Source: Nanobdellota archaeon (GTDB taxonomy: Archaea > Nanobdellota > Nanobdellia > Pacearchaeales > GW2011-AR1). Taken from it: a stretch of DNA of 64,000 bases. Every line of letters begins with the position of its first letter. Positions within the stretch are counted from its first letter, which is position 1. Shown here piece by piece: positions 1-64,000 of this stretch. The DNA is taken from positions 75,437-139,436 of the forward strand of contig JBBSXJ010000003.1 in the NCBI GenBank assembly GCA_038045825.1, written 5' to 3'. The notes under the pieces are model-generated. The model did no database searches, was not told where the DNA came from, and was given only the letters and a program-made list of their open reading frames with translations. A program made the position numbers and the translations under genes.

Positions 1-444
1 CATGTTTATGAGGCTCTTGGATGTATAAGTGATAAAAGAATAGAAATTGATTTGAATAATGGTGCTAAGGTATATTCTTCATCAAGAAATAAATTTTACA
101 ATGTAAATTTTGATTCTAAAACTAATTCAATTATGTGTAATGATAATACTTCTTACTACACAGATACTTTAAGTTATCCTTGTATTGCTTTGCTTTTGAC
201 TAATGGAATTATTAGTTACAATCCATTTTTTGCTCAATGGCTTAAAGGAATTAAGTGGAAAGATGTTAATCAGAAATTCAAGAATGATTATACAAAAACA
301 GAGGCATATGTTGGAGAATTAATAAAAGAAAGAGATTTGTCATTTGATGAATTGAACAAAGAAGTAGATAGTATAAATGAACAGTTATTCAAACTTAAAG
401 TTAAAATGCTTGGAAAGAAATTAAAACCACCTGTTGGGTATTAA
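1..444 (+). CDS. hypothetical protein, N-terminus outside window
   Basis: ORF track 52..444; reading the same frame upstream of 52 gives no stop back to nt 1, so the gene is 5'-truncated by the window. The Cys...PCIALLL pattern is only vaguely SWIM-like. Confidence 0.4.
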   Translation, partial: HVYEALGCISDKRIEIDLNNGAKVYSSSRNKFYNVNFDSKTNSIMCNDNTSYYTDTLSYPCIALLLTNGIISYNPFFAQWLKGIKWKDVNQKFKNDYTKTEAYVGELIKERDLSFDELNKEVDSINEQLFKLKVKMLGKKLKPPVGY

Positions 445-725
445 TTTCCGAATAGTCTTGAGAAAAAGCCTTTCTTCTTTTCTACTTCTGGCATAATAGG
501 TTCTATTTGAGGGGCAGGTTGCATTGATCTTAATCTATTCGCTTCCATTGCCGATTCATGAGTTATTTCTCTTTCTGCTTGTTGGAATGCCTTTTCAACT
601 TCAGATCTAGATGTGCCTTGGTTTACCAACATCCACTTTAGAGATTCTTTATTGTATCCTTTTCTAAGATTTCTTTTTATATAATTTACAGTATTTGATA
701 AATAAGTCTCATCTTTTTTCATCAT
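441..725 (-). CDS. hypothetical small protein
   Basis: 94-aa ORF whose 3' end overlaps the convergent neighbouring ORF's 3' end by 4 nt; no recognisable motif. Confidence 0.4.
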   Translation of the reverse strand: MMKKDETYLSNTVNYIKRNLRKGYNKESLKWMLVNQGTSRSEVEKAFQQAEREITHESAMEANRLRSMQPAPQIEPIMPEVEKKKGFFSRLFGN

Positions 726-783
726 AAATTTTATTGACTTATGTATAAAAAAGTTTCCTTTTTGATTTTGAAACTTTTGATGA

Positions 784-814
784 TCAAAGTTGTTACTATT
801 TAATACAACTTTGA
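784..814. repeat. 10-bp perfect inverted repeat TCAAAGTTGT / ACAACTTTGA with 11-nt loop
   Basis: Read directly in the intergenic space downstream of the AMP phosphorylase gene (minus strand). Possible terminator or operator. Confidence 0.25.
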
Positions 815-835
815 CATAAAAAGATTATGTGCTAT

Positions 836-2305
836 CTATTGAATGACAATTGGTCTCTGTTTATTGAAGAATTTTACTGCTTCGTCCAGTTTTGTCTTTG
901 ATTCTGAGAATATAGTTATTATTTTGTCTCCATTTGATATTTTCTCGCCAATATGTTTGTAAAGGTATACTCCTGATGCTTTATCTACAGGACAACCAGA
1001 TATTCTAGCGAGATAGTTTATGTTTTGATTGCTTATTTTTTGAACAATTCCTGAATGGCTTGATACTATTGTATGATGGAATTTCGATTCTTTGAGCCAT
1101 GCTTTAGCATCTCCTCCTTGTGCAGAGATTATATCTGAGAATTTTTTATATGCTTGTCCAGAGTAAAGAACTTCTTTTGCTTTGATTATGCCTTTTCCAG
1201 GCTTTGCTTTTCCAACCATTTCAATTATGTTCCCTGCTAGAAGTATAGCTTTGTCTTCCAAATCTTTTGGAGAATTATCTTGTTTCAGGACGCGAAGAAC
1301 ATCTTTCATTTCCAATATTGGACCTATTCCATTACCTATTGGTTGCTCTCCTTTTGTCATTATAGTTTTTATTTTTAGGCCTAACTTGCCCCCTATTAAA
1401 GTAAATAATTTTCCTAATTTCTCTCCTCTTTCTTTAGAAACTTTGGCACCTTCCCCGTAAGGGATATCTATCAGAACATGAGTGCTTCCTATAGAAATTT
1501 TCTTTGCTAATATTGAAGCTATTAATTGTGCTTCTGGATCAACTCGAAGTATTTTCTCTACTCTGATTAATTTATCATCTGCTGGAGCTAAACCTAATGA
1601 TCCTCCCCAGACCAAACATGCACCTGTTTTTTTAACAACCTTTTTTAAGTCATTTATAGATAAATTAACCGGGGCTATTGATTCTATAGCGTCTGCAGTT
1701 CCAGCTGCCGAGATAATTGCTCTCGAAGATGTCTTAGGCATTATTATTCCTAGGGCTGCACATATTGAAACAACTATAGGGGTTGTCCTATTTCCAGGTA
1801 TACCACCTATGCAATGTTTATCTGCGACTATTTTGTAATTCCAAGATATTTTATTCCCTGTATTTACTATTGCTTTTGTCAGATTTATTGCCTCTTCCAA
1901 AGAAGGATTGCAATGAACCATGGTTGATATGAAGTATGCTATCTCTGCTTCTGTAAGAAGATTATTTACTATGTCAAACATTATTTTCTCTAGCTCTTTC
2001 AAACTATACTCTCGACAGCCTTTCTGATTCTGTAATATAAATGAGCTTTCAGCAACTTCAGAAGGGAGTATTTCAACAAAACCATTGGTATGCTTTATTG
2101 ATAAGGCTAGTTCTTCAGATATTGCAGCTTCATCTCTCTTAATAAGACTTTGAACTAGGTCTGCTACTGCAACAAAAGTATCACCATTTCTCTTTATTGC
2201 AACTCTGTCTCCTGTATGTATCCCCATTTTCTTGGCAGTAGATTCATGCAAGAATATTACTGGCTTTCCAGCAGATATTTTTAGAAGTCTTAATTTTAGC
2301 CTCAT
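836..2305 (-). CDS. deoA: AMP phosphorylase (archaeal thymidine-phosphorylase family with N-terminal extension)
   Basis: 489 aa. N-terminal MRLKLR...SAGKPVIFLH...GIHTGDRV domain followed by a glycosyl-transferase family-3 core (DKHCIGGIPGNRTTPIVVSI, SSRAIISAAGTAD), as in archaeal DeoA/AMPpase. Confidence 0.8.
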   Translation of the reverse strand: MRLKLRLLKISAGKPVIFLHESTAKKMGIHTGDRVAIKRNGDTFVAVADLVQSLIKRDEAAISEELALSIKHTNGFVEILPSEVAESSFILQNQKGCREYSLKELEKIMFDIVNNLLTEAEIAYFISTMVHCNPSLEEAINLTKAIVNTGNKISWNYKIVADKHCIGGIPGNRTTPIVVSICAALGIIMPKTSSRAIISAAGTADAIESIAPVNLSINDLKKVVKKTGACLVWGGSLGLAPADDKLIRVEKILRVDPEAQLIASILAKKISIGSTHVLIDIPYGEGAKVSKERGEKLGKLFTLIGGKLGLKIKTIMTKGEQPIGNGIGPILEMKDVLRVLKQDNSPKDLEDKAILLAGNIIEMVGKAKPGKGIIKAKEVLYSGQAYKKFSDIISAQGGDAKAWLKESKFHHTIVSSHSGIVQKISNQNINYLARISGCPVDKASGVYLYKHIGEKISNGDKIITIFSESKTKLDEAVKFFNKQRPIVIQ

Positions 2306-2335
2306 TTAACTTCTTAGATTTGAGATGTTTAAAAA

Positions 2336-3370
2336 TTATTCCGATGGTGAGAACATATCTGAAAGAGTTCCGTCTTTGTATGCTTTTAGGAATAAAATCA
2401 AGTATGCAAGGATTAGAGGTCCTAGTATAAGTCCTATTATATTGAATACAAACAAACCACCTATCATTCCAACTAGAACTACTACTGAAGATACACCTGC
2501 TTTTCTTGATACTATATAAGGTCTAAGTATATTATCTATAGTTGATACGAAGAATCCGCAATAAACTGCAAAGGCTAGAGCTACTCCAACTTTTCCAGCT
2601 ATAAGCATAGTTATTGCAACAGGTATCCATATGAACCATGGGCCCACCATTGGAAGCATAGATGCAAAAACACCGAGTATTGTTAAGGTTAGAGCTTTAG
2701 GAACGCCGAATATTAATAATCCTAGACCTAGAGCAAGACCTTGGATAACTCCAACTATAATATAACCATAAATAATAGAGGAAGTTATATCTTTGAATCT
2801 TGTTACAAGAACGACTTCTTTATCTTTTCTGAATGGAGATATCCCTGCAATAAACTCTTTCAAGCCTTCTTGATCTCTTAGAGAAAAGAAAAATACAAAC
2901 AAAACAACCGCAAGATTCAACAATACTGTGGGAAGACTCTGAAGGAGACCTATGAAATAATCGAATATTGTTGAAGCTAAATTACCTGTAAACTGAATCA
3001 TTATTGTTGTTAGTTTTTCATTAAATTCTATACTTGCTGAAGGGAAAAGTTTTGATACGACTTGAGAATAATCGACGTTTTGGCTTAAATTGAACAAATC
3101 AAAGATCTGTTGGACTATGATGGGAATTGTAAACCATAATGGAACTATTATAATCAAAAGAACAAGAAGACACATTATTGTTGCAGAAGTATTTCTTGCG
3201 TGAATTGTTCTATAAACTATTTTATGAAGAGGAGAGAATATATAAGCTAAAATCAATCCACCGAATATAGAAAGAACAATTGGTCTTATTATTAGGAAAG
3301 CTGCTACTGCTAAAATCAATAAAACTGCTGAAACAAAAATACGCTTAATATCTTTATTTGATAAGGTCAT
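2336..3370 (-). CDS. AI-2E family transporter (PerM/UPF0118)
   Basis: 344 aa, multi-TM, C-terminal signature ILRPYIVSRKAGVSSVVVLVGMIGG. Confidence 0.75.
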   Translation of the reverse strand: MTLSNKDIKRIFVSAVLLILAVAAFLIIRPIVLSIFGGLILAYIFSPLHKIVYRTIHARNTSATIMCLLVLLIIIVPLWFTIPIIVQQIFDLFNLSQNVDYSQVVSKLFPSASIEFNEKLTTIMIQFTGNLASTIFDYFIGLLQSLPTVLLNLAVVLFVFFFSLRDQEGLKEFIAGISPFRKDKEVVLVTRFKDITSSIIYGYIIVGVIQGLALGLGLLIFGVPKALTLTILGVFASMLPMVGPWFIWIPVAITMLIAGKVGVALAFAVYCGFFVSTIDNILRPYIVSRKAGVSSVVVLVGMIGGLFVFNIIGLILGPLILAYLILFLKAYKDGTLSDMFSPSE

Positions 3371-3473
3371 ATTTTCTCGACGGTTTTTCTATATATAAAT
3401 TTTCGTAAGACTTCTGATTTAGTTGAAAAATAAAATTGTGATAATTTATAAAGTAATTTTTACAAACTAATTT

Positions 3474-4172
3474 ATGGATTTCTTCATTCACAAGCTTTGT
3501 TCTGGCAGGACTGACGAGCTTGCACACCTGCAATTTGAGAAATATAGTAGAGGATTATTCAAAGATAAAGCAATAGTTCAGGCTAAAAACTCTAAAGGAA
3601 ATTATTCTTTTGTAACAACAAGCGAATATGCTTCAGAGTTTGTAAGGGCGTGTGCTGAAGAATTGGGGAGTGATAAGACTAAAGTTGAAGGTGTTATAAT
3701 ATCTACAAAACCATTGCCTGGAAATATAAAATATGGAGGTATAAGTCAATTTATGGGTGTAAAGAAATATTCTATATCTGGAGAAATGACAGGTAATGAA
3801 ATAATCTCAATTTGCGACGCTGTTCCAAGAGCTTTCATTGCATTATCTTTCTCAACAAGTAAAAGTGAATTAAAAGTAAAACCTAAGGCTCCTAAATCTG
3901 CAAAACCTGGAACTGACTCAAGTCAAATTAAGGTTGATTTTTGCAAGCTTAAGACCACAAATCCTGAATTTGCTAAAAGATTATTTTTTGAAGGACATGA
4001 TTTCAAAAAAGCTCAAGCAAGACATGACTTTGATATTAATGACATTGAAGTCCCTAAAGATGAGAAAGATCCTATAAAAATGAGGGAGAGAGCTGTAAGA
4101 AAAGGAAAAATAGTCAGGAAATTAACAATTGATGATAAAGAAAGCAATAAAGAATATTCTTTTGCTGCTTAA
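3474..4172 (+). CDS. hypothetical protein
   Basis: 232-aa ORF with its own upstream AT-rich promoter-like region; no family recognised. Confidence 0.5.
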   Translation: MDFFIHKLCSGRTDELAHLQFEKYSRGLFKDKAIVQAKNSKGNYSFVTTSEYASEFVRACAEELGSDKTKVEGVIISTKPLPGNIKYGGISQFMGVKKYSISGEMTGNEIISICDAVPRAFIALSFSTSKSELKVKPKAPKSAKPGTDSSQIKVDFCKLKTTNPEFAKRLFFEGHDFKKAQARHDFDINDIEVPKDEKDPIKMRERAVRKGKIVRKLTIDDKESNKEYSFAA

Positions 4173-4219
4173 TTGAAAACTTTATATAGTTCTTTTAAGC
4201 CTTAGAGTTGGGAGGTTTT

Positions 4220-4558
4220 ATGAATCATAAAAATTTAGTTATTGGAAACCGTATTCTTCTTGGATTAATATTTCTCGTTGCTGGAGTAATGAAGATAACA
4301 AATTCAGAAGGAGTGGTAGAAATGTTAACAGGAAATGTTCTATTTTCATGGGCACCTGCTTTCTGGGCATGGGTTTTGATCCTCTCAGAAATTGTGTTCG
4401 GTATAGCGATTTTAGCTAGCTGGAGATTGAAATATACTGTTTGGCCACCTGTAGTAATAATGGTAGTTGCTGCTTTCACAGTTTATTGGGGTAACTGGTC
4501 ATCATTCTTAATACATTTGGCTATCGCATCAAACTTGTTGCTTCTGCATAAGAAGTAA
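4220..4558 (+). CDS. DoxX-like small membrane protein
   Basis: ORF track starts at TTG 4208. ATG at 4220 lies 5 nt after GGGAGG, so I prefer it. 4 TM segments; N-terminal RILLGLIFLVAGVMK is DoxX-like. Confidence 0.5.
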   Translation: MNHKNLVIGNRILLGLIFLVAGVMKITNSEGVVEMLTGNVLFSWAPAFWAWVLILSEIVFGIAILASWRLKYTVWPPVVIMVVAAFTVYWGNWSSFLIHLAIASNLLLLHKK

Positions 4559-4604
4559 TTGATATAGTTTTTTATTTTATTTTTGTATTTTATTTAGAGC
4601 AAGG

Positions 4605-4612
4605 TTTAAATA
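4605..4612 (+). promoter_or_regulatory. candidate archaeal TATA box (TTTAAATA) for the r-protein operon
   Basis: TTTAAATA lies about 100 nt upstream of the uL3 ATG in a 150-nt non-coding leader. No transcript data. Confidence 0.25.
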
Positions 4613-4712
4613 GTCCTTTTTTGAATTGGTTATCGTAGAAGTTGAACAAATGCAAGACGGTTGCTAACGTCAAGCATTAATCGGAAGAGTTGCTCCATAA
4701 ACACAATGGAAC

Positions 4713-5639
4713 ATGAAAATTTCAAGACCAAGATATGGAAGTTTGCAGTTTTGGCCACGTAAAAGGGCTGAACGTTTTTTACCTAGTGTTAACTGGGATG
4801 CAATAAAAGGAGAGGGTTTCTTAGGATTTATATCATATAAGGCTGGAATGGCTACTGCAATTGTTAAGGATTCTACTCCTAAGTCTATGACTCCTGGAAA
4901 GAAGATGGCTGTTCCAGTAACATTCTTGGAAATGCCTCCTATGAGAATTTACTCCGTTAGATTTTACAAGGATGGAAAGGTAATGACTGAAGTTGTTGTT
5001 TCAAATGATAGAGAATTAAAGAGAGTTGTTAAAGTCCCTAAAAATCCTTCTAAAGACCTCGACAATGTAAAAGATTTTGATGATATAAGAGTTATAGTAT
5101 ACTCCGTTCCTAAAGAAATTGGCCTTAAGAAAACCCCTGATATGACTGAAATTGGCGTTGGTGGAAAAGATAAGCTTAATTTTGTTAAAAATTATGTTGG
5201 AAAAGACATCAATGTTAATGATTTGAATGGGGATTTATTCGATGTTAGAGGATTGACTAAAGGTAAGGGATTATCTGGTCCAGTTCATAGATTTGGAATC
5301 AGTTTGAAACAGCACAAATCTGAAAAGGGAGTTAGAAAACCTGGTAGTTTAGGTCCATGGCATCCTGCTAGAGTTATATTCAGAGTTCCATTATCAGGAC
5401 AGCTAGGTATGTTCTCTAGACTTCATTATAACTTGAAAGTTCTGGCTTCTTCAGCAACAGCTGGAGATAAAGTAAAATTGAAACCATTTAAGAACTATGG
5501 AAATATAAAAACCAATTATGTTGTTCTTCACGGAAGTGTTCAAGGTCCTGCTAAAAGACAGATTTTATTGACTAGTCCATTAAGACCTTCATTAAAACAA
5601 ACTAGAAAGAAATTTGAAATGATTGAGGTACATATATGA
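4713..5639 (+). CDS. rpl3: 50S ribosomal protein uL3
   Basis: MKISRPRYGSLQFWPRKRA... and KGKGLSGPVHRFG motif; first gene of the conserved archaeal cluster. Confidence 0.95.
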   Translation: MKISRPRYGSLQFWPRKRAERFLPSVNWDAIKGEGFLGFISYKAGMATAIVKDSTPKSMTPGKKMAVPVTFLEMPPMRIYSVRFYKDGKVMTEVVVSNDRELKRVVKVPKNPSKDLDNVKDFDDIRVIVYSVPKEIGLKKTPDMTEIGVGGKDKLNFVKNYVGKDINVNDLNGDLFDVRGLTKGKGLSGPVHRFGISLKQHKSEKGVRKPGSLGPWHPARVIFRVPLSGQLGMFSRLHYNLKVLASSATAGDKVKLKPFKNYGNIKTNYVVLHGSVQGPAKRQILLTSPLRPSLKQTRKKFEMIEVHI

Positions 5640-5698
5640 AAGGACAAAAAATTGGTATTTTTAACATTTCATTTTCCATGGAGGAAAGAGTAAAATGA
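5636..5698 (+). repeat. inter-cistronic repeat element, copy 1 of 4 (uL3|uL4 junction)
   Basis: ATGAAAGGACAAAAAATTGGTATTTTTAACATTTCATTTTCCATGGAGGAAAGAGTAAAATGA; 58/63 identical to copy 2. Its ATG overlaps the uL3 TGA and its TGA overlaps the uL4 ATG. Confidence 0.9.
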
Positions 5699-6459
5699 AA
5701 GCAACAAACTACGACTTGAAAGGACAGAAGACTTCTGAAATTAATTTACCTGGAATATTTGCTACAAAAATAAGAGAAGATATTGCATTGAAATATTATG
5801 AAGCTGATAAGGAATTCCACCCTTATGCTCCCTCACCATTAGCTGGAAGAAAGCACTCTGCTTCTGGAACAATAAGTCACAGAAGACACGAATGGAAAGG
5901 ACATTATGGTAAAGGTATTTCTCGTGCTCCAAGAAAAGCAATGTGGAGAAGAGGAACTCAATTTTATTGGGTTGGCGCTGAAGTAAACTATGCAAGAGGC
6001 GGAAGAGCTGTTCATGCTCCAAAGATATTTTATAGACCTAGAAAGATAAATGATAATGAAATCAAGATAGCCATGCATTCTGCAATTGCTTCAACTGCTA
6101 AGAAAGAAATTGTTACAAAAAGATATACAAGATTGAATGATTTTGCAGGACAAGTTCCTTTTGTAATATCAAATGCTGAAAATATCAAAACAAAACAGTT
6201 AATTGAGATTTTGAAAAAAATGCTTGGAGACAAATATGAAGTTGCTCTGCAAGTAAAAAATGTAAGAAGTGGAAAAGGAAAGATGAGAAACAGAAAATAC
6301 AAGTCAACAGCTGGATTGTTATTTGTAAAAGCTAAGAATGAAAAAATAAATATTAAGGGAGTTGACGTCGTAAATGCTAACGAATTATCAATTGCTGATT
6401 TGTTCCCTTTGGGAAGACTTACTTTATATACTGAAAAATCCCTTGCGGAGTTGAAATAA
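5695..6459 (+). CDS. rpl4: 50S ribosomal protein uL4
   Basis: 254 aa, archaeal L4 N-terminus (MKATNYDLKGQKTSEINLP...) and operon position. Confidence 0.95.
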   Translation: MKATNYDLKGQKTSEINLPGIFATKIREDIALKYYEADKEFHPYAPSPLAGRKHSASGTISHRRHEWKGHYGKGISRAPRKAMWRRGTQFYWVGAEVNYARGGRAVHAPKIFYRPRKINDNEIKIAMHSAIASTAKKEIVTKRYTRLNDFAGQVPFVISNAENIKTKQLIEILKKMLGDKYEVALQVKNVRSGKGKMRNRKYKSTAGLLFVKAKNEKINIKGVDVVNANELSIADLFPLGRLTLYTEKSLAELK

Positions 6460-6460
6460 A

Positions 6461-6700
6461 ATGTTAAAACCTATTACATCTGAAAAAGCAGTAAAATTGA
6501 TTGATTTAGAGAATACTTTGTTGTTTGAAACAGACAGAAGAGAAACAAAAGATGTTATTGCAAAAGAAGTTGCTAACATGTTCAATGTTAAAGTTGAGAA
6601 AGTAAGAACATTAGTACGCGGAAATAAGAAATATGCGTATGTTAAACTAGCTAAACAAAATCCGGCAATTGATGTCGCGACTAAGTTGGGAATGATATGA
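6461..6700 (+). CDS. rpl23: 50S ribosomal protein uL23
   Basis: 79 aa, KKYAYVKL motif, operon position. Confidence 0.9.
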   Translation: MLKPITSEKAVKLIDLENTLLFETDRRETKDVIAKEVANMFNVKVEKVRTLVRGNKKYAYVKLAKQNPAIDVATKLGMI

Positions 6701-7056
6701 TGGTAACACAACAAACACCTCAATTAGAAGAAGGAAGAAAATATACTTTAATAGTTGGAAACAAAGGCGAAACACTAGAAGTTTTATATCTTGGAAAAGT
6801 TGTGAGACAACCGGTTTATTTTCCGCACGAATTTATTGGTAGGGCTCCTATTGGTGGCTCTGATAGTATTATTTCTTTTAGAATCAGAGAAGGAGGATTT
6901 AAAGTTAAAGCGGATTTGGTGGCACCTATTCCTGAAAAAGATGGAAGGGCATTTTTCACAAATATTTATAGTTCATCTTTTAGTCATGAAGTTGGACAAG
7001 TAGGTGTCGAAGAAAGAAGTAGATTGTTAGCTAAATTAAGGGGGGCTGGTTTGTAA
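6697..7056 (+). CDS. hypothetical protein embedded between uL23 and uL2
   Basis: 119-aa ORF. ATGA overlap with the uL23 stop and 1-nt spacer to the uL2 ATG; no family recognised. Confidence 0.6.
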   Translation: MMVTQQTPQLEEGRKYTLIVGNKGETLEVLYLGKVVRQPVYFPHEFIGRAPIGGSDSIISFRIREGGFKVKADLVAPIPEKDGRAFFTNIYSSSFSHEVGQVGVEERSRLLAKLRGAGL

Positions 7057-7057
7057 A

Positions 7058-7759
7058 ATGGGTAAGAGAATTATTTCACAGGCAAGAGGTAAGGGAAGTT
7101 TATCATACCAAGCAAGAAAACAAGCTTTCATTTATAGAATTGGATATCCAATTGGAAATGGAAAGGCAGAAGTCCTTAAGATATTGCACTCTGCTGCTCA
7201 CTCTGCTCCATTAATAAAATTGAAACTTGGTCACAGTATATTCTTCAATGTTGCATTTGATGGAGTAATGAGGGGGCAAAGTATTGTTATTGGTGGAACT
7301 GAAAATGCAATGGGAAATGTTATTGCTTTGAAAGACATTCCAGTATCAACAAGGATTTACAACATTGAACTTAACCCTGGAGACGGAGGAAAAATGATAA
7401 GAACATCTGGAAGCAGTGCTCAACTTTACAAAAGATATGATGATGGAAAAATAGGAATATTAATGCCTAATAGAAATGAATTGAAACTTGATGGAGAGTG
7501 CAGAGCAACTATAGGGATAATTGCTGGAGACGGAAGAAAACAGAAACCATTCATGAAAGCTGGAGTAGTACACTACAGAGCTAAGGCTAGAAACAAATTA
7601 TGGCCTAGAACTTCTGCTCTTAAGACTAACGCTGTAGATCATCCATTCGGTTCAGGAAGAGGAAAGAGACCTAAATCAAAGACTGCTAAGAGAAACGCTC
7701 CTCCAGGAAGAAGAGTAGGTCACTTAGCTCCTAGAAGAACAGGAAGGAAGAAACGATAA
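7058..7759 (+). CDS. rpl2: 50S ribosomal protein uL2
   Basis: C-terminal HPFGSGRG...APPGRRVGHLAPRRTGRKK signature. Confidence 0.95.
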   Translation: MGKRIISQARGKGSLSYQARKQAFIYRIGYPIGNGKAEVLKILHSAAHSAPLIKLKLGHSIFFNVAFDGVMRGQSIVIGGTENAMGNVIALKDIPVSTRIYNIELNPGDGGKMIRTSGSSAQLYKRYDDGKIGILMPNRNELKLDGECRATIGIIAGDGRKQKPFMKAGVVHYRAKARNKLWPRTSALKTNAVDHPFGSGRGKRPKSKTAKRNAPPGRRVGHLAPRRTGRKKR

Positions 7760-8163
7760 TGGCAAAAGAAATAGTAGCACTTAAGAGAGAAAAGAAATTC
7801 TGCGGTCTTACCATAGAGCAACTTAAAGCACTTTCACTAAAAGAAGCATCAGAATACATGCCTGCAAGAAGCAGACGTTCAGTGACTAGACATCCTGAAA
7901 TAATTGACAGATTTATCAAATCAGCTGAAGAGAAAATGTCAAGAAAGAAGAAAGTAAGAACACATTTAAGAGACTTGATTATAGTTCCTAAAATGGTTGG
8001 AATGAATGTTCAAATTTATAATGGAAAATCATTCGAAGAGCTTGCAGTTGATATTGAAATGATAGGTCATAGACTTGGAGAATTTGCATTAACAAGACAG
8101 AAAGTAAATCACTCTGCTGCTGGTATAGGAGCAACAAGAGGAAGTAAGGCAGCTAAGAAGTAA
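7759..8163 (+). CDS. rps19: 30S ribosomal protein uS19
   Basis: YNGKSFEEL...GHRLGEFALTR signature. Confidence 0.95.
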   Translation: MAKEIVALKREKKFCGLTIEQLKALSLKEASEYMPARSRRSVTRHPEIIDRFIKSAEEKMSRKKKVRTHLRDLIIVPKMVGMNVQIYNGKSFEELAVDIEMIGHRLGEFALTRQKVNHSAAGIGATRGSKAAKK

Positions 8164-8164
8164 A

Positions 8165-8761
8165 ATGGCAGAAACAAAAACAACAATGAATGAAGAAAAG
8201 CACACTCATACTGCTAAGACTGAAGAGAATAAACACAATCATGCCACTCATGAACATAAAGAAGGAGATAAACAAGATGAAAAAGCTCATGATCACAAAC
8301 ATGATTCAAAGACAGAACATAAACATGAAGAAAAGAAAGAAAAAATTGAAGTTAAAAAAGTAAAGAAAGATCATGCTATTGCTAGAAATGAAGGAGTTCA
8401 CATTTCAAAGAGACATGGAATATACATATGTTCATTCATTAAAGGAAAGACAATTGACAGAGCAATCAAAGAACTTGAGGAAGTAATAATTCTCAAGAGA
8501 GCTATTCCTTTCAAAGGAGAAATACCTCATAGAAAAGGAGACATGATGTCTGGTCGTTATCCCGTTGCTGCGTCTAAAATATTTATATCTATGCTTAAGA
8601 ACTTAAAGGGTGCTGTTTTGTACAACGGTATGGACATTACAAAAGCAAGAATATCTTCTGCATATACTAATTTCTCTCCTAGACCTCAAAGAAGAGGCGG
8701 AGCAAAAGGAAAGAGAGCATCTGTAACTATTGAAGCAAGAGAAATAGGGGTAAAGAAATAA
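8165..8761 (+). CDS. rpl22: 50S ribosomal protein uL22 with ~70-aa His/Lys/Glu-rich N-terminal extension
   Basis: The C-terminal ~125 aa match uL22 (ISKRHGIYICSFIKGKTIDRAIKELEEV). The N-terminus is low-complexity with repeated H-x-H. Confidence 0.9.
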   Translation: MAETKTTMNEEKHTHTAKTEENKHNHATHEHKEGDKQDEKAHDHKHDSKTEHKHEEKKEKIEVKKVKKDHAIARNEGVHISKRHGIYICSFIKGKTIDRAIKELEEVIILKRAIPFKGEIPHRKGDMMSGRYPVAASKIFISMLKNLKGAVLYNGMDITKARISSAYTNFSPRPQRRGGAKGKRASVTIEAREIGVKK

Positions 8762-9441
8762 TGGAAGAGAAAAAATTTGTAAAATTCAAACAAGATGAAC
8801 TTGGAATTAAAGAATATGTTAAACATTCTTTAGGAAAAGGAAGAATTAGCGATGTTTCAATTGAGTATACTCCAGTTGGAGAGAAGATAATTATTGCAAC
8901 AAACAGACCAGGTCTTGTTATCGGAAAGAGAGGAGAAAAAATAGAAGAACTAACAACTGTTTTAAGAAAGAGATTCCAACTTGACAACCCTCATATTGAT
9001 ATCAAAGAAATTTCTAATGAAGCTCTTGATGCACAACTTGTAGCTGACTCGATAGCTATACAGCTTGAAAGAAAAGGGTCTCTAAAATTCAAAATAATTG
9101 CTTACAAGGCTCTTGATAGTATAATGAAAGCTGGAGCTCTTGGTGTTGAATTAGCATTGTCTGGAAAACTCCCGAGTGAAAGAGCTAAGACATGGAGATT
9201 CCAACAAGGTTATTTGAAGAAAACAGGAGATCCTTCTAAAGTAGTTGAAAAGGCTATGGCTCAAGCAAGAACTCAAATGGGAGTTATAGGAATAAAAGTA
9301 AGTATACTTCCACCTAATGCCCATATACACGATCAGATCAAAGTTAATGATGCTTTAATGCATTTGATTCAGCAGAATAAAATTGCTATGAATGAAAAGC
9401 CAGTTAAGAAAGCAAAGAAGAAGAAGGGAGCTAGTGAATAA
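8761..9441 (+). CDS. rps3: 30S ribosomal protein uS3
   Basis: KH-domain motif VIGKRGEKIEELT; operon position. Confidence 0.95.
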   Translation: MEEKKFVKFKQDELGIKEYVKHSLGKGRISDVSIEYTPVGEKIIIATNRPGLVIGKRGEKIEELTTVLRKRFQLDNPHIDIKEISNEALDAQLVADSIAIQLERKGSLKFKIIAYKALDSIMKAGALGVELALSGKLPSERAKTWRFQQGYLKKTGDPSKVVEKAMAQARTQMGVIGIKVSILPPNAHIHDQIKVNDALMHLIQQNKIAMNEKPVKKAKKKKGASE

Positions 9442-9641
9442 TGGCAATTTTGAAAGCAAAAGAAGCTAGCAAGATGGATCAAAAAGCTAGAAATGAAAAG
9501 ATGAAGGAATTGAAGTTGGAATTAATGAAATCGCAAGCAGGAGCTCAGAAATCTTCAGGTAAAACCAAAGAGATAAAAAGGGCTATTGCACGCTTACTCA
9601 CATTCAACTCAGCCAACAAGGTTAAGGAGAAAAACAAGTAA
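9441..9641 (+). CDS. rpl29: 50S ribosomal protein uL29
   Basis: 66 aa, helical, ELKLELMKSQAG; operon position. Confidence 0.85.
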   Translation: MAILKAKEASKMDQKARNEKMKELKLELMKSQAGAQKSSGKTKEIKRAIARLLTFNSANKVKEKNK

Positions 9642-9941
9642 ATGGAAATAGACCCAAGAACAGGATTACCAATAGCTGGAATATCTTGGGAAGATTTGGC
9701 CAAAGGCCAACAGAAGATAAAGATAGCGACTGAAAAACGTCGTTATGGCAAGGTTATCACCCTTGTCTCAGGCTTTGACAAAGGCATTGATTTAAAAGCC
9801 ACTGCAAAGGCATTAAAGGAAGGACTCGCCTGTGGAGGGACAATAAAGGATCAGGTCATTGAACTTCAAGGAGATCACAAAAGACAAGCCAGAGTAATCT
9901 TAGTAAAAATAGGATTTTCTGATGAGTCAATTGAGGACTAA
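9642..9941 (+). CDS. sui1: translation initiation factor aIF1 / SUI1
   Basis: RRYGKVITLVSGF...ALKEGLACGGT... matches the SUI1 fold; commonly located here in archaea. Confidence 0.85.
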   Translation: MEIDPRTGLPIAGISWEDLAKGQQKIKIATEKRRYGKVITLVSGFDKGIDLKATAKALKEGLACGGTIKDQVIELQGDHKRQARVILVKIGFSDESIED

Positions 9942-9942
9942 T

Positions 9943-10263
9943 ATGGCAAAAACACAAAAAACAGAAATAAAAATTGAAAAGAAAACACCAGAAGTAGTTG
10001 GAACTAGAGGAAGAACATTTGAAGGAACAGTTGTAAAGAAATTTGACAAAAGAGCAGTTGTTGAATTTGATAGAACTGTAAAAGTTGCAAAGTATGAAAG
10101 ATTTATGAGAAAGACTACAAGAGTTCATTCTAGAATTCCTACAGGAATGAATGTTAATATTGGAGATTATGTTAAAGTTCAGGAATGCAGACCTTTGAGT
10201 AAAATGATTCACTCAGTTGTTATTGAAATAATGAGACCAGTATCTCAAGGAGTTGCAAAATGA
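9943..10263 (+). CDS. rps17: 30S ribosomal protein uS17
   Basis: ECRPLSK motif. I moved the start from the track's 9922 to ATG 9943, 1 nt after the SUI1 stop. Confidence 0.9.
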   Translation: MAKTQKTEIKIEKKTPEVVGTRGRTFEGTVVKKFDKRAVVEFDRTVKVAKYERFMRKTTRVHSRIPTGMNVNIGDYVKVQECRPLSKMIHSVVIEIMRPVSQGVAK

Positions 10264-10322
10264 AAGGACAAAAAATCTATATTTTTAACCTTTCATTTTC
10301 CCTGGAGGAAAGAGTAAAATGA
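10260..10322 (+). repeat. inter-cistronic repeat element, copy 2 of 4 (uS17|uL14 junction)
   Basis: ATGAAAGGACAAAAAATCTATATTTTTAACCTTTCATTTTCCCTGGAGGAAAGAGTAAAATGA; ATGA overlaps at both ends; GGAGG at 10304-10308. Confidence 0.9.
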
Positions 10323-10720
10323 AAGCTATACCTGCAAGAGCAACAAGAGGATTGAATATTGGAAGCGTAGTTGTAGCTAGTGATAATAGTGGAGCTAGAT
10401 TAGTTAGAATTGTTGGAGTTAAAAAAGGAAAAACAGGAAAAGGAACTCAACAGTATGCTAAAATGGCTGACTATGTTAAGGTTTCAGTTAGAGCTGGAAA
10501 GCCAGATATGAAGGGACAAGTTTTCGACGCTATCATTATCAGACAGAAAAAACCATACAGAAGAAATACTGGAGAAAGAGTAATGTTTGAAGATAATGCG
10601 GTATGTTTACTAAAAGACGAAAAAGGAAACCCTAAAGGTACATTCATTAAAGGACCAATAAGTAAAGAAGTTTTTGAAAGGTGGAAAGCTGTTGCAAAAA
10701 TAGCCCAATTCGTACTATGA
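10319..10720 (+). CDS. rpl14: 50S ribosomal protein uL14
   Basis: VVASDNSGARLVRIVGV motif. Confidence 0.95.
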   Translation: MKAIPARATRGLNIGSVVVASDNSGARLVRIVGVKKGKTGKGTQQYAKMADYVKVSVRAGKPDMKGQVFDAIIIRQKKPYRRNTGERVMFEDNAVCLLKDEKGNPKGTFIKGPISKEVFERWKAVAKIAQFVL

Positions 10721-11022
10721 CAAATGAAAAATTAATTAGTCTTGAAGGAAAAGTTGCAAACTTAGTCTACTGTAATTCAAGAGAACCAGATGCATCCGGT
10801 CTTCCTGAAAACTTTGTTTCACTTAAGATAAGAACTCGCAATGGGAGAGTCAATGTTTTGTTAACTGGTAAATATATCCCGCCTATACAAAATGAGACTT
10901 ATGTTGAAGTGATATTAGAAAAAGTTAGACTTAAACACAGGGAAACTGATGATTATGTAGTAAGATTTATGTGGGGAAAAGAATCTGAAAGTGGAAAAGA
11001 ATTCTGGGAGTATCAAGGTTAA
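10717..11022 (+). CDS. hypothetical protein embedded between uL14 and uL24
   Basis: 101 aa from ATG 10717 (the track starts at GTG 10681 inside uL14). ATGA overlap with the uL14 stop and 1-nt spacer to the uL24 ATG; no family recognised. Confidence 0.6.
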   Translation: MTNEKLISLEGKVANLVYCNSREPDASGLPENFVSLKIRTRNGRVNVLLTGKYIPPIQNETYVEVILEKVRLKHRETDDYVVRFMWGKESESGKEFWEYQG

Positions 11023-11023
11023 T

Positions 11024-11449
11024 ATGAGAACACAATTTTCTACATCATGGAAATCTAGTGAACAACCTAGAAAGCAAAGAAAATACAGATATGAAGCTCC
11101 TCTTCACATAAAGCATAAGTTTTTAAGCGCTCCATTATCAAAAGAATTACGCAAGAAGCACGGAATACGCTCATTGCCCGTTAGAACTGGCGACGAGGTT
11201 AACATTATGCGTGGAACATTTGCCGGCAAAAAAGCCAAAGTAATGAATGTTGAAGTCAATAAGTCAAGAGTAACTCTTGAAAACATTACAAGAAAAAAAG
11301 CAGATGGAACAAAGCTAAATGTGTATTTCAATCCAAGTAAATTGCAAATAATTGCGTTGAAGCTGGATGATTCGCGCAGATTGCCTTCAGGCAACACTGG
11401 CGGAACAAAGAAATCCGAGGAAAAAAACAATGCACCAAACACGAAGTGA
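11024..11449 (+). CDS. rpl24: 50S ribosomal protein uL24
   Basis: KOW motif VRTGDEVNIMRGTFAGKKAKV. Start moved to ATG 11024 (the track's 10991 overlaps the previous ORF). Confidence 0.9.
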   Translation: MRTQFSTSWKSSEQPRKQRKYRYEAPLHIKHKFLSAPLSKELRKKHGIRSLPVRTGDEVNIMRGTFAGKKAKVMNVEVNKSRVTLENITRKKADGTKLNVYFNPSKLQIIALKLDDSRRLPSGNTGGTKKSEEKNNAPNTK

Positions 11450-12047
11450 AGTCATTAAACAATTACCATTAGCAAGAAAAGGATCAAAATATGTAGCTCG
11501 CGCTATTAGGAATAGTTCTAATTCTGTACCTCTTATAGTTGCAGTAAGAGATATGCTTAAGCTTGCAAAAACAAGCAAGGAAGTTAAAGGAATGGTTCAT
11601 AACAAGAAACTTAAGATAAATGGTAAAGTTGCAAAGAACTTAACTGACCCTATATGCTTATTCTCAAGAATTGAAGCTGATAAAAATTATTTATTGACTA
11701 TGTTGCCTACAGGAAGATTCTCATTTGTTGAAACAAAAGACAATGAAAGAAAACTTAAGATTATGGGAAAAACAATGGTTAAGGGAAAGAAGCTTCAATA
11801 TTCTCTTCACGATGGAACAAGCATTGTATCTGACAAAGAATTCTCAGTTGGAGATACATTGATATTAAACAATGAAAATAAAGTCTCAAAACATATTGCA
11901 CTGGATAATGGAAAAGAAGTTTTTGCATTCTCTGGAAGTTATATTGGAAAACAAGGAAAAGTTCAGAATGTTTCGGGAAACAAAATAACTGTAAAGTTTG
12001 ACAAGGAGGAAGCTGTGATTGAAAAGTCACAAGTAATTGTAATATGA
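11430..12047 (+). CDS. rps4e: 30S ribosomal protein eS4
   Basis: MHQTRSEVIKQLPLARKGSKYV... typical S4e N-terminus; start moved to ATG 11430. Confidence 0.9.
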   Translation: MHQTRSEVIKQLPLARKGSKYVARAIRNSSNSVPLIVAVRDMLKLAKTSKEVKGMVHNKKLKINGKVAKNLTDPICLFSRIEADKNYLLTMLPTGRFSFVETKDNERKLKIMGKTMVKGKKLQYSLHDGTSIVSDKEFSVGDTLILNNENKVSKHIALDNGKEVFAFSGSYIGKQGKVQNVSGNKITVKFDKEEAVIEKSQVIVI

Positions 12048-12106
12048 AAGGACGAAAAATCTATATTTTTAACCTTTCATTTTCCCTGGAGGAAAGAGTA
12101 AAATGA
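12044..12106 (+). repeat. inter-cistronic repeat element, copy 3 of 4 (eS4|uL5 junction)
   Basis: 62/63 identical to copy 2 (single A to G change at element position 11); ATGA overlaps at both ends. Confidence 0.9.
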
Positions 12107-12624
12107 AAGCACAATTGGTTAATGTAATGAGAATTCCTAAAATAACAAGGGTTGTTCTTAGTGCTGGAGCTGTCGATAAAGATTTAGAAAAAGCAAAGAA
12201 ATTACTTGAAATGATTTCAGAGAAAAAAGCTCAAGTTACAAAATCTGGACCTAGAATGAGAATTCCTGCTTTTGGAGTTAAACCTAAAATGGAATTAGGC
12301 ACTAGTGTTACATTGAGGAAGAAAGAAGCTATTGAGGTATTAAAGAGACTACTAGGTGCTATTGATAACAAACTTAAGGTTTCTTCAATAGATAAAAATA
12401 ATTTTTCATTTGGCATACCTGAATACATTAACATACCTGGAGTAAAGTATCTTAGAGAAATAGGTATCAGAGGATTTAATGTAACTGTTGTATTTGAAAG
12501 ACCTGGATTAAGAGTAAAGAAAAGAAAAATTAAAACTGGTAAGGTTCCTAGCAGACAGCATGTGACTCAAGAAGAAATAATAGAATACATGAAAGATACT
12601 TTCAAAACGGAGATAATAGAATGA
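12103..12624 (+). CDS. rpl5: 50S ribosomal protein uL5
   Basis: MRIPKITRVVLSAGA... and operon position. Confidence 0.9.
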   Translation: MKAQLVNVMRIPKITRVVLSAGAVDKDLEKAKKLLEMISEKKAQVTKSGPRMRIPAFGVKPKMELGTSVTLRKKEAIEVLKRLLGAIDNKLKVSSIDKNNFSFGIPEYINIPGVKYLREIGIRGFNVTVVFERPGLRVKKRKIKTGKVPSRQHVTQEEIIEYMKDTFKTEIIE

Positions 12625-12851
12625 CCGCAAGCGATTGGAATAAAGTATTGAAACAGATCAGGAACAAACCAGCTATGGCTAAGAAATTCCTTAAATTTAA
12701 TAAGCCAAAGGATAGAAAAACAGGGGTAGCTGCGCAGAAATGTAAACGCTGCGGAAGATTTGGAGCTCACTTAAATCAATATGCTCTGCATTTATGCAGA
12801 CATTGCTTCAGAGAAATAGCTGAAGAAATAGGTTTCAAAAAATACTCATGA
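12621..12851 (+). CDS. rps14: 30S ribosomal protein uS14 (zinc type)
   Basis: CKRCGR...CRHCF zinc knuckles. The ATG at 12621 forms an ATGA overlap with uL5; an alternative internal start is 12675 (MAKKFLKF...). Confidence 0.85.
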   Translation: MTASDWNKVLKQIRNKPAMAKKFLKFNKPKDRKTGVAAQKCKRCGRFGAHLNQYALHLCRHCFREIAEEIGFKKYS

Positions 12852-13222
12852 GTCAAGACATTGTTTCAGACGGTTTAAATAGAATAATGAACGCAAAGTT
12901 AGCTGGGCAAACTAACATTACTTTGAAGCACCATTCAAAGTTCTTGCAAAATGTATTAGCAATAGGAAAATTAAAGAAATATATATCAGAATATTCAGTA
13001 ACTCCAAAGGGATTATATGTTGAGTTCAATACTCTTAACAGATGTAGAGCTGTAAAACCTAGATATATTGTAAAAGTAAAGGATATTGATAAGTATGTAA
13101 GAAGATACTTGCCTGCTAGAGGAATTGGAATCCTTGTTATATCAACAAGTAGGGGATTAGTTACTCACCAAACAGCTTTGGATAAAGGAATAGGAGGAAG
13201 CATTGTTGCTTATTTCTACTAA
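12848..13222 (+). CDS. rps8: 30S ribosomal protein uS8
   Basis: DGLNRIMNAKLAG N-terminus; operon position. Confidence 0.9.
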   Translation: MSQDIVSDGLNRIMNAKLAGQTNITLKHHSKFLQNVLAIGKLKKYISEYSVTPKGLYVEFNTLNRCRAVKPRYIVKVKDIDKYVRRYLPARGIGILVISTSRGLVTHQTALDKGIGGSIVAYFY

Positions 13223-13764
13223 TGAAAAACAACTATGAAACAACTGTTGAGATACCTGAAGGAATTAACTGCACTAGTTCAGGAACTACATTAAATTGTT
13301 CTAAAGGAAACACTCAATTAGTAAAGAAATTTGAGATTCACACAATTATTATATCTGTAAAGGGAAAGGAAATAGTTTTGACATGCAAGAAAGCAAATAA
13401 AAGAGGAGTTGCAAATGTTAATGCAATTGCTGCTCACATAAGAAACTTATTCCTTGGATTAAATGAGAGATTTGTATATGAAATGGAAATATGTAATGTA
13501 CACTTTCCTATGACTGTTAAAACGGATAAAGAAAATTTTATAATCACAAACTTTTTGGGAGAAAAGGTTCCTAGAAATGCAAAGATATTGTCTGGAGTTG
13601 AAGTAAAAGTTGCTGGAACTAAAGTTACTATTTCAAGCGCTGACATTGAGAAGGCTGGGCAAACAGCAGCTAATATTGAAAAAGCATCTAAAGTGACTAA
13701 GAAAGATAGAAGAATTTTCCAGGATGGAATATTTATCACTAAAAAACCAGGAGCTGAAAAATGA
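13222..13764 (+). CDS. rpl6: 50S ribosomal protein uL6
   Basis: 180 aa, two-domain beta-rich protein in the canonical position. Confidence 0.9.
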   Translation: MKNNYETTVEIPEGINCTSSGTTLNCSKGNTQLVKKFEIHTIIISVKGKEIVLTCKKANKRGVANVNAIAAHIRNLFLGLNERFVYEMEICNVHFPMTVKTDKENFIITNFLGEKVPRNAKILSGVEVKVAGTKVTISSADIEKAGQTAANIEKASKVTKKDRRIFQDGIFITKKPGAEK

Positions 13765-14117
13765 GTTTCTTAAGAAGAAGTACATTGAAACATTCAAGAA
13801 TGGGTCTTGGAAGACGTAAATTGCATAGATGGAGAAGGGCAGTTGGAAGACATAGCAAACTAAGAAAAAACAGATTTGGTTATACTAAGTCTCCTAGAAT
13901 AGGATTCAAATCCCCTAGATCTGAAAGTGGAAAAATAAATGGAAAAATACCTATCAGAGTAACAAACATGCAAGAAATGAATAAAGCAAACAAGGACAAC
14001 ATAATAATCATAGCTAGAACAATAGGTGTTAGAAAGAGAATTGAAATGATAAAAAAAGCAGATGAAATGAAAGTTGAAGTATTGAATATTAAGTCAAATT
14101 TTGGAGGAATTAAATAA
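13761..14117 (+). CDS. rpl32e: 50S ribosomal protein eL32
   Basis: HRWRRAVGRHSKLRKNRFGYTKSPRIGFKSP signature. Confidence 0.85.
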   Translation: MSFLRRSTLKHSRMGLGRRKLHRWRRAVGRHSKLRKNRFGYTKSPRIGFKSPRSESGKINGKIPIRVTNMQEMNKANKDNIIIIARTIGVRKRIEMIKKADEMKVEVLNIKSNFGGIK

Positions 14118-14530
14118 TGGATTTATATAAGAAAAAAGCTCTTGCGTCTAGAACTTTGAATGTTGGAATGGGAAGAATAAGATTTAACTCTAACAATATA
14201 AATGAAATCAAAGAAGCTATTACAAAGCAGGATATTCGTGACCTTGTAGCTGCTAAGGCAATATTTGTTAATCCAGTTAAGGGAAGAAAAGTAAATTCCC
14301 CTAGAAAGAGAAGAAGGGCTGGAAGCATAAGAATGAGACCTAACAGCAGAAAGAGAGATTATATAATATTAACGAGAAAGTTGAGAAGCTATTTAAGTGA
14401 AATAAGAAAACAAGGCAAAATTACAGATGAAGAATTTGCAACTCTTAGAAATGGAGTTAGAAGCAAGACTTTCAAGAATAAGAATAATCTAAAGGAGCAT
14501 ATACAAGTTATGCAGAAGGAGACTAAATAA
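14117..14530 (+). CDS. rpl19e: 50S ribosomal protein eL19
   Basis: LASRTLNVGMGRIRF N-terminus, basic C-terminus. Confidence 0.9.
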   Translation: MDLYKKKALASRTLNVGMGRIRFNSNNINEIKEAITKQDIRDLVAAKAIFVNPVKGRKVNSPRKRRRAGSIRMRPNSRKRDYIILTRKLRSYLSEIRKQGKITDEEFATLRNGVRSKTFKNKNNLKEHIQVMQKETK

Positions 14531-14531
14531 A

Positions 14532-14591
14532 ATGCAAGGACAAAAAATTGATATTTTTAACCTTTCATTTTATTCTGGAGGAGTAAAATAA
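14532..14591 (+). repeat. inter-cistronic repeat element, copy 4 of 4 (eL19|uL18 junction), diverged
   Basis: ATGCAAGGACAAAAAATTGATATTTTTAACCTTTCATTTTATTCTGGAGGAGTAAAATAA; 60 nt, same core, small indels near the 3' end. Confidence 0.85.
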
Positions 14592-14592
14592 A

Positions 14593-15075
14593 ATGCAAGG
14601 CGTACAAAAAACAGTAAGAAGAAGAAGACATGAAGGAAAAACTGATTACAAAGCTAGATTTTATCTTCTAAAATCTGGACAGGCTAGAGTTGTATTTAGA
14701 AAGACAAACAGATTTTTACAAGCTCAAATAGTTACTTCTGATATTGCTCAAGACAAAGTAATTATAACTGTAAGCACAAAAGACTTGCTTCAACACGGAT
14801 GGCCTGAAAAGCTTTCTGGAAGTTTAAAGAGTTTACCTGCAGCATATTTGATGGGATGCTTGCTTGCTAAGAAAACAAAGATTAAGAGTGGAGTTCTTGA
14901 TATAGGATTGCTTTCACACGTTCCAAAATCAAGAATATATGCATTCGTTAAAGGGATGAAAGACTCCGGATTTGAAATGCCTGTTAAAGAAGATGTTTTA
15001 CCTACTGATGAAATGATTAATCACAAAGAAGAAACAGCAAAGCTTATTAAACAACTTAAGGAGAAGCTGAAATGA
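14593..15075 (+). CDS. rpl18: 50S ribosomal protein uL18
   Basis: RRRRHEGKTDYKAR signature. Confidence 0.9.
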   Translation: MQGVQKTVRRRRHEGKTDYKARFYLLKSGQARVVFRKTNRFLQAQIVTSDIAQDKVIITVSTKDLLQHGWPEKLSGSLKSLPAAYLMGCLLAKKTKIKSGVLDIGLLSHVPKSRIYAFVKGMKDSGFEMPVKEDVLPTDEMINHKEETAKLIKQLKEKLK

Positions 15076-15809
15076 AAACTGAAGTAAAACAAGAAGAAAT
15101 TGGAATTGCACTAGAAGTTCCTAAGACTGAAGAGGAATTATTGGCTCAAGAAGTAAAAAAGGAAGAACAGACTCCTGTTTCTGCTTGGAATCCTAAAACT
15201 CAAATTGGTAAAGAAGTAAAGGCAGGAAGAATAAAAAATATTGATTCTATTCTTTTAAGTGGTAAGAAAATACTTGAGCCTGAAATTGTTGACAGTCTTA
15301 TTAGTTTAGAAAAAGATTTACTTTTAGTTGGACAATCAAAAGGTAAATTCGGAGGAGGAAAGAGAAGGGCTTGGAGACAGACTCAAAAGAAAACAATGGA
15401 AGGAAACGTACTTACATTCTCATCTATGGCTGTTGTTGGAGACAGAAATGGCCATGTTGGACTTGGACTTGGAAAATCAAAGGAAACATTACCTTCAAGA
15501 GAGAAAGCGGTTAGGCTTGCTAAACTTAATGTCATAAAAGTTACAAGAGGATGTGGAAACTTTGACTGTTCATGTTCTGAACCCCACAGCATACCATTCA
15601 TAGTTGAAGGAAAATGTGGAAGCGTTAAAGTTAAGTTGATTCCAGCACCTCAAGGAACTGGTCTTGTAATAGGCGATGAATGTAAGAAGATATTGAGATT
15701 AGCTGGAATAAGAGATGTTTATTCATATACTAAAGGATATGGAAGATCTACTATTAATTTCGCTAGCGCATGTATTGAAGCTCTAAAAAATACAAAGGTG
15801 TTAAAATGA
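15072..15809 (+). CDS. rps5: 30S ribosomal protein uS5
   Basis: VVGDRNGHVGLGLGKSKE signature. Confidence 0.95.
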   Translation: MKTEVKQEEIGIALEVPKTEEELLAQEVKKEEQTPVSAWNPKTQIGKEVKAGRIKNIDSILLSGKKILEPEIVDSLISLEKDLLLVGQSKGKFGGGKRRAWRQTQKKTMEGNVLTFSSMAVVGDRNGHVGLGLGKSKETLPSREKAVRLAKLNVIKVTRGCGNFDCSCSEPHSIPFIVEGKCGSVKVKLIPAPQGTGLVIGDECKKILRLAGIRDVYSYTKGYGRSTINFASACIEALKNTKVLK

Positions 15810-16222
15810 TAATTGTAATAAGAATATCTGGAATGGTTGACGTACCTGAAGATATAGATGCCGCATTGCATAGTATCAAACTTAGAAGAAAGTATTCTGC
15901 AATACTCATGCATGAAAGTCCTGAAAACTCCAAGTTGCTTAATAAAATAAGAAGTTTTGTTGCATTTGGAGAAGTATCAAATGAGAATCTTGTTAAACTA
16001 GTGTCTTTGAGAGGAGAATCAACAAAGAAAGGAAAAATAGATGCAGAATCAATTGTTAAAAATTTAGATAAAAAGTCATTAATTGAACAGGGAATGAAAC
16101 CATTCTTTAGATTGCACCCTCCTAGAAAAGGAATTGAAAGCAAGAAACACTTTGGAATTGGAAAAGGAGTTTTAGGAGATAATAAAGATCATATAAACGC
16201 GCTTCTGGAGAGAATGTTATGA
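15806..16222 (+). CDS. rpl30: 50S ribosomal protein uL30
   Basis: IIVIRISGMVDVPEDIDAALHSIKLRRKY; operon position. Confidence 0.85.
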   Translation: MIIVIRISGMVDVPEDIDAALHSIKLRRKYSAILMHESPENSKLLNKIRSFVAFGEVSNENLVKLVSLRGESTKKGKIDAESIVKNLDKKSLIEQGMKPFFRLHPPRKGIESKKHFGIGKGVLGDNKDHINALLERML

Positions 16223-16407
16223 GTAAAGTAAAATCAGCATGGGAATGTCAATGTGGGGCAATTGCTTATGGTAAATTACCTCCTGCTGAATGTAAAAGAT
16301 GCGGGGAAGAAGGCTCATATGCAGAAGCTGATGAAGATGATTTAGATGAATTAGCTGGAGAAAACTTAATGGAAGAAATAAGATCTAAAGATTGGGGGGA
16401 AGAATAA
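16219..16407 (+). CDS. zinc-ribbon protein with acidic C-terminal tail, embedded between uL30 and uL15
   Basis: 62 aa; C-x-C...C-x2-C (WECQCG...ECKRCG) followed by a D/E-rich tail. ATGA overlap with uL30 and TAATG overlap with uL15. Confidence 0.6.
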   Translation: MSKVKSAWECQCGAIAYGKLPPAECKRCGEEGSYAEADEDDLDELAGENLMEEIRSKDWGEE

Positions 16408-16802
16408 TGAAATACAAGAAAAGAAAAAAATCAGGAAGATTCAGAGGATCGCATACTCACGGTAGAGGTGGAAAAAAGAAAGCTAGAGGTAGTGGTCATA
16501 GAGGAGGATTTGGTATGGCTGGAACTGGTAAGAGAGGAGACCAAAAGAAAACTCAAATCTTAAAGCTAGGAATGGAAACTTACTTTGGCAAGAGAAAGAC
16601 AAATATGAGATTTGGTAAGCAGAAATTACAGACTCTTAACCTTGAAAGAATTTCAGATGTTAAAGATGGAGCAGACTTTTCAGATTACAAAGTTGTAGGC
16701 ACATTAAATAGAAACATCAAATTGAATATTACTGCAGGAGCTGCTAGTCCTGGAGCAATTAAGTCGGTTGAAAAACACGGCGGAAAAATCACAATAAAGT
16801 GA
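16407..16802 (+). CDS. rpl15: 50S ribosomal protein uL15
   Basis: GRFRGSHTHGRGGKKKARGSGHRGGFGMAGTGKR signature; start moved to ATG 16407. Confidence 0.9.
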   Translation: MKYKKRKKSGRFRGSHTHGRGGKKKARGSGHRGGFGMAGTGKRGDQKKTQILKLGMETYFGKRKTNMRFGKQKLQTLNLERISDVKDGADFSDYKVVGTLNRNIKLNITAGAASPGAIKSVEKHGGKITIK

Positions 16803-16805
16803 TTT

Positions 16806-17630
16806 TTAGATATCTTTTATTTTCTTAATATCTTTACCATCGAATAATATTTTATCAGAATATTTTTCTTTTAGAATAGATCTAAGTTTATGTTCAAGTT
16901 TACCATAAATGAAGAATCCTAAAAAATAAGGATTTTTTAGGATATTATTCTCTCTTTTACCAATCATTTCAGGAGCCTTCTCTTCTAAATAACAATCAAT
17001 TGCATCTTTTTCCGATGAGGGAAACTTCAAAAGATGTTTTTTACCAGTATCTTTTATTATCTTTATTAGTTCTTTTTTATTTTTGTAAGAATCTATATAC
17101 TCAAACAATTCTTTCTCTATTTTCCAAAAATCTAGTATCTTTCTTACTTTCCCGTTGTATGGTTCAGTTAAATATCTATTAATCACTTCTTTAGTTACAT
17201 TGTTAGTATTTGAGAACTTCTCAAAGTATTTGAAATCGTTTTCATACCAATAATTAACTATAGCTCTAGCTGCCTGAAAGTTTACAGAATTATTGTAGTA
17301 AACTAATATTTTAAGAAATTTAATATCAAAAATTAAATTATATTTCCATTTGTAAGAACTGTAATAAACAAATCCTAAACTGTAGTAAATGCAATTATCT
17401 ATTCCAAGAAACCTTTCTATGTATGGAGTTTTTTTAGGAGAAGTGTGAGTCCTTGGGATTTTCAACTTACCATCTTCTAGAATCTTATTGAAAACATTTT
17501 CATGATGCACCGAATGAACAATTATGGGATGCTTATGATATTTGAGAAATTTTAAGGATAGACTTTTTCTCTCTTTCATCTGCCTCTTGATAGAAGCTAC
17601 TTGCTTTTTGAAATGTTTTGCAACTGTCAT
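16806..17630 (-). CDS. hypothetical protein (orphan) interrupting uL15-SecY adjacency
   Basis: 274-aa Lys/Tyr/Asn-rich ORF on the opposite strand; no family recognised. Confidence 0.5.
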   Translation of the reverse strand: MTVAKHFKKQVASIKRQMKERKSLSLKFLKYHKHPIIVHSVHHENVFNKILEDGKLKIPRTHTSPKKTPYIERFLGIDNCIYYSLGFVYYSSYKWKYNLIFDIKFLKILVYYNNSVNFQAARAIVNYWYENDFKYFEKFSNTNNVTKEVINRYLTEPYNGKVRKILDFWKIEKELFEYIDSYKNKKELIKIIKDTGKKHLLKFPSSEKDAIDCYLEEKAPEMIGKRENNILKNPYFLGFFIYGKLEHKLRSILKEKYSDKILFDGKDIKKIKDI

Positions 17631-17631
17631 T

Positions 17632-18129
17632 TTAGATAAAGTTCTTTACAAGACTGCCAAACAAGAAGCTAATTACTGAAACACCTAGAGTTATTGTTAG
17701 CATGCTGAAGAACTTTGATTTAAAACTGATATTTTGTCGTTTGGAAACGTAACCTGTGTAACATGCAATTATTAATATTACTAATGCAAACATAACTGCT
17801 GTTGCATGAATGATATTTTGGAAGATAAAGTATGGGGCTACTAATGCTATGACTGCTATTAGATATGCAAGACCTGTATGTGTTGCTGCTTTTCCCGGTT
17901 GTTTTTGATTGTCTTCTTTTGCTGAAAGATATTCAGAAGCAGCCATGGACATTGCTGCTGCAAAACCAGTTATTAGACCAACAGTAGCAATAACTTGGGT
18001 TTCCATCAAAGCAAAGCTTAAACCGACAAGAGCACCTGATAATTCAACTAATGCGTCATTAAGACCAAGAACAATTGCACTGTTATAATTGCATTTGTCT
18101 TCATTAATAATAACTTGCTTCTTTTTCAT
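17632..18129 (-). CDS. VIT1/CCC1-family membrane domain protein (putative Fe/Mn transporter)
   Basis: NDALVELSGALVGLSFA and MAASEYLSAKED motifs, 5 TM segments, no N-terminal ferritin-like domain. Confidence 0.6.
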   Translation of the reverse strand: MKKKQVIINEDKCNYNSAIVLGLNDALVELSGALVGLSFALMETQVIATVGLITGFAAAMSMAASEYLSAKEDNQKQPGKAATHTGLAYLIAVIALVAPYFIFQNIIHATAVMFALVILIIACYTGYVSKRQNISFKSKFFSMLTITLGVSVISFLFGSLVKNFI

Positions 18130-18182
18130 AATACTCTCAAACAGTCAATCTTTAAAAAACAATGGGATTGTTTTTAGGATGA

Positions 18183-18213
18183 TTCAAGTTTAAAGGTTTT
18201 AGAGAAACTTGAA
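18183..18213. promoter_or_regulatory. 9-bp perfect inverted repeat TTCAAGTTT / AAACTTGAA in the VIT-SecY divergent intergenic region
   Basis: Read directly; flanked by TTTAAA TATA-like boxes. Confidence 0.25.
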
Positions 18214-18245
18214 CATTTAAAAACCTGTATTTTATGATATAGAAT

Positions 18246-19634
18246 ATGGTGCTTAAAGAGATTATTCAGTTTTTACCTGAAGTAAAAAAACCTGTTGAAA
18301 AAAAGACTTCTTTCAATAGCAAATTGAAATGGACTCTTGTTGTCCTGGGATTCTTTTTTGTTATGTATAACATTAAACTATATGGATTATCGAGAAACGC
18401 TCTCGAAAGATTTGATTTTCTTTCTACAATATTAGGAACTGATTTTGGAGCAATAATTAGTTTGGGTATTGGTCCTATTGTAACATCATCCATTATATTA
18501 CAGTTATTAGTTGGAAGCGGAATAATAAGTTTGAATACAAAGACTGAAGAAGGAAAGAGAATGTTTCAAGGAATACAGAAACTTGGAACTCTGTTCTTTA
18601 TAATATTTGAAGCATGTATCTTCGTATTGATGAAGGGTCTTGAAGCAGTCCCTGGATTTGAATCAATTGTAATATTCCAGTTAGTTCTCGGAGGACTTGC
18701 AATAATGTTCATGGATGAAGTTGTTGCTAAGTGGGGATTTGGTTCTGGAGTTTCATTATTTATTGTTGCAGGAGTAGCATTACAGTTATTCATAGGATTG
18801 TTCCAATTCATTGGGTCTGATGGAAGCAATTGTCTTGCAAACTTCGGAGAGACTCCTTGTTCAGGAAGAGTTTTAGTAATTATTCAGTCAATTATTAATG
18901 GTGACGCTACAGGGGCGTTGCTTTCCGCTGCTGTTATTGCCGTCACTGCATTGATATTTTTAGGAGTTGTTTTTGCTCAAAGCTTGAAAGTTGAGATTCC
19001 TTTGAGCTATGATAGATTAAGGGGGTATGGAGTTAAATGGCCTTTGCAATTCTTTTACGCTTCAACTCTTCCAGTAATTTTAGTTGCTGCATTGTCTGCG
19101 AATTTACAATTATTTGGAAGTTTATTTGAATCATGGTTGGGACATCCAACATTCTTGGGAGGATTTCAAAACGGACAACCTATTTCCGGTTTAGCTTTCT
19201 GGATTGGGGCACCTAACCTACTTCAGGCCATTTTAACTGGTAGTTTACTTACTTCTCAAATATTCCAAGCTATATTCCATGTATTGTTTTATCTAATATT
19301 TTCAGTAATATTCTCTATATTCTGGGTAAAGACTACTGGAATGGATCCGGCTGGACAAGCAAAGAATATAGCTAGTAGCGGACTGCAAGTTGCAGGATTT
19401 AGAAAAGATCCTAGGATAATTGAAAGCATTTTATCAAGATATATTTTCCCTCTTACTGTAATGGGTGGTTTTGCAATAGGGCTTCTTGCTTCTTTTGCAG
19501 ACTTATTAGGAGCTTTGACTAGTGGAGTTTCTATATTACTAGCTGTAATGATATTGTACCAATTGTACCAAAACATAGCACAACAACACTCATTAGATAT
19601 GCATCCTGCAATGCGTAAGATGATGGGTGGTTAA
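18246..19634 (+). CDS. secY: preprotein translocase subunit SecY
   Basis: 462 aa, 10 TM, LGIGPIVTSSIILQLL signature; canonical position after uL15. Confidence 0.95.
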   Translation: MVLKEIIQFLPEVKKPVEKKTSFNSKLKWTLVVLGFFFVMYNIKLYGLSRNALERFDFLSTILGTDFGAIISLGIGPIVTSSIILQLLVGSGIISLNTKTEEGKRMFQGIQKLGTLFFIIFEACIFVLMKGLEAVPGFESIVIFQLVLGGLAIMFMDEVVAKWGFGSGVSLFIVAGVALQLFIGLFQFIGSDGSNCLANFGETPCSGRVLVIIQSIINGDATGALLSAAVIAVTALIFLGVVFAQSLKVEIPLSYDRLRGYGVKWPLQFFYASTLPVILVAALSANLQLFGSLFESWLGHPTFLGGFQNGQPISGLAFWIGAPNLLQAILTGSLLTSQIFQAIFHVLFYLIFSVIFSIFWVKTTGMDPAGQAKNIASSGLQVAGFRKDPRIIESILSRYIFPLTVMGGFAIGLLASFADLLGALTSGVSILLAVMILYQLYQNIAQQHSLDMHPAMRKMMGG

Positions 19635-19637
19635 AAT

Positions 19638-20162
19638 ATGAAAGGTATGGGAATAATATTTTTGGTGATGATTGCTTCTTTAGCTGCAGCTACTCTTTGG
19701 GATAAAGTTCCAATAATAGGGGAAAGTGTTCATATTGCATTTGATCCTTCTCTTGGAAAAATGCTTGATTGGAATGTTACTATTGGTTTGATAATAATAA
19801 CTGCTGTTTTGAATTTGATCACTACTTTGATCCATAAGAAAGTAACTGATCAGGATATGTTGAAGACAATAAAGGAAGAACAAAAACTAGTGAATGAGGA
19901 AATGAAACTTTACAAAGATAATCCTGGTAAGACAATGGAATTGTCTAAGAAATCTATGGAGCTTGCATTCAAGACTTTTCCTATAACAATGAGACCTGTT
20001 GTTTATACTGCTATTCCATTCATATTACTTATTAGGTGGTTTGGAGATTATTTTAAAACAAATCCTGTTAAGATATTAGGATTTATGTCTGGATTCTGGG
20101 CATATATTGTATTCTTCGTTGTATTCTCTATAATCTGGAGAAAAATACTGAAAGTTCATTAA
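19638..20162 (+). CDS. DUF106 / EMC3-TMCO1-like membrane protein (archaeal YidC/Oxa1-like insertase)
   Basis: 174 aa; TM, then a coiled charged hairpin (KEEQKLVNEEMKLYKDNPGK...), then 2 TM; position downstream of secY is typical. Confidence 0.6.
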   Translation: MKGMGIIFLVMIASLAAATLWDKVPIIGESVHIAFDPSLGKMLDWNVTIGLIIITAVLNLITTLIHKKVTDQDMLKTIKEEQKLVNEEMKLYKDNPGKTMELSKKSMELAFKTFPITMRPVVYTAIPFILLIRWFGDYFKTNPVKILGFMSGFWAYIVFFVVFSIIWRKILKVH

Positions 20163-20198
20163 CGCAAGATTTTTATAGCATTCTTTAAGAGTTGGATA

Positions 20199-20567
20199 AT
20201 GAATAATGAAAATATAGAGATATTGAACGGCTTAAATGCTAGATATGAAATGCTTACTGAACAGCTTAAACTTGTTGAACAACAAATATCTGAATTGACT
20301 CTTTTTGGAGAGGAACTTGATGTAATAAAAGAAAATAAAAATGCAGAGATTCTTGCTCCAATAGGAAAGTCAGTTTATGCCTCTGTTATAGTAAACACAA
20401 GCAAAAAACTACTTGTTGAAATAGGGGCTGGATACATGGTTAACAAAGACATTAAAGAAACGAAGGAAGTAATAATTGAACAGAAGCATAGACTTGAATC
20501 TTTCAAGATACAAATATTATCTGAATTGGATAATCTGACTAATGAATTGCAGAGCCTTATAGTTTAA
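20199..20567 (+). CDS. pfdA: prefoldin subunit alpha
   Basis: Coiled coil, two beta hairpins (ILAPIGKSVYASVIV...LLVEIGAGYMV), coiled coil. Confidence 0.7.
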   Translation: MNNENIEILNGLNARYEMLTEQLKLVEQQISELTLFGEELDVIKENKNAEILAPIGKSVYASVIVNTSKKLLVEIGAGYMVNKDIKETKEVIIEQKHRLESFKIQILSELDNLTNELQSLIV

Positions 20568-20588
20568 AAGTTTTAATTAAAACTTTTA
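20565..20588. terminator. 24-nt perfect palindrome TAAAAGTTTTAATTAAAACTTTTA between convergent genes
   Basis: Read directly; includes the pfdA stop codon. Possible bidirectional terminator; AT-only stem, so weak. Confidence 0.3.
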
Positions 20589-20627
20589 GAATCCAAAAAT
20601 TTAAGAAAGACTCAAAAATTTTTTGAC

Positions 20628-21431
20628 TTAATAGTTTTTCATTGCTTTTTTGGCTTGCTTTACAAATTCTTTGTGCGTTAATATTCCCAATTCAGAGATT
20701 ACATAAGTTATTTGGTTTTTTGGAATAATCTCAAATGCTGGATTTTCTATGTTTACTTTTTTAGGAGATCTTAGCCATATCTCTTTCCAAGATCTTTTTT
20801 CTATAATGACTTTTTTTGATGAGAATTTCCATGAATCAGTAACAATGTAAAGGGGTTTTTTTAAATCGCTGGCTATTTTTGCTATTAATCCAGATCCTAT
20901 TTTGTTGATAACTCCTTTCTTTGTAACCGCATCTGCACCAATCATAATTATATCTGATTTTTTTATGTCTTCAAGCAATGCTGAGTCTACAGACATTGAA
21001 ACCTTTATTCCTGCTTTTGAAATTTGTTTTGAAGTTAAATGACCTTGATACAAAGGCCTTGTTTCTGTGTTTATTACAGAAAATCTTTTTTTATTTTTAT
21101 GAGCTTCAATCAATGCTTGAACAAGAGTGTTTGAATGGCAATGGGTGAATATTACCTGATTATTTTTTATTGTCTTTTGTAAATAATGATTTATAAATTC
21201 TTGAGCGTTTTCGAAATGATTCAAAACGTTTTCAACTGAGGACTTTCCAATTATATTTAGTGCATTAAATAGCATTGGTTCTGTTGGTCTCAATTTTGAT
21301 AAAATTTTTATTGAATTTTTATTTGGGCGGATGCAATAAGCTTGTATTCCTGCTTTTGCAACATTGGTAGCTCCTTGAATTTTTATTGATTTTATATCAT
21401 TGCAAATCTTTTCAAATCTATCCATTAACAT
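20628..21431 (-). CDS. eIF-2B alpha/beta/delta family protein, ribose-1,5-bisphosphate isomerase-like
   Basis: IQGATNVAKAG, RPTEPMLFNAL, THCHSNTL...INTETRPLYQGH...SVDSA and GADAV...GVINKIGS blocks align by eye with Thermococcus R15P isomerase. At 267 aa it is shorter than typical. Confidence 0.75.
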   Translation of the reverse strand: MLMDRFEKICNDIKSIKIQGATNVAKAGIQAYCIRPNKNSIKILSKLRPTEPMLFNALNIIGKSSVENVLNHFENAQEFINHYLQKTIKNNQVIFTHCHSNTLVQALIEAHKNKKRFSVINTETRPLYQGHLTSKQISKAGIKVSMSVDSALLEDIKKSDIIMIGADAVTKKGVINKIGSGLIAKIASDLKKPLYIVTDSWKFSSKKVIIEKRSWKEIWLRSPKKVNIENPAFEIIPKNQITYVISELGILTHKEFVKQAKKAMKNY

Positions 21432-21484
21432 ATACAGACAACATATATAAAAAGGTAGTTGATTTTTTCATTTTGTGATGAATT

Positions 21485-22348
21485 ATGTTTGAGATGTTGA
21501 TTAATCCAGCAAAGGCTGAGAGAAAACCATGGGAGATGTTTTTTGTTGGAGCATTTTACGCTAGCATATCAATTCTGCTTGTTGAATGGATATTCAAGAA
21601 CGATCCTGTTTTGAGTCAGACTGGAGGTATATTGGTTGTTACTTTCACAGTGATGTTTTCAATACCGTTCATGTTCTATATGTTTAGAATTGAAGAAACG
21701 AGATCATCTCAAGATGGGTCTAGCGCATTCCAAATGCTTAAAGATCATAGAAAAGCAATATGGGCATTTATGTGGTTGTTTGTTGGATTTGTTATAGGAT
21801 TCTCATTTTGGTACATACTTTTACCAACTACTGGAACTCTAGAACAGCAATTAGATACTTTCTGTAATATAAATAGACCTGGTGATGAGAATTGTAAAAA
21901 TACTGTTTTGGTTAGAGATCCAAACACAAGCCCTACAGCATTTGCTACAAATAAAGAAAGAATGTTTTTGATTTTTGCAAATAATACTTATGTTTTGATA
22001 TTTACCCTTATTTTCTCTCTTCTCTTTGGAGCGGGGGTTGTTTTCATACTTGCTTGGAATGCGAGCGTAATAGCTGCGGCTATAGCAATATTCACTCGAT
22101 CTGATTTGAGTTATCTACCAGTTGCAATGTTGAGGTATTTTGTACATGGATTACCTGAAATAGGAGCTTATTTTGTAGCTGCTTTAGCTGGAGGAATGAT
22201 TTCTTTTGCAGTAATAAGAAGAGAAATAGGAACAGAAAAATTCTGGAAAGTCTTACAGGATTCTCTTAACTTGATAATATTGGCAATAATAGTTCTGTTT
22301 TTGGCTGCTCTTCTTGAGGTATTTATTACACCTTTATTATTTGCTTGA
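21485..22348 (+). CDS. SpoIIM-like (DUF95) membrane protein
   Basis: FVHGLPEIGAYFVAALAGG motif, 6 TM. Confidence 0.6.
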   Translation: MFEMLINPAKAERKPWEMFFVGAFYASISILLVEWIFKNDPVLSQTGGILVVTFTVMFSIPFMFYMFRIEETRSSQDGSSAFQMLKDHRKAIWAFMWLFVGFVIGFSFWYILLPTTGTLEQQLDTFCNINRPGDENCKNTVLVRDPNTSPTAFATNKERMFLIFANNTYVLIFTLIFSLLFGAGVVFILAWNASVIAAAIAIFTRSDLSYLPVAMLRYFVHGLPEIGAYFVAALAGGMISFAVIRREIGTEKFWKVLQDSLNLIILAIIVLFLAALLEVFITPLLFA

Positions 22349-22387
22349 TAAATAAACATTTTTAAATCTTAATTTTAATAAATTATT

Positions 22388-22972
22388 ATGAGAGTAATTA
22401 TTCTGAGACATGGAGAGACTTTAGCAAACGCAACCAATATCATTGAAGGGCATAAACCTGGGAAATTATCTAAGAAGGGAATTGAGCAAGCAAAAAAAGT
22501 TGCTTTAAGATTGAAAAATGAGAGAATAGATTTAATATTATGCAGTGACCTTACAAGAGCTCTTGAAACGGCAAAACAAATAAGAAGCCATCATTTGCAA
22601 ACTCCTTTTCTTATTACTAAAAAATTGAGAGAAACTTACTTTGGTCGATGGGAAGGTAAGAGTAGAGAATATGCTGGTTTTAAAGATGGATATAAACCCC
22701 CATTGCCTGCAGATGCTGAAACTAGAGAAGAATCTTATAATAGAGCTAAAAAATTTTTAGAAGAAACAAGCCAAAAATTCCTAAATAAAACTGTATTAAT
22801 AGTAACACATAATGCTTTCTATAAATCAATCGTAGCAGTAATAACTGGAAAAACTCATGAAGAAATAGGAAACATGGAAACATATCATAACACAGGGTTA
22901 AGTATATTTACCTTGTCAGATAATAAATCATGGTACAATATTTTGCATAATTGTAGGAAACATTTAGATTGA
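22388..22972 (+). CDS. histidine phosphatase family protein (phosphoglycerate-mutase-like)
   Basis: N-terminal RHGET catalytic motif (ILRHGETLAN) and a later THNAF His. Confidence 0.8.
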   Translation: MRVIILRHGETLANATNIIEGHKPGKLSKKGIEQAKKVALRLKNERIDLILCSDLTRALETAKQIRSHHLQTPFLITKKLRETYFGRWEGKSREYAGFKDGYKPPLPADAETREESYNRAKKFLEETSQKFLNKTVLIVTHNAFYKSIVAVITGKTHEEIGNMETYHNTGLSIFTLSDNKSWYNILHNCRKHLD

Positions 22973-23031
22973 TTTAGTAAAGTTTAAGATTATTCAATAA
23001 CCTTTAAATAATGGTTTTTACCTTTTAGTTT

Positions 23032-25743
23032 ATGCAAGATTTAAAAGTTGAAGAAATTATAACAAAGCGTGCAGAAAATCTTTTTAATTTCGCTAAAAAT
23101 AAATCAAAATGGCTAATTTATGCTTGTCTAGTTGTTGTAATTTATTTAGCAGTTTGGATAAGAACTAGAAACCTGCCAGGTTTAAGAGATGTCACAACAG
23201 GTGGCTGGACATTAGGTCCTGATTTGGACCCTTTTCTTTTTTTGAGATATGCTAAATATATAGTTGAAAATGGAAGTTTGTTTGCAATAGACCATATGAG
23301 ATACGTCCCTTTGGGCATTGGAACTGGAGACTTTCCCCTTCATTACTATTCGATTGCATGGTTCCACAAGATTGCAGGAATATTTGGAAGTGGTTCTGTG
23401 GAACAATCAGCAGTTATATTTCCAGTATTCATGTTTGCTTTAACAACTATTGCTTTCTTCTTAATGTCTAGAAAAGTACTTAAAGTTTATTTTGATAGGA
23501 ATTATGCTAGTATTGGTGCATTAATCTCGACATTATTTTTTAGTTTACTCCCTATATTTATTCCTCGAACTATAGCTGGAATTCCTGAGAAAGAGGCGTC
23601 TGCTTTCTTCTTTATGTTTTTGGCATTTTATTTCTTAATGGAAGCTTGGGATAAAAACTCAAATTCTAAGAGGATAATCTTTGGGTTATTGGCTGGAATA
23701 TCTACTGGTCTTATGGCTCTGATATGGGGGGCTTATGCCTATATTTTCTTTATGATCATTCCTGCTGTATTTGTTGCTTTCCTTTTCAACAACTTTGGAA
23801 AAGAGCAAATTATTAGTTATTCTGCTTGGATTACTTCTGCAATAATCATTATGATTTATTTTTCAGATAGATATGAACTTAATACAATATTTACCTCTTT
23901 AGATAGGGGTCTCAGCATTGCTATTTTGTTTGCAGTTTGCATTTACCAATTTTGGTATAGTCCTAAAATTGAAAAAAAGATTTCAAATATCCCTTATTTA
24001 AACAGGCTGCCTCCAAAAATTGTATGGGCTTTAATATTTTTAGCCATTTTATTTTTATTAGCTTTTATAATAATTGGACCTAAATTTGTTATCGGAAGGT
24101 TGGACAATATATACACAAGTTTTGTCAAACCAGCACCGTCAAGACTTATTCAGACTGTTGCTGAAAACAGACAGCCTTATTTGACTGAGTGGATGGGCAA
24201 CTTCGGACCTGGTATAAAGAATATATTTGTTTCATTCTGGCTTTTCCTTATAGGATCTGTCGTTATGTTTTGGAAATCATTTTCCAAGATAGGAAGAAAA
24301 GATAGAGCTATTCTAACAACGTCCTTTGGGTTAATGATATTTTTAGTAATATTTACAAGATATTCTCCTAACTCTATATTTAATGGGCAGAGTTTTATTA
24401 GCCTGTTATTTTATGGTGGGGGAATTTTAGCGTTCCTAATATCTTTCATTGGTATTTATTCAAAATATAGCAAAAACAATGAATTGCATAAATTTGATTC
24501 TCTTAAGATTGAGGCATTGATATTCTTCTCTTTCTTATTTATGTCATTAATTTCTGCAAGAGGTTTCATAAGACTTGTAATGATTGTTGTAATTCCTATG
24601 TCAATTTCTATGGGATATTTAGGGGCAAGTTCATTATATACATTAAGAGAGAAATTTAGAGATAAGGAAAAATATGTAAGTATAATTATTGCAGTTTTAG
24701 TAATATTACTTCTAATATTTGCGGGCTATAACTTTTTCTTAGATAGCAGAGCTATGGCATCAAGCTACGTTCCTTCAGCGTATACACAACAATGGCAAAA
24801 AGCTATGGGTTGGGTTAGAGATAATACTCACACTAGTGCAGTATTTGGACATTGGTGGGATTATGGTTACTGGGTTCAAACTATGGGTGAAAGAGCTACC
24901 GCGTTAGATGGTGGAAACAGCATAGCTTATTGGAATCACTTAATGGGAAGATACGCTTTAACTGAAACTAACTTTGAGAAGACAATTGCATTTCTTTATG
25001 CCCATAATGTTAGCCATTTCTTAATTGATTCGACAGATATTGGAAAATATTCAGCATTCTCCACAATAGGATCTGATGAAACATATGATAGGAGAAGTTG
25101 GATACCTACACTTCTTAGAGATAATTCTCAGACTACTGAAAAAAAGAGCACTACTTTATTTGTTTATCCTGGAGGTACTGCGCTCGACCAAGACATAAGA
25201 TATGTAATGAATGGAACCGAGTTATTCTTCCCTGAAGGAAGAGCGTATGTTGCTGCTATAGTAATATCTGTAAATAATGATAATAATCAAATATCTGAGG
25301 TTTATGGAGTCTACTATTTGAATGAGAAAACATACCAGATACCTATAAGATATTATATTGAAAGTGGAGAGAATATTGTTGATACAGGAAAGGGTATTGA
25401 TGCTGGAGTTTTCATATATCCGAGAGTAGTTCAGAATTCAGCTGGTGGAGGGGATGTTGAGCCTAGAGGGGCAGTTCTTTACCTTAGTTCAAAAATTGTA
25501 CATAATAATTTGGCTAAATATTATCTTTTTGGAGAAGAAAATGATAACTTCAAGGTTGTTCATTCCGAATCTGATGCGATAGTTAGTATATTAACATCTC
25601 AAGGAATAAGTGTTGGAGATTTTGTATATTTTAATGAATTTAGAGGACCTATTAAGATATGGGAAATCAAATATCCTAGGAATATGGAAGTTGACCAATT
25701 CTATCTTGAAACTGAATATCCTGACTCAATCAGATTAGCATGA
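23032..25743 (+). CDS. aglB: archaeal oligosaccharyltransferase AglB (STT3 family)
   Basis: 903 aa, 13-TM N-terminal half, WWDYG motif encoded at 24853-24867. Confidence 0.9.
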   Translation: MQDLKVEEIITKRAENLFNFAKNKSKWLIYACLVVVIYLAVWIRTRNLPGLRDVTTGGWTLGPDLDPFLFLRYAKYIVENGSLFAIDHMRYVPLGIGTGDFPLHYYSIAWFHKIAGIFGSGSVEQSAVIFPVFMFALTTIAFFLMSRKVLKVYFDRNYASIGALISTLFFSLLPIFIPRTIAGIPEKEASAFFFMFLAFYFLMEAWDKNSNSKRIIFGLLAGISTGLMALIWGAYAYIFFMIIPAVFVAFLFNNFGKEQIISYSAWITSAIIIMIYFSDRYELNTIFTSLDRGLSIAILFAVCIYQFWYSPKIEKKISNIPYLNRLPPKIVWALIFLAILFLLAFIIIGPKFVIGRLDNIYTSFVKPAPSRLIQTVAENRQPYLTEWMGNFGPGIKNIFVSFWLFLIGSVVMFWKSFSKIGRKDRAILTTSFGLMIFLVIFTRYSPNSIFNGQSFISLLFYGGGILAFLISFIGIYSKYSKNNELHKFDSLKIEALIFFSFLFMSLISARGFIRLVMIVVIPMSISMGYLGASSLYTLREKFRDKEKYVSIIIAVLVILLLIFAGYNFFLDSRAMASSYVPSAYTQQWQKAMGWVRDNTHTSAVFGHWWDYGYWVQTMGERATALDGGNSIAYWNHLMGRYALTETNFEKTIAFLYAHNVSHFLIDSTDIGKYSAFSTIGSDETYDRRSWIPTLLRDNSQTTEKKSTTLFVYPGGTALDQDIRYVMNGTELFFPEGRAYVAAIVISVNNDNNQISEVYGVYYLNEKTYQIPIRYYIESGENIVDTGKGIDAGVFIYPRVVQNSAGGGDVEPRGAVLYLSSKIVHNNLAKYYLFGEENDNFKVVHSESDAIVSILTSQGISVGDFVYFNEFRGPIKIWEIKYPRNMEVDQFYLETEYPDSIRLA

Positions 25744-26951
25744 TAAATCTCAAGAACAAACTTGTTAGAGGAAGTTTAATGCTTCTATTTTTAGTTGGTA
25801 TTTTTAATATACTTAATTTTCTATACCATCTAATAATGGCAAGGATAATGCCTATAGAGGATTTTGGAATGCTTAAAAGAGTCTTTGCATTTTTGTATAT
25901 AGGGGCAATATTCATGGAATCTGTTCAGACTGTCGTTGTAAAATACGCTTCTAACTATAAACAAAACAATGGGAAACTTAAGAGTATATTTTTAAGAGTA
26001 AATAAGGAAATTATTCCTACAGCTATAGTTGTTGCTGTGATTTTCCTTATTTTATCTATATTTTTATCACCATTATTTAACATTGCATATTCTCTTCTTT
26101 TCGCTACATCAATATTTATAATATTTTCAATTTTTGTTCCAATAGCTAGAGGTATACTTCAAGGACAACAGAGGTTTCTAGCACTTGGATTGTCTATGTT
26201 AGGAGAAGCTTTTCTAAAAATAGGAGTTTCATTCTTTTTAGTGTATATTGGACTTGGAGTTCTTGGTGCTGTATGGGGTGTTGTAATAAGTCTTGTGTTA
26301 TCTCTAGGGATATCTCTTATTTTCATAAATAAAGTATTGTCTAGTAAAACAGAAAATGCTCCTCTCGAAGGAATAAGATCTTATAGCAAACCCGTGTTCT
26401 TAATAACATCTGCACTAATATTATTCATCAATATAGACATACTTATTGCAGGAAATATCTTTAGCGACTTTGATGCAGGAGTTTATGCAATAGCTTCTAC
26501 AATAGCTTTGATAATATTTATAGCAGTACAGCCTATAAACAAAGTATTATTCCCTATTACGGCTGTAGATTCTGCAAATAACAAACCATCAAGAAATAAT
26601 TTTGTACGTGCAATGATTCTAGTTTCTATAATATGCTTTGGAGCATTAATAATAATAATATTTTTTACAGAACAGATAATTTACTTAATATCTGGAAAGA
26701 TGTTACCTGAAGCAAAGATCCCTGCAGTGTTGCTTTCAGCTGGGACGACTCTTCTTTCTTTATCAAGCACCATATTATATTATAAATTATCATTAGGAAG
26801 AACAAGATATTATTTATGGTCTATGTTATTTTTATTAATTGAAATTGTTCTTTTGACTTTGATGAGTACAAGTCTTATTAATTACTCTTTAGGATTCTTG
26901 ATATCTAATGCTATATTCTTTATAGGCTCACTAATCTTACTTAGAAAATGA
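25740..26951 (+). CDS. oligosaccharide flippase (MOP/Wzx-like)
   Basis: 403 aa, ~12 TM, 4-nt overlap with aglB. Confidence 0.7.
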   Translation: MINLKNKLVRGSLMLLFLVGIFNILNFLYHLIMARIMPIEDFGMLKRVFAFLYIGAIFMESVQTVVVKYASNYKQNNGKLKSIFLRVNKEIIPTAIVVAVIFLILSIFLSPLFNIAYSLLFATSIFIIFSIFVPIARGILQGQQRFLALGLSMLGEAFLKIGVSFFLVYIGLGVLGAVWGVVISLVLSLGISLIFINKVLSSKTENAPLEGIRSYSKPVFLITSALILFINIDILIAGNIFSDFDAGVYAIASTIALIIFIAVQPINKVLFPITAVDSANNKPSRNNFVRAMILVSIICFGALIIIIFFTEQIIYLISGKMLPEAKIPAVLLSAGTTLLSLSSTILYYKLSLGRTRYYLWSMLFLLIEIVLLTLMSTSLINYSLGFLISNAIFFIGSLILLRK

Positions 26952-27739
26952 AAATAGGCATAATTATTCCGGCTCATAATGAAGAGAAAAGAATAGAAAA
27001 GAAACTTGAGAGTTATTCCCCATATTTTGCTAAAAAGAATAGAACTGATAATAATAATTATTCAATTTTGGTGGTTATAAATAAAACAGAGGATGGTACT
27101 GAACAAATAGTAAAGAATTTTATGAAAAAAGTAAGGAATGTGAGTTATATAAAATTTAAGAAGGGTGGAAAAGGTTTTGCAGTAACTGAGGGTTTCAAGC
27201 ATTTTATATCTAAAAAATTTGATATGGTTGGTTTTGTAGATGCGGATTTGGCAACATCTCCCGATGCATTTTATGATTTAGTTGAGAACATTAATGGTTA
27301 CTCAGGTATAATTGGGAATAGATGGTCTAAAAAATCTAAAATTTACAAGAAACAAGGCATGCTCAGAAGATCTGCAAGCAGAATATACAACTTTTTGATA
27401 AGAATAATGTTCTTCATGAAATACAGTGACACTCAATGTGGGGCAAAGCTGTTTAAAATAGAAGAATTAAAGAAAATAATAAACAAGATATTCATAACTC
27501 AATGGGCATTTGATATAAACATACTATATCTTTGTAAGCTAAATGGGCTTAGAATACTAGAATTTCCAACAGCATGGGCTGATGATGGGAACACAACAGT
27601 TGATACTATAAGAGCTTCGATAAAGATGTTTTCTGGAACTTTGAGATTAAGGCTTATTTATTCGCCTTTCAGCTTCGTTGTAAGAGCTTATGATAAACTA
27701 CCAAGAATATTAAAACTAAATCACACAATCATAGAATAA
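26948..27739 (+). CDS. GT2 glycosyltransferase, dolichyl-phosphate hexose synthase-like
   Basis: IIIPAHNEE...FVDADLATSP...DTQCGAKLF blocks typical of DPM1/AglD-like GT2. Confidence 0.8.
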   Translation: MKIGIIIPAHNEEKRIEKKLESYSPYFAKKNRTDNNNYSILVVINKTEDGTEQIVKNFMKKVRNVSYIKFKKGGKGFAVTEGFKHFISKKFDMVGFVDADLATSPDAFYDLVENINGYSGIIGNRWSKKSKIYKKQGMLRRSASRIYNFLIRIMFFMKYSDTQCGAKLFKIEELKKIINKIFITQWAFDINILYLCKLNGLRILEFPTAWADDGNTTVDTIRASIKMFSGTLRLRLIYSPFSFVVRAYDKLPRILKLNHTIIE

Positions 27740-28746
27740 TGGAAGAACCAGAAATTCTTATCATCCATTTGAATGGAGAAAAAGTAATAGATAACTGCTT
27801 AAATTCTATATATAAAGATGACAGAATGGCAAATGTAAGCTTGCTTTTTAATCAAACTACCGATAATTCAATTGAAGTTGTTAAAAAGAAGTATACTGAT
27901 GCAAAAATTCATATAACTGATAAGAGAATGGGTTTTGCAGAAGCATCAAACTACTTAGCTAAAAAATCAAAGTCAAAATATGTCATATTTCTTAACAATG
28001 ATACAATTGTAGGAAAAGGATGGAAGTCTGAAATGTTAAAAACATTAAAAAAAAATAAAAAATGCATAGCAGTTCAATCAAAAATAAGATCTTATTATCA
28101 AAAAGATCATTTTGAAAATGCGGGTGCTGCAGGGGGGTTTATTGATAAATATGGATATCCTTTCTGCAGAGGTAGAATTTTTGAAAGTGTTGAAAAAGAT
28201 AAAGGACAGTATAATGATGAAATAAGAATATTCTGGGGTTGCGGTGTATCTCTTCTTGTTGATAGGAAAGAGTTTGTTAGGTTAGGAATGTTCGATGAGT
28301 CATTTTTTATGTATGCTGAAGAACTTGATTTTTGCTGGAGAGCTAATAACAAAGAAAAAGAAATATGGTATTCTCCAAAATCAGTTATTTATCATATGGG
28401 GAGCTTTAGTGTGAAAGAAGAGAAAATAAACTTTAAGAAAGAATATCTTATTTCAAGAAACCATTACCTTGCTTTAATGAAAAATAACCCTTTTCCAGCA
28501 CGTTTATGGCTTTTATTAGGAAAGACTATGCTTGAATTAATATCATTAGCTAGATTTCCAATAAAGAGAGGGTTACCTTTTTTGATGAGTTTCCCATATC
28601 TAATATATTATTTAATTTCAAATCATAACAAGATGCACCACCATAAAATAACCGCAGATGTAAAGAAGATGATTTATCCAAGAAGTATAGCATTAAACCA
28701 TTTTATACGCAATAAAAAGACATTTAAAGATCTATATTTTGCGTGA
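27739..28746 (+). CDS. GT2 glycosyltransferase
   Basis: FLNNDT and EELDFCWR blocks. Confidence 0.8.
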   Translation: MEEPEILIIHLNGEKVIDNCLNSIYKDDRMANVSLLFNQTTDNSIEVVKKKYTDAKIHITDKRMGFAEASNYLAKKSKSKYVIFLNNDTIVGKGWKSEMLKTLKKNKKCIAVQSKIRSYYQKDHFENAGAAGGFIDKYGYPFCRGRIFESVEKDKGQYNDEIRIFWGCGVSLLVDRKEFVRLGMFDESFFMYAEELDFCWRANNKEKEIWYSPKSVIYHMGSFSVKEEKINFKKEYLISRNHYLALMKNNPFPARLWLLLGKTMLELISLARFPIKRGLPFLMSFPYLIYYLISNHNKMHHHKITADVKKMIYPRSIALNHFIRNKKTFKDLYFA

Positions 28747-28749
28747 TTT

Positions 28750-29712
28750 ATGGCAAAACAATTTACCATAGTAATTCCTACTTACAATGAGTCTAGAGAT
28801 ATAAAAGAATGTCTTGAATCTATTTCAAAGCAGACTTATGATAAGAAGAACTTTGAAGTAATAATAGTGGATAATTATTCTACTGATGATACTGTAAAGA
28901 TAGCAAAAAGTTATTCTAAAAGAATAGACATAAAAGTAATTTTCAATAAAATAAAAGATGCTGAGGTAAGCAAAATGAAGGGCTTTAGAGAGGCTAAAGG
29001 CGAGTATTTTATGTATATGGATGCTGATATGGCCTTTAGCGATAAACAATTTATAGAAAAAATGACTTTTCCACTGAGAGAAGACAAGAAAATATCAGGA
29101 GTTTTTGTTAGATTTCTGGTAAATCCAAAACATCCTCCATTAACAAGAACGCTTTCTTATGATCCTTGGCAAAGAGATCCTATATTCAGATTTTTCACAG
29201 CATCACCTAATGATATAATAGTTCAAAAGAATAAAGATTACTTTATATGTAAGGTCACTAAAGAAAAAATGCCTCCGCAAGGTTTAATGATATACAGGAA
29301 GAAAATAATAGAGAATTATGCAAAAGACAAAAGACAATTGATAGATAATGATATACCTGTAGCTATATTCAATGAGGGTTATGACAAGTTTGCTTATGTT
29401 CCTCAAACAGGAATTTATCATAAATTATTAAGAACTTTGAAAGAGCTATCAAGGAAAAGAATAAGAAACCTTAGAAGAACATATTTTCCAAATCAAGAAA
29501 AAAGATTGTTTAAATGGATTGACTGGAAAAAAGACTGGCCAAGAATTGGAATATGGTTAATTTACACTGCTTCTTTTGCATTACCAATTATTAATTCAAT
29601 ATATAAAACCTTAAAATACAAAGATTCCTGCTTCTTAAACGAGCCTGCAATAAACATAGTTTCAACAGGGTCTATAGTCTATAGTGTACTCAAAAATGCA
29701 AAAACAAGATAA
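28750..29712 (+). CDS. GT2 glycosyltransferase
   Basis: IVIPTYNESRDIKECLESISKQTY...IIVDNYSTDDT, MDADM. Confidence 0.8.
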   Translation: MAKQFTIVIPTYNESRDIKECLESISKQTYDKKNFEVIIVDNYSTDDTVKIAKSYSKRIDIKVIFNKIKDAEVSKMKGFREAKGEYFMYMDADMAFSDKQFIEKMTFPLREDKKISGVFVRFLVNPKHPPLTRTLSYDPWQRDPIFRFFTASPNDIIVQKNKDYFICKVTKEKMPPQGLMIYRKKIIENYAKDKRQLIDNDIPVAIFNEGYDKFAYVPQTGIYHKLLRTLKELSRKRIRNLRRTYFPNQEKRLFKWIDWKKDWPRIGIWLIYTASFALPIINSIYKTLKYKDSCFLNEPAINIVSTGSIVYSVLKNAKTR

Positions 29713-30340
29713 AATTAGACTATATGGAAGAGAAAGAGTTTGTTCATCTATAATAGATACAAAAATTAAAGGAAAAACTCTCAATATAGGCGCAGGTGAA
29801 ATGCAATGGATTGAAAATCAACTATTCTTAAATAATAAAGACTTTATTTCTTCTGATCTTGATAAAAAGAATCTTGGTACAAGCAATAAGTCAATTAACA
29901 AAGTCCAGTGCGATGCAACAAAATTACCTTTCAAAAATAATTACTTTTCGCAAATTATAATCCTTGATGTTCTTGAACATATAAAAGATCATGAGAAAGC
30001 TCTTGAAGAAATAAATAGAGTTCTAAAAAAGGGAGGAAGATTAGCAATATGTGTCCCTAATGACACAACATTAAGCTACTTTAACCCTGTTCGTTATGTT
30101 CAACATGAAAGGCACTATACAATAGACAAAATTACCTCTTTTCTTAAGAAAAAAGGCTTTGGTGTAAGAAACATCTTCGCTGGAGGGGGAATATTTGAGC
30201 TTGTGGCACTTTATCTTCACTTCTTTACAAAATACATTCTTGGGAGAAAGATTGAATTTTTTAACAATCTTAGAGACAAAGAATATATTAAGCATAAAAA
30301 AAACGGGAATGAGATAGCTATTTTAGCAACTAAACTTTAA
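29684..30340 (+). CDS. class I SAM-dependent methyltransferase
   Basis: LNIGAGE (motif I) and ILDVLEHI...VLKKGGRLAICVPN. An alternative start at 29696 would shorten the overlap. Confidence 0.75.
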   Translation: MYSKMQKQDKIRLYGRERVCSSIIDTKIKGKTLNIGAGEMQWIENQLFLNNKDFISSDLDKKNLGTSNKSINKVQCDATKLPFKNNYFSQIIILDVLEHIKDHEKALEEINRVLKKGGRLAICVPNDTTLSYFNPVRYVQHERHYTIDKITSFLKKKGFGVRNIFAGGGIFELVALYLHFFTKYILGRKIEFFNNLRDKEYIKHKKNGNEIAILATKL

Positions 30341-31812
30341 ACTCTTTTGTAGATTATAACTGCTGGCTGCTTCTGTTCGGCATCGAAGAAAAATACTTTT
30401 ACTGGAACTAATTTGCCATCCGCTACAATAGAGTTCACGTAGTTTACTACTTTTTCGTTTGGTTGGTGTATTCCATTAAGGACAACATAATCAGCTTCTA
30501 AGCTAAAGTTTGTAAAATCTAAATCTTGAGGTAATACTTGAAATCTTCTATTTGCATAATATATAGTATATGGTTCTGCCCAGTCTCCTGTAATTATGCT
30601 ATTTTCGGGAGTGTTGTAATTTATCCATTCATATGCTTCTTTCATTTGTTTATATGACTCTTTTTTGTCTAATATCATGCTATTTGCAAAAGTTATATTG
30701 GCATATGCTGACCAAATTATTAAAATTAAACAAACTATGGCTGCAAATTCTTTTCTATATTTTGAAAGAGTGTTATAAACATAAGATAATGTTAAAGCTG
30801 GTAGAATAAACAATATGCTTGACAGACCAAACAGATACCTATCTTCTGCAGCTTTTATAACAAATATAAAGAATGATAAAACTAAAACAAATAATATTAA
30901 GTTAAATAAGTGCATCTTTGATTCTTTGTTCTTTGATATAAATCCATAACTAATTGAAAGTTTTGTCACAACTAAAATTAAACCTGCATAAAATAAATAA
31001 ACTAATGGTGAACGCAGGATATGTTTTATGAATCCAAGAGTATACCATGCAAAAACTGCTTTTTCTCCAGCGCTTGAAGCATAAGTCGCACTTGCAGGTA
31101 AAAGTGAACCATGATTAATCAAATTAATTATTATAAATAAGATTAATGGTATTGCTCCGATCACCCCACCAATAAAGAACTTCTTATTTTTAAATAGGCT
31201 AGTTTTATGGATGAATATTAAGAATAAAACATATGCAAAAGCAATAACTGCATGAGAATATCTGAAAAGAACAGCCAATGCTAGAAATAATACTGAAAGT
31301 GTCCAATTTTTAATTGATAGTGAATCATGTGATTTGATAAAGAAGTATATGCTTGCTAAAATAAGACACATTGATGGGATATCAGTCATAGCTCTTACAG
31401 CATAGAATAAGTGAATCCAACATGCTGATGCGAAAATAGAAGCAATTATTCCAACCTTAGCACCATACATTTCTTTACCAATTAAATAAACTAAGAATAT
31501 TGAAATTATCGAAGGGATTATATTTGTAATAAGTATTACTGAATAGTCTGAACCACCAAGCCTAAGAATGAAGCTCCAAATTAAAGGAAATAATGGAGGG
31601 CGTATGATTGATTCATTCACAATAAAAGGCAAATTATCCCACATATGATATATTATATTCTTGGCCAAACTTCCATAGGCTAGTGAGTCCCACCAATGAG
31701 CTTGGTTTTTAGCTATGTTAAGAAAATAGAATCTAAGTGTTGCTCCAAATATTACTATTGCATATAAAATGTAATTTATATTTTTTTCAATAATATTCTT
31801 TATTTCTTTCAT
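30337..31812 (-). CDS. GT-C membrane glycosyltransferase (GT39 / ArnT-PMT-like)
   Basis: 491 aa, >10 TM, N-terminal AHWWDSLAYG loop, soluble C-terminal domain. Confidence 0.6.
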   Translation of the reverse strand: MKEIKNIIEKNINYILYAIVIFGATLRFYFLNIAKNQAHWWDSLAYGSLAKNIIYHMWDNLPFIVNESIIRPPLFPLIWSFILRLGGSDYSVILITNIIPSIISIFLVYLIGKEMYGAKVGIIASIFASACWIHLFYAVRAMTDIPSMCLILASIYFFIKSHDSLSIKNWTLSVLFLALAVLFRYSHAVIAFAYVLFLIFIHKTSLFKNKKFFIGGVIGAIPLILFIIINLINHGSLLPASATYASSAGEKAVFAWYTLGFIKHILRSPLVYLFYAGLILVVTKLSISYGFISKNKESKMHLFNLILFVLVLSFFIFVIKAAEDRYLFGLSSILFILPALTLSYVYNTLSKYRKEFAAIVCLILIIWSAYANITFANSMILDKKESYKQMKEAYEWINYNTPENSIITGDWAEPYTIYYANRRFQVLPQDLDFTNFSLEADYVVLNGIHQPNEKVVNYVNSIVADGKLVPVKVFFFDAEQKQPAVIIYKRV

Positions 31813-32969
31813 CGTCTTTTGTGTAATTCTTCATTCATAAGTTTATCTAGTTTTAATATAATCATATTCCAATTAAATTTAGATGCAAATTCTATTGAAT
31901 TTTTCATTACAAGTTTTAGATCTGATTTGCTAAGACCGCTAATGTAATTTAACAAATTTGGTAAAGATTCTTTATTTTTAAGGCTAAAAATAAATCCGTT
32001 TGATTTATTTTTTATTAAATCAGATATTCCTTCTACATCAGATCCAATACATACTCTTCCGCGGGCCATTGCTTCTATAAGAGACTGAGGCATACCTTCT
32101 CTTTTACTTGGAAGAATGAATAACATTGCTGAATCTATTTTTTTAATTTTCTTAGTTAAATCGTAAACTGGGTCAGAGAAAGATACTCTTTTGTTTAACC
32201 ATTCAGATTTTACTAGACTTTCAAGTTCTTTCTTGTAGTTTCCTTCTGAAGGACCTGTAATATCTAAAGAATAATTTTTTGTTTTACTTAATGATAATAT
32301 TACTAAACTTAGATTCTTTACAGGAGATATTCTTCCAAGAAATAAAATCTTGTTGTTTTCGTTATGAGGTGGACTTGACTTGAAGAACGCTTCTGGTACT
32401 CCATTGGGAAGGTAGAATAGTTTACTTCTTTTTAGCCCTAGTTTGAGTAAATAAGGAATTTCCCAATTTGAAATATTTATTACTTTATCAAACTTGTTTA
32501 TTGTTTTTCTACCTATAAAGAAATCATATAATTTTACAGCAGTTTTTGCAATAATTCCACTTTCAGAGTTATCATTATTAAATGGAGCGTGTGTTACTAA
32601 TAAAACTGTACAATTCTTTCCTTTTTTTTCAAGAATTTTTCTTATTTTTAATGCAGATGTTGTATGTGGATGTCTATATACATGAGCTATTATTATATCA
32701 GGAGCATATTCTAATGCCTCTTTAATAAAATCCCAATACATGAATGATTCTCCTCCTAATTTCACATAAGGAAAGCGTTTTACTCTGACTTTATTGATTG
32801 TTTCGCTAGATTTGGCTTTTCCCTTACTTCCTTTTATTGCGTTTGAAGAAAAAACTCTAACTTCGTAACCTAAATCTGATAATCTAGACGATTCTTCCTT
32901 AACCCTATTCCAGACTCCACAAATTCCTTCAGAAAAGTGACACAACTCAAGAATCTTGATTTTACCCAT
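31809..32969 (-). CDS. GT4 (GT-B) glycosyltransferase
   Basis: EGMPQSLIEAMARGRVCIGSDVEGISDLI (E-x7-E region). Confidence 0.8.
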   Translation of the reverse strand: MGKIKILELCHFSEGICGVWNRVKEESSRLSDLGYEVRVFSSNAIKGSKGKAKSSETINKVRVKRFPYVKLGGESFMYWDFIKEALEYAPDIIIAHVYRHPHTTSALKIRKILEKKGKNCTVLLVTHAPFNNDNSESGIIAKTAVKLYDFFIGRKTINKFDKVINISNWEIPYLLKLGLKRSKLFYLPNGVPEAFFKSSPPHNENNKILFLGRISPVKNLSLVILSLSKTKNYSLDITGPSEGNYKKELESLVKSEWLNKRVSFSDPVYDLTKKIKKIDSAMLFILPSKREGMPQSLIEAMARGRVCIGSDVEGISDLIKNKSNGFIFSLKNKESLPNLLNYISGLSKSDLKLVMKNSIEFASKFNWNMIILKLDKLMNEELHKRR

Positions 32970-33028
32970 GTTATTTTGAGGAAAACCGGTTTAAAAAGCT
33001 TTTAAACATCAGCAAATCTAACATATTA

Positions 33029-33886
33029 ATGGTTGAAGGACTTGTTTCTGTGATAATTCCAATGTATAATGAAGAAAAAGACATAGTTTCCTGTCTTTCA
33101 AGCCTAAAAAAGCAATCACATAAGAATATCGAGATTATTTTAGTTGATGATGGTAGTACTGATAGGACAGTTGAGGTAGCAAAACAACAAGCTATTAAAG
33201 ATAAGATTAAAATAACAATATTAAACCAAAAACATGGGGGGCCAGGCAAAGCCAGAAATCTTGGAGCTTCTAAAGCAAATGGAGAGATATTAGTTTTTGT
33301 TGATTCGGATATGACTTTTGATAAAGATTATATAAAAAACCTAATCAAACCAATTAATAGAAAAGTCATTGGGACAACTCATGACTTTGAAATTGTAAGA
33401 AATACTAAAAATATATGGAGTAAATGTTGGGGCAGGGTAAGAGTATCTCCCAAGAATGCTTATGAAGTAAAGATATTCAGAGCAATTAATAGAAAGAAAT
33501 TTCTAGAATTGGGAGGGTTTGACCCTAAATATGGGTATGCTGATGATCAGACATTTTGGTTCAAAAATGAAATTAGACCAAATGTTGCCTCAAATACAAA
33601 GTGTTACCATAAAAATCCTGAAAGACTGAAACAAGTATATTCTCAAAGTCGCTGGATTGGAGCTTCTACTAAGACTCCTCTTGAAAATACAAGTCTTAGA
33701 AAAATTGAACCATTCATGATGATTCTTATTTCCCCTATATTAATAGTATTCTTTTCTATAAAAAAATGTTTTACTATTAAAAAGATATCCATTTTCCCAG
33801 TTATGCTTATATTTATGACTGCTAGATACCTTGGTACAATAGCTGGTTTATTTAGAGCACGTTATATACAAATTAACTACAGATAA
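33029..33886 (+). CDS. GT2 glycosyltransferase
   Basis: VSVIIPMYNEEKDI...ILVDDGSTDRT, VDSDM. Confidence 0.8.
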   Translation: MVEGLVSVIIPMYNEEKDIVSCLSSLKKQSHKNIEIILVDDGSTDRTVEVAKQQAIKDKIKITILNQKHGGPGKARNLGASKANGEILVFVDSDMTFDKDYIKNLIKPINRKVIGTTHDFEIVRNTKNIWSKCWGRVRVSPKNAYEVKIFRAINRKKFLELGGFDPKYGYADDQTFWFKNEIRPNVASNTKCYHKNPERLKQVYSQSRWIGASTKTPLENTSLRKIEPFMMILISPILIVFFSIKKCFTIKKISIFPVMLIFMTARYLGTIAGLFRARYIQINYR

Positions 33887-33916
33887 TCTTATATATCGAT
33901 CTGGAATATTCGGATT

Positions 33917-35653
33917 ATGCGTATTCTTGGGTTAAATATAGGTCATGGATCTAGTGTAGCTTTACTTGAGAATGGTCAAATAATTAAAGCTGTTTCTGAA
34001 GAGAGGTTCTCAAGAATAAAAAATCACTCTGGTCTCCCCGTCCAATCTATAAAGTGGATTTTGGAAAGCGAAAAAATAAAAATAAAAGATATTGATTTGA
34101 TAGTTTTAGATGATCATTACTCTTTAAATAATAACCCTTATTTTAGCCAAAATTTTATTGAATCTTATAAAAATAAGAGTTTAAGTAAAAAAATAATTTC
34201 CAACATAGCTTACAATTTTCCAAAATTTTATAGTAAGCTGAGCACGATAAAAAATAATTTATCTAAAAGAGGAAGAGAAATGAAAGAGTTGAGAAATGGA
34301 GTTGCTAATATGCTCAACTACCCTTTAAATAAAATAATATTATTGGACCATCATCGGGCTCATGCTTTTTCTACAGTATCTAATTTAGGAGAAAAAGATT
34401 GGTTAGTTCTAACTTTAGATGGGGAAGGTTCTGGTTTTTGTGCTAGTGTAAATATTTTTAAAAATGGGCAAATTAAAACAATTTCAAAGACTCCTAAATC
34501 TGCTTCTCTAGGTTATTTTTATGCTTTGGCTACAATGCATATGGGCCTTAAGCCTTTAGAACATGAATTCAAAGTGATGGGTCTTGCACCATATGCTAAA
34601 AAAGAACATATTAATAATAATTACCATCTAGTAGATAACTTGTTTAAGATAGATGATAATCTTTCATTTAATTCGAAGTTTAGTATGCAGTTTGCAGATA
34701 TTTTCTTTAAGAAAGAAATGCAAGGAATAAGATTTGATACTTTTGCTGGCATAGTTCAAAAGCTTACCGAGGACAAGATAATAGAGTGGGTAAAAACTGC
34801 TATTAAAAGAACAGGCATAAAGAGAATTGCGCTTTCAGGAGGAGTTTTCATGAATGTTAAAGTTAATCAAAAGATAGCCGAATTACCAGAGGTGAAGGAG
34901 ATATTCATCACTCCAAGTTGCGGGGATGAATCAAATGCTATGGGGTCTTGTTGGTATGGATATTATGTATATTGCAATAAAAATAATTTAGAATTTTCTC
35001 CTAAAAGACTAAATGGATTATATCTTGGACCAGAATATGAAGAAGAATACATTAAAACAATGATAAAAAGGGATAAATTAGAAGATAAATATATTATAAC
35101 TAAGCCAAAGGATATTGAAAAGAAGATTGCTCAGCTACTTGCTAATGGACAAATTGTTGCTAGGCTTGCTGGAAAGAGTGAATGGGGAGCTAGGGCACTC
35201 GGAAACAGATCAATTTTAGCAAACCCCTCTGATCCAGGCACAATTAGAATTCTTAATGAAACAATAAAAGATAGAGATTTCTGGATGCCCTTTACCCCAA
35301 GCTTAATAGAGGAATATTCTGAAAAATATATATCTAACCAAAAAAAAATTGATGCTCCTTATATGGTAATTACTTTTGACTCTTTAAAGGATGCAAAAGC
35401 TGATCTTCCTGCTGCAATACACCCTTATGATCTGACAGTTAGACCACAAATAGTATATAAATTGATGAATCCCTCATATCATAAAATAATATCTGAATTC
35501 GCAAAACTTACTGGAAAGGGAGCTATACTCAATACTTCTTTCAACCTTCATGGACAACCTAATGTCCTTACTCCAGAAGATGCTGTATATACAGTGGACA
35601 ATTCTTCACTAAAATTTGTTATAATTAATGATTATTTATTTAAAAAAATTTAG
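33917..35653 (+). CDS. carbamoyltransferase (NodU/CmcH family), copy 1
   Basis: MRILGLNIGHGSSVALLENGQIIKAVSEERFSRIKNH N-terminus and C-terminal GAILNTSFNLHGQP. Confidence 0.85.
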   Translation: MRILGLNIGHGSSVALLENGQIIKAVSEERFSRIKNHSGLPVQSIKWILESEKIKIKDIDLIVLDDHYSLNNNPYFSQNFIESYKNKSLSKKIISNIAYNFPKFYSKLSTIKNNLSKRGREMKELRNGVANMLNYPLNKIILLDHHRAHAFSTVSNLGEKDWLVLTLDGEGSGFCASVNIFKNGQIKTISKTPKSASLGYFYALATMHMGLKPLEHEFKVMGLAPYAKKEHINNNYHLVDNLFKIDDNLSFNSKFSMQFADIFFKKEMQGIRFDTFAGIVQKLTEDKIIEWVKTAIKRTGIKRIALSGGVFMNVKVNQKIAELPEVKEIFITPSCGDESNAMGSCWYGYYVYCNKNNLEFSPKRLNGLYLGPEYEEEYIKTMIKRDKLEDKYIITKPKDIEKKIAQLLANGQIVARLAGKSEWGARALGNRSILANPSDPGTIRILNETIKDRDFWMPFTPSLIEEYSEKYISNQKKIDAPYMVITFDSLKDAKADLPAAIHPYDLTVRPQIVYKLMNPSYHKIISEFAKLTGKGAILNTSFNLHGQPNVLTPEDAVYTVDNSSLKFVIINDYLFKKI

Positions 35654-36027
35654 GCTGACTTTTTGATATTGTTTATGCTATCCACAATAGCCCTTAGATT
35701 CTTATCCCTAACATCATTCTCTTTTTCTTCAGTTTTAATATCCCACTCTGCTACAATTGAATCTTCAAGACCTATAAATGCGTGAGGAACTAATTTTGGT
35801 AATTTTCCCGCATATCCTTTGTTACAAATCTGTTCTTTATCTCCGAGAATTAATTTTATTTTACCATTTATAACTACAAGCCATTCATCTTCTGTATGGA
35901 AACAACCTCCACGAGCAAAACCCTCTTTTAACTCAAGAAAAGTAAATTCTCTATTTTCTTGTAAAAGCCCCTTAACTGCTTTTATATATCCTCTTTCATC
36001 GTTGTGTATATGAACTATTTCTACCAT
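35650..36027 (-). CDS. cupin-fold sugar isomerase/epimerase-like protein (WxcM/FdtA- or RmlC-like)
   Basis: 125 aa; NDERGYI and ARGGCFHTEDEWLVVINGKIKL resemble D-x-RG / RG-x-H-x-H cupin sugar enzymes. Confidence 0.55.
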   Translation of the reverse strand: MVEIVHIHNDERGYIKAVKGLLQENREFTFLELKEGFARGGCFHTEDEWLVVINGKIKLILGDKEQICNKGYAGKLPKLVPHAFIGLEDSIVAEWDIKTEEKENDVRDKNLRAIVDSINNIKKSA

Positions 36028-36075
36028 AAAATTTTATTATTTTTAGGTAATTAAACTTATCTATTATTTAGTGTG

Positions 36076-37209
36076 CTAAATTTTTAATTGGTCTTTTCCT
36101 ATTTCCATAAACATAAAACCATTGGGATTTTCTGGTCTTTTCTTAAAGCCGAAAGAGGAATAAAATTCAACAGCTACTTTGCTAGGGCATGTTCCTAATA
36201 GATATCCTTTTTTGTTTTGAATATTCTTTAGAATTATTTGCATTAATTTCCTACCTACACCCTTACCTTGAAATTCTGGTAAAACTATTGTGTCTTGGAT
36301 ATAACCATACATTCCTTGATCTCCTGACATTCTTACCATTCCTATTATTTTATTTCCAGAATATGCACAAACACAATATGGAGCTACGTCAAGAGATTTT
36401 TGAGCGCTTTCATTTGAAATCCCCCTTTCAGCGAGATTCCAGTCAACAGAGTCTCTTAATTGATTGAATTCAACTAATGTTGGTTTCTTTTCAACATACC
36501 TTATATCCATACTATCGGACGAATTACTTCGTTTTTTAAATTTATCGTTTTCTTTAGAAACAAGATTAGCTAGATATATAGCAGTTGAATATATTTCTTC
36601 TTTAGATGCGCCTCTTGACAGGTCACTTATGTGATATCCTGTGCCTAACAAAATAGGGCCTATATGTTCATAATCCCCTAGCCTTTGAACAAGTTTGTAA
36701 GAGATATTTGCAGAATTCAAATCTGGGAATATAAATGAATTATGTTTAATTGAGTTTTTTATCCCTTTTTTCAGAGCTATTTCTGGAAGAAGAGCTGCAT
36801 CTACCTGCATGCCTTTTTCATCTGTCTTAAATGAAAGGTTTGTAATTTTCAATTCAAAGATATTTCCTACTTCTTTTTGTAAAAGATCATTCAGTTCTTT
36901 CTTTTGTTCTTCAGATAATGAAATATTAACTGCTGTGTCTGCAAAAAAATACATAGAGTCATTTTTTCTTAAAACGCTATAAGAATACACTCTGTTCTTT
37001 GGTTTTATTAATTGAAATATTATCTTAAGATAATCTGATGTCGAAATATCATGGCCCCCAACAAGGCAATCTATTTCTTTTGATATCAAAGCTTTTAATG
37101 CAGATTCGACAGAATCGTAAATTATCAGTTTGAAAATATTTTCTTTTTCTATTCTTTCTTTAACATACATTATATCGCTGTTATTATCAGAGAAACCTAT
37201 TTTTATCAT
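36076..37209 (-). CDS. fusion protein: phosphate acetyl/butyryltransferase (PTA_PTB)-like domain + GNAT N-acetyltransferase
   Basis: Residues ~1-225 contain QVDAALLPEIALKKG...FIFPDLNSANISYKLVQRL...IGPILLG...ISDLSRGAS (Pta signature). Residues ~240-377 contain GNAT motif A QGKGVGRKLM. Confidence 0.7.
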   Translation of the reverse strand: MIKIGFSDNNSDIMYVKERIEKENIFKLIIYDSVESALKALISKEIDCLVGGHDISTSDYLKIIFQLIKPKNRVYSYSVLRKNDSMYFFADTAVNISLSEEQKKELNDLLQKEVGNIFELKITNLSFKTDEKGMQVDAALLPEIALKKGIKNSIKHNSFIFPDLNSANISYKLVQRLGDYEHIGPILLGTGYHISDLSRGASKEEIYSTAIYLANLVSKENDKFKKRSNSSDSMDIRYVEKKPTLVEFNQLRDSVDWNLAERGISNESAQKSLDVAPYCVCAYSGNKIIGMVRMSGDQGMYGYIQDTIVLPEFQGKGVGRKLMQIILKNIQNKKGYLLGTCPSKVAVEFYSSFGFKKRPENPNGFMFMEIGKDQLKI

Positions 37210-38309
37210 TTGTAGAATTCCTTTATTCTTTCACAAATTCCAATAATATCTTTTTCACTTAAATGTGGGCCATTTGGAAGCCAAAGACAATTATCTGCAA
37301 TATAAGATGCATTTGGAAAATCTTTGTCAGAACCTAAATGGCTGTAAGGAGGATTTCTATGTACTGCAGGCCAACAATCTCTTGCAAAAATATTATTTGT
37401 TTTTAGATAATCCACTAAAGCTTGTCTATTTTCTATATGTACATCAATCCAAAGAGGTATCTCTCCTTTTGATATATCTATCTTTGCAAAGTGTATCTGC
37501 TTTACGCTTGACAACTCTCTTTCGTATATATTTCTCTGCTCTACCAAAAGCTTTTTGCGAGAATCTATCTTTTTTAGTTGGCTAAGAACTAGCGCTGCTG
37601 CTAAGTCGCTAAATTTTAAGTTGTACCCTTCTTTTTCGTGTATGGACTCTTTGTTGCTGAATCTTCCAAAATCTCTTATTCTTCTCATAATTTCATGGTA
37701 TTTGTCATCATCTGTTGAAACAAATCCACCTTGGCCACAAGTTATTATCTTATTTGACTGAAGAGAATAACAACCAACCTCGCCAAATGTGCCTAAGAAT
37801 TTATCCCCTTCTTTTGATCCTAGAGCCCCAGCAGCATCTTCTATAATAGAAATATTCTTTTCAGATGCAATTTTCTTTATTTCATTATAATCTGGGGATC
37901 TTCCCAATATATCTACTACAATTATTGCTGTTGTCTTATTTGTTATTTTATTTTTTAGATCTTTTATACTAATAAGACCCGTTTCTTTATCTACATCTGC
38001 TAAAATTACTTTGCCTCCAGCCCATCCAACTGCGGTTGCTGAAGCGATCATAGTCATGTCAGGAACAATTACTTCAAAATCTTGAATGTTTTTTATTATT
38101 GAATCTGCTTTTATTGCCATGAAAAGAGAAGCAGTGCAATTAGCAGTCATTGTGACATGTTTAACACCAAGATATTTTTGTAATTCTTCTTCAAGTAGCT
38201 TTGTTTTTGGACCTTCATTTACATAATTATTTCTTAATACTTCTGTTACAGAATCTATATCTTCTTGGTCAAATCTTGGTTCGTTCCAATTAATTCGTTG
38301 GTTGTTCAT
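37206..38309 (-). CDS. DegT/DnrJ/EryC1/StrS-family sugar aminotransferase (perosamine-synthase-like)
   Basis: 367 aa with family-typical length and blocks; overlaps gmd by 20 nt and the Pta-GNAT gene by 4 nt. Confidence 0.85.
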   Translation of the reverse strand: MNNQRINWNEPRFDQEDIDSVTEVLRNNYVNEGPKTKLLEEELQKYLGVKHVTMTANCTASLFMAIKADSIIKNIQDFEVIVPDMTMIASATAVGWAGGKVILADVDKETGLISIKDLKNKITNKTTAIIVVDILGRSPDYNEIKKIASEKNISIIEDAAGALGSKEGDKFLGTFGEVGCYSLQSNKIITCGQGGFVSTDDDKYHEIMRRIRDFGRFSNKESIHEKEGYNLKFSDLAAALVLSQLKKIDSRKKLLVEQRNIYERELSSVKQIHFAKIDISKGEIPLWIDVHIENRQALVDYLKTNNIFARDCWPAVHRNPPYSHLGSDKDFPNASYIADNCLWLPNGPHLSEKDIIGICERIKEFYK

Positions 38310-39354
38310 CTTTCTGAGCGCTTAGTATCTTCATTCTCTCTCTAGCTTGCTCTAGTGTCAAACCTTTTTCATGAAGATCATGCTCAAGCATCATCTTCGC
38401 TAACTCTTTGAATTTTACTTTAGGTTCCCATTTTAGAATATTCTTTGCTTTTGTTGAATCTCCAAGTAATGCTGGTACTTCAGCAGGTCTCAAGTAACGA
38501 TCACTTGTTCTTACAAACTTCTTGTAATCTGTGCCCAACAAATTAAAGCATTCTTCTAGGAATTCTCTTACCGTATGAGTTTCTTCTGTAGCAATTACAA
38601 AATCATCAGGTTTATCGTGTTGTAAAATTCTCCACATTGCTTCCACATATTCTTTGGAGAATCCCCAGTCTCTTTTAGCATCCAAGTTTCCCAAAACTAT
38701 TTCATTCTTTTCTGCATTTACAATTTTAACTATATCTCCAGTTATCTTTTTAGTTACAAAATTTAGACCCCTTCTAGGAGATTCATGATTGAAAAGTATA
38801 CCGTTTGCTGCAAATAATTTGTAAGCATCTCTGTAAAGCCTTGTTAAGTGGAAAGCTCCTACTTTTGCAATACCATAAGGACTTTGAGGCTTAAAATGAG
38901 TTGTTTCATTTTGTGGGGGTGGAGTTGCTCCGAACATCTCCGAAGATGAGGCCTGATAATATTTAACCGGGTAATTCATTTGACGAATTGCTTCTAGTAA
39001 TCTTAGGGGGCCAAGTGTGTTAATATTAATTGTAGATTCTGCATTTTCAAAACTGATTCCTACATGGCTCTGCGCTCCCAAATTATATATTTCATCAGGT
39101 CTAAATTTTTCCAAAACATTTCTTAAACTTTGAGAATCTGTTAAATCTGCATAAACAACTGTGAAAGGATTATTTGGATCGTGGTCATCTGAATATTTGC
39201 TAAGTAAATGATCTATTCTTTTTGTATTTGGAGAACTTGCTCTTCTAACAATCCCCCTTACTAAATAACCTTTTTCAAGTAGAAGTTCAGCGAGATAAGA
39301 ACCGTCCTGTCCTCCAATGCCTGTAATTAAAGCAACCTTTTTTCCATCTTGCAT
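38290..39354 (-). CDS. gmd: GDP-mannose 4,6-dehydratase
   Basis: ALITGIGGQDGSYLAELLLEKGY, SPYGIAKV, NHESPRRG blocks. Confidence 0.9.
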   Translation of the reverse strand: MQDGKKVALITGIGGQDGSYLAELLLEKGYLVRGIVRRASSPNTKRIDHLLSKYSDDHDPNNPFTVVYADLTDSQSLRNVLEKFRPDEIYNLGAQSHVGISFENAESTININTLGPLRLLEAIRQMNYPVKYYQASSSEMFGATPPPQNETTHFKPQSPYGIAKVGAFHLTRLYRDAYKLFAANGILFNHESPRRGLNFVTKKITGDIVKIVNAEKNEIVLGNLDAKRDWGFSKEYVEAMWRILQHDKPDDFVIATEETHTVREFLEECFNLLGTDYKKFVRTSDRYLRPAEVPALLGDSTKAKNILKWEPKVKFKELAKMMLEHDLHEKGLTLEQARERMKILSAQKDEQPTN

Positions 39355-39391
39355 ATTTGATAGGTCAAATATAATTATATAAAGATTATGC

Positions 39392-40579
39392 TTATTGAAG
39401 AGCGTTTTCCACTATCTTAATTATAGCATCATTTCTTCTTCTTAAATTATATTTACCATCTTTTGATATCATACCTTTTGCAAATTTACCCATTTTGTCT
39501 CTTGAATTAGAACTCTTAATTAACATTTCAGTCTTATTCACATATTCCTCAAGTAAATCTTTATCAATATTCTTTGAATAAAGCCTCATCCATCTTAAAT
39601 TCAGATTTCTTAAATAATCTTTAGTTTCAAGAGGGTTCCCTAAAATGCTGTTTGCGTCCGTAACCATTCCACTTTTTCCATCAATTACCATTTCAGGGAT
39701 CATCCAAAAATTGAAAACTGATGCAGGTATAGCATAATTCATACAGTCAAGAAGGAGATTTATTCCTGGAACTGGTTCTATCAGGAGATCAGAGTCTAAA
39801 AAGAGGTCTCTCATTTCATTGTTGGAAAGAAATTCTTCCAAGAATTTTATCCCTTTTATATTACCGTATTTTATTTTTACCCAGCTTGGTACGTGTGCCC
39901 TTACTGATAGGTTTATATTATTATATTTCTCAGACAGAATTTTATAAGATTCTAAAGCATAGATTCCCCCCTTAAGTTCAAAGTCATAAACATTGTTAAC
40001 CGATGACACAAAGAGCATATTAACCCTGTTATTTTTATTCTTTCTTTCTATTTTTTCCTGCTCTGTTGCAAAAGGAAGAACATGTATCTTTTTAGAAAAT
40101 CCTGAACAATCCAATGTTTTTGTTAGTGACATCTTAGCAATATCATTCCAACAGATTATTGCAATACATCTTTTAGATGAGAATTCACGCTCTATTTCTT
40201 TTACATTTAATCTATTGTAGTCATAACCGCCTAGGGCAGTTATATTCTCTATATCTATGATATATTTATGTGGTTCTGGAGGTATTAGATTTGAAGCATA
40301 AACCAAATCGCAACTGGGTACCTCTTCTTTAGATGGTATTACTAGATTTTTTAGTTCTTTTAATGATACCATAGGCCTCATAAGTTTATAGTATAAATAT
40401 CTAACCCATGGGTTTCTTGAAAGCTTAGAAAATTTATTTGTAGAGTTTACCTGTTTAGGATTATATATAACTTGATATTTTTCAGACAATAATTTTATTG
40501 TTGGATTATATACGCTATGCCACTTTTCACTAGGGTATAAGAGAATTTTCTTTTTCACTGATTTTGTAGAGATTTTCAT
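39392..40579 (-). CDS. putative GT-B glycosyltransferase
   Basis: The C-terminal EPVPG...LLDCMNYAIPA...IPEMVIDGKSGMV resembles the GT4 E-x7-E region; otherwise unrecognised. Confidence 0.45.
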   Translation of the reverse strand: MKISTKSVKKKILLYPSEKWHSVYNPTIKLLSEKYQVIYNPKQVNSTNKFSKLSRNPWVRYLYYKLMRPMVSLKELKNLVIPSKEEVPSCDLVYASNLIPPEPHKYIIDIENITALGGYDYNRLNVKEIEREFSSKRCIAIICWNDIAKMSLTKTLDCSGFSKKIHVLPFATEQEKIERKNKNNRVNMLFVSSVNNVYDFELKGGIYALESYKILSEKYNNINLSVRAHVPSWVKIKYGNIKGIKFLEEFLSNNEMRDLFLDSDLLIEPVPGINLLLDCMNYAIPASVFNFWMIPEMVIDGKSGMVTDANSILGNPLETKDYLRNLNLRWMRLYSKNIDKDLLEEYVNKTEMLIKSSNSRDKMGKFAKGMISKDGKYNLRRRNDAIIKIVENALQ

Positions 40580-40705
40580 TGAAAATATATTTATCCTTTA
40601 GCAGATACAATCTTTATAAAACCTTTCAAGATTTTAGGCTATATAAAAGTGAATTTGGCTACAAAAAAGACAAAATATTATAAACCTGACTTATTAGGGT
40701 AAAAC

Positions 40706-40909
40706 ATGCGTTTTAAAACTACAAATATTTCAAGAACAATTGGAGAAAAAACTGGTTATGTCACTGCATATATAATATTTAGTACTATTTTATATTTTAT
40801 TCTAAAATTATTTAATAAAATTCCAGATGATTGGAACTTTGTTTATATATTACCCTTTACTTATACAGTGGTTCTTTTAGGGAGCATAACCACATTATTA
40901 TTAAAATGA
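40706..40909 (+). CDS. small 2-TM membrane protein
   Basis: 67-aa ORF; ATGA overlap with the next gene. Confidence 0.35.
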   Translation: MRFKTTNISRTIGEKTGYVTAYIIFSTILYFILKLFNKIPDDWNFVYILPFTYTVVLLGSITTLLLK

Positions 40910-41151
40910 AGATAAAAGAATTTGTTATTGGATTTGGAAATGGACAGAAAGAATTTGGACATACTATTTCTATAATAGTAAACTCCTTATTGTTAACTTT
41001 TGTGTATTTTATTGGTGTTGGTATTACTTCTATTTTGGCAAAAGCAAGCAATAAGAAATTTTTAACATTGAGTTATGACAATTCCGAGTCTTATTGGACC
41101 CCACTTAATCTAGATAAAAAAGAAATCAAGGAGTATTATAAACAATTCTAA
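40906..41151 (+). CDS. SxtJ-like small membrane protein
   Basis: 81 aa from ATG 40906 (the track starts at 40831). FGHTISIIVNSLLLTFVYFIGVGITSILAK...SYW resembles the SxtJ family that accompanies carbamoyltransferases. Confidence 0.45.
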   Translation: MKIKEFVIGFGNGQKEFGHTISIIVNSLLLTFVYFIGVGITSILAKASNKKFLTLSYDNSESYWTPLNLDKKEIKEYYKQF

Positions 41152-41152
41152 A

Positions 41153-42910
41153 ATGAAAATTCTTGGATTAAGTTGTTTTTATCATGACTCGTCTGCGACA
41201 TTATTAATAGATGGAAAAATAGTTGCTGCTGCCCAAGAAGAAAGATTTACAAGGAAGAAGCATGATTCTTCTTTTCCAATTAATTCAATAAATTATTGTC
41301 TGAATAGCCAGAATCTAAAAATAGATGATATAGATTTTATTGGTTTTTATGAAAAGCCACTTATTAAATTTGAACGCGGACTATCACAACACATACAGAT
41401 GTTTCCGCATAGTTATAAAACATTTATCGCCTCATTACCTTCTTGGTTTACTGAAAAACTTAGAGTAACAAAAACAATAAAGAATAAACTGAAATACAAG
41501 AAACCAGTTCTTTTTGTTGATCATCATCTAACTCACGCTGCGTCTTTTTTATTAAGCCCTTTTAAAAGAGCAGCTATTCTAACTGTTGATGGTGTTGGTG
41601 AATGGACTACTACTGCTTATGGAATAGGAGATAAAAATAATATAAATTTAATAAAAGAAATAAAATTTCCGCATTCCTTGGGCCTTCTTTATTCAACAAT
41701 AACTGCCTACTTGGGGTTTTCTGTTAATAACTCTGAATATAAGGTAATGGGTTTGAGTCCATATGGAAATATGGATAAAGATACAAACCCTTATTATAAT
41801 AAAATCAAGCAGATTATAGATGTAAAAAAAGACGGAAGCTACAGACTGAATATGTCTTATTTTAGATATCATTGTAAGGACAGGATGCCGTCCAGAAAAT
41901 TGTGTGTACTTCTTGGCGGGCCTATAAGAAGAAAAGAATCTTCTATAGATCAAAGACACAAAGACATTGCAGCAGCTGTGCAGCTTATCGTCGAGGAAAC
42001 AATTTTTACTATATTAAATCATATACATAAAGAAACAAAGTGCGACTCGTTAGTCATATCTGGTGGAGTTGCTCTAAATAGTGTTTGCAATGGAAAAATA
42101 TTGAAAAATACGGGATTCAAGAATATCTGGGCTCAACCAGATCCAGGAGATGGTGGAACAAGCGCAGGAGTTGCTTCTTATATTTACAACACTATTCTTG
42201 GAAAGAAAAGGAACTATATTTTAAATAATGCGTACCTTGGTCCATCTTTTAGTGAAGAAAATATAAGAGAGTTTCTTAAAGAGAATAATATTTCTTATAG
42301 TGAATTTACAAATAAAGAAGAATTGATAAAAAAAACTGCTTCTCTTATATATCAAAATAAAGTGATTGGGTGGTTCCAAGAAGGCATGGAATGGGGTCCA
42401 CGTGGATTAGGTGCAAGAAGCATTTTATCAAATGCCTGCAACCCTGAAATGAAGGAGATTTTGAATACAAAAGTAAAACATCGCGAGAAATTTAGGCCGT
42501 TTGCTCCAGTAGTGTGTTATGATGATGCTCAAAAATACTTTGAATGTGATAAGCCAATACCTGACCCAACAGATTTTATGCTAATGGTATATCCAATAAA
42601 AAAGAAATGGAGAAAAAAGATACCTGCTGTAGCACATGTTGATGGAAGTGGAAGATTGCAAACCATTAAGAAAGACCAGAACCCACTTTACTATGGAGTC
42701 ATTAAAGAGTTTGGAAAACTTTCAGGAATACCTATTTTAATAAACACATCTTTTAATATAAGAGGAGAGCCAATTGTATGCACTCCAAAAGATGCTTATA
42801 GATGTATGATGGGGACTGGAATTGACTATCTTATCATAGATAGATTTTTGATTAACCGTGATGAGAACGCCAAGGATATCTGGGACAGTGAAAAATATGC
42901 AAATGACTAA
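41153..42910 (+). CDS. carbamoyltransferase (NodU/CmcH family), copy 2
   Basis: MKILGLSCFYHDSSATLLIDGKIVAAAQEERFTRKKHD, GPRGLGARSIL, HVDGSGRLQT, ILINTSFNIRGEPIV. Confidence 0.9.
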   Translation: MKILGLSCFYHDSSATLLIDGKIVAAAQEERFTRKKHDSSFPINSINYCLNSQNLKIDDIDFIGFYEKPLIKFERGLSQHIQMFPHSYKTFIASLPSWFTEKLRVTKTIKNKLKYKKPVLFVDHHLTHAASFLLSPFKRAAILTVDGVGEWTTTAYGIGDKNNINLIKEIKFPHSLGLLYSTITAYLGFSVNNSEYKVMGLSPYGNMDKDTNPYYNKIKQIIDVKKDGSYRLNMSYFRYHCKDRMPSRKLCVLLGGPIRRKESSIDQRHKDIAAAVQLIVEETIFTILNHIHKETKCDSLVISGGVALNSVCNGKILKNTGFKNIWAQPDPGDGGTSAGVASYIYNTILGKKRNYILNNAYLGPSFSEENIREFLKENNISYSEFTNKEELIKKTASLIYQNKVIGWFQEGMEWGPRGLGARSILSNACNPEMKEILNTKVKHREKFRPFAPVVCYDDAQKYFECDKPIPDPTDFMLMVYPIKKKWRKKIPAVAHVDGSGRLQTIKKDQNPLYYGVIKEFGKLSGIPILINTSFNIRGEPIVCTPKDAYRCMMGTGIDYLIIDRFLINRDENAKDIWDSEKYAND

Positions 42911-42950
42911 ATATCAAAACATATTTAAAACCATTAAATTATAAGTTTTT

Positions 42951-43112
42951 ATGGAAGGCAATAGGTCTTTTGTTAAAGAAATGTGGTTCTTTATAAAAGA
43001 GAGGAAGGTCTGGTGGATAGCGCCAATAATAGTTCTTCTACTTATAGTTGGAGGACTTATAATACTTGGGCAAAGTAGCGCACTATCACCATTTATTTAT
43101 TCCCTTTTCTAG
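42951..43112 (+). CDS. DUF5989 / SxtK-like 53-aa membrane protein (not in supplied ORF track)
   Basis: My translation: MEGNRSFVKEMWFFIKERKVWWIAPIIVLLLIVGGLIILGQSSALSPFIYSLF. It matches the KE-W-F-x3-RKKWWL-PII...APFIYTLF pattern I recall for DUF5989. Confidence 0.55.
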   Translation: MEGNRSFVKEMWFFIKERKVWWIAPIIVLLLIVGGLIILGQSSALSPFIYSLF

Positions 43113-43146
43113 TTGGTTTTTTAAACCTTAAATAATACATATATAG

Positions 43147-44307
43147 ATGGGAATTAAAGGGTCTAGGATAGATAATCTTAAAACTTTAAGAAAAATATAT
43201 ATTGGGGTTGCAATTGTTATTTTGAACACAATCGTTCTAATCTTATTACTTAACACATTCTTTCACTTTGCAAATCCCACTTTAAGAAAGGTGTTTGTTT
43301 TTAGCGAGAGCAGTTTTAATGAGAATATTCTGAATGATGCTTATCCTCATATAGAATCAAGCGAAATAAGAAAAGAGATAATAAAGGAAAATGACAAATA
43401 TTCCTTGCCTTTCGTATATGATTCTTTTACTGGTTTCAGGACCAAAGCATATAATGGAAAATTTGTAAATGTAGATGATGCTGGATTCAGATACATAAAG
43501 GATCAATGTACTTATCCTCCAAAAAATACTAATTTTAATGTTTTTGTCTTTGGAGGTTCTACAACTTTTGGCTCCGGAGTTATAGATAACGAAACGATCC
43601 CTTCAAAGATTCAAGAGAAACTTAGGAGCGAGTATAATAGGAAAAATATATGTGTATATAACTTTGCTAGGCCACATTATTACAGTACTATAGAAAGGGA
43701 GCTTTTCGTTAAGCTAATAGTTGAAGAAAATTATATACCTGATATTGCAATTTTTATTGATGGACTTAATGATCATAATGGAAAGAAGATACCTTATGAA
43801 GACAAACTTGCAGCATATACTGAAGGAAAAGATAAACTTGGATACGTTTTTTCTGGTACAGCCACATCAACTGTCATCAGCCATTTATACAGGCGCTTCA
43901 TAAATAACAGCGCTCTTGAAAATGTAGAAACTAATGAAAGTAGAATATTTGAGAGATACATAAGTAATCAAAAAGTAATACGTAGCGTTGGAAATACTTA
44001 CAATGTTACCACATATTTTATTATACAACCTGTACCTGCGTATAATTATGATTGTGCTTACCATTTATTATGTAAAAGAGGGTTATTAGATTTTAAAGGC
44101 ACTAAATGGGATAAAACTCGTGGTTTCTATTCTATTGTTGCAAACTCAACTCAAACAAGAAATGATGAAATCATATGGCTTGGAGATATACAAAAAGAAA
44201 GAAAAGAGAACTTTTATGTTGATTATGGACATTATACTGCTAAATTCAGTGATGAAATTGCTAACCATATAATATTAAGAATGGCTCCTATTAACTTTAG
44301 TTCATAA
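43147..44307 (+). CDS. membrane-anchored SGNH-hydrolase-like protein
   Basis: N-terminal TM; blocks VFVFGGSTTFG (I), IDGLNDHN (III), DYGHY (V). Confidence 0.5.
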   Translation: MGIKGSRIDNLKTLRKIYIGVAIVILNTIVLILLLNTFFHFANPTLRKVFVFSESSFNENILNDAYPHIESSEIRKEIIKENDKYSLPFVYDSFTGFRTKAYNGKFVNVDDAGFRYIKDQCTYPPKNTNFNVFVFGGSTTFGSGVIDNETIPSKIQEKLRSEYNRKNICVYNFARPHYYSTIERELFVKLIVEENYIPDIAIFIDGLNDHNGKKIPYEDKLAAYTEGKDKLGYVFSGTATSTVISHLYRRFINNSALENVETNESRIFERYISNQKVIRSVGNTYNVTTYFIIQPVPAYNYDCAYHLLCKRGLLDFKGTKWDKTRGFYSIVANSTQTRNDEIIWLGDIQKERKENFYVDYGHYTAKFSDEIANHIILRMAPINFSS

Positions 44308-44423
44308 ACTAAAAGTTAAAAATTAATATAGAGTGTATCTAAAACAATTTTATAGATAGGCTTGCGATATAACATACATTAAAACAACCAAATCTTTAAT
44401 AACCTTCATAATGCAACTTTTTT

Positions 44424-46112
44424 ATGACTAAAAAGTTCAATGGAAATAATGAAATATTAGGTAATAAGATAATTATATCTTTTCCAGATGATTATTCATA
44501 CCAAAATTGGCAAGACCCTTTAAGCAGATTATTTCATAAAGTCATATCATTCAACCCAAGAAAAGAGCGCATTTTGCATGGCCAAGAAGAAATGAACAGT
44601 AGATTTTTGCGCTTAGTTGAAAAAGAAAAACCAGATTATATTTTATTCAACTTAATTAGTGATGAATTTTCCTTGAGAGTCTTTGAACAAATAAGAGAGA
44701 TATCTAATAAAACAAAGATATTAAATTTTGCTGGAGACGATGATTATCAATTTGAATCTTTCACGCGCTACTTGTCAATTTTCCTTGATGCTCAAATCAT
44801 ATATCAAAGGGACTTTTTAAAAAATTACCAAGATGGAGGATTCAAGAACACTTTTGTTTCCATTGGGACAAATATGGAGCACTATAAGCCTCTAAATCTC
44901 CCGAAAAGATATGAAGTGACTTTTGTAGGGGTTCCGAGAAATGATAGAGTAGATTTCATCAGATATCTGGTGAAAAATAAAGTTAATATAAAAATATGGG
45001 GTGCTGGATGGGAAAAATACCCTGACTTAAAAAGTATATGGGGTGGTTACTTAAAGCCAGAAGATTTTGTCAAAGTCATTAACGAGTCTAAAATAAACCT
45101 AAGCTTTAGCAAAGGAGGAGTTGGCAATAAAACTTACCATTTCACAGGAAGGGTCTTTGAAATAGCAGCATGTAAATCTTTCCAGCTAGTTGAATTCTAT
45201 GAAGGATATTTAGGCATGTATAAGAATAATGAAGAAATATCTATGTTCAGAGATGAAAAAGAGCTTGTTAAAAAAGTCAAGTATTACTTGGGAAATGAAA
45301 AAGAAAGGGAAAAAATGGCAGAAAGAGCCTATAGAAAGACGGTTAAAAATTATGATAGGAAGAAAGAGTTGTTAAAAATATTCAAGGTGTTATCAAGAGT
45401 TAAAGCGAAACAGCAGCAAGATTACAAAAATCTTGGATATAAAATAGTCCTTATTAAAGAAGACGACTTCAATGAAGGAGCTGAGTATCTTAAAGAAAAA
45501 ACAAAGGATTCAGATTTTATACAATTTAATTTAGGAAATGCAAAATTTTCTAAATACAAGTCCTTCTTGCAGATTCATTCTCTTTCAACATCTAAAAAAG
45601 ACATAAGCCTTTGTGATTACTACATAAATGAAAGTTTACTTGGGAACTATCTGCTCTTTAAAGCTAAAAATTCTTTTTATAACTTAGATAAGGGGGATTT
45701 TGATGAGTTAACCAGTCTTTCCCAAATTATGGTTACTAAAGACTATTTCTTAGATAATATACAAAATTTCATCAATGCTTTTGAAGAAGGAGTAATGGAA
45801 TTCGTAAGCCAAAAAAATACAATATTCTTATCATTTCCATTAGTTAGTATTAACGAGAAAAAGAGAATAAGTAGAAAGTTAATAAGTAAGTCGTTTGAGC
45901 CAAAATTTATTCATTCCCTAAGCGCAAACTTAAATAACAGCAAACCGCATTTTGTTTTATATTTGGGCTATTTAATAGCATATGCACTTTTGCATAGGAA
46001 CTGGTTCATCTTGCATTCGTTACTAGAATATTCGAAAATGGCAAGTTCAAATCTTGTTCAATCTAGCTTAATTAAAGAAAAATTTAATAAATTAAAGTTC
46101 CTTTTTTCATGA
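44424..46112 (+). CDS. CgeB-family glycosyltransferase-like protein with unknown C-terminal domain (paralog A)
   Basis: RVFEIAACKSFQLVE and MFRDEKELVKKVKYYLGNEKEREKMAERAYRK are typical of the CgeB / Glyco_trans_1_2 C-terminal region. Confidence 0.6.
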   Translation: MTKKFNGNNEILGNKIIISFPDDYSYQNWQDPLSRLFHKVISFNPRKERILHGQEEMNSRFLRLVEKEKPDYILFNLISDEFSLRVFEQIREISNKTKILNFAGDDDYQFESFTRYLSIFLDAQIIYQRDFLKNYQDGGFKNTFVSIGTNMEHYKPLNLPKRYEVTFVGVPRNDRVDFIRYLVKNKVNIKIWGAGWEKYPDLKSIWGGYLKPEDFVKVINESKINLSFSKGGVGNKTYHFTGRVFEIAACKSFQLVEFYEGYLGMYKNNEEISMFRDEKELVKKVKYYLGNEKEREKMAERAYRKTVKNYDRKKELLKIFKVLSRVKAKQQQDYKNLGYKIVLIKEDDFNEGAEYLKEKTKDSDFIQFNLGNAKFSKYKSFLQIHSLSTSKKDISLCDYYINESLLGNYLLFKAKNSFYNLDKGDFDELTSLSQIMVTKDYFLDNIQNFINAFEEGVMEFVSQKNTIFLSFPLVSINEKKRISRKLISKSFEPKFIHSLSANLNNSKPHFVLYLGYLIAYALLHRNWFILHSLLEYSKMASSNLVQSSLIKEKFNKLKFLFS

Positions 46113-47749
46113 ATAAAATTGATAAGAAATTATTGTTTGCAGCATGGTCTTGCCATGATAAATTCTACGCTCTAAACCAATGGCTTGGTCCAATAGAAAA
46201 TGTTTTCAGAGAAACTTTATCCTTTGATCCTAAAGAGATTCTTTATAAACATGGCCAAGAAGAAATGAACAGTAGATTTTTGCGCTTAGTTGAAAAAGAA
46301 AAACCAGATTATATATTGTTCTGGATAATTTATGATGAGTTTTATTTGAACACTTTTGAGAAAATAAGAGAAATGTCGCCTAAAACAATGCTTTTGAACT
46401 TCTTCGGAGACGATGATGTAGCATTTCGTAACTCTTCAAGATTTTATTCTCTTTTTTTTGACTATTGCCTAATCTTCCAAATGAATTACCTTGATTTATA
46501 CAAAAAAGAAGGCATAAAAGATATATATCCTTTTTTTGGAGCAAATGTAGATGTATTTAAGAATAAAAAATACGCGAAAGAATTTGATGTTAGCTTTATT
46601 GGGACACCAAAAGCAAACAGATATTCGGCAATAAAATACCTTATATCTAAAGGAATAAATCTCAAAATCGCTGGTGCTGGATGGGAAAAATACCCTGACT
46701 TAAAGGACTTTTGTATTGGAAAACTGAGCACAGAAGAAAGTGTTGACTTAATTAATAAAAGCAGAATAAGTCTCTCTTTTACAAGAAATCATCTTGGGAA
46801 CTTACACTTCAACAGTAGGTTGTTTGAAATAATGGCGTGTAAATCATTTGCCCTGGGCGAGCATTTCAATGGTTATGAAGAGCTATATAGCAAGAAAGAA
46901 CTAGATATGTTTAGGGATGAAAAAGAGCTTGTTAAAAAAGTCAAGTATTACTTGGGAAATGAAAAAGAAAGGGAAAAAATGGCAGAAAGAGCCTATAGAA
47001 AGACAATAAATAACTTTTCATATGAAAACCAGCTAAAAAAAATATTCTCATCTATTTTAAAGAACGATAAAAAGAACAAGCCCTTACCAAGACTAAATGT
47101 AAATGTAAAATATCTTCGTTTGAATGATTTGAATAAAACCCCTCAACATATTATAGATATATCAAGGAACTTTGATTACATATCGTTCCATGATAAAACC
47201 AACATTATCTCTAGATACAAAGAATATTTGCAAGTCTATTCTTTATTAAAATCAAATAAGAACATTAGCTGTTGTGATTATTATTTATATAATAAGAACA
47301 TCGGAGATTATCTTTGTTTTGCCTCTTTTTCATCTTATGTAGACTCCAGCCATTATTTTCATAAATTGGTAAGCCCTTACCAGCTTGTCATAAAGAAAGA
47401 TTACTTTATTAATAATCTTGATAAATTTAAAGATTATTTACTAAAAAGAGAGGGTGCATTGATTAATAAGACTAATACTGAAATAGTATCTCTGCCTTTG
47501 ATAAAGATTACAAATAATGAAAACCCATTCATTGGAAATATAAATCAATATATCTTAAAGTTTGAAAATGAACTTAGATGCACCTATAACACCAATAAAC
47601 ATCTTATGCTAAAATATATTTATAAATTAATTCTATATTCGGGAAGGCATAGAAGCCTTATTTTAAACCAAATAATAAGACGCTCTTTGACATCTTTAAA
47701 TAATTCTCATCAGACTAAGATTGTTTCTAGTCTGCTAAGAAACATTTAG
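46109..47749 (+). CDS. CgeB-family glycosyltransferase-like protein (paralog B, tandem)
   Basis: Same architecture; 4-nt overlap with paralog A; three 100%-identical nucleotide patches shared with A. Confidence 0.6.
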   Translation: MNKIDKKLLFAAWSCHDKFYALNQWLGPIENVFRETLSFDPKEILYKHGQEEMNSRFLRLVEKEKPDYILFWIIYDEFYLNTFEKIREMSPKTMLLNFFGDDDVAFRNSSRFYSLFFDYCLIFQMNYLDLYKKEGIKDIYPFFGANVDVFKNKKYAKEFDVSFIGTPKANRYSAIKYLISKGINLKIAGAGWEKYPDLKDFCIGKLSTEESVDLINKSRISLSFTRNHLGNLHFNSRLFEIMACKSFALGEHFNGYEELYSKKELDMFRDEKELVKKVKYYLGNEKEREKMAERAYRKTINNFSYENQLKKIFSSILKNDKKNKPLPRLNVNVKYLRLNDLNKTPQHIIDISRNFDYISFHDKTNIISRYKEYLQVYSLLKSNKNISCCDYYLYNKNIGDYLCFASFSSYVDSSHYFHKLVSPYQLVIKKDYFINNLDKFKDYLLKREGALINKTNTEIVSLPLIKITNNENPFIGNINQYILKFENELRCTYNTNKHLMLKYIYKLILYSGRHRSLILNQIIRRSLTSLNNSHQTKIVSSLLRNI

Positions 47750-47810
47750 GTTTTAAGTATATTTTCAATGTTAGTAAACTTTAAAAGAAGATTATAGCTC
47801 TCAAAAATAG

Positions 47811-48491
47811 ATGGAATCTGTATTAATCACTGGCTCATCAAGAGGTCTAGGAAAGCAATTAGCATTGGTTTTCGGCTCCGCTGGATACAAAGTGATAATA
47901 CACGGTAGGGAAGAGACTGAAATAAATAAGACAAGAGATGAGCTTGAGAAATTGAATATAAACTACGATTTAGTGTTAGGGGATTTGACAAAAGGGAGTA
48001 CAATGCTTTCTCTTGAGCGCGCTGCAATTGATAACAAAATCTCTGTTTTGATAAATAACGCAGCTGTTTTATGCTCTGGCTTGGCCTTTGAAGAACTATC
48101 AGAGATGCAACAAGATGAAATATTACAGACAAATTTAATTGCACCAATTAAACTGACTGGAAGAATTTACAAGCTCTTTCTACAAAAAGGAAAGGGTAGT
48201 ATAATAAATATATCTTCATTGTCTGCTCTGGAGCCACAAAAGAAGAGAACGCTTTATTCAGCTTCTAAGTGGGGTTTACGCGGTTTTACAGATGTCTTGA
48301 GACTAGAAGCGGAAGAGCGAGGTATAACTGTAATTGGTGTTTATGCTAGCAGAATAAAGACAAGACCTGAGCATAGTTATGGTATCGAAGCAGAATATGT
48401 TGCGAAAAAAATCTATGAACATTTTGCCTCTGGAAAAAAAGATAATTTAATACTAGATGAAAGACCCCCAGAGTTCAGGAGAAAGATATGA
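47811..48491 (+). CDS. short-chain dehydrogenase/reductase (classical SDR)
   Basis: ITGSSRGLG, NNAA, YSASK motifs. Confidence 0.8.
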   Translation: MESVLITGSSRGLGKQLALVFGSAGYKVIIHGREETEINKTRDELEKLNINYDLVLGDLTKGSTMLSLERAAIDNKISVLINNAAVLCSGLAFEELSEMQQDEILQTNLIAPIKLTGRIYKLFLQKGKGSIINISSLSALEPQKKRTLYSASKWGLRGFTDVLRLEAEERGITVIGVYASRIKTRPEHSYGIEAEYVAKKIYEHFASGKKDNLILDERPPEFRRKI

Positions 48492-49495
48492 AAAAAGCCA
48501 TTATTACAGGAGTCACTGGTATGGTTGGGTCTCATTTGGCAGATTATTTGATGGCAAACACAGATTGGAAAATATATGGTTTTTGCCGCTGGAATGATCC
48601 TCTTGATAATATTGAGCATTTGTCACCTGAAATCAATAAAGGAAATAGAGTTAAGTTGGTTTATGGAGATTTGAATGATTCTGCTTCATTAGATGAATTA
48701 GTTAGATTTTCAGAGCCTGATTTTGTTTTTCATCTTGCTGCACAATCTTATCCAAAAACCAGTTTCAGCGCACCATTTGAAACATTGGAGACAAATATTA
48801 TAGGTACAGCTAGATTACTAGAGGCAATAAGAAAGTCCAAGTATGAACCTGCAATTCATGTATGTGCCTCATCTGAAGTATTTGGTAGAGTACCTAAAGA
48901 AGAATTACCTATAAATGAAAATTGCAGATTCCATCCAGCTTCTCCGTATGCTATTTCCAAAGTAGGCACTGATTTAGTAGGGAGATTTTATGCAGAGGCA
49001 TATAAAATGAAAGTAATGACTACAAGAATGTTTACCCATACTGGACCAAGAAGAGGAGACGTATTTGCCGAATCTTCATTTGCTAAACAGATAGCCATGA
49101 TAGAAAGAGAATCAATTCCTCCAATTTTATATACGGGCAACTTGGAATCACTTCGTACATGGGCTGATGTTCGAGATGCTGTAAGAGCGTATCATATGCT
49201 ACTGACAGTTAACCCTATACCTGGGGAATATTATAACATTGGTGGTGATTTTTCTTGTACTGTAAGAGATATGCTTTCACATCTTCTAAGTAAATCAACA
49301 AGGAAAGACATTAGGGTATTGACAGACCAAGAGCGCTTAAGACCTATTGATGCAGACTTGCAAGTCCCAGACACTAGAAAGTTTACAGAGCACACAGGAT
49401 GGAGACCGGAAATAAAATTTGAACAAACCATGGATGATTTGCTTGGATATTGGAGAGATAGAGTAAACTCAGGCAGACAATTCTTGAATAGATAA
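48488..49495 (+). CDS. NAD-dependent epimerase/dehydratase (GDP-mannose-4,6-dehydratase-like extended SDR)
   Basis: ITGVTGMVGSHLADYL, SPYAISKV (Y-x3-K), THTGPRRG. Confidence 0.8.
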   Translation: MKKAIITGVTGMVGSHLADYLMANTDWKIYGFCRWNDPLDNIEHLSPEINKGNRVKLVYGDLNDSASLDELVRFSEPDFVFHLAAQSYPKTSFSAPFETLETNIIGTARLLEAIRKSKYEPAIHVCASSEVFGRVPKEELPINENCRFHPASPYAISKVGTDLVGRFYAEAYKMKVMTTRMFTHTGPRRGDVFAESSFAKQIAMIERESIPPILYTGNLESLRTWADVRDAVRAYHMLLTVNPIPGEYYNIGGDFSCTVRDMLSHLLSKSTRKDIRVLTDQERLRPIDADLQVPDTRKFTEHTGWRPEIKFEQTMDDLLGYWRDRVNSGRQFLNR

Positions 49496-49509
49496 AATAT
49501 TGTTTCTTG

Positions 49510-50016
49510 CTAGGAATTTTTTATCTTTTCAACGATTCTTGATGTAGAGATATTATCAAACTCTTTAGGACATGTGCGTTTAAGAACTTCAACTTGAACA
49601 TTATATTTTTTTGCTATCTCTTTTCTTAGATCTATATCAAATGCATCATCATTCATTGCCCAAATATCTGGTTTTAATGATTCAAATACTGGAAAAAGCA
49701 CGGAAAGTATGCTTCCATTATATTTACCATCTTTGGGGGGAATATCCAGCATCGTATAATCTACATACTTTAGAGAATCAACAGTCTTTAATCTTACATT
49801 CTCATTTAATATAGGTCTATTTTCTCCCTTATATTTTTTAGTAGTCTTATCATCACCAATAGAAACGAAAACAATATCTCCTAATTTCTTACAATCTTCA
49901 AAGAATAATATATGACCTGCATGCATCAAGTCAAATGTACCTGAGCAAAATACTATTTTCTCATTTTTATGCTTTTCTCTTATTTCTGGAAGTTTGGATA
50001 GATCTATTATAACCAT
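49510..50016 (-). CDS. cytidylyl/adenylyltransferase (TagD / RfaE-domain-II family)
   Basis: CSGTFDLMHAGHILFF (H-x-G-H nucleotidyltransferase motif), 168 aa. Confidence 0.7.
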   Translation of the reverse strand: MVIIDLSKLPEIREKHKNEKIVFCSGTFDLMHAGHILFFEDCKKLGDIVFVSIGDDKTTKKYKGENRPILNENVRLKTVDSLKYVDYTMLDIPPKDGKYNGSILSVLFPVFESLKPDIWAMNDDAFDIDLRKEIAKKYNVQVEVLKRTCPKEFDNISTSRIVEKIKNS

Positions 50017-50229
50017 AAAAACTTTTTATTTATATGGTATTTAAAGTTTGCTAGATATGTAAAGTAAACAAATTTAGAGGATCAAAAGCTCTTTGGTCTG
50101 CTCCGATTATGATGACAGGGATAGCAACTCAATATAATTTCATTGAAGCTCACGGGACAATAGATAAAGTTCCGCGTGATTGTGCGGGCGTTAATTTAGC
50201 TCTCTGATGAAATAAATGGTTAGATTTGA

Positions 50230-50541
50230 TTAGACTTTCTGTCTTGAATAATCCATCCTTAAGGAAAGAGCTAATATAAAAACTAAAAATATTGTTGTAT
50301 TCAAGGAGATAAAATAGGATAATCTCAAATCTTCCCTATCTTGAGAACAAAATCCAAGTGATAAATATGTGTTTAAACTATCCAAGAAGTTAATCTCCTC
50401 TTGGCAAGTGGCATAATCGAATTCATCTAAATCTTTCCTATCTGGATAAGTAAAGATAATGAAATGAAGAATAATAATAACCGATAGAATTTTTGAGAAG
50501 ATGCTTACATTAAAATTCATAAAGAGGGAAGAGCTATCCAA
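50230..50541 (-). CDS. questionable small membrane ORF
   Basis: 103-aa ORF in a 600-nt gap; low complexity, no support other than its length. Confidence 0.25.
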   Translation of the reverse strand: MDSSSLFMNFNVSIFSKILSVIIILHFIIFTYPDRKDLDEFDYATCQEEINFLDSLNTYLSLGFCSQDREDLRLSYFISLNTTIFLVFILALSLRMDYSRQKV

Positions 50542-50626
50542 CTTAAAAATCTGTCGATTAGGTGATGTTAACTTTACCGCTTACTAAATCCAAAAATATA
50601 TATAGCTTATCTAAGCCCCTTGATTG

Positions 50627-52720
50627 ATGGGAACAGATGTAAAGAAGGTAAAGCTTGTTCAGATTAATGGTGGACCAAGCGGGCAGAACTATTTACCACT
50701 TTCTGCTGCATATATGCAGACTCATGCACAAAAAAACCTTCCTTCTTCAGATAAGTTTGATTTTTCACTTCCAATTTATACAAGAATGCCTGTCGATGAT
50801 GCAGTTGAGAGATTAGTGGATGCTGATATTGCTGGATTTAGCACTTATGTATGGAATTTTAATCTTTCGGTACAAATAGCTAAAAAACTTAAACAAGCAA
50901 ACCCTGATACTTTGATTGTTTTTGGAGGACCACATGTTCCGGAGAGAAACACTTGGGAATTTTTTAAAGAACACCCTTATGTTGATGTTGCAGTTGCAGG
51001 AGAAGGAGAACTAGCTTTTACTTCCATTTTAGAAAATTATCCTGGTGTTGTTCCATCTGATGTTCCCAACATTAGAGACATTGTTGCAATTAGAAGATAT
51101 CTTCAAGAAAAAGTATTTGTCGGGGTAGATGATAAAATTGCACGGAGAAGAATTGATAAAACAATTGATAGCTTAGTTAGGTCTGGTTCGTGGGGAGAGG
51201 TATCTACTGTAAACTTCCAAAAAGATGGAGGGGTTTTTGTCCATCCAACTTCAAGAAGGATATCTGATTTAAATGAGGTACCATCGCCTTATTTGAATGG
51301 AGCGTTTAGAGATTTAATGGAGGCACACCCCGAAGAAAATTGGACAGCTATATGGGAGACAAACAGAGGATGTCCGTTCGATTGTTCTTTCTGTGATTGG
51401 GGATCAATGGCAAAAGATAAGATGGTTAAAATAGAAGATGATCGTCTTGCAGCTGAGCAGGACTGGTTTAGCCGAAACAAGATTGAAGTTGTATGGTGTG
51501 CTGATTCAAATTTTGGAATGTATGGTAAGAGAGATCTTGTTATTGCTCAAAGAATGGCAGAAAATAATAGAAAACATGGGTATCCTAAATTTTTCACTGT
51601 ACAGGGAACTAAAAATCCAAACGAAGAAGCATATCAGACTCAGAAAGTTTTAGATGAATCTGGTCTTAGCAGAGGAGTTCTAATTGCATTTCAATCTCTG
51701 CATCCACCGACACTTGAAGCAGTTCATAGAAGCAATATAAGTCTCGAGAGATTCTTTGAATTTCAAAGAAGATATGCGAAAGAGGGAGTAGACACTTTCT
51801 CAGATCTTATAATTCCGCTACCTGAGGAAACTTATGAAAGCTTTACAACAGGTATCTCTAAGTTGATTGAAAGCGGACAACATGGAAGAATTCAATTCAA
51901 CAATTTGTCTATTTTACCAAATCCTCCGATGGCTGATCCAGCTTATATTGCAAAGTATCAACTTGATATAGTTGAGACTCCTACGGTAAATATTCATGGT
52001 CCGATAAAAACTGATAATGATGATGTTCAGGAAACACAAGAATTAGTAGTTGCTACGAGCACAATGTCGAGAAAAGAATATGTTGATGCTAAATCTTTTG
52101 CTTGCATGACTTCATTGCTTCATTTTGATAAGCTATTACAGATACCATCTATCCTTGCACATAGTACTTATGGTTTAAGTTATAAACAAATTTTTGATGC
52201 ATTTAGAGCACAGAAAGGTTCTGAAAACCCTGTAATATCTGGAATTAACCGTGCATTTGAGGAAAAAGCTAGAGCTATTCAAGGTGGATCTCCTGAATTT
52301 TGCCCTTCTGAAGAATGGCTTGGAGTATATTGGTATCCTGATGAGCATGCGTTTATTGATTTAGTTGCTAATAGAAAACTAGATCAATTCTACCGAGAAG
52401 CAAGAGGACTTATGGGCAAACTTATAGGAGAGGAAATTTTAGGTGGGACTATTATGGATGATGCATTAAGACTAAACAGTCAATTGCTTAGACTGCCTAG
52501 TCCTCCGAGCTCTCTGGAAATAGAAACCGCTCATAATGTATGGGAATTGTATAAATCAATGTTAGCAAGTGATCCTGTTGAGCCTTCAAATAAAGGTTTC
52601 AAGTATAGAATCGATGTTGATGATCAATGGGGTTCTATGGATGAATGGCTAAAGAAAATGGTATGGCAACAAAACAAGAAAGGAGCTTATATTTATTCTT
52701 GTTCTCCAATTTCAGATTAG
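50627..52720 (+). CDS. B12-binding-domain radical SAM enzyme
   Basis: N-terminal cobalamin-binding-like Rossmann domain (IAGFSTYVWNFNLSV...IVFGGPHV). C-x3-C-x2-C (CPFDCSFC) is encoded at 51371-51394. The ~250-aa C-terminal extension is unassigned. Start taken as ATG 50627. Confidence 0.8.
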   Translation: MGTDVKKVKLVQINGGPSGQNYLPLSAAYMQTHAQKNLPSSDKFDFSLPIYTRMPVDDAVERLVDADIAGFSTYVWNFNLSVQIAKKLKQANPDTLIVFGGPHVPERNTWEFFKEHPYVDVAVAGEGELAFTSILENYPGVVPSDVPNIRDIVAIRRYLQEKVFVGVDDKIARRRIDKTIDSLVRSGSWGEVSTVNFQKDGGVFVHPTSRRISDLNEVPSPYLNGAFRDLMEAHPEENWTAIWETNRGCPFDCSFCDWGSMAKDKMVKIEDDRLAAEQDWFSRNKIEVVWCADSNFGMYGKRDLVIAQRMAENNRKHGYPKFFTVQGTKNPNEEAYQTQKVLDESGLSRGVLIAFQSLHPPTLEAVHRSNISLERFFEFQRRYAKEGVDTFSDLIIPLPEETYESFTTGISKLIESGQHGRIQFNNLSILPNPPMADPAYIAKYQLDIVETPTVNIHGPIKTDNDDVQETQELVVATSTMSRKEYVDAKSFACMTSLLHFDKLLQIPSILAHSTYGLSYKQIFDAFRAQKGSENPVISGINRAFEEKARAIQGGSPEFCPSEEWLGVYWYPDEHAFIDLVANRKLDQFYREARGLMGKLIGEEILGGTIMDDALRLNSQLLRLPSPPSSLEIETAHNVWELYKSMLASDPVEPSNKGFKYRIDVDDQWGSMDEWLKKMVWQQNKKGAYIYSCSPISD

Positions 52721-52792
52721 ATTTATATTAAGTTCTTTAAAATATAAAAACTTAAAAAGGTAGTTTTTAGCCAAGGATGGTGGCTGATTAGA

Positions 52793-54760
52793 ATGAATAT
52801 ATACAAAGACAAAAAGATTCTTGTAACCGGTGGTACTGGGATGATTGGTATTCCTTTGGTAAAACTCTTAATAGCACATGGTGCTAAGGTTAGAATTGTT
52901 TCTCTTGATGATGGTACTCTTGCGCATCCTGAGGCTGAATTTCTCAAATTAGACCTTACTGAATATGATAATTGCCTGAAGGCATGTGAAGGTATGGATT
53001 ATATATTTCACTTAGCTGGAATAAAAGGCTCACCAAAAATAATCCAAGAGAAGCCTGCAACTTTTTACGAAGCAATGATATTATTCAACACTAATATGCT
53101 TAGAGCTGCTAGAAAAACACCTACAATTGAAAGATATCTTTATACTAGTAGCGTTGGAGTATATTCTCCATTTATGGCTGATGGCTCAAATGCAGAAGTT
53201 TTTTATGAAGATGAAGTCTGGAAAACATTCCCTTCTGAAAACGACAAAGCTCCTGGATGGGCAAAAAGAATGGGGGAAATGCAATGCGAATCTGTAGAGA
53301 GAGAAAATCCCAAGATAAAATTCTCAATAGTAAGACCTGCAAATGTTTACGGACCTTACGATAATTTTGATCCAAAGAACTCAATGGTTGTTCCTGCGAA
53401 CATCAAAAGAGCAGTGGATGGAGAAAATCCTTTTGTTGCATGGGGAGATGGTAGCCCTATAAGAGATTTCATTCATGCAAAAGACGTTGCACTTGGAATG
53501 ATTGCTGCGATGGAAAAATCTCCTGGTGCAAAACACCCAATAAACCTAGGAAGTGGAACAGGTTATAGAATTAAAGATCTTGTTGAAACCATAGTAAATA
53601 ATTTAGAAAATAAACCTCAAATTCACTGGGACACAACTAAACCTAGTGGAGATAAAAAAAGACTTTTTGATATTAAACGCGCGAAAGAGACCATTAATTG
53701 GTCGCCTACAATAAGCCTGAATGATGGTATCAAAGAAACCATGGAATGGTACCAGAAAAACAAAGATATAGTAAATAAAAGATATAATGTTTTTACAGAC
53801 AATAAAAAAGAAAAAAAGAAGGTTCTTGTTTGTGGCGCGACTGGATTTATTGGAAGAAATATAGCAGAAAGCTTGTGTGAAAATGAAGAATATGAAGTTT
53901 ACGGAACATATCTTAAGTCTGAACCATTGACTAATCCTAAAATAAAAATGATTAAAATTGAATTAACAAATAAAGAAGAAGTTGACAAAATAATGCAAGG
54001 CAAAGATATTATAATTCAAGCTGCTGCAACTACTTCTGGCTCAAAAGATATTCTTACTAGACCTTACATTCATGTAGCAGATAATGCAATTATGAATTCA
54101 GTCATCTTTAGGTCCGCTCACGATCATAAAGTTGGACATGTTGTATTCTTTAGTTGCTCTGTGATGTACCAATCTTCTCCTATTCCTTTAAAGGAAAGTG
54201 ACTTTGATGCTAGCAAAGAAATATTCAAGAGTTACTTTGGAGTTGGGTGGACTAAAGTTTACATTGAAAAGATGTGTGAGTTTTATTCCAGACTTGGAAA
54301 CACCAAATATACTACAATAAGGCACACAAATGTTTATGGACCGCATGATAAATATGACCTTGAAAAATCTCATGTATTCGGAGCAACTATGACAAAGGTT
54401 CTTACATCTAAAGACAATAAACTCAGAGTTTGGGGAACAGGAGAAGAAGAAAGGGATTTAATTTATGTTGCAGATTTGGTTGATTTTGTAGAAAAAGCGA
54501 TTAAAATGCAAACCACTCCTTTTGAATTAGTGAATGTTGGAGCTGGAAAAGCTGTTTCAATAAGAAACTTGGCTGAAAGAATCATAAATCACTCACGCTT
54601 GCCTATTGAAATGGAATTTGATACTTCTAAACCAACAATTAAAACTTCATTATCATTGAACTGCGAGAAAGCGAAGAACGTGTTTGGATGGGAATGTAAA
54701 ACACCGCTAGATGAAGGCATCAGACAAACAATGGACTGGTACAGAAAAAATCTTCTTTAA
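52793..54760 (+). CDS. tandem double extended-SDR (two NAD-dependent epimerase/dehydratase domains in one polypeptide)
   Basis: Two Rossmann starts (ILVTGGTGMIG at residue ~9, VLVCGATGFIG at ~345). Each is followed by a (R/H)-x-x-NVYGP-x-D block (RPANVYGPYD, HTNVYGPHD). Confidence 0.75.
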   Translation: MNIYKDKKILVTGGTGMIGIPLVKLLIAHGAKVRIVSLDDGTLAHPEAEFLKLDLTEYDNCLKACEGMDYIFHLAGIKGSPKIIQEKPATFYEAMILFNTNMLRAARKTPTIERYLYTSSVGVYSPFMADGSNAEVFYEDEVWKTFPSENDKAPGWAKRMGEMQCESVERENPKIKFSIVRPANVYGPYDNFDPKNSMVVPANIKRAVDGENPFVAWGDGSPIRDFIHAKDVALGMIAAMEKSPGAKHPINLGSGTGYRIKDLVETIVNNLENKPQIHWDTTKPSGDKKRLFDIKRAKETINWSPTISLNDGIKETMEWYQKNKDIVNKRYNVFTDNKKEKKKVLVCGATGFIGRNIAESLCENEEYEVYGTYLKSEPLTNPKIKMIKIELTNKEEVDKIMQGKDIIIQAAATTSGSKDILTRPYIHVADNAIMNSVIFRSAHDHKVGHVVFFSCSVMYQSSPIPLKESDFDASKEIFKSYFGVGWTKVYIEKMCEFYSRLGNTKYTTIRHTNVYGPHDKYDLEKSHVFGATMTKVLTSKDNKLRVWGTGEEERDLIYVADLVDFVEKAIKMQTTPFELVNVGAGKAVSIRNLAERIINHSRLPIEMEFDTSKPTIKTSLSLNCEKAKNVFGWECKTPLDEGIRQTMDWYRKNLL

Positions 54761-54782
54761 AATTTTAATAAAAATTACTAAA

Positions 54783-55634
54783 TTACTTGCGAGCAGGTTT
54801 ATAGTCTAACGTTGGGTCTGACTCATAAGCTGCGTATGATTCTCTAACAGGAGTTGAAAGTTTTAACGCTCTGTCTCTAGGAGCATGCATTAAAGGCTCT
54901 GGCAATCCAAGAATTTCTCCAAGTATGAACGGCGTGCAGTGAGCTGTCAAATAAGCTTTATTTATTGCTATTTCTCCATCTATTCCTTTAACTAATTGAT
55001 CTCTTGTAAGAATTCTTAATCCCCCCTCTGTTACTAATCTAAATCCTCTGTGCATCCAATGCGTAGTTCTATCCATCATGTCTTGAGGTATTTCAGAATA
55101 ATATACGCTAAAAATAGCTCCATGTGCTCTTGTTATCAATCCTTTTGAAATAGCTTCTTCTCTTTTCTTTGGAGGTAGTAAGTCTAAAACTCCGGCTTCT
55201 GTCAAACCATTTCCTACTCCTGCTAAATAATCCCTCATAGTAATCCCTTCTGTCAATAAATGAAAGTCGGCGTAAGGTCTTGCACCATCTAAAATTGCGT
55301 CTCTTATTTTATGTATTTCATCTAATGGTGCAAAAGGAGTAGTTGTATCTCTCAAGGGTTCCCCATGTGGGGCTTCATTATTGAATTCTTCTATTACTTC
55401 TCTCTCCCATGTTTCCCATGGACTAGAATCTTTAGGAATAGGATTTCCCCCAATAGTATTTGAAGACAATCTATAAGGAAGTGCAGGATAAGTAGAATCA
55501 TATCTTGTAAACATGAATTCATCTGATTCACGAGATTTTACAACTGCAACACTTGGGTGGTGGTTAACTATTTTGCTCATTCGTCTAGTCAAATAAGCTG
55601 ATTTATAATCTTTGTGCAAGGCCTGAATGAACAA
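54783..55634 (-). CDS. hypothetical protein
   Basis: 283 aa. Composition is richer in R/P/G/A/H than most of the window; no family recognised. Confidence 0.5.
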   Translation of the reverse strand: MFIQALHKDYKSAYLTRRMSKIVNHHPSVAVVKSRESDEFMFTRYDSTYPALPYRLSSNTIGGNPIPKDSSPWETWEREVIEEFNNEAPHGEPLRDTTTPFAPLDEIHKIRDAILDGARPYADFHLLTEGITMRDYLAGVGNGLTEAGVLDLLPPKKREEAISKGLITRAHGAIFSVYYSEIPQDMMDRTTHWMHRGFRLVTEGGLRILTRDQLVKGIDGEIAINKAYLTAHCTPFILGEILGLPEPLMHAPRDRALKLSTPVRESYAAYESDPTLDYKPARK

Positions 55635-55671
55635 TAAACTATTTATATTGTAAATAAAAACATTTCTGATT

Positions 55672-57705
55672 ATGAAAGCAGTGATTCTAGCAGGAGGATT
55701 TGGAAAGAGATTAAGAATAGCCCTCGGGGAAACTCCAAAACCAATGGCTCCTATCGCAGGAAAGCCATTTTTAGAGCATCAGATACGCCTTTTGAAAGAG
55801 CAAGGAATAACTGAAATTGTTCTTTGTGTATATCATATGGCTGACAAAATAAAATCCTATTTTGATGACGGAAAAAAGTTAGGGGTTGAGATAACCTATT
55901 CTGATGAAGAAACTCCAATGGGAACAGGCGGGGCAATAAAGAAAGCAGAAAAATATCTCAAAAATGATACTTTCCTGGTTCTAAACGGAGATACTTATTC
56001 CCAGGTGAACATCAAAGATCTTAAGGAGTTTCATGATTCAAAAGGCGGATTAGGTACTATGTGTCTGACAAAAGCTAATAATGCTTTGGTTTCGGGAAAT
56101 GTTGTAGTAAAAGATGACAAAGTAATTTCTTTTGCCGAAAAAGAGGACATTGGTGCTGAATTAATTAACAGCGGAGTTTATATTTTTAGCCCAGACATTT
56201 TCAAGTACATCCCTGAAAATAAAAACGTCTCGCTAGAAAGAGAAACTTTTGTTCAATTAACTAATCAGAAACTTTTGAATGGCTACCAATATAAAGGATA
56301 TTTTATAGATATTGGCCTTCCCGAAACTTATTATCAATTCAAGAACGACGTTTTGAATCTGTTATATATTGGAGCAAGGGTTAGTTTGAGAGAAGTTATG
56401 CAAAAAATGGAACTTTTAGGCATTCCCGTTCTGCTCGTAGTTGATGAACAAAAAAAACTTCTTGGGACCATTACAGAAAAAGACATAAAAAAAATGATCA
56501 TAACTGGTAGGGATATTAATCTAGACGTTGGTAATGTCATGAACAAGGAGCCAATAACAGCAAAAATGGTTGCAACAAAAGAACATTTTGCAACTTTGTT
56601 TGAGCTAGGAGCAGACCATATCCCTGTGATTGACGAAGATGGTGTTGTAAAAGATTTAATATTTTATATCGAAGAGCTAAAAGAAAAACAATATCCTGTT
56701 GTTAGGGGAATGGCTCCTCTAAGAATAAGCTTCTCCGGTGGTGGTACAGATTTGCCTTATTTTTTTGATAAGTATGGCGGGGCAGTAATAAATTCAACAA
56801 TTGACAAATACTGCTATGCAACTATTGTCAAGAGAGCTGATAAGAAATTAATTATAGACTCTGACCTGACTCCTGAGAGAGATGTCGTAGTAAAATCTAT
56901 TAATGAACTAAATTATGATGGTAATCTTGATTTGATAAAGGCAGTTATAAAATTAATGAAGCCAGAATTCGGTTTTGAACTTTATTTACATAATGATATT
57001 CCTCCTGGAAGAGGATTAGGATCTTCTGCTAGCTTCGCAGTTTTAGTTTGTAGCCTTCTAAATCACTTACAAGAGACAAATTATGATGTTTACAAACTTG
57101 CTGAAATAGCTTACAAAGCGGAAAGGGAAGAACTAAAGATAAAGGGAGGTTGGCAGGACCAATATGCAGCACTGACTGGAGGATTTAGCTTTATGGAATT
57201 CAATGGAGAGAAGAATATAATTTATCCATTAAGACTTAAGGAAGATATTATTAATGAACTAAATAATAGGACTCTCCTATGTTATGTTGGAAAACATCAT
57301 TCTTCTGGAGAGGCACATTCAAAACAAGAAGAATCTTTCAAGAAAAATGAGGATGAGTCTGTAAGAATTTTGCAGACCATGAAAAGAATAGCTATAGATA
57401 TGAAAGATGCTTTGCTGACCAACAAACTAGATACATTTGGGAAATTACTTCATGAAAGCTGGGAATATAAGAAACTGCTCTCTCCAAATATTTCAAATGA
57501 ATTTGTAAATAAATTATATCAGGTAGGTTTAGATAACGGAGCTGACGGAGGTAAATTACTAGGTGCTGGAGATGGAGGATACCTTTTATTTTATTATAAT
57601 CCTAAAAAGAGAAATCAATTAGTTAGAGAACTTAAAAGATCTGGAGGGGAGATCATGGACTTTAACTTTGACTTTTCAGGTACTAAAGTATGGGCAGTCA
57701 AATAA
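55672..57705 (+). CDS. trifunctional-architecture protein: sugar-1-phosphate nucleotidyltransferase (HddC-like) + CBS pair + GHMP sugar kinase (HddA-like)
   Basis: ILAGGFGKRLR (NTP-transferase) at the N-terminus. Two CBS repeats lie at about residues 235-335. The C-terminal half has APLRISFSGGGTDLPYFFDKYGGAVINSTIDKYCY and PPGRGLGSSASFAVL (GHMP motif). Confidence 0.75.
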   Translation: MKAVILAGGFGKRLRIALGETPKPMAPIAGKPFLEHQIRLLKEQGITEIVLCVYHMADKIKSYFDDGKKLGVEITYSDEETPMGTGGAIKKAEKYLKNDTFLVLNGDTYSQVNIKDLKEFHDSKGGLGTMCLTKANNALVSGNVVVKDDKVISFAEKEDIGAELINSGVYIFSPDIFKYIPENKNVSLERETFVQLTNQKLLNGYQYKGYFIDIGLPETYYQFKNDVLNLLYIGARVSLREVMQKMELLGIPVLLVVDEQKKLLGTITEKDIKKMIITGRDINLDVGNVMNKEPITAKMVATKEHFATLFELGADHIPVIDEDGVVKDLIFYIEELKEKQYPVVRGMAPLRISFSGGGTDLPYFFDKYGGAVINSTIDKYCYATIVKRADKKLIIDSDLTPERDVVVKSINELNYDGNLDLIKAVIKLMKPEFGFELYLHNDIPPGRGLGSSASFAVLVCSLLNHLQETNYDVYKLAEIAYKAEREELKIKGGWQDQYAALTGGFSFMEFNGEKNIIYPLRLKEDIINELNNRTLLCYVGKHHSSGEAHSKQEESFKKNEDESVRILQTMKRIAIDMKDALLTNKLDTFGKLLHESWEYKKLLSPNISNEFVNKLYQVGLDNGADGGKLLGAGDGGYLLFYYNPKKRNQLVRELKRSGGEIMDFNFDFSGTKVWAVK

Positions 57706-57765
57706 ACTGAGCGATCATCACAGCGATGAATAAATTTATAAACTGCATCCAAAGATTTTGTTATT

Positions 57766-58701
57766 ATGAATTTAGATGGGCGCATTTATATTGCAGGGAA
57801 TACTGGATTGGTTGGATCTGCTTTGGAAAGAACTTTGCACAGAGAAGGTTATAAAAATGTAATTGGTACAAGCTCAAAGGATTTTGATTTGCGTGATTTT
57901 CAAGCTACGAATGATTTCTTTTTAAGTAGTTCTCCTGAATATGTTTTTTTTGTAGCTGCGCGCGTTGGTGGCATTAAAGCAAATATGACTTATCCCGCTG
58001 AATTCATATTTGACAATCTGCAGATGCAGAATAATGTCATACATACTGCGATGAGGCATAAAGTAAAGAAATTAATGTTTTTTGGAAGTAATTGTATGTA
58101 TCCTCGCGAATGCGAGCAACCTATGAGAGAAGACAGCCTTCTTACAGGAATTCTTGAACCAACAAACCAAGCATATGCTCTAGCGAAACTTGCTGGGATG
58201 GAGATGTGCAAAGCATATAGAAAACAGCATGGAGCAGATTTCATAACTGTGATTCCTGCAAATTTATATGGACCACAGGATACTTATAATCAAGAGCGGT
58301 CGCACTTCATACCTGCTTTGCTTGAACGATTTGATTTGGCAAGACTAAATAGTTCACCAAATGTGGTTATGTGGGGCACTGGGACACCAAGAAGAGATGT
58401 CTTATATGTTGATGATTTGGCAGAAGCGTGCTTATTGTTAATGAAAGATTATAGTGGTGAAAGACCAATTAATGTGGGAACAGGGAGAGACCATAGCATA
58501 CTAGAAGTAGCAGAAACAATCAAAGATGTAGTTGGTTTCAGGGGAAAGATATTATTTGATGCAAGCAAACCTGATGGAATGCCACGTAAAATGCTTGATG
58601 CCTCGCGTCTGCAACAGTTAGGATGGCAGGCCAAAACAGAATTGCGTGATGGACTTGCCTTGACTTACGAATCTTTTTTGAAAGGTAAAATTCGCACATA
58701 A
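57766..58701 (+). CDS. fcl: GDP-L-fucose synthase-like epimerase/reductase
   Basis: IYIAGNTGLVGSAL, YALAKLAGMEMCKAY (Y-x3-K), typical 311-aa length. Confidence 0.85.
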   Translation: MNLDGRIYIAGNTGLVGSALERTLHREGYKNVIGTSSKDFDLRDFQATNDFFLSSSPEYVFFVAARVGGIKANMTYPAEFIFDNLQMQNNVIHTAMRHKVKKLMFFGSNCMYPRECEQPMREDSLLTGILEPTNQAYALAKLAGMEMCKAYRKQHGADFITVIPANLYGPQDTYNQERSHFIPALLERFDLARLNSSPNVVMWGTGTPRRDVLYVDDLAEACLLLMKDYSGERPINVGTGRDHSILEVAETIKDVVGFRGKILFDASKPDGMPRKMLDASRLQQLGWQAKTELRDGLALTYESFLKGKIRT

Positions 58702-58713
58702 ATTAGTTTAAAC

Positions 58714-59286
58714 TTAAAGATTAAGAGCTACCAACTCTTTCTCCACAATTTCACACATTATGTGCATTATAAGAGTATGGCTCTCCTGAATCCTAGGGGT
58801 ATCTCTTGAGTCGACTATAATTGATAAGTCGCATAACTTTCCCAAATGTCCGCCATTATTCCCTAAAAATCCTATAGAGACCATTTTTTTCTTTTTAGCA
58901 AATTCCACTGCTTTTATTACATTTTTTGAATTTCCCGAGGTGCTTATGCCAATTAATATATCTCCCTCTTTCCCATGAGCCTCCACTTGTTTAGAAAATA
59001 TTTCATCAAAACTATAGTCATTTCCTATTGCAGTTATTGTAGATGTATCTGTTGTTAAAGCAATACAAGGCCAAGGATTTCTTTCTATCTTGAACCTGTT
59101 TAAAAATTCACCAGACATATGTTGTGCATCTGCAGCACTACCCCCATTACCACACACAAGTATCTTTCCGCCTTTTTTATAACATCTTATAATTGTTTCA
59201 ATTAGTTTTTGAATATCTTGGATTGGCAGATTTTCTTTAACTTTAATCGACTCTATTATTAAATCTTTTATTTTTTCTGAATACAT
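58714..59286 (-). CDS. gmhA: phosphoheptose (sedoheptulose-7-phosphate) isomerase, SIS domain
   Basis: ILVCGNGGSAADAQHMSGEFLNRF and ISTSGNS blocks. Confidence 0.85.
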   Translation of the reverse strand: MYSEKIKDLIIESIKVKENLPIQDIQKLIETIIRCYKKGGKILVCGNGGSAADAQHMSGEFLNRFKIERNPWPCIALTTDTSTITAIGNDYSFDEIFSKQVEAHGKEGDILIGISTSGNSKNVIKAVEFAKKKKMVSIGFLGNNGGHLGKLCDLSIIVDSRDTPRIQESHTLIMHIMCEIVEKELVALNL

Positions 59287-59314
59287 ATTTAAATTAATAA
59301 ATGGGGCTATTTAA

Positions 59315-59869
59315 TTATTTTTGAGTTGAATTAGGATATTGGTGATGAAGATTTCCTAATTCTATAAGAAGAGTTGGTCTGCTACTATCTAAGGCACTCT
59401 TATATGCAGGAACGATTTGTTCTGCCATTTCCAATCTTATTATATCTATATTGGTTAAGAGACTTCTGAATGCTGTGTAGTGATCTTGTGAATGCTGTGG
59501 TCCTGGGTCTATTGGCTGAGTGCCTCCAACAATCGTTCTGATTATTACTTTAGGTTTAAACTGCCCTCTGGACATCATCTCAACTTTATCTAGGTGGTTA
59601 ACTAATTGATCTGTTGCAAGAGGTAGAAAATCAAATCTTGGATAAATAGAAACAGGAATATATCCTCTTAAGGCTAATCCTGTAGAGATTCCCATTTGTA
59701 AATCTTCAATTATCGGGAGCTCTACTCTTTTTTCAAGAGGTACATCTTTTAGAGTAGAAGTTGTATACCTGCTACCTCCAAAAACTACTGTTTGACCAAG
59801 AAATAAAGTTCTTTCGTCTTTTGCAAGCAAATCCATTGCTTGTTTAAGTGCCTCAACATATGGATTCAT
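59315..59869 (-). CDS. TPP-enzyme E1 beta-like (pyrimidine-binding domain only)
   Basis: 185 aa from ATG 59869 (the track's 60001 start overlaps the upstream gene). LPIIEDLQMGISTGLALRGYIPV; lacks the usual C-terminal domain. Confidence 0.7.
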   Translation of the reverse strand: MNPYVEALKQAMDLLAKDERTLFLGQTVVFGGSRYTTSTLKDVPLEKRVELPIIEDLQMGISTGLALRGYIPVSIYPRFDFLPLATDQLVNHLDKVEMMSRGQFKPKVIIRTIVGGTQPIDPGPQHSQDHYTAFRSLLTNIDIIRLEMAEQIVPAYKSALDSSRPTLLIELGNLHHQYPNSTQK

Positions 59870-59870
59870 G

Positions 59871-60602
59871 TTAAAACCCTGCCTCCTTTCCTGCTCCTTG
59901 ATGTTTGAAAGAATTTTTATAAGCATAATAAATTGTGTTAGGTAGAAGTTGAGGAATTCTATTTTTATCCATTCCCCAAACCTCTCTTGTAGGAGTATCA
60001 ACGCTCATTCCATTATCTTCTATTACAAAAATAATTGGGAGCTCGTGATTGGATGCATAATTAGTAGCTTCATGAAATGCTCCTGTTTGCGCAGCCATAT
60101 CTCCGCAGAAAGCCCAAACATGTCCTTTAGAGCCAGATAATTTATAAGCCATTGCCAAACCTACTGCTGGTTTTAGATGCCCTGGAACTATAGCTGAAGA
60201 GAAAACTCCATACTCCTTATCCATTGGATACATGCTTCTTCCTTCAATAATATCCTGCCTTACTCTTTCTTGAGGCATTCCTTTTAGAAGAATATGAGCA
60301 TGATTTCTATAAGAAACAAAAATAAAGTCTTCTTTTTTTATTCCTTTGAGATAATCTGCATCCTGATTATCTTCTGGAACAACCACTAATTTTGCATCTA
60401 ATACTTCCTGGCGTGTTAAGGGAGGAAGCTGTTTAATATATTCTCCTTCTCTAAGACCCCTAAATATCTTGATTATTTGTTCTTCATTTCCTTTTGCGAA
60501 ATGAACGGGTCCATTAATTTCTCCTCTTGACCAAAGTGCAGCAAGTTCATCTTCAAATTCCATTAAAGATTTTGACGTTCCTGCAATATTTTCTAAGTTC
60601 AT
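59871..60602 (-). CDS. TPP-enzyme E1 alpha-like (pyrophosphate-binding domain)
   Basis: CGDMAAQTGAFHEATNYASNHELPIIFVIEDNG matches the GD-x(24-27)-N TPP-binding motif. At 243 aa it is shorter than canonical E1 alpha. Confidence 0.7.
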   Translation of the reverse strand: MNLENIAGTSKSLMEFEDELAALWSRGEINGPVHFAKGNEEQIIKIFRGLREGEYIKQLPPLTRQEVLDAKLVVVPEDNQDADYLKGIKKEDFIFVSYRNHAHILLKGMPQERVRQDIIEGRSMYPMDKEYGVFSSAIVPGHLKPAVGLAMAYKLSGSKGHVWAFCGDMAAQTGAFHEATNYASNHELPIIFVIEDNGMSVDTPTREVWGMDKNRIPQLLPNTIYYAYKNSFKHQGAGKEAGF

Positions 60603-60659
60603 TATTTTTCACATAATAATTAGTTTTTAAACATTTATGCAATTTAGAGAAATACAATC

Positions 60660-61784
60660 TTAAGTCTTAAAAAAATCATGTAGTGCTTCTGAAGCATAAT
60701 CTAAATTATCTTTTGTAAGTTTTTGATGTATTCCAAAGTGAACACCTTTATCACCCACATATTCTGCTTCTGGGAAATCTCCTAATCTATGACCTATGAA
60801 AGCAAAAGCTCCTTGTTGCGTAGGCATGCTTCTGAAATTAACTTTGGATTTTATTCCTCTTTCTTCAAGAAAAACATAAAGATCTTTTGCGCCTCTTCTA
60901 TCTCCTTCCTTTAATGTTACACTGAATGCATGAGGACAAATATCTTCGCCTTTTTCTTCATTATTAAAGTAAGCTCTATCTTGAAGGTCTTTTGTTTGAC
61001 CCAATAGATAAACTAAGTTGTCTTTTCTAGTCCTATAAACTCTCCAGAAATCGTCCAATTGGTCTAATCCTATTGTTGCGGCCATATCAGTCATTTTTGC
61101 ATTGACGCCTAACCTTTCGTGGTCAAAATATACAGTCCCAGGTTTTCTTCCGTGAGTTTTTACAGACCTTAGCACATGAGCCATTTGGTCATCTTTTGTA
61201 GAAACCATTCCACCCTCTCCTGCAAAAACTAAATGAGCTGCATAGAAACTAAATGCTGCTGCATCTCCCCATAGACCGATATGTCTTCCTTGATACTTAG
61301 CACCGTGAGCTTCACAGGCATCCTCAATTACTTTAAGATTATGGGCTCTTGCAATATCTGTAATTACATCCATTTTTGCTGGTTTGCCCATTGTATGGAC
61401 TGGCATAATTGCTCTTGTTCTTGATGTAATTGCTTGTTCTATCTTTGTTTCATCAATATTAAGAGTATCTCTTTTTATGTCTATAAAAACTGGATTTAGC
61501 CCTGCTGCAAGAACAGCTTCTCCTACCGCTGCAAAGGCTAATGCAGGAACTATAACTTCATCTCCCCTTTTAGCGCCAAAATCATATAAAGACATGCAAG
61601 CTATTGTATCTGCTGCTGTTCCTGAAGGAGTAGCTATACTATGGGGATAACCAAATAAATCCCCCCATCTTTCTTCAAATTTCTTAACTCTAGAACCTTC
61701 AGTTATTCTGTTTGATTTTAATAACTCGACCATAGAATCTATCGTTCTTGAAGGAATCTCAGGATCGCCAAATTCTATATTCAT
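60660..61784 (-). CDS. DegT/DnrJ/EryC1/StrS-family sugar aminotransferase, second copy
   Basis: 374 aa; ITEGSRVKKFEERWGDLFG...ATPSGTAAD and later blocks typical of the family. Confidence 0.85.
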   Translation of the reverse strand: MNIEFGDPEIPSRTIDSMVELLKSNRITEGSRVKKFEERWGDLFGYPHSIATPSGTAADTIACMSLYDFGAKRGDEVIVPALAFAAVGEAVLAAGLNPVFIDIKRDTLNIDETKIEQAITSRTRAIMPVHTMGKPAKMDVITDIARAHNLKVIEDACEAHGAKYQGRHIGLWGDAAAFSFYAAHLVFAGEGGMVSTKDDQMAHVLRSVKTHGRKPGTVYFDHERLGVNAKMTDMAATIGLDQLDDFWRVYRTRKDNLVYLLGQTKDLQDRAYFNNEEKGEDICPHAFSVTLKEGDRRGAKDLYVFLEERGIKSKVNFRSMPTQQGAFAFIGHRLGDFPEAEYVGDKGVHFGIHQKLTKDNLDYASEALHDFFKT

Positions 61785-61881
61785 AACAACATTTTATAGA
61801 TATTACTTATAAATATAACTACATTAGAAAACACATAAAGGTTTTCTACCTGGACATCGCAATTCTAAAAATAACTAAATC

Positions 61882-63459
61882 TTAATGACTGATTTCATCA
61901 TTAACTCTTAAAGGATGATTTTTATATAATATATTTTTATATACATAAGACCTTATATTATTTAAAATTTCTAAATCATTCTTATCTAGACAGCCCATCT
62001 TAAATATTAGAACTAGATATAGAAAAACGAATAATAATGTTAAAATTATTAGAGTAAATAGATTGACAGAAATATAATATTTAATAACAGTCAACAATAT
62101 AGTTGGTATAATTGATGCTATTGCAATTTTAAGCATTTTTCTTCTTAAAGGGATTATTGAAACTTGCCGTTTTACTTCCACAAATAGCATTAAATTTAAT
62201 ATTATCCAGGATATTGAAGTGCCTATTGCTGCTCCAACAATACCGTAACTTGGAACTAAAATAATATTCAAGACAAGATTTATTATGGAAGTTACTATTA
62301 TATTCATAAGTATGGTTTTAGATTTTCCTTTCATTGAAAGGAGATTATTCATTAGAGTACTAAATGAAGAAAATGCTCCCGCTACTGCTAGTATTCTTAG
62401 TGATGATTCTGCAGCTAAAAATTCCTGGCCAAATAAAATGTTTATTACGGCACCTGGAAAGATAAACATTATTATTAAGAGCGGGAGGTTTAAGATAAAG
62501 ATCCACTTAACAACCTGCTTGCTTAGTTCCCTTATCATCTCGATTCTCTTTTTTGAATATTCCCTTACTATAATTGGGAAAAATAACTGCATAAAGAGTT
62601 CAGGTGCTATGCCGAATAGAGCAACTAAAGTAAATGAGACATTATAAAATCCAACATCTGTGGCTGTTTTAAAGTACCCTATGACAAACGAATCTATCCA
62701 GTAGAATAAAATATTTATTGCTCCCAAAAAAAGTATAGGCCATGAATAAGAAAAGAATTCCCTGTTCAATCTTTTCTTCTCATTAGATGCAATATCTTTT
62801 TCATATAATAATCTTACCAACACCTTTTTGCATCCAATATAGGATAAAATAGCCACTCCAAGAATGCTAATAAAATAAGATGAAAGAATTGCATTTTCCT
62901 TTAAGCCAACCAAAATAAATATTATCAGAAGCAACACCTTGATTCCATTTGAGAATATGTTTACTATGAATGTGTATAGTGTAACTTTTTCGTATGCTTT
63001 CAATATTGAAAGGAAGATGTTTGATAAAATTGAAATTGGGATAGCAATGCTAAATACTTTTAGAAATAAAGTCATATTATAACTATTGAATAAATTAACA
63101 GATATTGTTTCAGCAAAAATAAATAAAATTGTTGCTCCAATTAGCCCCGAAAATAAAGATATTATTATTGAAAACTTTATCAAATGCTTAACTTTGCTTC
63201 CGCCTATTCCTTTGTATAATGCAATATAACGAAGAAGCCCTTCAGATAGACCAAGAGATCCAAGAGTAATGAAAATGCTAAAAACTGTTAGAGAAAGAGA
63301 GAATACTCCAAAAATCTCTGGGCCAAATGTTCTTGCTATTACAATCTTATATAAATAAGTAAGAATTTTAGATATCAATACACCTATAAGTACTATTAGT
63401 GAGCCTCTTGCAAGCATTTTAAGAGATTTATTTAAATCTTTATTGTTGTTTTTATCCAT
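61882..63459 (-). CDS. oligosaccharide flippase (MOP superfamily, Wzx-like)
   Basis: 525 aa, ~14 TM. Confidence 0.75.
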   Translation of the reverse strand: MDKNNNKDLNKSLKMLARGSLIVLIGVLISKILTYLYKIVIARTFGPEIFGVFSLSLTVFSIFITLGSLGLSEGLLRYIALYKGIGGSKVKHLIKFSIIISLFSGLIGATILFIFAETISVNLFNSYNMTLFLKVFSIAIPISILSNIFLSILKAYEKVTLYTFIVNIFSNGIKVLLLIIFILVGLKENAILSSYFISILGVAILSYIGCKKVLVRLLYEKDIASNEKKRLNREFFSYSWPILFLGAINILFYWIDSFVIGYFKTATDVGFYNVSFTLVALFGIAPELFMQLFFPIIVREYSKKRIEMIRELSKQVVKWIFILNLPLLIIMFIFPGAVINILFGQEFLAAESSLRILAVAGAFSSFSTLMNNLLSMKGKSKTILMNIIVTSIINLVLNIILVPSYGIVGAAIGTSISWIILNLMLFVEVKRQVSIIPLRRKMLKIAIASIIPTILLTVIKYYISVNLFTLIILTLLFVFLYLVLIFKMGCLDKNDLEILNNIRSYVYKNILYKNHPLRVNDEISH

Positions 63460-63499
63460 AATTTAGAAAGTTAAACTCTTTATTTAAACTCTTTACACC

Positions 63500-64000
63500 T
63501 TAATTTAAAGGTTCTTTTATCAACATAAAAATAACAAGAAATAAAGATAGTATTGATAATACTATAGATATCAATATAATTAAGTATGAAGATTTATCTA
63601 AAAGTTTTGCAAATGGATCTATTGTCTTATAATCAAATAAGTAATCTTTCATATTTTTATACAAATAAGGAACGAAGTAAAAGCTTTGAGACTGTTTAAT
63701 TTGCTCTAGGGCTTGTTCAGGTATTCTAAATTCTGCTGAGTAGACTTTGTAATATTGCTGCGGAATAATATTAAATAATTCGTTCCCCTTGAAGCGAGGT
63801 GATTCTATTATTTTAACTATATCTGCTGTTTGTGCAATCGATTGAATAAAAGACTCTGATGAGCTGTTTAGATTTTGATTATTGGCAACCCAACCCCATC
63901 CACAATCATCTACAACACACTCTACGAAATAGACTTTCATCGGAGGAACAGATGACATATTCTGTGCAAAAACCTGCTGCAGTATCGGCAATGATTGTTC
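63500..64000 (-). CDS. C-terminal part of a membrane protein; gene continues beyond window end
   Basis: The track's start at 63991 is a TTG; the three codons between it and nt 64000 are also open. C-terminal TM anchor. Confidence 0.4.
   Translation of the reverse strand, partial: EQSLPILQQVFAQNMSSVPPMKVYFVECVVDDCGWGWVANNQNLNSSSESFIQSIAQTADIVKIIESPRFKGNELFNIIPQQYYKVYSAEFRIPEQALEQIKQSQSFYFVPYLYKNMKDYLFDYKTIDPFAKLLDKSSYLIILISIVLSILSLFLVIFMLIKEPLN

Follow-up and report, generated by a model that had tools for sequence, protein, structure and literature searches.

A palindromic repeat forming a putative coupled mini-cistron at gene junctions of an archaeal ribosomal-protein operon

The 64,000-nucleotide stretch analysed here (the window; 64 kb) exhibits four copies of a repeat element of about 60 bases, bearing a hairpin, at junctions of a ribosomal-protein operon. 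The tiny reading frame of the element overlaps both neighbouring genes, so the element probably hands on translating ribosomes; its appearance is that of a small self-copying element and not of a promoter. The explanation that we favour, with modest confidence, is a junction-specific self-copying palindromic mini-cistron, which would be harmless by relaying termination-reinitiation and by supplying a Shine-Dalgarno site.

Location and anatomy of the four copies

The copies, all on the + strand, are found at positions 5636-5698, 10260-10322, 12044-12106 and 14532-14591, and Pfam assignments of the flanking genes place them at uL3/uL4, uS17/uL14, eS4/uL5 and eL19/uL18. These are the four sites given by a previous sequence-only reading, and a 36-nt degenerate pattern of the core matches exactly these four in 64 kb (0 expected; 100 shuffles). 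An nhmmer profile revealed no fifth copy in the window. All copies lie within 9 kb of the one operon, with none in the remaining 55 kb. An assembly artefact is excluded, since contigs assembled independently for seven samples contain the same four copies. Genes for a transposase, an integrase or a reverse transcriptase are lacking from the 64-kb window.

The element consists of a conserved palindromic core of about 36 nt and a Shine-Dalgarno-bearing tail of 13-20 nt. The two arms of the inverted repeat span element positions 1-17 and 22-37. Its outer stem joins the initial 8 nt (ATGAAAGG) to CCTTTCAT, some 30 nt further downstream, and encloses the inner stem AAAAAT-N4-ATTTTT; the 3' 20-25 nt with the Shine-Dalgarno tail lie outside. 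The previously noted limits proved to be the exact ATG-to-stop limits of a small ORF overlapping both neighbouring genes. In 4/4 copies this ORF is 19-20 codons long with GGAGG inside, and its stop overlaps or abuts the downstream ATG. Its own ATG overlaps the upstream stop as ATGA in copies 1-3, and copy 4 reads TAA-A-ATG. The GGAGG already noticed near each downstream ATG was indeed found 10-11 nt ahead of it. The description of the element as the only intergenic DNA is not supported, each copy being an open frame coupled to both neighbours, with no non-coding DNA remaining. The other junctions from uL4 to uL15 all overlap or have 0-1 nt spacers, as had been reported; according to the ORF and gene tables, two of the overlaps are 20 nt long.

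The mini-ORF of copy 1 (5636..5698) encodes MKGQKIGIFNISFSMEERVK; the uL3 stop and the mini-ORF start share an ATGA, and the mini-ORF stop, TGA, runs into the uL4 ATG at 5695. Comparison with the empty site (...cacatATGAAAGCGACC) of a sister species, L031, defines an inserted segment of 59 nt. The inverted repeat (5636..5672) comprises the 5' arm ATGAAAGGACAAAAAAT (5636-5652), the loop TGGT (5653-5656) and the 3' arm ATTTTTAACATTTCAT (5657-5672), in which a C>A change at 5666 breaks one outer pair. GGAGG (5680..5684) lies 10 nt ahead of the uL4 ATG, and the target duplication ATGAAAG, the native uL4 start, is at 5636-5642 (left) and 5695..5701 (right).

Copy 2 (10260..10322; MKGQKIYIFNLSFSLEERVK) exhibits ATGA overlaps at both ends, with the uL14 ATG at 10319. 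Its inverted repeat (10260..10296) pairs ATGAAAGG with CCTTTCAT over 8 bp and AAAAAT with ATTTTT over 6 bp around the loop CTAT (10277-10280), and the hairpin RNA has a minimum free energy of -12.1 kcal/mol. GGAGG is at 10304..10308, 10 nt ahead of the uL14 ATG. According to the L031 comparison the duplicated target is again ATGAAAG, the native uL14 start (left 10260-10266, right 10319..10325); uL14 starts with ATGAAAGC in every relative examined.

Copy 3 (12044..12106; MKGRKIYIFNLSFSLEERVK) also has ATGA overlaps at both ends, the uL5 ATG being at 12103. Its inverted repeat (12044..12080) has the loop CTAT; position 12056, within the internal loop, shows an A>G change found in this copy alone. 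GGAGG (12088..12092) precedes uL5, of which the native L031 junction is without any Shine-Dalgarno site. The duplication ATGAAAG (left 12044-12050, right 12103..12109) is the clade's native uL5 start; the L031 empty site reads ...atagtaatATGAAAGCACAATTA.

Copy 4 (14532..14591; MQGQKIDIFNLSFYSGGVK) begins 1 nt past the eL19 TAA, and its own TAA stands 1 nt ahead of the uL18 ATG at 14593, the frame being kept by compensating +1 and -4 indels. Its inverted repeat (14532..14568; loop TGAT) contains the target variant ATGCAAGG, which gives one C/T mismatch against CCTTTCAT. GGAGG (14577..14581) lies 11 nt ahead of the uL18 ATG, and a 12-nt target duplication, TAAAATGCAAGG, is at 14528-14539 (left) and 14589..14600 (right; L031 empty site ...gtaaaTAAAATGCAAGGCGTAC). 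The differences described earlier are exact: 1 nt between copies 2 and 3, 5 nt between copies 1 and 2, and indels in the 3' part of copy 4.

An archaeal bulge-helix-bulge intron was considered and rejected. At the boundaries of such introns a 4-bp helix is flanked by two 3-nt bulges, one on each strand; the element has a 3x2 internal loop with its sides directly opposite, and its boundaries are direct repeats, not complementary.

Empty sites, distribution and the open frame

In the sister species L031 (identical uL14 protein, about 90% nucleotide identity) all four junctions are empty and show ordinary overlaps or a 1-nt spacer. The downstream genes there start natively with ATG[A/C]AAG (ATGAAAGC at three sites, TAAAATGCAAGGCG at one), and thus the window copies are insertions accompanied by target duplications of 7-12 nt. 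To say that the element fills exactly the four non-overlapping junctions is therefore circular, the junctions being non-overlapping because the element was inserted there. The trait common to the four occupied sites is a downstream gene starting ATG[A/C]AAG: 4/4 operon genes with this start are occupied, against 0/21 of the others.

Relative to the empty sites of L031 and L007, the duplicated targets are ATGAAAG in three cases and TAAAATGCAAGG in one, and those of L014 and L037 measure 19 and 20 nt, respectively. Such variable length is atypical for a transposase. The L014 and L037 elements exhibit perfect direct repeats (19 and 20 nt) that start at the Shine-Dalgarno site and correspond to the local native junction, whereas window copies 1-3 and the L012 element possess a foreign 3' tail and a direct repeat of just 7-10 nt. 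Template switching would be expected to yield these two forms, depending on whether the return to the first template came early or late.

The host is a Pacearchaeote of the Hainich groundwater. The same core recurs in four other Pacearchaeota lineages, at uL3/uL4, uS17/uL14 (one in-frame tandem) and eL19/uL18, and one operon leader holds a degenerate copy; the sequence-only reading was right to see a true repeat family. The tandem, in L019, measures 57 + 56 = 113 nt and forms one 38-codon frame. The proposed preference for ribosomal-protein operon junctions also holds in the sequence searched, every copy being located there (one in the leader), other lineages included. Unbiased pattern scans of the 64-kb window, the loci of about 40 relatives and one Hainich assembly (H51) found no true copy outside this operon; the matches in H51 are the operon contig and one other organism's operon, and nothing else. 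It had been envisaged that related genomes might carry unrelated spacers at the same junctions; the outcome is mixed, as the closest relatives have no spacer at all and more distant ones possess this very element. Neither the sister species nor most relatives have it, and where present it numbers 1-4 copies per genome in the sequence searched, in one operon and a single orientation. So low a number and such confinement are atypical for a selfish repeat.

Outside the loop the core scarcely varies across carriers: among window copy 2, L012, L014 and the first L019 unit (L019a), 0/36 non-loop core positions differ, against 41-54% of the adjacent 4-fold sites; the 4-nt loop varies freely, and the 3' part is also variable across carriers. 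This contrast needs recent transfer between lineages, selection at the level of the element, or a host function that the mini-cistron reading does not name. Between strains, the SNP density is 3.6% within the elements against about 0.4% in the flanks, and variant patches are common to copies at different junctions: the copies exchange sequence patches between strains.

The open frame and its coupled ends are kept in all 10 distinct sequence variants (14 loci). Each has 19-20 codons (38 in the tandem), GGAGG 7-11 nt ahead of the ATG, and an end of the form ATGA or TAA-N-ATG. The element thus has the features of a coupled leader mini-cistron, namely a short ORF, an internal Shine-Dalgarno site for the downstream gene and a stop overlapping or abutting the next start. 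The period lengths of 59, 56 and 113 nt all equal 2 modulo 3. Of the junction-insert architectures found, 7/7 consist wholly of coding sequence with coupling on either side; four belong to this family and three have other sequence. The null probability of 0.03-0.22 per architecture gives a product of 1.7e-8, and a conservative joint estimate, which takes account of common descent among family members, is about 1e-5. Termination-reinitiation at ATGA/TAATG overlaps is a described mode of translational coupling (Huber et al., PMC6728339, PMC10666635). It nearly ceases in Haloferax volcanii and E. coli when the genes are about 20 nt apart (PMC10666635), so that a non-coding spacer of 55-62 nt would uncouple the genes. 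The start codon of the mini-ORF lies inside the outer stem of the hairpin, a location that could hinder re-initiation on the mini-ORF.

Alternative explanations

The element might instead be a cis-regulatory RNA recruited by the host, its hairpin and an alternative pairing acting on the polycistronic mRNA to tune the output of uL4, uL14, uL5 and uL18, whether by attenuating or insulating translation, by providing a site of RNase processing or mRNA stability, or by partial termination. We regard this as rather unlikely. It would account for the invariant core with its free loop, and in the variants of L008 and L037 the outer stem has undergone a single compensatory replacement, of G-C by U-A, and contains a single G.U pair. 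The elements also contain 4/12 of the runs of at least five T on the sense strand of the operon. The segment CCUUUCAUUUU can pair with the upstream AAAAUGAAAGG or the downstream AAAAUGAAAG, and the latter pairing, which has the lowest predicted free energy in L012, masks the Shine-Dalgarno site and AUG of the downstream gene. In erm-type translational attenuators a leader ORF of about 19 codons is similarly associated with a middle segment pairing either upstream or with the downstream Shine-Dalgarno/start region. The element shares the ORF length and the two pairing options but exhibits no sign of stalling or of an inducer, and its alternative pairing is an automatic consequence of the direct repetition of the start region. 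Moreover, its absence from the sister species and most relatives indicates that it is dispensable. The stability of the hairpin is ordinary (z-scores -0.2 to -2.6), the stems being almost wholly A-U pairs; covariation is not significant (observed score reached in 38/500 shuffles), and the private mutations of copies 1 and 4 of the window disrupt pairs that no second change restores. Rfam has no match at gathering thresholds in the 64 kb, and below threshold the element is matched best by a miRNA-hairpin model, which scores 26 bits where 90 would be required.

The sequence-only reading had suggested an internal archaeal promoter, the AT-rich palindrome providing a TATA box and possibly a BRE for extra transcripts of the downstream gene. 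The promoter octamers of this genome are TTTAAATA, TTTTTAAA or TTTATAAA; the invariant TTTTTAAC of the element matches TTTTTAAA, a variant preceding at least four window genes, at 7/8 positions, and a start about 22 nt downstream would leave the ribosomal-protein gene a leader of 5-10 nt. However, the genome's own TATA boxes (about 20 window promoters) end 20-23 nt before the ATG (leaderless), whereas in the element the distance from the octamer end to the ATG is 30 nt in copies 1-3, 32 nt in copy 4 and 27 nt in the L014 type, and the BRE position falls in the loop, the sole variable part of the core. A promoter explains neither the conservation outside the octamer, including the left arm and the CCTTTCATTTT segment, nor the open frame, the coupled stops and the target duplication. 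The sister species expresses the same genes without the element. The suggestion is weak, and we consider it quite improbable.

Still less probable is a functional micropeptide gene in several copies, the selected product being a peptide of 19-20 residues (MKGQKIxIFNLSF...), for example one with a regulatory role as a nascent chain or in association with the ribosome. No variant interrupts the frame, codon 6 is ATT, ATC or ATA (all Ile), and codon 15 is CTG, TTG, CTT or ATG (Leu or Met). On the other hand, the 11 core codons outside the loop exhibit zero synonymous differences against about 50% divergence at neighbouring 4-fold sites, so the constraint is on nucleotides and not on amino acids. 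Residue 7 is unconstrained (G, Y, D or E), the last third of the peptide varies among lineages and is frame-shifted in copy 4, and KIxIF is the mere translation of the palindrome AAAAAT-N4-ATTTTT. The peptide had no protein match in a collection of 5.8 billion sequences.

A one-off local duplication within this species, neither mobile nor functional, would fit the clustering of the window copies in 9 kb and the lack of copies in the sister species, but is contradicted by the core at the same and other junctions of four more lineages and in the degenerate leader copy, by target duplications of their own in those lineages and by the continuing exchange between strains, and is hardly tenable.

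Known elements and the proposed mechanism

The self-copying mini-cistron that we favour resembles, in its translational part, the synthetic "bicistronic design" leader cistron reportedly introduced by Mutalik et al. in 2013: a short upstream cistron contains the Shine-Dalgarno site of the next gene, and its stop overlaps the start of that gene. Leader cistrons of this architecture are known to pass on ribosomes and to unfold the downstream initiation region. The present, putative one differs in being a repeated element recently inserted between two native genes.

With prokaryotic MITEs and REP-type repeats (PMC10969869) the element shares its small size without enzyme coding, an imperfect palindrome, target duplication, several near-identical copies per genome, patchy presence among relatives and co-transcription with its neighbours. 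Unlike a MITE, it has no terminal inverted repeats, one arm of its inverted repeat lying at the 5' end, where the duplicated target is included, and the other in the middle; its target-site duplication varies in length (7-20 nt), its 1-4 copies lie in one operon and one orientation in the sequence searched instead of being dispersed, and no parent IS or transposase was seen in the 64-kb window. REP/BIME sequences, associated with RAYT, are extragenic palindromes of 20-40 nt in tens to hundreds of copies; the element shares the palindrome but has 1-4 copies and is itself coding, and the window contains no RAYT-like gene. It differs from both classes in always forming its own translationally coupled ORF. 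Rickettsia palindromic elements are likewise palindromic selfish repeats in densely coding DNA, surviving in a reduced genome because their insertion keeps the reading frame open (PMC10969869). They are about 100-150 bp long and fused in frame into host proteins (PMC10969869), whereas the element is a separate mini-cistron of about 50 nt overlapping both neighbours, with its ORF in a different frame from either. The taxa are unrelated and sequence similarity is zero.

As the sequence-only reading held, no described family accounts for the element: we found neither an Rfam family nor a paper describing it. In the mechanism that we propose, a small insertion without its own enzyme gene would land directly after TG[A/C/G]AAG and duplicate 7-20 nt of the junction, the target in practice being the first seven bases (ATGAAAG/ATGCAAG) of ribosomal-protein genes that overlap the previous stop. 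The anatomy suggests that the left-hand start codon would open the frame of 19-20 codons through the element, which would hold GGAGG 7-11 nt ahead of the right-hand start codon and stop there in ATGA or TAA-N-ATG. A ribosome ending the upstream gene would re-initiate on the mini-ORF and next on the downstream gene, so that the termination-reinitiation chain of the operon would remain unbroken; the downstream gene may gain a stronger stand-alone Shine-Dalgarno site. Spread would occur by copying between similar junctions of the same operon, through short-homology template switching or gene conversion, the left exchange point being ATGAAAG and the right one GGAGG or ATGAAAG. Tandem copies or precise deletion may result from slippage between the direct repeats of the element, which together with copying would give the patchy presence among relatives. 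The best reading is thus a so far undescribed variant of the small palindromic repeat elements, one that would persist in the operon because it is translationally transparent.

Copies of the element and their anatomy

The window comes from a Pacearchaeote (DPANN) of the Hainich groundwater metagenomes. Its ribosomal-protein operon contains four copies of a hairpin-bearing repeat of about 60 nt (family A), present in the sequence where the sequence-only reading had placed them: copy 1 at 5636-5698 (uL3|uL4), copy 2 at 10260-10322 (uS17|uL14), copy 3 at 12044-12106 (eS4|uL5) and copy 4 at 14532-14591 (eL19|uL18). The flanking genes agree with the gene assignments, at all remaining junctions from uL4 to uL15 the genes overlap or lie 0-1 nt apart, and a GGAGG is found 10-11 nt ahead of the downstream ATG in each copy, all as had been claimed. 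A degenerate pattern of the 36-nt core matches four sites in the 64 kb, those of copies 1-4 only, where shuffled sequences are expected to yield none; an nhmmer profile made from eight members of the family detected no weaker copy elsewhere in the window. The operon with the identical four copies was assembled independently in seven samples, including MAG GCA_964368055.1.

The coordinates coincide exactly with a small ORF of 19-20 codons in each copy. In copies 1-3 this mini-ORF reads MKG[Q/R]KI[G/Y]IFN[I/L]SFS[M/L]EERVK followed by a stop; the A of its ATG is common to the upstream TGA (ATGA), and the first two bases of its own TGA (TG) are common to the downstream ATG (ATGA). Copy 4 (MQGQKIDIFNLSFYSGGVK, then a stop) differs from the others by two indels (+1 and -4) that leave the frame intact; its TAA stop lies one base ahead of the uL18 ATG.

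Bases 1-8 of the element, ATGAAAGG, and element positions 30-37, CCTTTCAT, are exact reverse complements of each other and enclose AAAAAT-N4-ATTTTT. The 5' 37 nt thus form one imperfect hairpin, which includes both the stop of the upstream gene and the start of the mini-ORF. As RNA it folds with a minimum free energy of -8 to -13 kcal/mol, and its z-scores are ordinary. In a formal pair count 94% of the cells are paired, against 42-63% in slid controls; a covariation test of the hairpin gave no significant score, with one compensatory pair only. The hairpin structure is real. Since the start region is repeated at both sides of the element, CCUUUCAUUUU has an alternative partner in the downstream AAAAUGAAAG; this second pairing encloses the Shine-Dalgarno site and is the minimum-free-energy fold in the copy of the related locus L012.

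Several other features of the window deserve mention. A conserved 5' leader upstream of uL3, GCAAGACGGTTGCTAACGTCAAGC...GGAAGAGTTGCTCCATAA (window ~4640-4700; L008:4738-4850), follows a TTTAAATA box at 4605 at a distance of about 100 nt; it gave no Rfam match and may be a structured operon leader. Promoters are very regular at about 20 gene starts of the window (e.g. 23032, 33029, 43147, 47811, -2305, -50016), with a TTTAAATA, TTTTTAAA or TTTATAAA octamer ending 20-23 nt before the ATG. This spacing implies that first genes are mostly leaderless; internal operon genes have GGAGG plus overlaps. Three ORFs of the operon (all on the forward strand) lack a Pfam match, in the last case a significant one. 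The first (6697-7056, 119 aa, between uL23 and uL2) overlaps or abuts both neighbours. At this position L019 and L037 have ORFs of 111 aa, mutually 65% identical and not clearly related to that of the window; L007 and L014 have 91 aa, L020 has 112 aa, and L008, L009, L025 and L031 have none. The second (10717-11022, 101 aa, between uL14 and uL24) exhibits 27% protein identity between strains of one species, with 126 SNPs and 49 gap positions in about 500 nt between flanks at least 99.5% identical. L031 (105 aa) and L037 (103 aa) carry distant versions at this junction. The ORF resembles a cassette that is hypervariable or replaceable. The third (16219-16407, 62 aa, between uL30 and uL15) keeps its place and its length (62-63 aa) in every relative examined. 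The rest of the window (21485-63459) is a large protein-glycosylation and surface-polysaccharide cluster with an STT3/AglB-like oligosaccharyltransferase, many GT2/GT4 glycosyltransferases, carbamoyltransferases, DegT aminotransferases, epimerases/dehydratases and flippases.

Insertion sites, distribution and probable mode of spread

The sister species L031 (GCA_053535335.1) has a uL14 protein identical to that of the window; their ribosomal-protein genes exhibit 87-93% DNA identity and differ at about 15-21% of 4-fold sites. All four junctions are element-free in L031, being ordinary overlaps or a 1-nt spacer. Its uL4, uL14 and uL5 begin ATGAAAGC, and its uL18 junction reads TAAAATGCAAGGCG. 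Relative to these empty sites, the window has 59-nt insertions with a duplicated ATGAAAG three times (copies 1-3) and, at uL18, a 61-nt insertion with a duplicated TAAAATGCAAGG. The empty junctions and native starts of L031 therefore identify the window copies as insertions with a duplicated target. Two other origins were rejected. An element that brought its own ATGAAAGCA and extended uL5 is contradicted by the identical uL5 start of L031, and a simple tandem duplication of the junction by the core of about 36 nt, which beyond 7 nt is unlike both the upstream gene 3' end and the downstream gene 5' end. The same junctions are also empty in the more distant L007, L008, L009, L020-24, L025, L028-30, L033-36 and L041. 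All four operon genes beginning ATG[A/C]AAG are occupied, and none of the 21 others; outside the operon, about five window genes with such starts (19638, 23032, 55672, -31812, -39354) are element-free. The native uL18 start ATGCAAGG-CGT-ACAAAAAAC (14593-14612) resembles the element left arm ATGAAAGGACAAAAAAT (14532-14548) past the duplicated target. The palindrome could have been born by fold-back of a uL18-like start, or this homology could target uL18 despite its A>C mismatch.

A scan with a core pattern of 24 specified bases returned only two bacterial matches among GTDB species genomes, judged to be chance. In a metagenome collection, the pattern scan recovered the operon of the window species and three other organisms. 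L012 has a copy at uL3|uL4. In L014 the copy lies at uS17|uL14 within a perfect 19-nt flanking repeat, GGAGGAAACAAAATGAAAG, which equals the junction left empty in its close relative L007. L019 carries two tandem units at uS17|uL14; with CTG in place of the second ATG and 1 nt more in the first unit, they read as a single 38-codon frame ending ATGA. At eL19|uL18 a copy with a perfect 20-nt flanking repeat, TTGGAGGAATAAAATGAAAG, is present in a fifth lineage (L037/L039), and L008 has a degenerate copy in the operon 5' leader, flanked by GGAAG. Further metagenome matches (L013, L015-L017), on contigs of 24-41% GC in or beside unrelated ORFs, lack ATGAAAGG and the Shine-Dalgarno tail and were treated as chance, low-complexity hits. 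In the Hainich H51 assembly, which may be a partial genome, the element of the window species occurs on the operon contig only. Judged from these loci, family A outside the window appears always to reside in the ribosomal-protein operon.

The core is far more uniform than its surroundings. While 4-fold degenerate sites of uL14 differ by 41-54% among the window, L014 and L019, all 36 non-loop core positions are identical in copy 2, L012, L014 and the first L019 unit. The 4-nt loop has five versions (TGGT, CTAT, TGAT, TGAG, AGAG) and the 3' tail is lineage-dependent. Core codons exhibit zero synonymous variation, and the constraint, or the recency, is therefore at the nucleotide level. The L037/L008 variant has about five changed core positions, among them G8>T with a C>A partner giving ATGAAAGT/ACTTTCAT, the one compensatory change. 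Between strains of the window species the elements differ by 3.6%, against about 0.4% in the flanks. Patches of variants seen at one junction (loop TTGG/CTAT/TTGA; CCC/CCA/CTA; AACC/AACA) reappear at others, and the copies therefore convert one another.

Two types of right-hand boundary are observed. In L014 and L037 the duplication begins at the Shine-Dalgarno site and matches the local junction. In window copies 1-3 (with a single common tail), copy 4 and L012, a foreign tail is carried and the duplication is ATGAAAG only, or up to 12 nt; the L012 tail resembles the uS17|uL14 junction of L007/L014. The element most likely spread by short-repeat template switching. A nascent strand ending ...ATGAAAG would switch to the left repeat of an existing copy, copy the core and return at GGAGG or at ATGAAAG, which would account for both boundary types; short repeats would likewise account for the L019 tandem, the conversion tracts between copies and precise loss. 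A Pfam scan of 30 further ORFs of the window identified the glycosylation and cell-surface cluster; no transposase, integrase, reverse transcriptase or Cas1 came to light in the window. Viral contigs gave zero matches to family A (two patterns) or family B, a second repeat family described below, and lend no support to a viral vector. Template switching by itself leaves unexplained the identical core in lineages with an element-free closer relative (the window and L031; L014 and L007). It needs one of three additions: recent transfer between lineages, element-level selection for copy-competence amid frequent loss, or a host function.

Probable translational relay and alternative readings

Termination-reinitiation is nearly abolished in Haloferax volcanii and E. 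coli when about 20 nt separate the two genes (PMC10666635). A non-coding spacer of 55-62 nt would therefore uncouple an essential ribosomal-protein gene. Every copy keeps a coupled frame from the upstream stop to the downstream start, despite a -3 indel, the +1/-4 pair and the tandem fusion, and three unrelated inserts are likewise coupled (L020 and L028 at uL2|uS19; L035 at uL4|uL23). The null probability that all seven architectures are coupled is 1.7e-8, or about 1e-5 allowing for shared ancestry. From this rule and its null probability we conclude, on sequence grounds, that the element most likely acts as a relay cistron. A ribosome that finishes the upstream gene would start again on the mini-ORF and, after a second termination, on the ribosomal-protein gene. 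The GGAGG of the element is stronger than the native sites of L031 (GAGG, GGAG, none, GGAAG) and would add an independent ribosome entry point.

A regulatory RNA, terminator or processing site would fit the conserved core, the alternative pairing and the location of 4 of the 12 T5 runs of the operon within the elements; the sister species does without the element, however, and private mutations are uncompensated, so that we regard this reading as unlikely while giving it some weight. Searches of Rfam returned nothing relevant at gathering thresholds (64 kb) or at E<=10 (operon). The defining motifs of a bulge-helix-bulge intron, C/D-box sRNA, CRISPR repeat, programmed frameshift site, integron attC or IS200/IS605-type end are missing from the sequence.

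The sequence-only reading, whose observations are confirmed, is sustained only in part in its interpretation: the BRE/TATA-like promoter that it proposed does not have the genome's own spacing. As a TATA box, TTTTTAAC is one mismatch from the TTTTTAAA variant of this genome, but it ends 27-32 nt before the ATG instead of 20-23 nt, and the BRE position falls in the variable loop. An internal promoter is accordingly improbable. A sigma-70 promoter/terminator scanner was left aside as inapplicable to archaea. Still less probable is a micropeptide gene, given that conservation is at the nucleotide and not the amino-acid level, that the C-terminus is variable, and that homologues are lacking: a 77-residue concatenate of mini-ORF variants had zero matches at E<=10 among 5.8 billion proteins. 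A one-off local duplication is hardly credible, the element being present in other lineages as well.

Related junction inserts and significance

Family B is a second, unrelated repeat family, absent from the window, that forms junction mini-cistrons of 37-63 codons in other Pacearchaeota (L035:2961-3083; L037:9496-9663 and 10199-10390; L038:9876-9989; L012:2092-2233). The junctions are uL4|uL23, uS8|uL6, uL6|eL32 and uS3|uL29, and nhmmer E-values range from 1e-32 to 1e-42. Its members have the common motif KF[PS]xTE..KVS.YF.STSS..LA[IM]G, coupling at both ends in every copy, and a central hairpin CAGAAACTT...AAGTTTCTG, for which L038 exhibits the compensatory change to CAGAAAATT...AATTTTCTG. 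Two further mini-cistrons at uL2|uS19 (L020:1301-1375, 24 codons; L028:4947-5025, 25 codons) differ in sequence. Both start on or beside the upstream stop, form a hairpin from a start-proximal sequence and its inverted copy, and are flanked by a duplicated initiation region (TAAACATGGCAAAA; GCAGGAG-N7-TAATG). Among L037-L040, whose uL4 protein is identical, other junction inserts differ in presence or absence at the strain level, which indicates that turnover of junction inserts is fast.

Functionally the element resembles a coupled leader cistron, and a synthetic bicistronic design has the identical logic of a relay cistron with an embedded Shine-Dalgarno site. Its evolutionary likeness is to MITE and REP small palindromic repeats, from which it differs in having no terminal inverted repeats, a variable duplication length, and a single orientation within a single operon. 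Like the Rickettsia palindromic elements (PMC10969869) it preserves open frames within a compact genome, but it forms a separate ORF instead of a host-protein fusion. We found no Rfam family and no paper describing it. Our verdict from comparative sequence analysis is that it is probably a junction-specific, translationally transparent palindromic mini-cistron, and the related loci suggest that it belongs among several families of this sort in the ribosomal-protein operons of Pacearchaeota.

We tentatively put forward, as a possibility somewhat short of even, that these operons host a new class of enzyme-free "junction-hopping mini-cistrons", with families A and B and the uL2|uS19 inserts as members. 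These hairpin-bearing repeats would colonise stop/start overlaps, be copied from one translation-initiation region to similar ones by short-homology template switching and evade purifying selection via relayed coupling. Annotators should bear in mind that a supposed "spacer" in an operon of this kind may be a coupled mini-ORF. Should the element serve the host instead, it would be the first candidate for a cis-regulator of ribosomal-protein synthesis in DPANN archaea. If the proposed class is real, its varying presence among strains and species would offer a marker for uncultivated Pacearchaeota, and the inserts would be a natural counterpart of synthetic bicistronic leader design and a natural experiment on the extent to which termination-reinitiation depends on overlaps. 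In that case invading DNA could colonise even the most conserved and most densely packed operon of a reduced DPANN genome, where it would survive by mimicking the operon's grammar: a start on the previous stop, an internal Shine-Dalgarno site and a stop on the next start.

Follow-up and report, generated by a model that had tools for sequence, protein, structure and literature searches.

Four copies of a 59–61-base repeat, each placed at the start codon of a ribosomal-protein gene, were found in the analysed window, a stretch of 64,000 nt from a groundwater Nanobdellota archaeon (GCA_038045825.1, contig JBBSXJ010000003.1, positions 75,437 to 139,436); no further copies occur in these 64 kb. 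Judged by comparison with relatives, the four copies are true insertions, gained since divergence from the closest sister lineage sampled. Our preferred explanation, held with about even confidence, is that a junction cassette was copied between stop/start junctions by microhomology-templated synthesis and was kept only where a translational relay was rebuilt. Few arrangements in prokaryotic genomes are as conserved as the gene junctions of ribosomal-protein operons, and in these genome-reduced DPANN archaea such junctions gain and lose inserts of 56–124 nt between species and even between strains.

All four copies lie on the + strand. Copy 1, between uL3 and uL4 (5636..5698), comprises an insert of 59 nt (5636-5694) with the mini-ORF MKGQKIGIFNISFSMEERVK and a GGAGG motif at 5680-5684; the mini-ORF begins in an ATGA overlap with the uL3 stop codon and ends in a TGA that overlaps the uL4 ATG at 5695. 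Copies 2 and 3 have an ATGA overlap at each end. Copy 2, between uS17 and uL14 (10260..10322), has an insert of 59 nt (10260-10318) with the mini-ORF MKGQKIYIFNLSFSLEERVK and leads into the uL14 ATG at 10319, while copy 3, between eS4 and uL5 (12044..12106), has an insert of 59 nt (12044-12102) with the mini-ORF MKGRKIYIFNLSFSLEERVK and leads into the uL5 ATG at 12103. The insert of copy 4, between eL19 and uL18 (14532..14592), measures 61 nt and contains the mini-ORF MQGQKIDIFNLSFYSGGVK (14532-14591) and GGAGG at 14577-14581; its stop is the duplicated eL19 stop codon, one base 5' of the uL18 ATG at 14593. Copies 1-3 represent subfamily A (59 nt) and copy 4 subfamily B (56 nt plus a 5-nt duplication). 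A 20-nt core was present four times on the + strand, against 0.09 occurrences expected by chance in the window.

All four sites were empty in the sister lineage L001 (GCA_053535335.1)/L005, which shares about 91% nucleotide identity and an identical uL14 protein with the window strain; the empty sites of L001 read CACATATGAAAGCG, ACACAATGAAAGCT, GTAATATGAAAGCA and AGTAAATAAAATGCAAGGCG. The first-pass annotation had predicted the pre-insertion junctions, and these were recovered in L001, with GTAATATGAAAGCA exact and AGTAAATAAAATGCAAGGCG one substitution off, and other lineages agreed. It had also considered that all relatives might be filled at all four sites; empty sites were instead found at all four in close relatives. 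In seven further Pacearchaeota lineages, which have no copy, each of the four junctions was intact and of the ATGA or TAA-A-ATG kind, and the four sites were also empty in L027-L037 and L044. Taken by site, that of copy 1 was empty in L001, L029, L033, L034 and L038, that of copy 2 in L001, L017, L028, L029, L033, L034 and L037, and those of copies 3 and 4 in all other lineages sampled. Three further contigs came either from lineages with empty sites or from the same species.

Related inserts (56–124 nt) were carried by three unrelated host clades, mostly at other junctions, and presence/absence and copy number also varied within species. Element-bearing assemblies include GCA_964368055.1, Hain_H32_02um_R1_6 and the L017 and L038 lineage bins, and GCA_053535335.1, GCA_964423055.1 and GCA_053576675.1 are free of the element. 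Inserts were located at six other or partly overlapping junctions in the L017 lineage and at uS17|uL14 and uL5|uS14 in L043, and the L038/L039 lineage showed two copies versus one at uS17|uL14. At the junction of a 62-aa gene with uL15 the window strain carries the empty allele (16403..16412, + strand) of a within-species polymorphism, and L004/L049 and L050 have a 124-nt long-type mini-cistron that is missing in the window strain. On both sides of the insert, L004/L050 and the window strain are identical over at least 740 nt. Because these flanks are of the window type up to the insert, homologous recombination with an L017-like donor was rejected as the origin of the L004 insert. The donor of the 124-nt gain is absent from the window, so that some source lies elsewhere, which counts against our preferred explanation.

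On re-check, the coordinates and strings of the direct repeats given for all four copies in the first-pass annotation proved exact. The left repeat of copy 2, AAAATGAAAG at 10257..10266 (+ strand), includes the uS17 stop and the mini-ORF start, and in the right repeat at 10316..10325 (+ strand) ATGAAAG is the native uL14 start and the AAA before it is contributed by the 3' end of the element. Copy 4 is flanked by AAATAAAATGCAAGG at 14525..14539 (+ strand), composed of the native eL19 stop and the copied uL18 start, and again at 14586..14600 (+ strand), composed of the duplicated eL19 stop context and the native uL18 start. In copy 3, AATATGAAAG at 12041-12050 corresponds to AAAATGAAAG at 12100-12109, and in copy 1 ATGAAAG is found at 5636-5642 and 5695-5701. 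The repeats in the window thus measure 7, 10 (7 plus 3), 7 and 15 nt, in agreement with the variable length (7-15 nt) described before, and those of long-type inserts 0 to about 1 nt. The long duplication of copy 4 supplies the stop codon of the mini-ORF, as an ATGA overlap is impossible with the ATGC at which uL18 starts. For copy 4 an origin by simple tandem duplication in situ was ruled out, as its middle 28 nt are unlike either flank.

Among the four repeats, only the 15-nt repeat of copy 4 was significant by itself; no other direct repeat of 15 nt with a spacing of 40-80 nt exists in the window, against 0.06 expected from first-order Markov simulations. Direct repeats of 10 nt at this spacing were common (42 observed versus about 10 simulated), and 7-mer repeats taken singly were uninformative. 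The repeat pattern is non-random because it is tied to gene starts. Native ATG[A/C]AAG starts are found in four of the 25 genes from uL3 to SecY (uL4, uL14, uL5 and uL18), and these are exactly the four insert-bearing genes, a match of 1 in 12,650 by combinatorics for a motif defined post hoc; the first-pass annotation had not noted this match. An unoccupied eligible target (19638..19646, + strand) was observed at the EMC3/TMCO1-like gene after SecY, with the native start ATGAAAGGT. The orthologous junction of L017 is filled by an S-type copy (L017:17476-17537), making this the fifth such gene occupied, and the left end of that copy, ATGAAAGGAA, is the same as the start of the gene downstream. 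The left end of copy 4 reads ATGCAAGG within the eL19 stop context. The earlier proposal that the left repeat follows the target gene was borne out for copy 4 and for the S-type copy of L017, but not for the longer relatives, which show no target duplication.

The mini-ORFs were open in all inserts (10–39 codons), with an ATG overlapping or abutting the upstream stop and a stop overlapping or abutting the real ATG. In all 13 distinct inserts, which differ by indels and range from 56 to 124 nt, reading from the left ATG stayed open until a stop codon located at -4 to +2 relative to the real ATG. One of them comprised two chained ORFs, and a single 38-codon ORF spanned the tandem copy. Shuffled inserts kept the frame open 3-24% of the time (per insert), and the product over the seven distinct types was about 1e-6. 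The junctions at the mini-ORF ends were of the ATGA or the TAA-A-ATG kind, and a Shine-Dalgarno-like motif (GGAGG, GGAG, GGGGG or GAGGGAG) was present 6-12 nt 5' of the real ATG in every insert. In copy 2 this motif, GGAGG at 10304..10308 (+ strand), is situated in the 3' end of the mini-ORF, 10 nt 5' of the uL14 ATG, and was predicted to be mostly unpaired. The peptide sequence of the mini-ORFs was not conserved. The copies had been described as mobile-like inserts in the first-pass annotation, in which the chaining of the mini-ORFs and the internal Shine-Dalgarno motif had been overlooked. In annotations, mini-ORFs of 19–39 codons such as these are mostly missed, and their junctions appear as intergenic gaps that lack an explanation.

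Within the element, CCTTTCAT is the pairing partner of the left repeat ATGAAAGG, so that a 14-bp internal palindrome results, which had likewise escaped notice. In copy 2 the imperfect palindrome extends over 10260..10296 (+ strand), with a lower stem of 10260-10267 and 10289-10296 (ATGAAAGG/CCTTTCAT), an upper stem of 10271-10276 and 10281-10286 (AAAAAT/ATTTTT) and a variable tetraloop at 10277-10280. This layout was common to all four copies and to every short-type copy. In the stem alignment 95% of the cells were paired, with zero covariation, and all eight deviating cells (8/8) broke pairs without compensation. The folding energies of the inserts did not differ from those of shuffles (z between -0.2 and -1.4), and the best matches of an Rfam scan of the operon were far below gathering scores, being chance hits such as mir-7359. 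The two arms of the inverted repeat are the 5' end and a central segment of the element (columns 1-8 and 30-37), and the 3' 22 nt have no partner. Terminal inverted repeats were found in none of the copies, as had been stated before, the sole inverted repeat being internal. A right-end stem was weak in copies 1 and 3 (5 bp, UUUCC/GGAAA), comprised 3 bp in copy 2 and was missing in copy 4 and in the MFE fold of L039. Long-type copies showed a 9-bp hairpin, the sequences of which were unlike between L004 and L043.

Strains that are 99% identical differed by variants of the loop and stem (CTAT, TGGT and TGAT; AACC/AACA; CCC/CCA) that swap among paralogous sites. By this pattern, patchy gene conversion between paralogous copies is active in these genomes. 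The 5' 40 nt of the element were 95-100% identical across hosts whose ribosomal-protein genes are about 75% identical, and the element tree was incongruent with the host tree. Together, these two observations point to horizontal movement or to strong constraint at the nucleotide level, a matter on which our preferred explanation is itself silent.

A Pfam scan of 40 window ORFs revealed no domain of a transposase, integrase or reverse transcriptase, which bears out the earlier statement that the window contains no transposase, and no Y1 TnpA was detected within the 64 kb window and the 20-kb loci. A core-pattern scan of 185,579 species genomes yielded six chance or unrelated AT-rich matches, none of them the element (three in Halomonas/Vreelandella, the others in Bacillota, Flavobacterium and Patescibacteria), and the same scan of metagenomes returned copies in the ribosomal-protein operon only, plus one chance match. 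Neither core matched any of the viral contigs searched, and the concatenated mini-ORF peptides had no match among 5.8 billion proteins. No prior description of such inserts was found in the literature.

The copying route that we infer from these footprints would start from the start-codon sequence (ATGAAAG...) on both flanks of each copy. Since the copies are flanked in this way, a 3' end broken or stalled at a different ATG[A/C]AAG junction could prime on a copy by microhomology, would copy the core and would then rejoin its own junction via a second microhomology. The return step would re-copy 7-15 nt of the target, yielding a variable 'target-site duplication' without a transposase. Paralogous donor copies are located within 9 kb, and for copy 4 a departure at AAGG with a return at AAAT reproduces the sequence base for base, a matter of compatibility only. 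The gene conversion between copies shows that exchange driven by homology takes place in these genomes. The lack of target duplications in long-type inserts counts against this route, and a dedicated enzyme encoded beyond the 64-kb window may take part instead. The first-pass annotation had left open whether the repeats reflect target-site duplication by a non-autonomous transposon or a templated duplication-insertion. The latter fits better, because the length of the duplication varies, the targets resemble the left end of the element, the paralogs exchange patches and the longer relatives lack a target duplication, and the former fits less well.

As to persistence, the genes of the operon appear to be translationally coupled by 4-nt or 1-nt overlaps, and a plain spacer of at least 55 nt should abolish termination-reinitiation. 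In Haloferax volcanii, an intergenic distance of 13-14 nt approximately halved termination-reinitiation and 22-23 nt abolished it, and in E. coli a distance of 38 nt lowered it by 80-90% or abolished it (PMC10666635). On the basis of this published distance dependence (PMC10666635), translation of the downstream gene likely depends on translation of the mini-ORF. A surviving insert would be a relay cistron, in which the ATG replaces the displaced start and is followed by an open frame, a 3' Shine-Dalgarno motif of the GGAGG type and a stop that overlaps the real start or is at most 2 nt away from it. Ribosomes ending the upstream gene would reinitiate on the mini-ORF, melt the hairpin, stop on the real ATG and reinitiate there, and de novo initiation at the new Shine-Dalgarno motif would also be possible. 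The anatomy and the published coupling experiments suggest that the inserts persist through such a relay. The idea that translation of the mini-ORF is needed to unmask the real ribosome-binding site of an insert failed for the short type, in which the site was more open than in shuffles; in five of seven long-type inserts the real site was predicted to be masked. With a binding site predicted to be accessible in the short type, ribosomes might need nothing beyond de novo initiation, and the open frame could then be less important than we propose. If the relay is real, a compact overlap-coupled operon would tolerate only inserts that rebuild the termination–reinitiation chain, and the inserts would provide a natural precedent for the bicistronic couplers of synthetic biologists as well as naturally evolved sequences with which the reinitiation distance rule can be tested.

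The anatomy resembles the synthetic bicistronic design, in which a leader cistron of 17 aa contains a Shine-Dalgarno motif in its 3' end and the stop and start codons overlap (PMC5995908). The leader of the short type measures 19-20 aa (17 aa in BCD2), likewise with an embedded Shine-Dalgarno-like motif and a stop overlapping the real start. In the synthetic design the translating ribosome is delivered to the initiation site and unfolds it (PMC5995908), which is predicted here from the anatomy. Unlike the engineered leader, which is placed behind a promoter, the inserts are natural, are positioned between cistrons with a second overlap to the upstream gene, and are multi-copy and polymorphic, their function being a predicted one. 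The Neisseria REP2 and Borrelia IR repeats, which bring a promoter, an RBS and an ATG to the downstream gene (PMC3184786), are by that description similar in lacking terminal inverted repeats, in having stem-loops near the 5' end, in carrying an RBS and an ATG and in lying directly 5' of genes. In REP2, however, the ATG of the repeat is the gene start, whereas the present insert holds a separate mini-ORF ending on the native ATG, and unlike either repeat the copies are located at cistron junctions of an archaeal ribosomal-protein operon, with a duplication derived from the target. Rickettsia palindromic elements, and other repeats joined in frame to ORFs, are also small palindromic repeats tolerated in translated regions via an open frame (PMC3184786), but they are fused into host proteins, whereas the inserts form a separate cistron in another frame with stop/start overlaps. 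Insertions by synthesis-dependent microhomology-mediated end joining or template switching, to the extent described in PMC2943611 and PMC7954356, share with the present copies a nearby template, microhomologies of 3-8 nt and flanking direct repeats of variable length that derive from the target sequence. Such repair scars figure in these accounts as one-off events, whereas the same cassette recurs at many junctions in several lineages and is retained. For DPANN archaea such a pathway is proposed here from footprints.

A doubtful, though serious, alternative to templated copying is a self-propagating coupling cassette that would home to stop/start junctions and be horizontally mobile among Pacearchaeota via dedicated machinery. 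This machinery could be a reverse-transcriptase/target-primed system or a junction-specific nuclease, the former fitting because of the variable duplications, the A-rich 3' end and the absence of inverted repeats. A cassette with its own relay ORF and Shine-Dalgarno motif would be invisible to selection even in a ribosomal-protein operon, and a dedicated mobilising activity, if real, would define a new start-codon-targeting mobile element. It is unlikely that the copies represent a non-autonomous transposable element (MITE-like, or an IS200/IS605-type 'PATE') that was mobilised in trans by an enzyme encoded elsewhere in the genome and strongly prefers ATGAAAG, the relay anatomy being a survival filter only. 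Like MITEs as defined in PMC3184786, the copies are short, multi-copy, hairpin-capable and flanked by direct repeats, code for no transposase and show insertion polymorphism, here both between and within species. Distant clades were hit independently at uS17|uL14 and at the 62-aa gene/uL15 junction, the element phylogeny is decoupled from that of the hosts, all copies share one orientation with a hairpin at the left end, and the 124-nt gain is clean with its donor absent from the window. MITEs differ, however, in having terminal inverted repeats and a duplication of fixed length, whereas the present duplication measures 7-15 nt for short-type and about 0-1 nt for long-type inserts, and IS200/IS605 elements and the PATEs derived from them make no target duplication, whereas copy 4 is flanked by one of 15 nt. 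Moreover, the window contains no related IS element and no transposase-like Pfam domain, every true match found belongs to the ribosomal-protein/SecY operon, with the copies of the window in this one operon and at start codons, and neither core was seen on any viral contig searched.

The 5' 40 nt could also be a positively selected cis-regulatory module, acting as a protein-binding site, an RNA-processing site or an internal archaeal promoter (an A-rich stretch plus TATATTTTTAA) and re-tuning expression of the downstream ribosomal-protein genes. The 95-100% identity of this segment between hosts whose flanking genes differ by about 25%, the palindrome of every short-type copy, the 9-bp hairpin of the long type despite differing sequences in L004 and L043, and the known promoter-, RBS- and ATG-supplying repeats of Neisseria (REP2) and Borrelia (IR; PMC3184786) would agree with such a module. 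We regard it as quite improbable, given the lack of an Rfam family match, folding energies like those of shuffles (z -0.2 to -1.4) and zero covariation with eight uncompensated deviating cells; the short and long types share translational features (ATG, open frame, Shine-Dalgarno motif and stop placement) and not the hairpin sequence, and seven related lineages do without any copy. The repeats might, moreover, involve no real target duplication, if the element itself starts with ATGAAAGG and ends with GTAAA beside ATGAAAG genes and the 15-nt match at copy 4 arose by later conversion or slippage between the two flanks, an alternative that the first-pass annotation had itself raised. No start context is more frequent here than ATGAAA, long-type inserts begin with ATGAAAAT whatever the target (uS3 starts with ATGGAAGAG and uL15 with ATGAGATAC), the AAA that extends the repeat of copy 2 to 10 nt is element-borne on the right and a lineage-specific C-to-A change on the left, and conversion between copies is demonstrably active. 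This reading nevertheless has little to recommend it, since copy 4 would require two coincident changes (A to C in the start on the left, plus an ATAAA gained on the right), the copy in L017 matches its target one base further, and the perfect association of inserts with ATG[A/C]AAG would be unexplained without homology-dependent targeting. That the mini-ORFs are a functional family of micropeptides is hardly credible. All frames are open, and a few changes are conservative (L/I, L/M, S/T) and two synonymous, but the differences are predominantly non-synonymous and non-conservative (G/Y/D at codon 7, S/P, E/G, Q/K/R), lengths vary between 10 and 39 codons, only 27 of 39 residues are shared by orthologous 39-codon copies (12 of 39 differ) and the protein search was negative.

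A 119-aa ORF between uL23 and uL2 was rejected as a partner protein, as it has no Pfam domain and homologues only in its own cluster. At this site the L038 clade has an ORF to which the 119-aa ORF showed only weak similarity (z = 3.6).

The four inserts of the window (copy 1 at uL3/uL4, position 5636; copy 2 at uS17/uL14, 10260; copy 3 at eS4/uL5, 12044; copy 4 at eL19/uL18, 14532) could be aligned over ~60 nt, and four copies were observed in 64 kb against 0.09 expected. A nhmmer profile search revealed no additional copies in the 64-kb window. All strings and coordinates of the direct repeats reported in the first-pass annotation were exact on recheck. In isolation, the 15-nt repeat of copy 4 is the sole statistically unusual one (0.06 expected per window), and 10-mer repeats at such spacing are common in the window. 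Sister contigs were retrieved by a look-up with the uL14 protein of the window. Both L001 (GCA_053535335.1) and L005, contigs of one sister lineage, have an identical uL14 and ~91% nucleotide identity over the operon, and all four junctions are uninterrupted in both. The empty sites that the annotation had proposed to seek in relatives were therefore found at every junction, and the pre-insertion junction it had reconstructed in silico was exact at eS4/uL5 and 1-2 lineage substitutions off at the remaining three. Seven more lineages (L027/28, L029-32, L033, L034, L036/37, L044/45 and L046), with r-protein identities of 79-89%, are also empty at the four sites, showing that the empty state is ancestral and the four inserts are gains in the window lineage.

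Each insert is filled by a short ORF chained by stop/start junctions to both neighbour genes, and this relay mini-cistron is the key biology of the element. In copies 1-3 it comprises 20 codons (MKGQKI[G/Y]IFN[I/L]SFS[M/L]EERVK); its ATG overlaps the upstream stop and its TGA overlaps the real ATG, each as ATGA. Copy 4 has 19 codons, and its stop is the duplicated eL19 stop, 1 base ahead of the uL18 ATG. The layout was observed in 13/13 distinct inserts of all lineages, with lengths of 56-124 nt; a tandem dimer forms one 38-codon ORF, and the uL3/uL4 insert of lineage L017 two overlapping ORFs in chain. In shuffled insert interiors the frame was open in just 3-24% of trials per insert. Every insert carries a GGAGG-type Shine-Dalgarno-like motif 6-12 nt upstream of the real ATG. 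The inserts share their architecture with the synthetic bicistronic design, in which a small leader cistron has a Shine-Dalgarno sequence in its 3' end and a stop/start overlap (PMC5995908), and by analogy the insert may work like such a coupler. In the short type, the left repeat is one half of a palindrome, ATGAAAGG with CCTTTCAT and AAAAAT with ATTTTT, with a variable tetraloop between. The first-pass annotation had missed the ORF, the Shine-Dalgarno-like motif, the palindrome and the target rule.

Among the starts of 25 operon genes, those of uL4, uL14 and uL5 (ATGAAAGC) and uL18 (ATGCAAGG) alone fit this rule, and exactly these are occupied. Window-wide, the start type occurs in 7/72 putative genes, three of which are empty; at one of these, the EMC3-like gene at 19638, the orthologous site is occupied in L017. 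At its 5' end the short element has the module ATG[C/A]AAGG-ACAAAAAA, which corresponds to the uL18 start ATGCAAGG-CGT-ACAAAAAA less one codon (14532-14548 versus 14593-14612), and the octamer of this start is unique to uL18 among 72 gene starts. The hairpin right arm CCTTTCAT is complementary to ATGAAAGG, with which the EMC3-like gene natively begins. The uL18 start and the EMC3-like start are thus candidate origins of the element that point apart. The uL5 start (12103-12130) has a 4-codon N-terminal extension in the clade of the window, L001, L017 and L028 (MKAQLVNVMRI versus MNNVMRI in other lineages); as the extension is clade-limited, the target start ATGAAAGCA is itself derived.

The element core was also detected by a metagenome scan in L016, a lineage with flanking genes ~75% identical, where a tandem dimer occupies uS17/uL14 and eS4/uL5 is empty. 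Unit number varies in this lineage, with two units in some contigs and a single one in another (L039). L043 has one copy at uS17/uL14 and a 106-nt relative at uL5/uS14. In the L017 lineage, whose r-proteins are 92% identical to those of the window, longer relatives of 63-123 nt occur at uL3/uL4, uL22/uS3, uL14/uL24, uS8/uL6 and between a 62-aa gene and uL15, and a short-type copy sits before the EMC3-like gene after SecY. The mini-ORF of this copy does not overlap the upstream gene; the 73 nt ahead of it (L017:17403-17475) contain a terminator-like hairpin (AAAAGTTC...GAACTTTT) and an A/T-rich tract. Within the species of the window, a 124-nt long-type insert with a 39-codon ORF lies before uL15 in strains L004/L049 and L050 (L004:16090-16213; L050:4328-4451) and is absent from the window (empty allele 16403-16412). 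Its flanks are identical over no less than 740 nt and remain window-type as far as the insert itself, and the L017 lineage has a similar sequence at this junction. Element-free clades are interspersed between element-bearing clades in the host tree, with which the element tree is incongruent: copy 4 clusters with those of the host clade farthest removed, and copies 1-3 cluster with the L017 copy. The 5' 40 nt of the element show 95-100% identity across hosts.

The empty sites contain the right-hand ATGAAAG or ATGCAAGG, which is therefore the native gene start. For the left-hand repeat, one explanation is that the ends are intrinsic to the element and were later converted, and the annotation had itself named flanks that merely follow the element consensus as its refuting alternative. 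Long-type inserts do start with an (A)TATGAAAAT of their own that does not mirror the target. In copy 2, the right AAA of the 10-nt repeat is element-borne and the left AAA is a lineage-specific C-to-A change, so that its true duplication is 7 nt. This alternative is countered by copy 4, with a uL18-specific C at its left end and an extra ATAAA at its right end, duplicating the eL19 stop context. The match of the L017 short-type copy to its own target likewise runs one base past the family consensus. On these sequences the left-hand repeat is judged to be target-derived. The long duplication of copy 4 has a functional rationale: an ATGA joint is impossible at the uL18 start, ATGC, and with a 56-nt unit and a short duplication only, the mini-ORF would extend ~8 codons into uL18; the eL19 stop copy restores the native TAA-A-ATG geometry.

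Insertion polarity, repeated junction use, the target rule and variable target-derived repeats were demonstrated, and patchy sequence exchange was observed among paralogous copies in strains 99% identical. The observation of the annotation is confirmed and its interpretation partly supported, in that these are insertions bearing a target-derived footprint; templated copies are more probable than transposon insertions. As the annotation had stated, the element has no terminal inverted repeats, and a domain scan of 40 ORFs of the window detected no transposase, integrase or reverse-transcriptase domain. One rival is a transposon mobilised in trans. The inserts differ from MITEs in defining features, lacking terminal inverted repeats and a fixed-length duplication, and from IS200/IS605 derivatives in one defining respect, as they make a duplication. 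A dedicated mobilising activity or horizontal transfer may account for where new copies come from and for the identity of the 5' half across lineages. Templated copies could have arisen junction to junction by microhomology-primed synthesis, either as template switching or as synthesis-dependent end joining; a path that leaves at AAGG and returns at AAAT recreates copy 4 exactly. The insert may have been kept as a relay cistron. In published experiments termination-reinitiation drops steeply with distance: in Haloferax volcanii none was left at 22-23 nt, and in E. coli a distance of 38 nt cost at least 80-90% of it (PMC10666635). By analogy, an untranslated insert of at least 55 nt can be expected to uncouple the gene behind it. 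The real initiation site is predicted to be open in the short type and more paired than shuffles in 5/7 long-type inserts, so that coupling by unfolding would be plausible for the long type only. A micropeptide would also explain the open frames, but the peptides are unconserved: 12/39 residues differ between orthologous 39-codon copies, and G, Y or D is found at codon 7. A regulatory hairpin or promoter under selection would fit the short-type palindrome, with 95% of cells paired; its deviations are all uncompensated, without covariation, its folding energy is unremarkable and no Rfam family matched. No account of inserts of this kind in archaeal r-protein operons was found in the literature searched.

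The host is a DPANN archaeon (homologue source names: Candidatus Pacearchaeota or Nanoarchaeota), and window GC is ~32%; the closest records are Hainich groundwater contigs and MAG GCA_964368055.1. The genes from uL3 to uL15 (4713-16802) form the archaeal S10/spc ribosomal-protein operon, with SecY next, and nearly all its gene joints are 4-nt (ATGA) overlaps, 1-nt overlaps or 1-nt gaps. Between uL23 and uL2 lies a 119-aa ORF (6697-7056; ATGA overlap upstream, TAA-A-ATG downstream) with no Pfam domain and no homologue beyond its own cluster, missing in L001, L017, L029, L033 and L034. In the distant L038 clade this junction holds a different ORF, of 111 aa, with no BLASTP alignment to the former (global alignment z = 3.6). 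The uL14/uL24 spacer (10720-11000) differs among lineages: an additional ~100-aa ORF without Pfam match is present in the window, L001 and L034 and absent from L027-L033 and L036-L039, and L017 has a 73-nt long-type insert. Lineage-specific cargo beside the operon includes a MazE/PemK toxin-antitoxin pair in L001 (17404-17939) and, after uL15 in L043 (6541-10306), ParE-like toxins and an MmeI-like restriction-modification gene. Positions 23032-63459 are mostly one large gene cluster for glycosylation and surface polysaccharide (including STT3/AglB, many GT2/GT4 glycosyltransferases, flippases, sugar epimerases and dehydratases, two carbamoyltransferases), where five scanned ORFs (152-395 aa) had no Pfam match, one showing sub-threshold NUDIX only. 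An AT-rich search pattern matched one shared intergenic sequence in L008, L009 and L011 (Halomonas/Vreelandella; GC-rich Halomonadaceae), which is unrelated to the element, yet evidently conserved in those three genomes.

Follow-up and report, generated by a model that had tools for sequence, protein, structure and literature searches.

An operon in the genome of a tiny groundwater archaeon of the Nanobdellota encodes a phosphotransacetylase (Pta)-like domain fused to a GNAT acetyltransferase, next to enzymes of nucleotide-sugar synthesis. What does a Pta contribute to a sugar pathway, and is this one an enzyme or, as the original prediction suggested, a binding module for CoA and acyl phosphate? 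We addressed these questions by analysing the operon, which lies in a window of 64,000 nucleotides, and its relatives in other genomes.

The operon and its upstream enzymes

The fusion gene is the last of a conserved module of four genes on the minus strand. The first gene (39392..40579) encodes a 395-aa glycosyltransferase (GT)-like protein; a Pfam profile search with this copy gave no match, and the gene in the same position of the related locus L003 (42% identity, E 3e-102) encodes a protein with weak Glycos_transf_1 matches. The second gene (38290..39354) encodes GDP-mannose 4,6-dehydratase (Gmd), which scores 435 bits against the TIGR01472 equivalog model (cut-off 415) and matches PF16363 with an E-value of 8.7e-121. 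It is followed by the genes for a DegT-family PLP aminotransferase (37206..38309; PF01041, DegT_DnrJ_EryC1, E 1.5e-83) and for the 377-aa Pta::GNAT fusion protein (36076..37209; PTA_PTB and Acetyltransf domains). The ORF coordinates agree with the predicted overlaps of 20 nt between gmd and degT (38290-38309) and 4 nt between degT and the fusion gene (37206-37209), and the profile scores bear out the identities originally proposed for the three proteins. The solved structures most closely related to the DegT protein include perosamine synthetases (3bn1, 3dr4/3dr7; E about 1e-37), and the protein is a probable GDP-4-keto-6-deoxymannose 4-aminotransferase of the perosamine-synthase-like type. 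The suggestion that Gmd and DegT follow the logic of GDP-perosamine synthesis fits this relationship, the identity of the predicted sugar being based on family-level similarity.

The cupin gene reported downstream of the fusion is present as a 125-aa ORF (35650..36027, minus strand), 48 nt beyond the fusion gene and outside the conserved module, but its assignment is less secure, with a Cupin_2 score of 22.6 bits that is under the 27.2 cut-off, and comparison with solved structures yielded no informative relative. Nor is the gene conserved: it is missing from the corresponding position in L003, L004 and L016, and a different, convergent 135-aa gene occupies its place in the orthologous loci. 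NodU/CmcH-type carbamoyltransferases flank the operon in this genome, a neighbourhood that is not conserved at the other fusion loci.

A very rare fusion with a sugar-pathway GNAT

The fusion protein matches PTA_PTB with 110.5 bits (cut-off 24) and exceeds the cut-offs of Acetyltransf_1, Acetyltransf_7 and Acetyltransf_10. It comprises an N-terminal Pta domain (aa 1-215; 36565..37209) and a C-terminal GNAT domain (aa 241-377, with the stop codon; 36076..36489), connected by a variable, low-complexity linker (aa 216-240; 36490..36564) that shows 28-52% identity among the three fusions, has pN values of 0.22-0.46 and drops below a pLDDT of 50 at residues 230-233 of the whole-protein model. All motifs on which the two domains had been recognized were located, namely FIFPDLNSANISYKLVQRL (aa 159-177), IGPILLG (aa 183-189) and DLSRGAS (aa 196-202) in the Pta half and QGKGVGRKLM (aa 314-323) in the GNAT half.

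This architecture is far from common. It accounts for three of 5.8 billion 90%-identity clusters, and the gene order GT-Gmd-DegT-fusion is shared by all three. The two other orthologues are metagenome-derived: P0006 (379 aa, 72% identity) and P0007, a 373-aa protein with 71% identity whose gene lies on a 674-kb contig. They are fused as well, and their genes repeat the order and the overlaps seen here. Recurring in three independent assemblies, the fusion is no product of misassembly; it is real and very rare. No description of a Pta-GNAT architecture was found in the literature, in line with the earlier statement that no such fusion is known in sugar pathways.

The GNAT half is a sugar-pathway enzyme. 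Compared with the 3 fused clusters, it has 46 free-standing relatives (clusters) of 135-155 aa with 49-80% identity, several of them encoded after Gmd and DegT, and the only other fused form in the family carries a formyltransferase domain. The closest solved relatives are the uncharacterised small GNATs 2atr and 1y7r. Among the fusions, the GNAT half is 83-88% identical. A close relative whose GNAT is 80% identical carries a Pta half decayed by several frameshifts, which are present in two sequencing runs, and its GNAT gene is intact with its own start codon; in that organism the GNAT is independent of the Pta half.

A minimised, apparently active phosphotransacetylase

Phylogenetically, the Pta half falls into a small family of short Ptas of about 225 aa, hereinafter sPta, which is monophyletic (support 100/100) and in which the fusions form one clade (97/89). 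The absence of about 100 N-terminal residues inferred previously turns out to be three separate deletions, with the first strand-helix retained: compared to ordinary Ptas, the N-terminus is shorter by 14-34 aa, a segment of 48-63 aa that includes the secondary CoA site (Arg87) is missing following residue 25, and another of 27-28 aa is missing following residue 132, altogether about one third of a canonical Pta. In M. thermophila Pta, site 1 binds CoA through Ser128, Asn279, Tyr282, Lys283 and Gln286, with Gln244 and Lys257 contributed by the partner subunit, and catalysis involves Asp307, Ser309, Arg310 and Asp316 (PMC9706017, PMC6461089). These residues correspond to T57, N168, Y171, K172 and Q175, to Q135 and K148, and to D196, S198, R199 and E205 of sPta, respectively, all of which are invariant in 14 of 14 sPta sequences that are mutually 48-70% identical. 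Thus, the catalytic Ser and Arg are kept and Asp316 is replaced conservatively by Glu, which also occupies this position in 6 of 33 ordinary Ptas.

The suggestion that this domain may bind CoA and acyl phosphate without being a full enzyme is therefore not favoured, given that, of the two CoA sites, just the secondary one has been lost and that the same loss is seen in Ptas from pta-ack pairs of the same order. Those Ptas, of 275-285 aa, lack the same site-2 segment, and four of them adjoin the acetate kinase gene (ack) or are located within about 2 kb of it; sPta has lost two further segments relative to them. Site 2 is a lower-affinity CoA site, mutations of which have merely moderate effects on activity (PMC6461089). 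The sPta model is of high confidence (AF2 pLDDT 96.2, pTM 0.91) and aligns with Pta and MaeB-PTA structures over both Pta domains (Foldseek TM 0.77-0.86). The sPta half is clearly under purifying selection in the three intact fusions, with pN of 0.12-0.19 against pS of 0.62-0.75 (dN/dS about 0.06-0.11). Judging from the conserved residues, sPta appears to be minimised yet still catalytically active.

The family is divergent and sparse. It is separated from ordinary Ptas by a long branch (0.87 + 0.9 substitutions per site), and the fusion scores 107.7 bits against the NCBIfam Pta equivalog, far under the 311.2 cut-off. The C-terminal 80 residues of sPta match solved Ptas strongly, at E-values of 1e-15 to 1e-17. 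A search among 1.84 billion returned 9 representatives at E<1e-30, mostly ordinary-length Ptas. In the class, sPta was detected in 1 of 401 sampled genomes, and in the genus in 2 of 17, as the fusion described here and as a free-standing copy in one other genome.

Genomic context and acetyl-CoA metabolism

Free-standing sPta genes are located inside amino-sugar cassettes in all six contexts examined. These cassettes are of the WlbA/WlbB/WlbC type and combine a WlbA-like dehydrogenase, sPta, a left-handed beta-helix (LbH) acetyltransferase and DegT. In five of the six, sPta directly follows the dehydrogenase gene, and in three of these five it directly precedes the LbH N-acetyltransferase and DegT; the remaining context has a DegT/dehydrogenase/LbH triad at a distance of 2-4 kb. 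A NodU/CmcH-type carbamoyltransferase is encoded near the free-standing sPta of locus L006. Being free-standing beside LbH enzymes and fused to a GNAT, sPta accompanies N-acetyltransferases of two unrelated folds, which independently supports the proposal that the Pta half is functionally linked to N-acetylation. These gene neighbourhoods speak for a role in the N-acetylation of sugars rather than in fermentation.

Acetate kinase was not found in either of the two sPta genomes and is present in all five same-order genomes that encode an ordinary Pta; sPta is not a fermentative Pta and is uncoupled from acetate kinase. A search of the present genome (89.6% complete) for sources of acetyl phosphate detected no Ack, phosphoketolase N-domain or pyruvate oxidase of the TPP_enzyme_N type. 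Both subunits of ADP-forming acetyl-CoA synthetase are encoded, so that acetyl-CoA can already be made. Markers of CoA biosynthesis (DFP and the archaeal dephospho-CoA kinase DUF359) were not found in the 17 genomes of the genus. CoA is probably scavenged, in which case its local recycling would be useful.

Comparison with known systems

Class I Ptas (M. thermophila 1qzt/2af4, B. subtilis 1td9, S. pyogenes 1r5j) share with sPta the fold of both domains (TM 0.76-0.81) and the site-1 CoA-binding and catalytic residues, with Glu in place of Asp316, but they are about 320-335 aa long and possess the N-terminal helix, the site-2 segment and the domain II segment that sPta lacks. Unlike them, sPta scores far under the curated equivalog cut-offs for Pta and is encoded within nucleotide-sugar cassettes, in the present case as part of a GNAT fusion, and in genomes without acetate kinase. 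The hybrid malic enzymes MaeB (6zn9, 6zng, 9krv) also join a domain of Pta fold to a different enzyme, and it is on this domain that the sPta model superposes best (TM 0.84-0.86).

The type I protein acetyltransferases Pat/PatZ (YfiQ) resemble the fusion in joining a GNAT to a domain derived from an enzyme of acetyl-CoA metabolism. Their partner domain is, however, related to NDP-forming acyl-CoA synthetases rather than Pta, and their substrate is protein lysine, whereas the GNAT described here represents a small (about 137 aa) family of nucleotide-sugar clusters. The same step as predicted here, the use of acetyl-CoA to N-acetylate a nucleotide-linked amino sugar produced by a dehydratase or dehydrogenase and a DegT aminotransferase, is catalysed by PerB/WbqR (4ea8) and WlbB/WbpD (3mqg/3mqh). 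These are LbH enzymes, as originally noted for PerB, in contrast to the GNAT of the fusion. We know of none that comes with a Pta; free-standing sPta is encoded directly beside WlbB-like enzymes. Another short protein, MtxX (methanogen marker protein 4), has no sequence-level match to the fusion, whose NCBIfam matches include no methanogen-marker model, and its taxonomic distribution and gene context differ from those of sPta. MtxX is described as an archaeal protein of Pta-like fold and unknown function (PMC12978539).

Alternative interpretations

The sPta half might be a non-catalytic module that binds CoA or acetyl-CoA and regulates, oligomerises or scaffolds its partner N-acetyltransferase, a possible but distinctly less probable role for which the dead acyl-CoA-synthetase-like domain of Pat/PatZ and the PTA domain of MaeB would be precedents. 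The latter binds acetyl-CoA and acts as its sensor (PMC7902834), and the sPta model fits it no less well than it fits true Ptas. The loss of about a third of the canonical protein, the lack of a detected Ack or acetyl-phosphate source and the retention of the GNAT after loss of sPta are compatible with such a role. However, the MaeB domain reportedly lacks critical catalytic residues, whereas the invariant Asp196, Ser198, Arg199 and Glu205 of the divergent sPta sequences serve phosphate and thiol chemistry, not CoA binding, and the site-2 segment is also missing from the ack-linked Ptas of the same order. Furthermore, sPta is in most cases not fused but encoded beside an unrelated LbH acetyltransferase, and because the partners have two different folds, a common metabolite is a more economical explanation than a common allosteric interface.

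It is rather unlikely that sPta is an active transacylase with a non-classical reaction, be it the use of another acyl phosphate or acyl-CoA (propionyl, butyryl) or of carbamoyl phosphate, placing a non-acetyl group on the sugar, or the conversion of acetyl-CoA to acetyl phosphate for an unknown consumer. The PTA_PTB superfamily does include butyryl and branched-chain transacylases, and the long sPta branch, its two additional deletions and the failure to detect an acetyl-phosphate producer are in keeping with an unusual reaction, but the site-1 pocket residues are identical to those of acetyl-specific Ptas, and the butyryltransferase 7vg9 is matched at an E-value of 0.0046 compared to 1e-16 to 1e-24 for Ptas. 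The carbamoyltransferases around this operon and in L006 hint at carbamoyl transfer, but are not conserved at the other fusion loci, and to our knowledge carbamoyl-CoA chemistry has no precedent. Least probable is that the fusion arose by accident in one lineage, when a free-standing sPta was joined to a downstream GNAT, and is neutral or decaying, with an sPta half that adds nothing to sugar acetylation and is heading for loss. The confinement to three clusters of one clade, the frameshifted remnant in a close relative, the faster evolution of the sPta half (65-66% vs 83-86% identity) and its presence in just two genomes of the genus would be expected of such an accident; against it, purifying selection operates and the catalytic residues are all kept in the three intact fusions, and the repeated presence of free-standing sPta, a second clade of the family, in N-acetylation cassettes is hard to credit to chance.

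A proposed role in glycan N-acetylation

The interpretation that we prefer, tentatively and with a probability of roughly 0.45, is that sPta is a dedicated module for acetyl-CoA supply and CoA recycling in amino-sugar N-acetylation. The GNAT half is predicted to N-acetylate the amino sugar made by Gmd and DegT, most likely GDP-4-amino-4,6-dideoxymannose (GDP-perosamine), and the sPta half, with its complete catalytic site, would recharge the released CoA to acetyl-CoA beside the acetyltransferase at the expense of an acyl phosphate, presumably acetyl phosphate. Free-standing sPta, encoded immediately upstream of LbH N-acetyltransferases, may have the same role. Since sPta is very rare, any advantage that it confers would be a niche one. 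Its presence in glycan cassettes of genomes devoid of acetate kinase suggests that this Pta was probably co-opted as a source of acetyl-CoA for the assembly of glycans, whereby a small, scavenged CoA pool could sustain glycan N-acetylation.

Organization of the operon and its genomic neighborhood

Five minus-strand genes are arranged in series in the window. The first encodes a 395-aa glycosyltransferase-like protein (39392-40579) and is followed by the genes for GDP-mannose 4,6-dehydratase (Gmd; 38290-39354), which passes the TIGR01472 equivalog cut-off (435.2 bits vs 415), and for an aminotransferase that is a clear member of the DegT_DnrJ_EryC1 family (hereafter DegT; 37206-38309). Next come the ORF for a 377-aa Pta::GNAT fusion protein (36076-37209), which is matched by PTA_PTB and by three GNAT models, and, separated from it by 48 nt, a cupin-like ORF of 125 aa (35650-36027). 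The gene overlaps of 20 nt and 4 nt described in the original prediction are borne out by the ORF coordinates. Among the best solved relatives of DegT, perosamine synthetases rank second to fourth (E about 1e-37), other sugar aminotransferases score similarly, and every NCBIfam match of this protein falls under its cut-off. The cupin-like protein was considered as a sugar ketoisomerase or epimerase and rejected, with no FdtA/RmlC-type Pfam match and no informative solved relative.

The window is a large glycosylation island that encodes an AglB/STT3 oligosaccharyltransferase, a flippase, many glycosyltransferases, methyltransferases and two carbamoyltransferases. The latter are both of the NodU/CmcH type, are encoded on the plus strand and flank the operon (33917-35653 and 41153-42910). 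A third NodU/CmcH-type carbamoyltransferase gene, together with a DUF5989 mini-gene, is located just upstream of a cassette with a free-standing short Pta gene in another locus (L006:3486-5246); the proximity of carbamoyltransferases to short Pta genes may be a coincidental sharing of glycan islands. The window also encodes a 168-aa cytidylyl/adenylyltransferase-like protein (49510-50016, minus strand) with a best match to RfaE domain II (heptose-1-phosphate adenylyltransferase), and a similar 166-aa gene is found between DegT and a free-standing GNAT in the context of P0127, a relative of the GNAT half of the fusion. The Rfam scan of the whole window yielded zero matches, and the counts from a Sigma-70 promoter and terminator scan, which relies on a model ill-suited to an archaeon, equal the shuffled expectation. 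The genome (G000) comprises 837 kb, is 89.6% complete and belongs to the Pacearchaeota (DPANN archaea), judging by the database names of related proteins.

Distribution and loss of the Pta-GNAT fusion

The fusion is a genuine and conserved feature but a very rare one. Both domains occur together in only three of 5.8 billion protein clusters, namely the fusion from the window, P0006 (379 aa, 72% identity) and P0007 (373 aa, 71% identity; encoded on a 674-kb contig). A common architecture, named in the original prediction as possible evidence against it, is thus not observed. The literature search found no paper on a Pta-GNAT fusion or on a Pta in a nucleotide-sugar pathway. The order of the glycosyltransferase-like, Gmd, DegT and fusion genes is kept with the same overlaps in the loci of both P0006 and P0007; the cupin-like gene is absent there and is therefore left out of the conserved module. 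With the two halves aligned separately, each on its own, the three fusions form one clade (97/89) within the short Pta family, indicating a single fusion event.

In a close relative, a natural "un-fusion" is observed. The 660 bp between DegT and GNAT (L016:5020-5684; also L017) are a frameshifted remnant of the Pta half, in which the lengths of several indels are not divisible by three, and the GNAT, 80% identical to that of the fusion, is intact with its own ATG; this relative was seen in two runs. Since the Pta half has decayed there while the GNAT was kept, this half is accessory rather than essential. The AlphaFold2 model of the whole fusion (pLDDT 84.8, pTM 0.64), in which the linker has low confidence and the GNAT part draws on three sequences only, does not provide a trustworthy inter-domain geometry.

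The short Pta family and its active site

The PTA_PTB match of the fusion (110.5 bits vs a cut-off of 24) consists of two stretches within the first ~215 residues, the best of which (aa 134-213) covers profile positions 237-318; the curated Pta equivalog cut-offs are missed (107.7 vs 311.2 bits for TIGR00651 and 123.3 vs 310 bits for NF007233). Free-standing homologs of this half make up a small family of ~224-230 aa proteins (P0008-P0018; 48-70% identity), and together these short Ptas (sPta) are monophyletic (100/100) on a long branch of the maximum-likelihood tree. An sPta profile search against 1.84 billion representatives retrieved only nine with E<1e-30, the majority of them ordinary-length Ptas. 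The most distant short relative, P0172, is encoded on a 2.1-kb contig with an uninformative context.

The original prediction envisaged a Pta half with a simple N-terminal truncation; instead, three separate deletions are apparent in comparison with ordinary Ptas, of 14-34 residues at the N-terminus, 48-63 after residue 25 and 27-28 after residue 132. The full two-domain Pta chain (about 320-335 aa), with the secondary CoA site (site 2) containing Arg87 and Arg133, is absent from sPta: the Arg87 segment is deleted and the Arg133 position is occupied by Lys or Arg. Site 2 is the lower-affinity site, and its mutations have moderate effects only on Pta activity (PMC6461089). The same 48-63-aa segment, with Arg87, is missing from ordinary Ptas of 275-285 aa in the same archaeal order, four of which are encoded adjacent to acetate kinase or no more than about 2 kb away from it (L025, L027, L028 and L030, from genomes G044, G046, G011 and G003), and loss of the segment is thus compatible with ordinary Pta function. 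These proteins have the appearance of an intermediate stage in the shortening of Pta.

The active site was mapped by comparing the fusion with the Methanosarcina thermophila Pta, using the residue lists from PMC9706017 and PMC6461089. The CoA-binding residues of site 1 and the catalytic residues are all kept. Residues T57, Q135, K148, N168, Y171, K172, Q175, D196, S198 and R199, which correspond to Ser128, Gln244, Lys257, Asn279, Tyr282, Lys283, Gln286, Asp307, Ser309 and Arg310 of that enzyme, are invariant in all 14 sPta sequences. The Thr that takes the place of Ser128 is the usual residue of ordinary Ptas, and Asp316 is replaced by an invariant Glu205, a substitution shared by 6 of 33 ordinary Ptas. 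A loss of the catalytic Ser, Arg and Asp, raised in the original prediction as evidence against it, is accordingly not seen: Ser and Arg are kept throughout the 14 sequences and Asp316 has become Glu. The AlphaFold2 model of sPta is compact (pLDDT 96.2, pTM 0.91), and its superposition on structures of Pta and MaeB-PTA extends over both domains (TM 0.77-0.86). In descent, sPta derives from class I Pta, and it is predicted to work in the same way. Since sPta has neither the acetate kinase partner nor the curated equivalog score of an ordinary Pta, and falls short of the full length, we assign it to a new, reduced subfamily.

Free-standing short Pta genes in amino-sugar cassettes

In all six contexts examined, the sPta gene belongs to an amino-sugar cassette. 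It directly follows a gene for a Gfo/Idh/MocA dehydrogenase in five of these, where the stop codon of the one and the start codon of the other often overlap, and in three of the five it directly precedes the genes for a hexapeptide-repeat acetyltransferase and a DegT aminotransferase. For P0009, the sixth context, a triad of DegT, dehydrogenase and left-handed beta-helix (LbH) genes is located 2-4 kb from sPta. The cassette dehydrogenase matches 3q2i/3q2k (E 1e-90), which we take to be WlbA structures, the PDB titles giving dehydrogenase/oxidoreductase only, and the acetyltransferase matches WlbB (3mqg) and FdtD-type enzymes. These matches suggest WlbA/WlbB/WlbC-type (3-acetamido sugar) cassettes in which sPta is inserted before the acetyltransferase; one cassette of this kind was seen in a further species of the genus. 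sPta is thus paired with N-acetyltransferases that have two unrelated folds, being fused to a GNAT in one setting and adjacent to an LbH protein in the other, and the element common to both pathways is the use of acetyl-CoA after DegT transamination. A ~294-aa polysaccharide-deacetylase-like gene is found right after, and convergent to, free-standing sPta in three contexts (L009:7688-8575 and those of P0016 and P0014); one of these genes lacks a Pfam match.

The family is rare, patchy and confined to a few uncultured archaea: sPta is present in 1 of the 151 genomes sampled from the order, 1 of 401 from the class and, with both cassette types counted, 2 of 17 from the genus.

The GNAT half

Acetyltransf_7, Acetyltransf_10 and Acetyltransf_1 all match the fusion above their cut-offs (residues ~264-358). 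The acetyl-CoA motif A (Q/R-x-x-G-x-G/A) is present as QGKGVG (aa 314-319), with G319 invariant and the motif Gln nearly so in an alignment of 49 GNAT sequences. The closest solved GNATs are uncharacterised. There are 46 free-standing relatives of this half (135-155 aa, 49-80% identity), several of which are encoded in nucleotide-sugar clusters, either behind Gmd-DegT or at other places, and the only other fused form, P0317 (412 aa, from an 8-kb ENA contig), combines an N-terminal Formyl_trans_N domain (sugar N-formyltransferase-like) with the GNAT. Given these contexts and the formyltransferase fusion, the GNAT is best read as an amino-sugar N-acyltransferase. P0317 unites two alternative N-acylation chemistries within one protein. 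The known GDP-perosamine N-acetyltransferase PerB/WbqR is, as the original prediction correctly held, a left-handed beta-helix enzyme, whereas the fusion has no Hexapep match and contains a GNAT instead. Two further candidates were discarded: the 180/206-aa unknown protein encoded ahead of P0127, a free-standing GNAT, is not sPta-like, and the GNAT near the sPta of L011 belongs to a different GNAT family.

Acetate kinase, acetyl phosphate and CoA

Pta chemistry is normally part of acetate fermentation. The fusion is the sole PTA_PTB gene in G000, and acetate kinase (PF00871) is matched neither in this genome (89.6% complete) nor in G466, the second genome that carries sPta; acetate kinase is present in five of five tested same-order genomes with an ordinary Pta, mostly adjacent to it. 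Hence sPta is not a fermentative Pta. No AMP-forming Acs, PFOR, phosphoketolase or TPP_enzyme_N proteins were detected in G000, where all absences are subject to the ~90% completeness; both subunits of the ADP-forming acetyl-CoA synthetase are present. The CoA-biosynthesis markers DFP (PPCS/PPCDC) and DUF359 (archaeal dephospho-CoA kinase) are found in none of the 17 genomes of the genus, including G000, with controls matching, and the genus probably cannot make CoA. A split pair of unusually short transketolase-like genes (Transketolase_N, 249 aa, and Transket_pyr, ~160 aa; L003:2809-4040, L004:2808-4036 and L016:586-1065) lies two genes upstream of the glycosyltransferase-Gmd-DegT-fusion module at the orthologous loci and is not found in the window. 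Phosphoketolase, which makes acetyl phosphate, is a ThDP enzyme of the same superfamily.

Possible functions of the short Pta

The most economical reading, to which we give a probability of roughly 0.45, is that amino-sugar N-acetylation has recruited sPta as a minimised but catalytically competent Pta. At the acetyltransferase, this enzyme would keep acetyl-CoA available and clear free CoA, in cells dependent on scavenged CoA. The failure to find an acetyl-phosphate source in G000, the loss of the sPta half in a close relative and the rare, patchy distribution weigh against this reading. A more specific scenario can be offered tentatively: in CoA-auxotrophic, acetate-kinase-less Pacearchaeota, the minimised Pta might have moved from fermentation into nucleotide-sugar pathways, fused to GNAT or beside LbH enzymes, such that acetyl phosphate would drive glycan N-acetylation and CoA would be needed in catalytic amounts only.

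Alternatively, sPta could be a CoA- or acetyl-CoA-binding accessory similar to the PTA sensor of MaeB, with which the fusion shares both the Pta fold and the linkage to another enzyme. This less likely alternative is weakened by the residues for phosphate and thiol chemistry, which are invariant in sPta, whereas the PTA domain of MaeB is reported to be without critical catalytic residues (PMC7902834). A transacylase that acts on another substrate or in another direction is a still more doubtful proposition. Finally, it is quite improbable that the fusion is neutral and decaying, as the sPta half has done in the relative: in the three fusions this half is under purifying selection (pN 0.12-0.19 vs pS 0.62-0.75), and the linker (aa 216-240) varies freely.

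Implications

The GNAT half puts forward a GNAT-type enzyme as a candidate for N-acetylation of the perosamine type, which has been attributed to LbH enzymes until now. Among natural Pta scaffolds with a preserved active site, that of sPta is the smallest, and it could be of use in enzyme engineering and in acetyl-CoA recycling for cell-free acetylation. If sPta is inactive, it would be the second independent case, after MaeB, of the Pta fold being reused as an acetyl-CoA-binding accessory. If it is active, Pta chemistry would be recruitable as local acetyl-CoA regeneration for glycan biosynthesis, and acetyl-phosphate-driven glycan N-acetylation would make sPta, as far as we could find, the first Pta dedicated to anabolic acetylation and a natural minimal Pta of about 215 residues. 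The host organisms have tiny genomes in which CoA synthesis was not detected and acetate kinase was not found, and the finding raises the question of where acetyl phosphate would originate in such symbiotic archaea.
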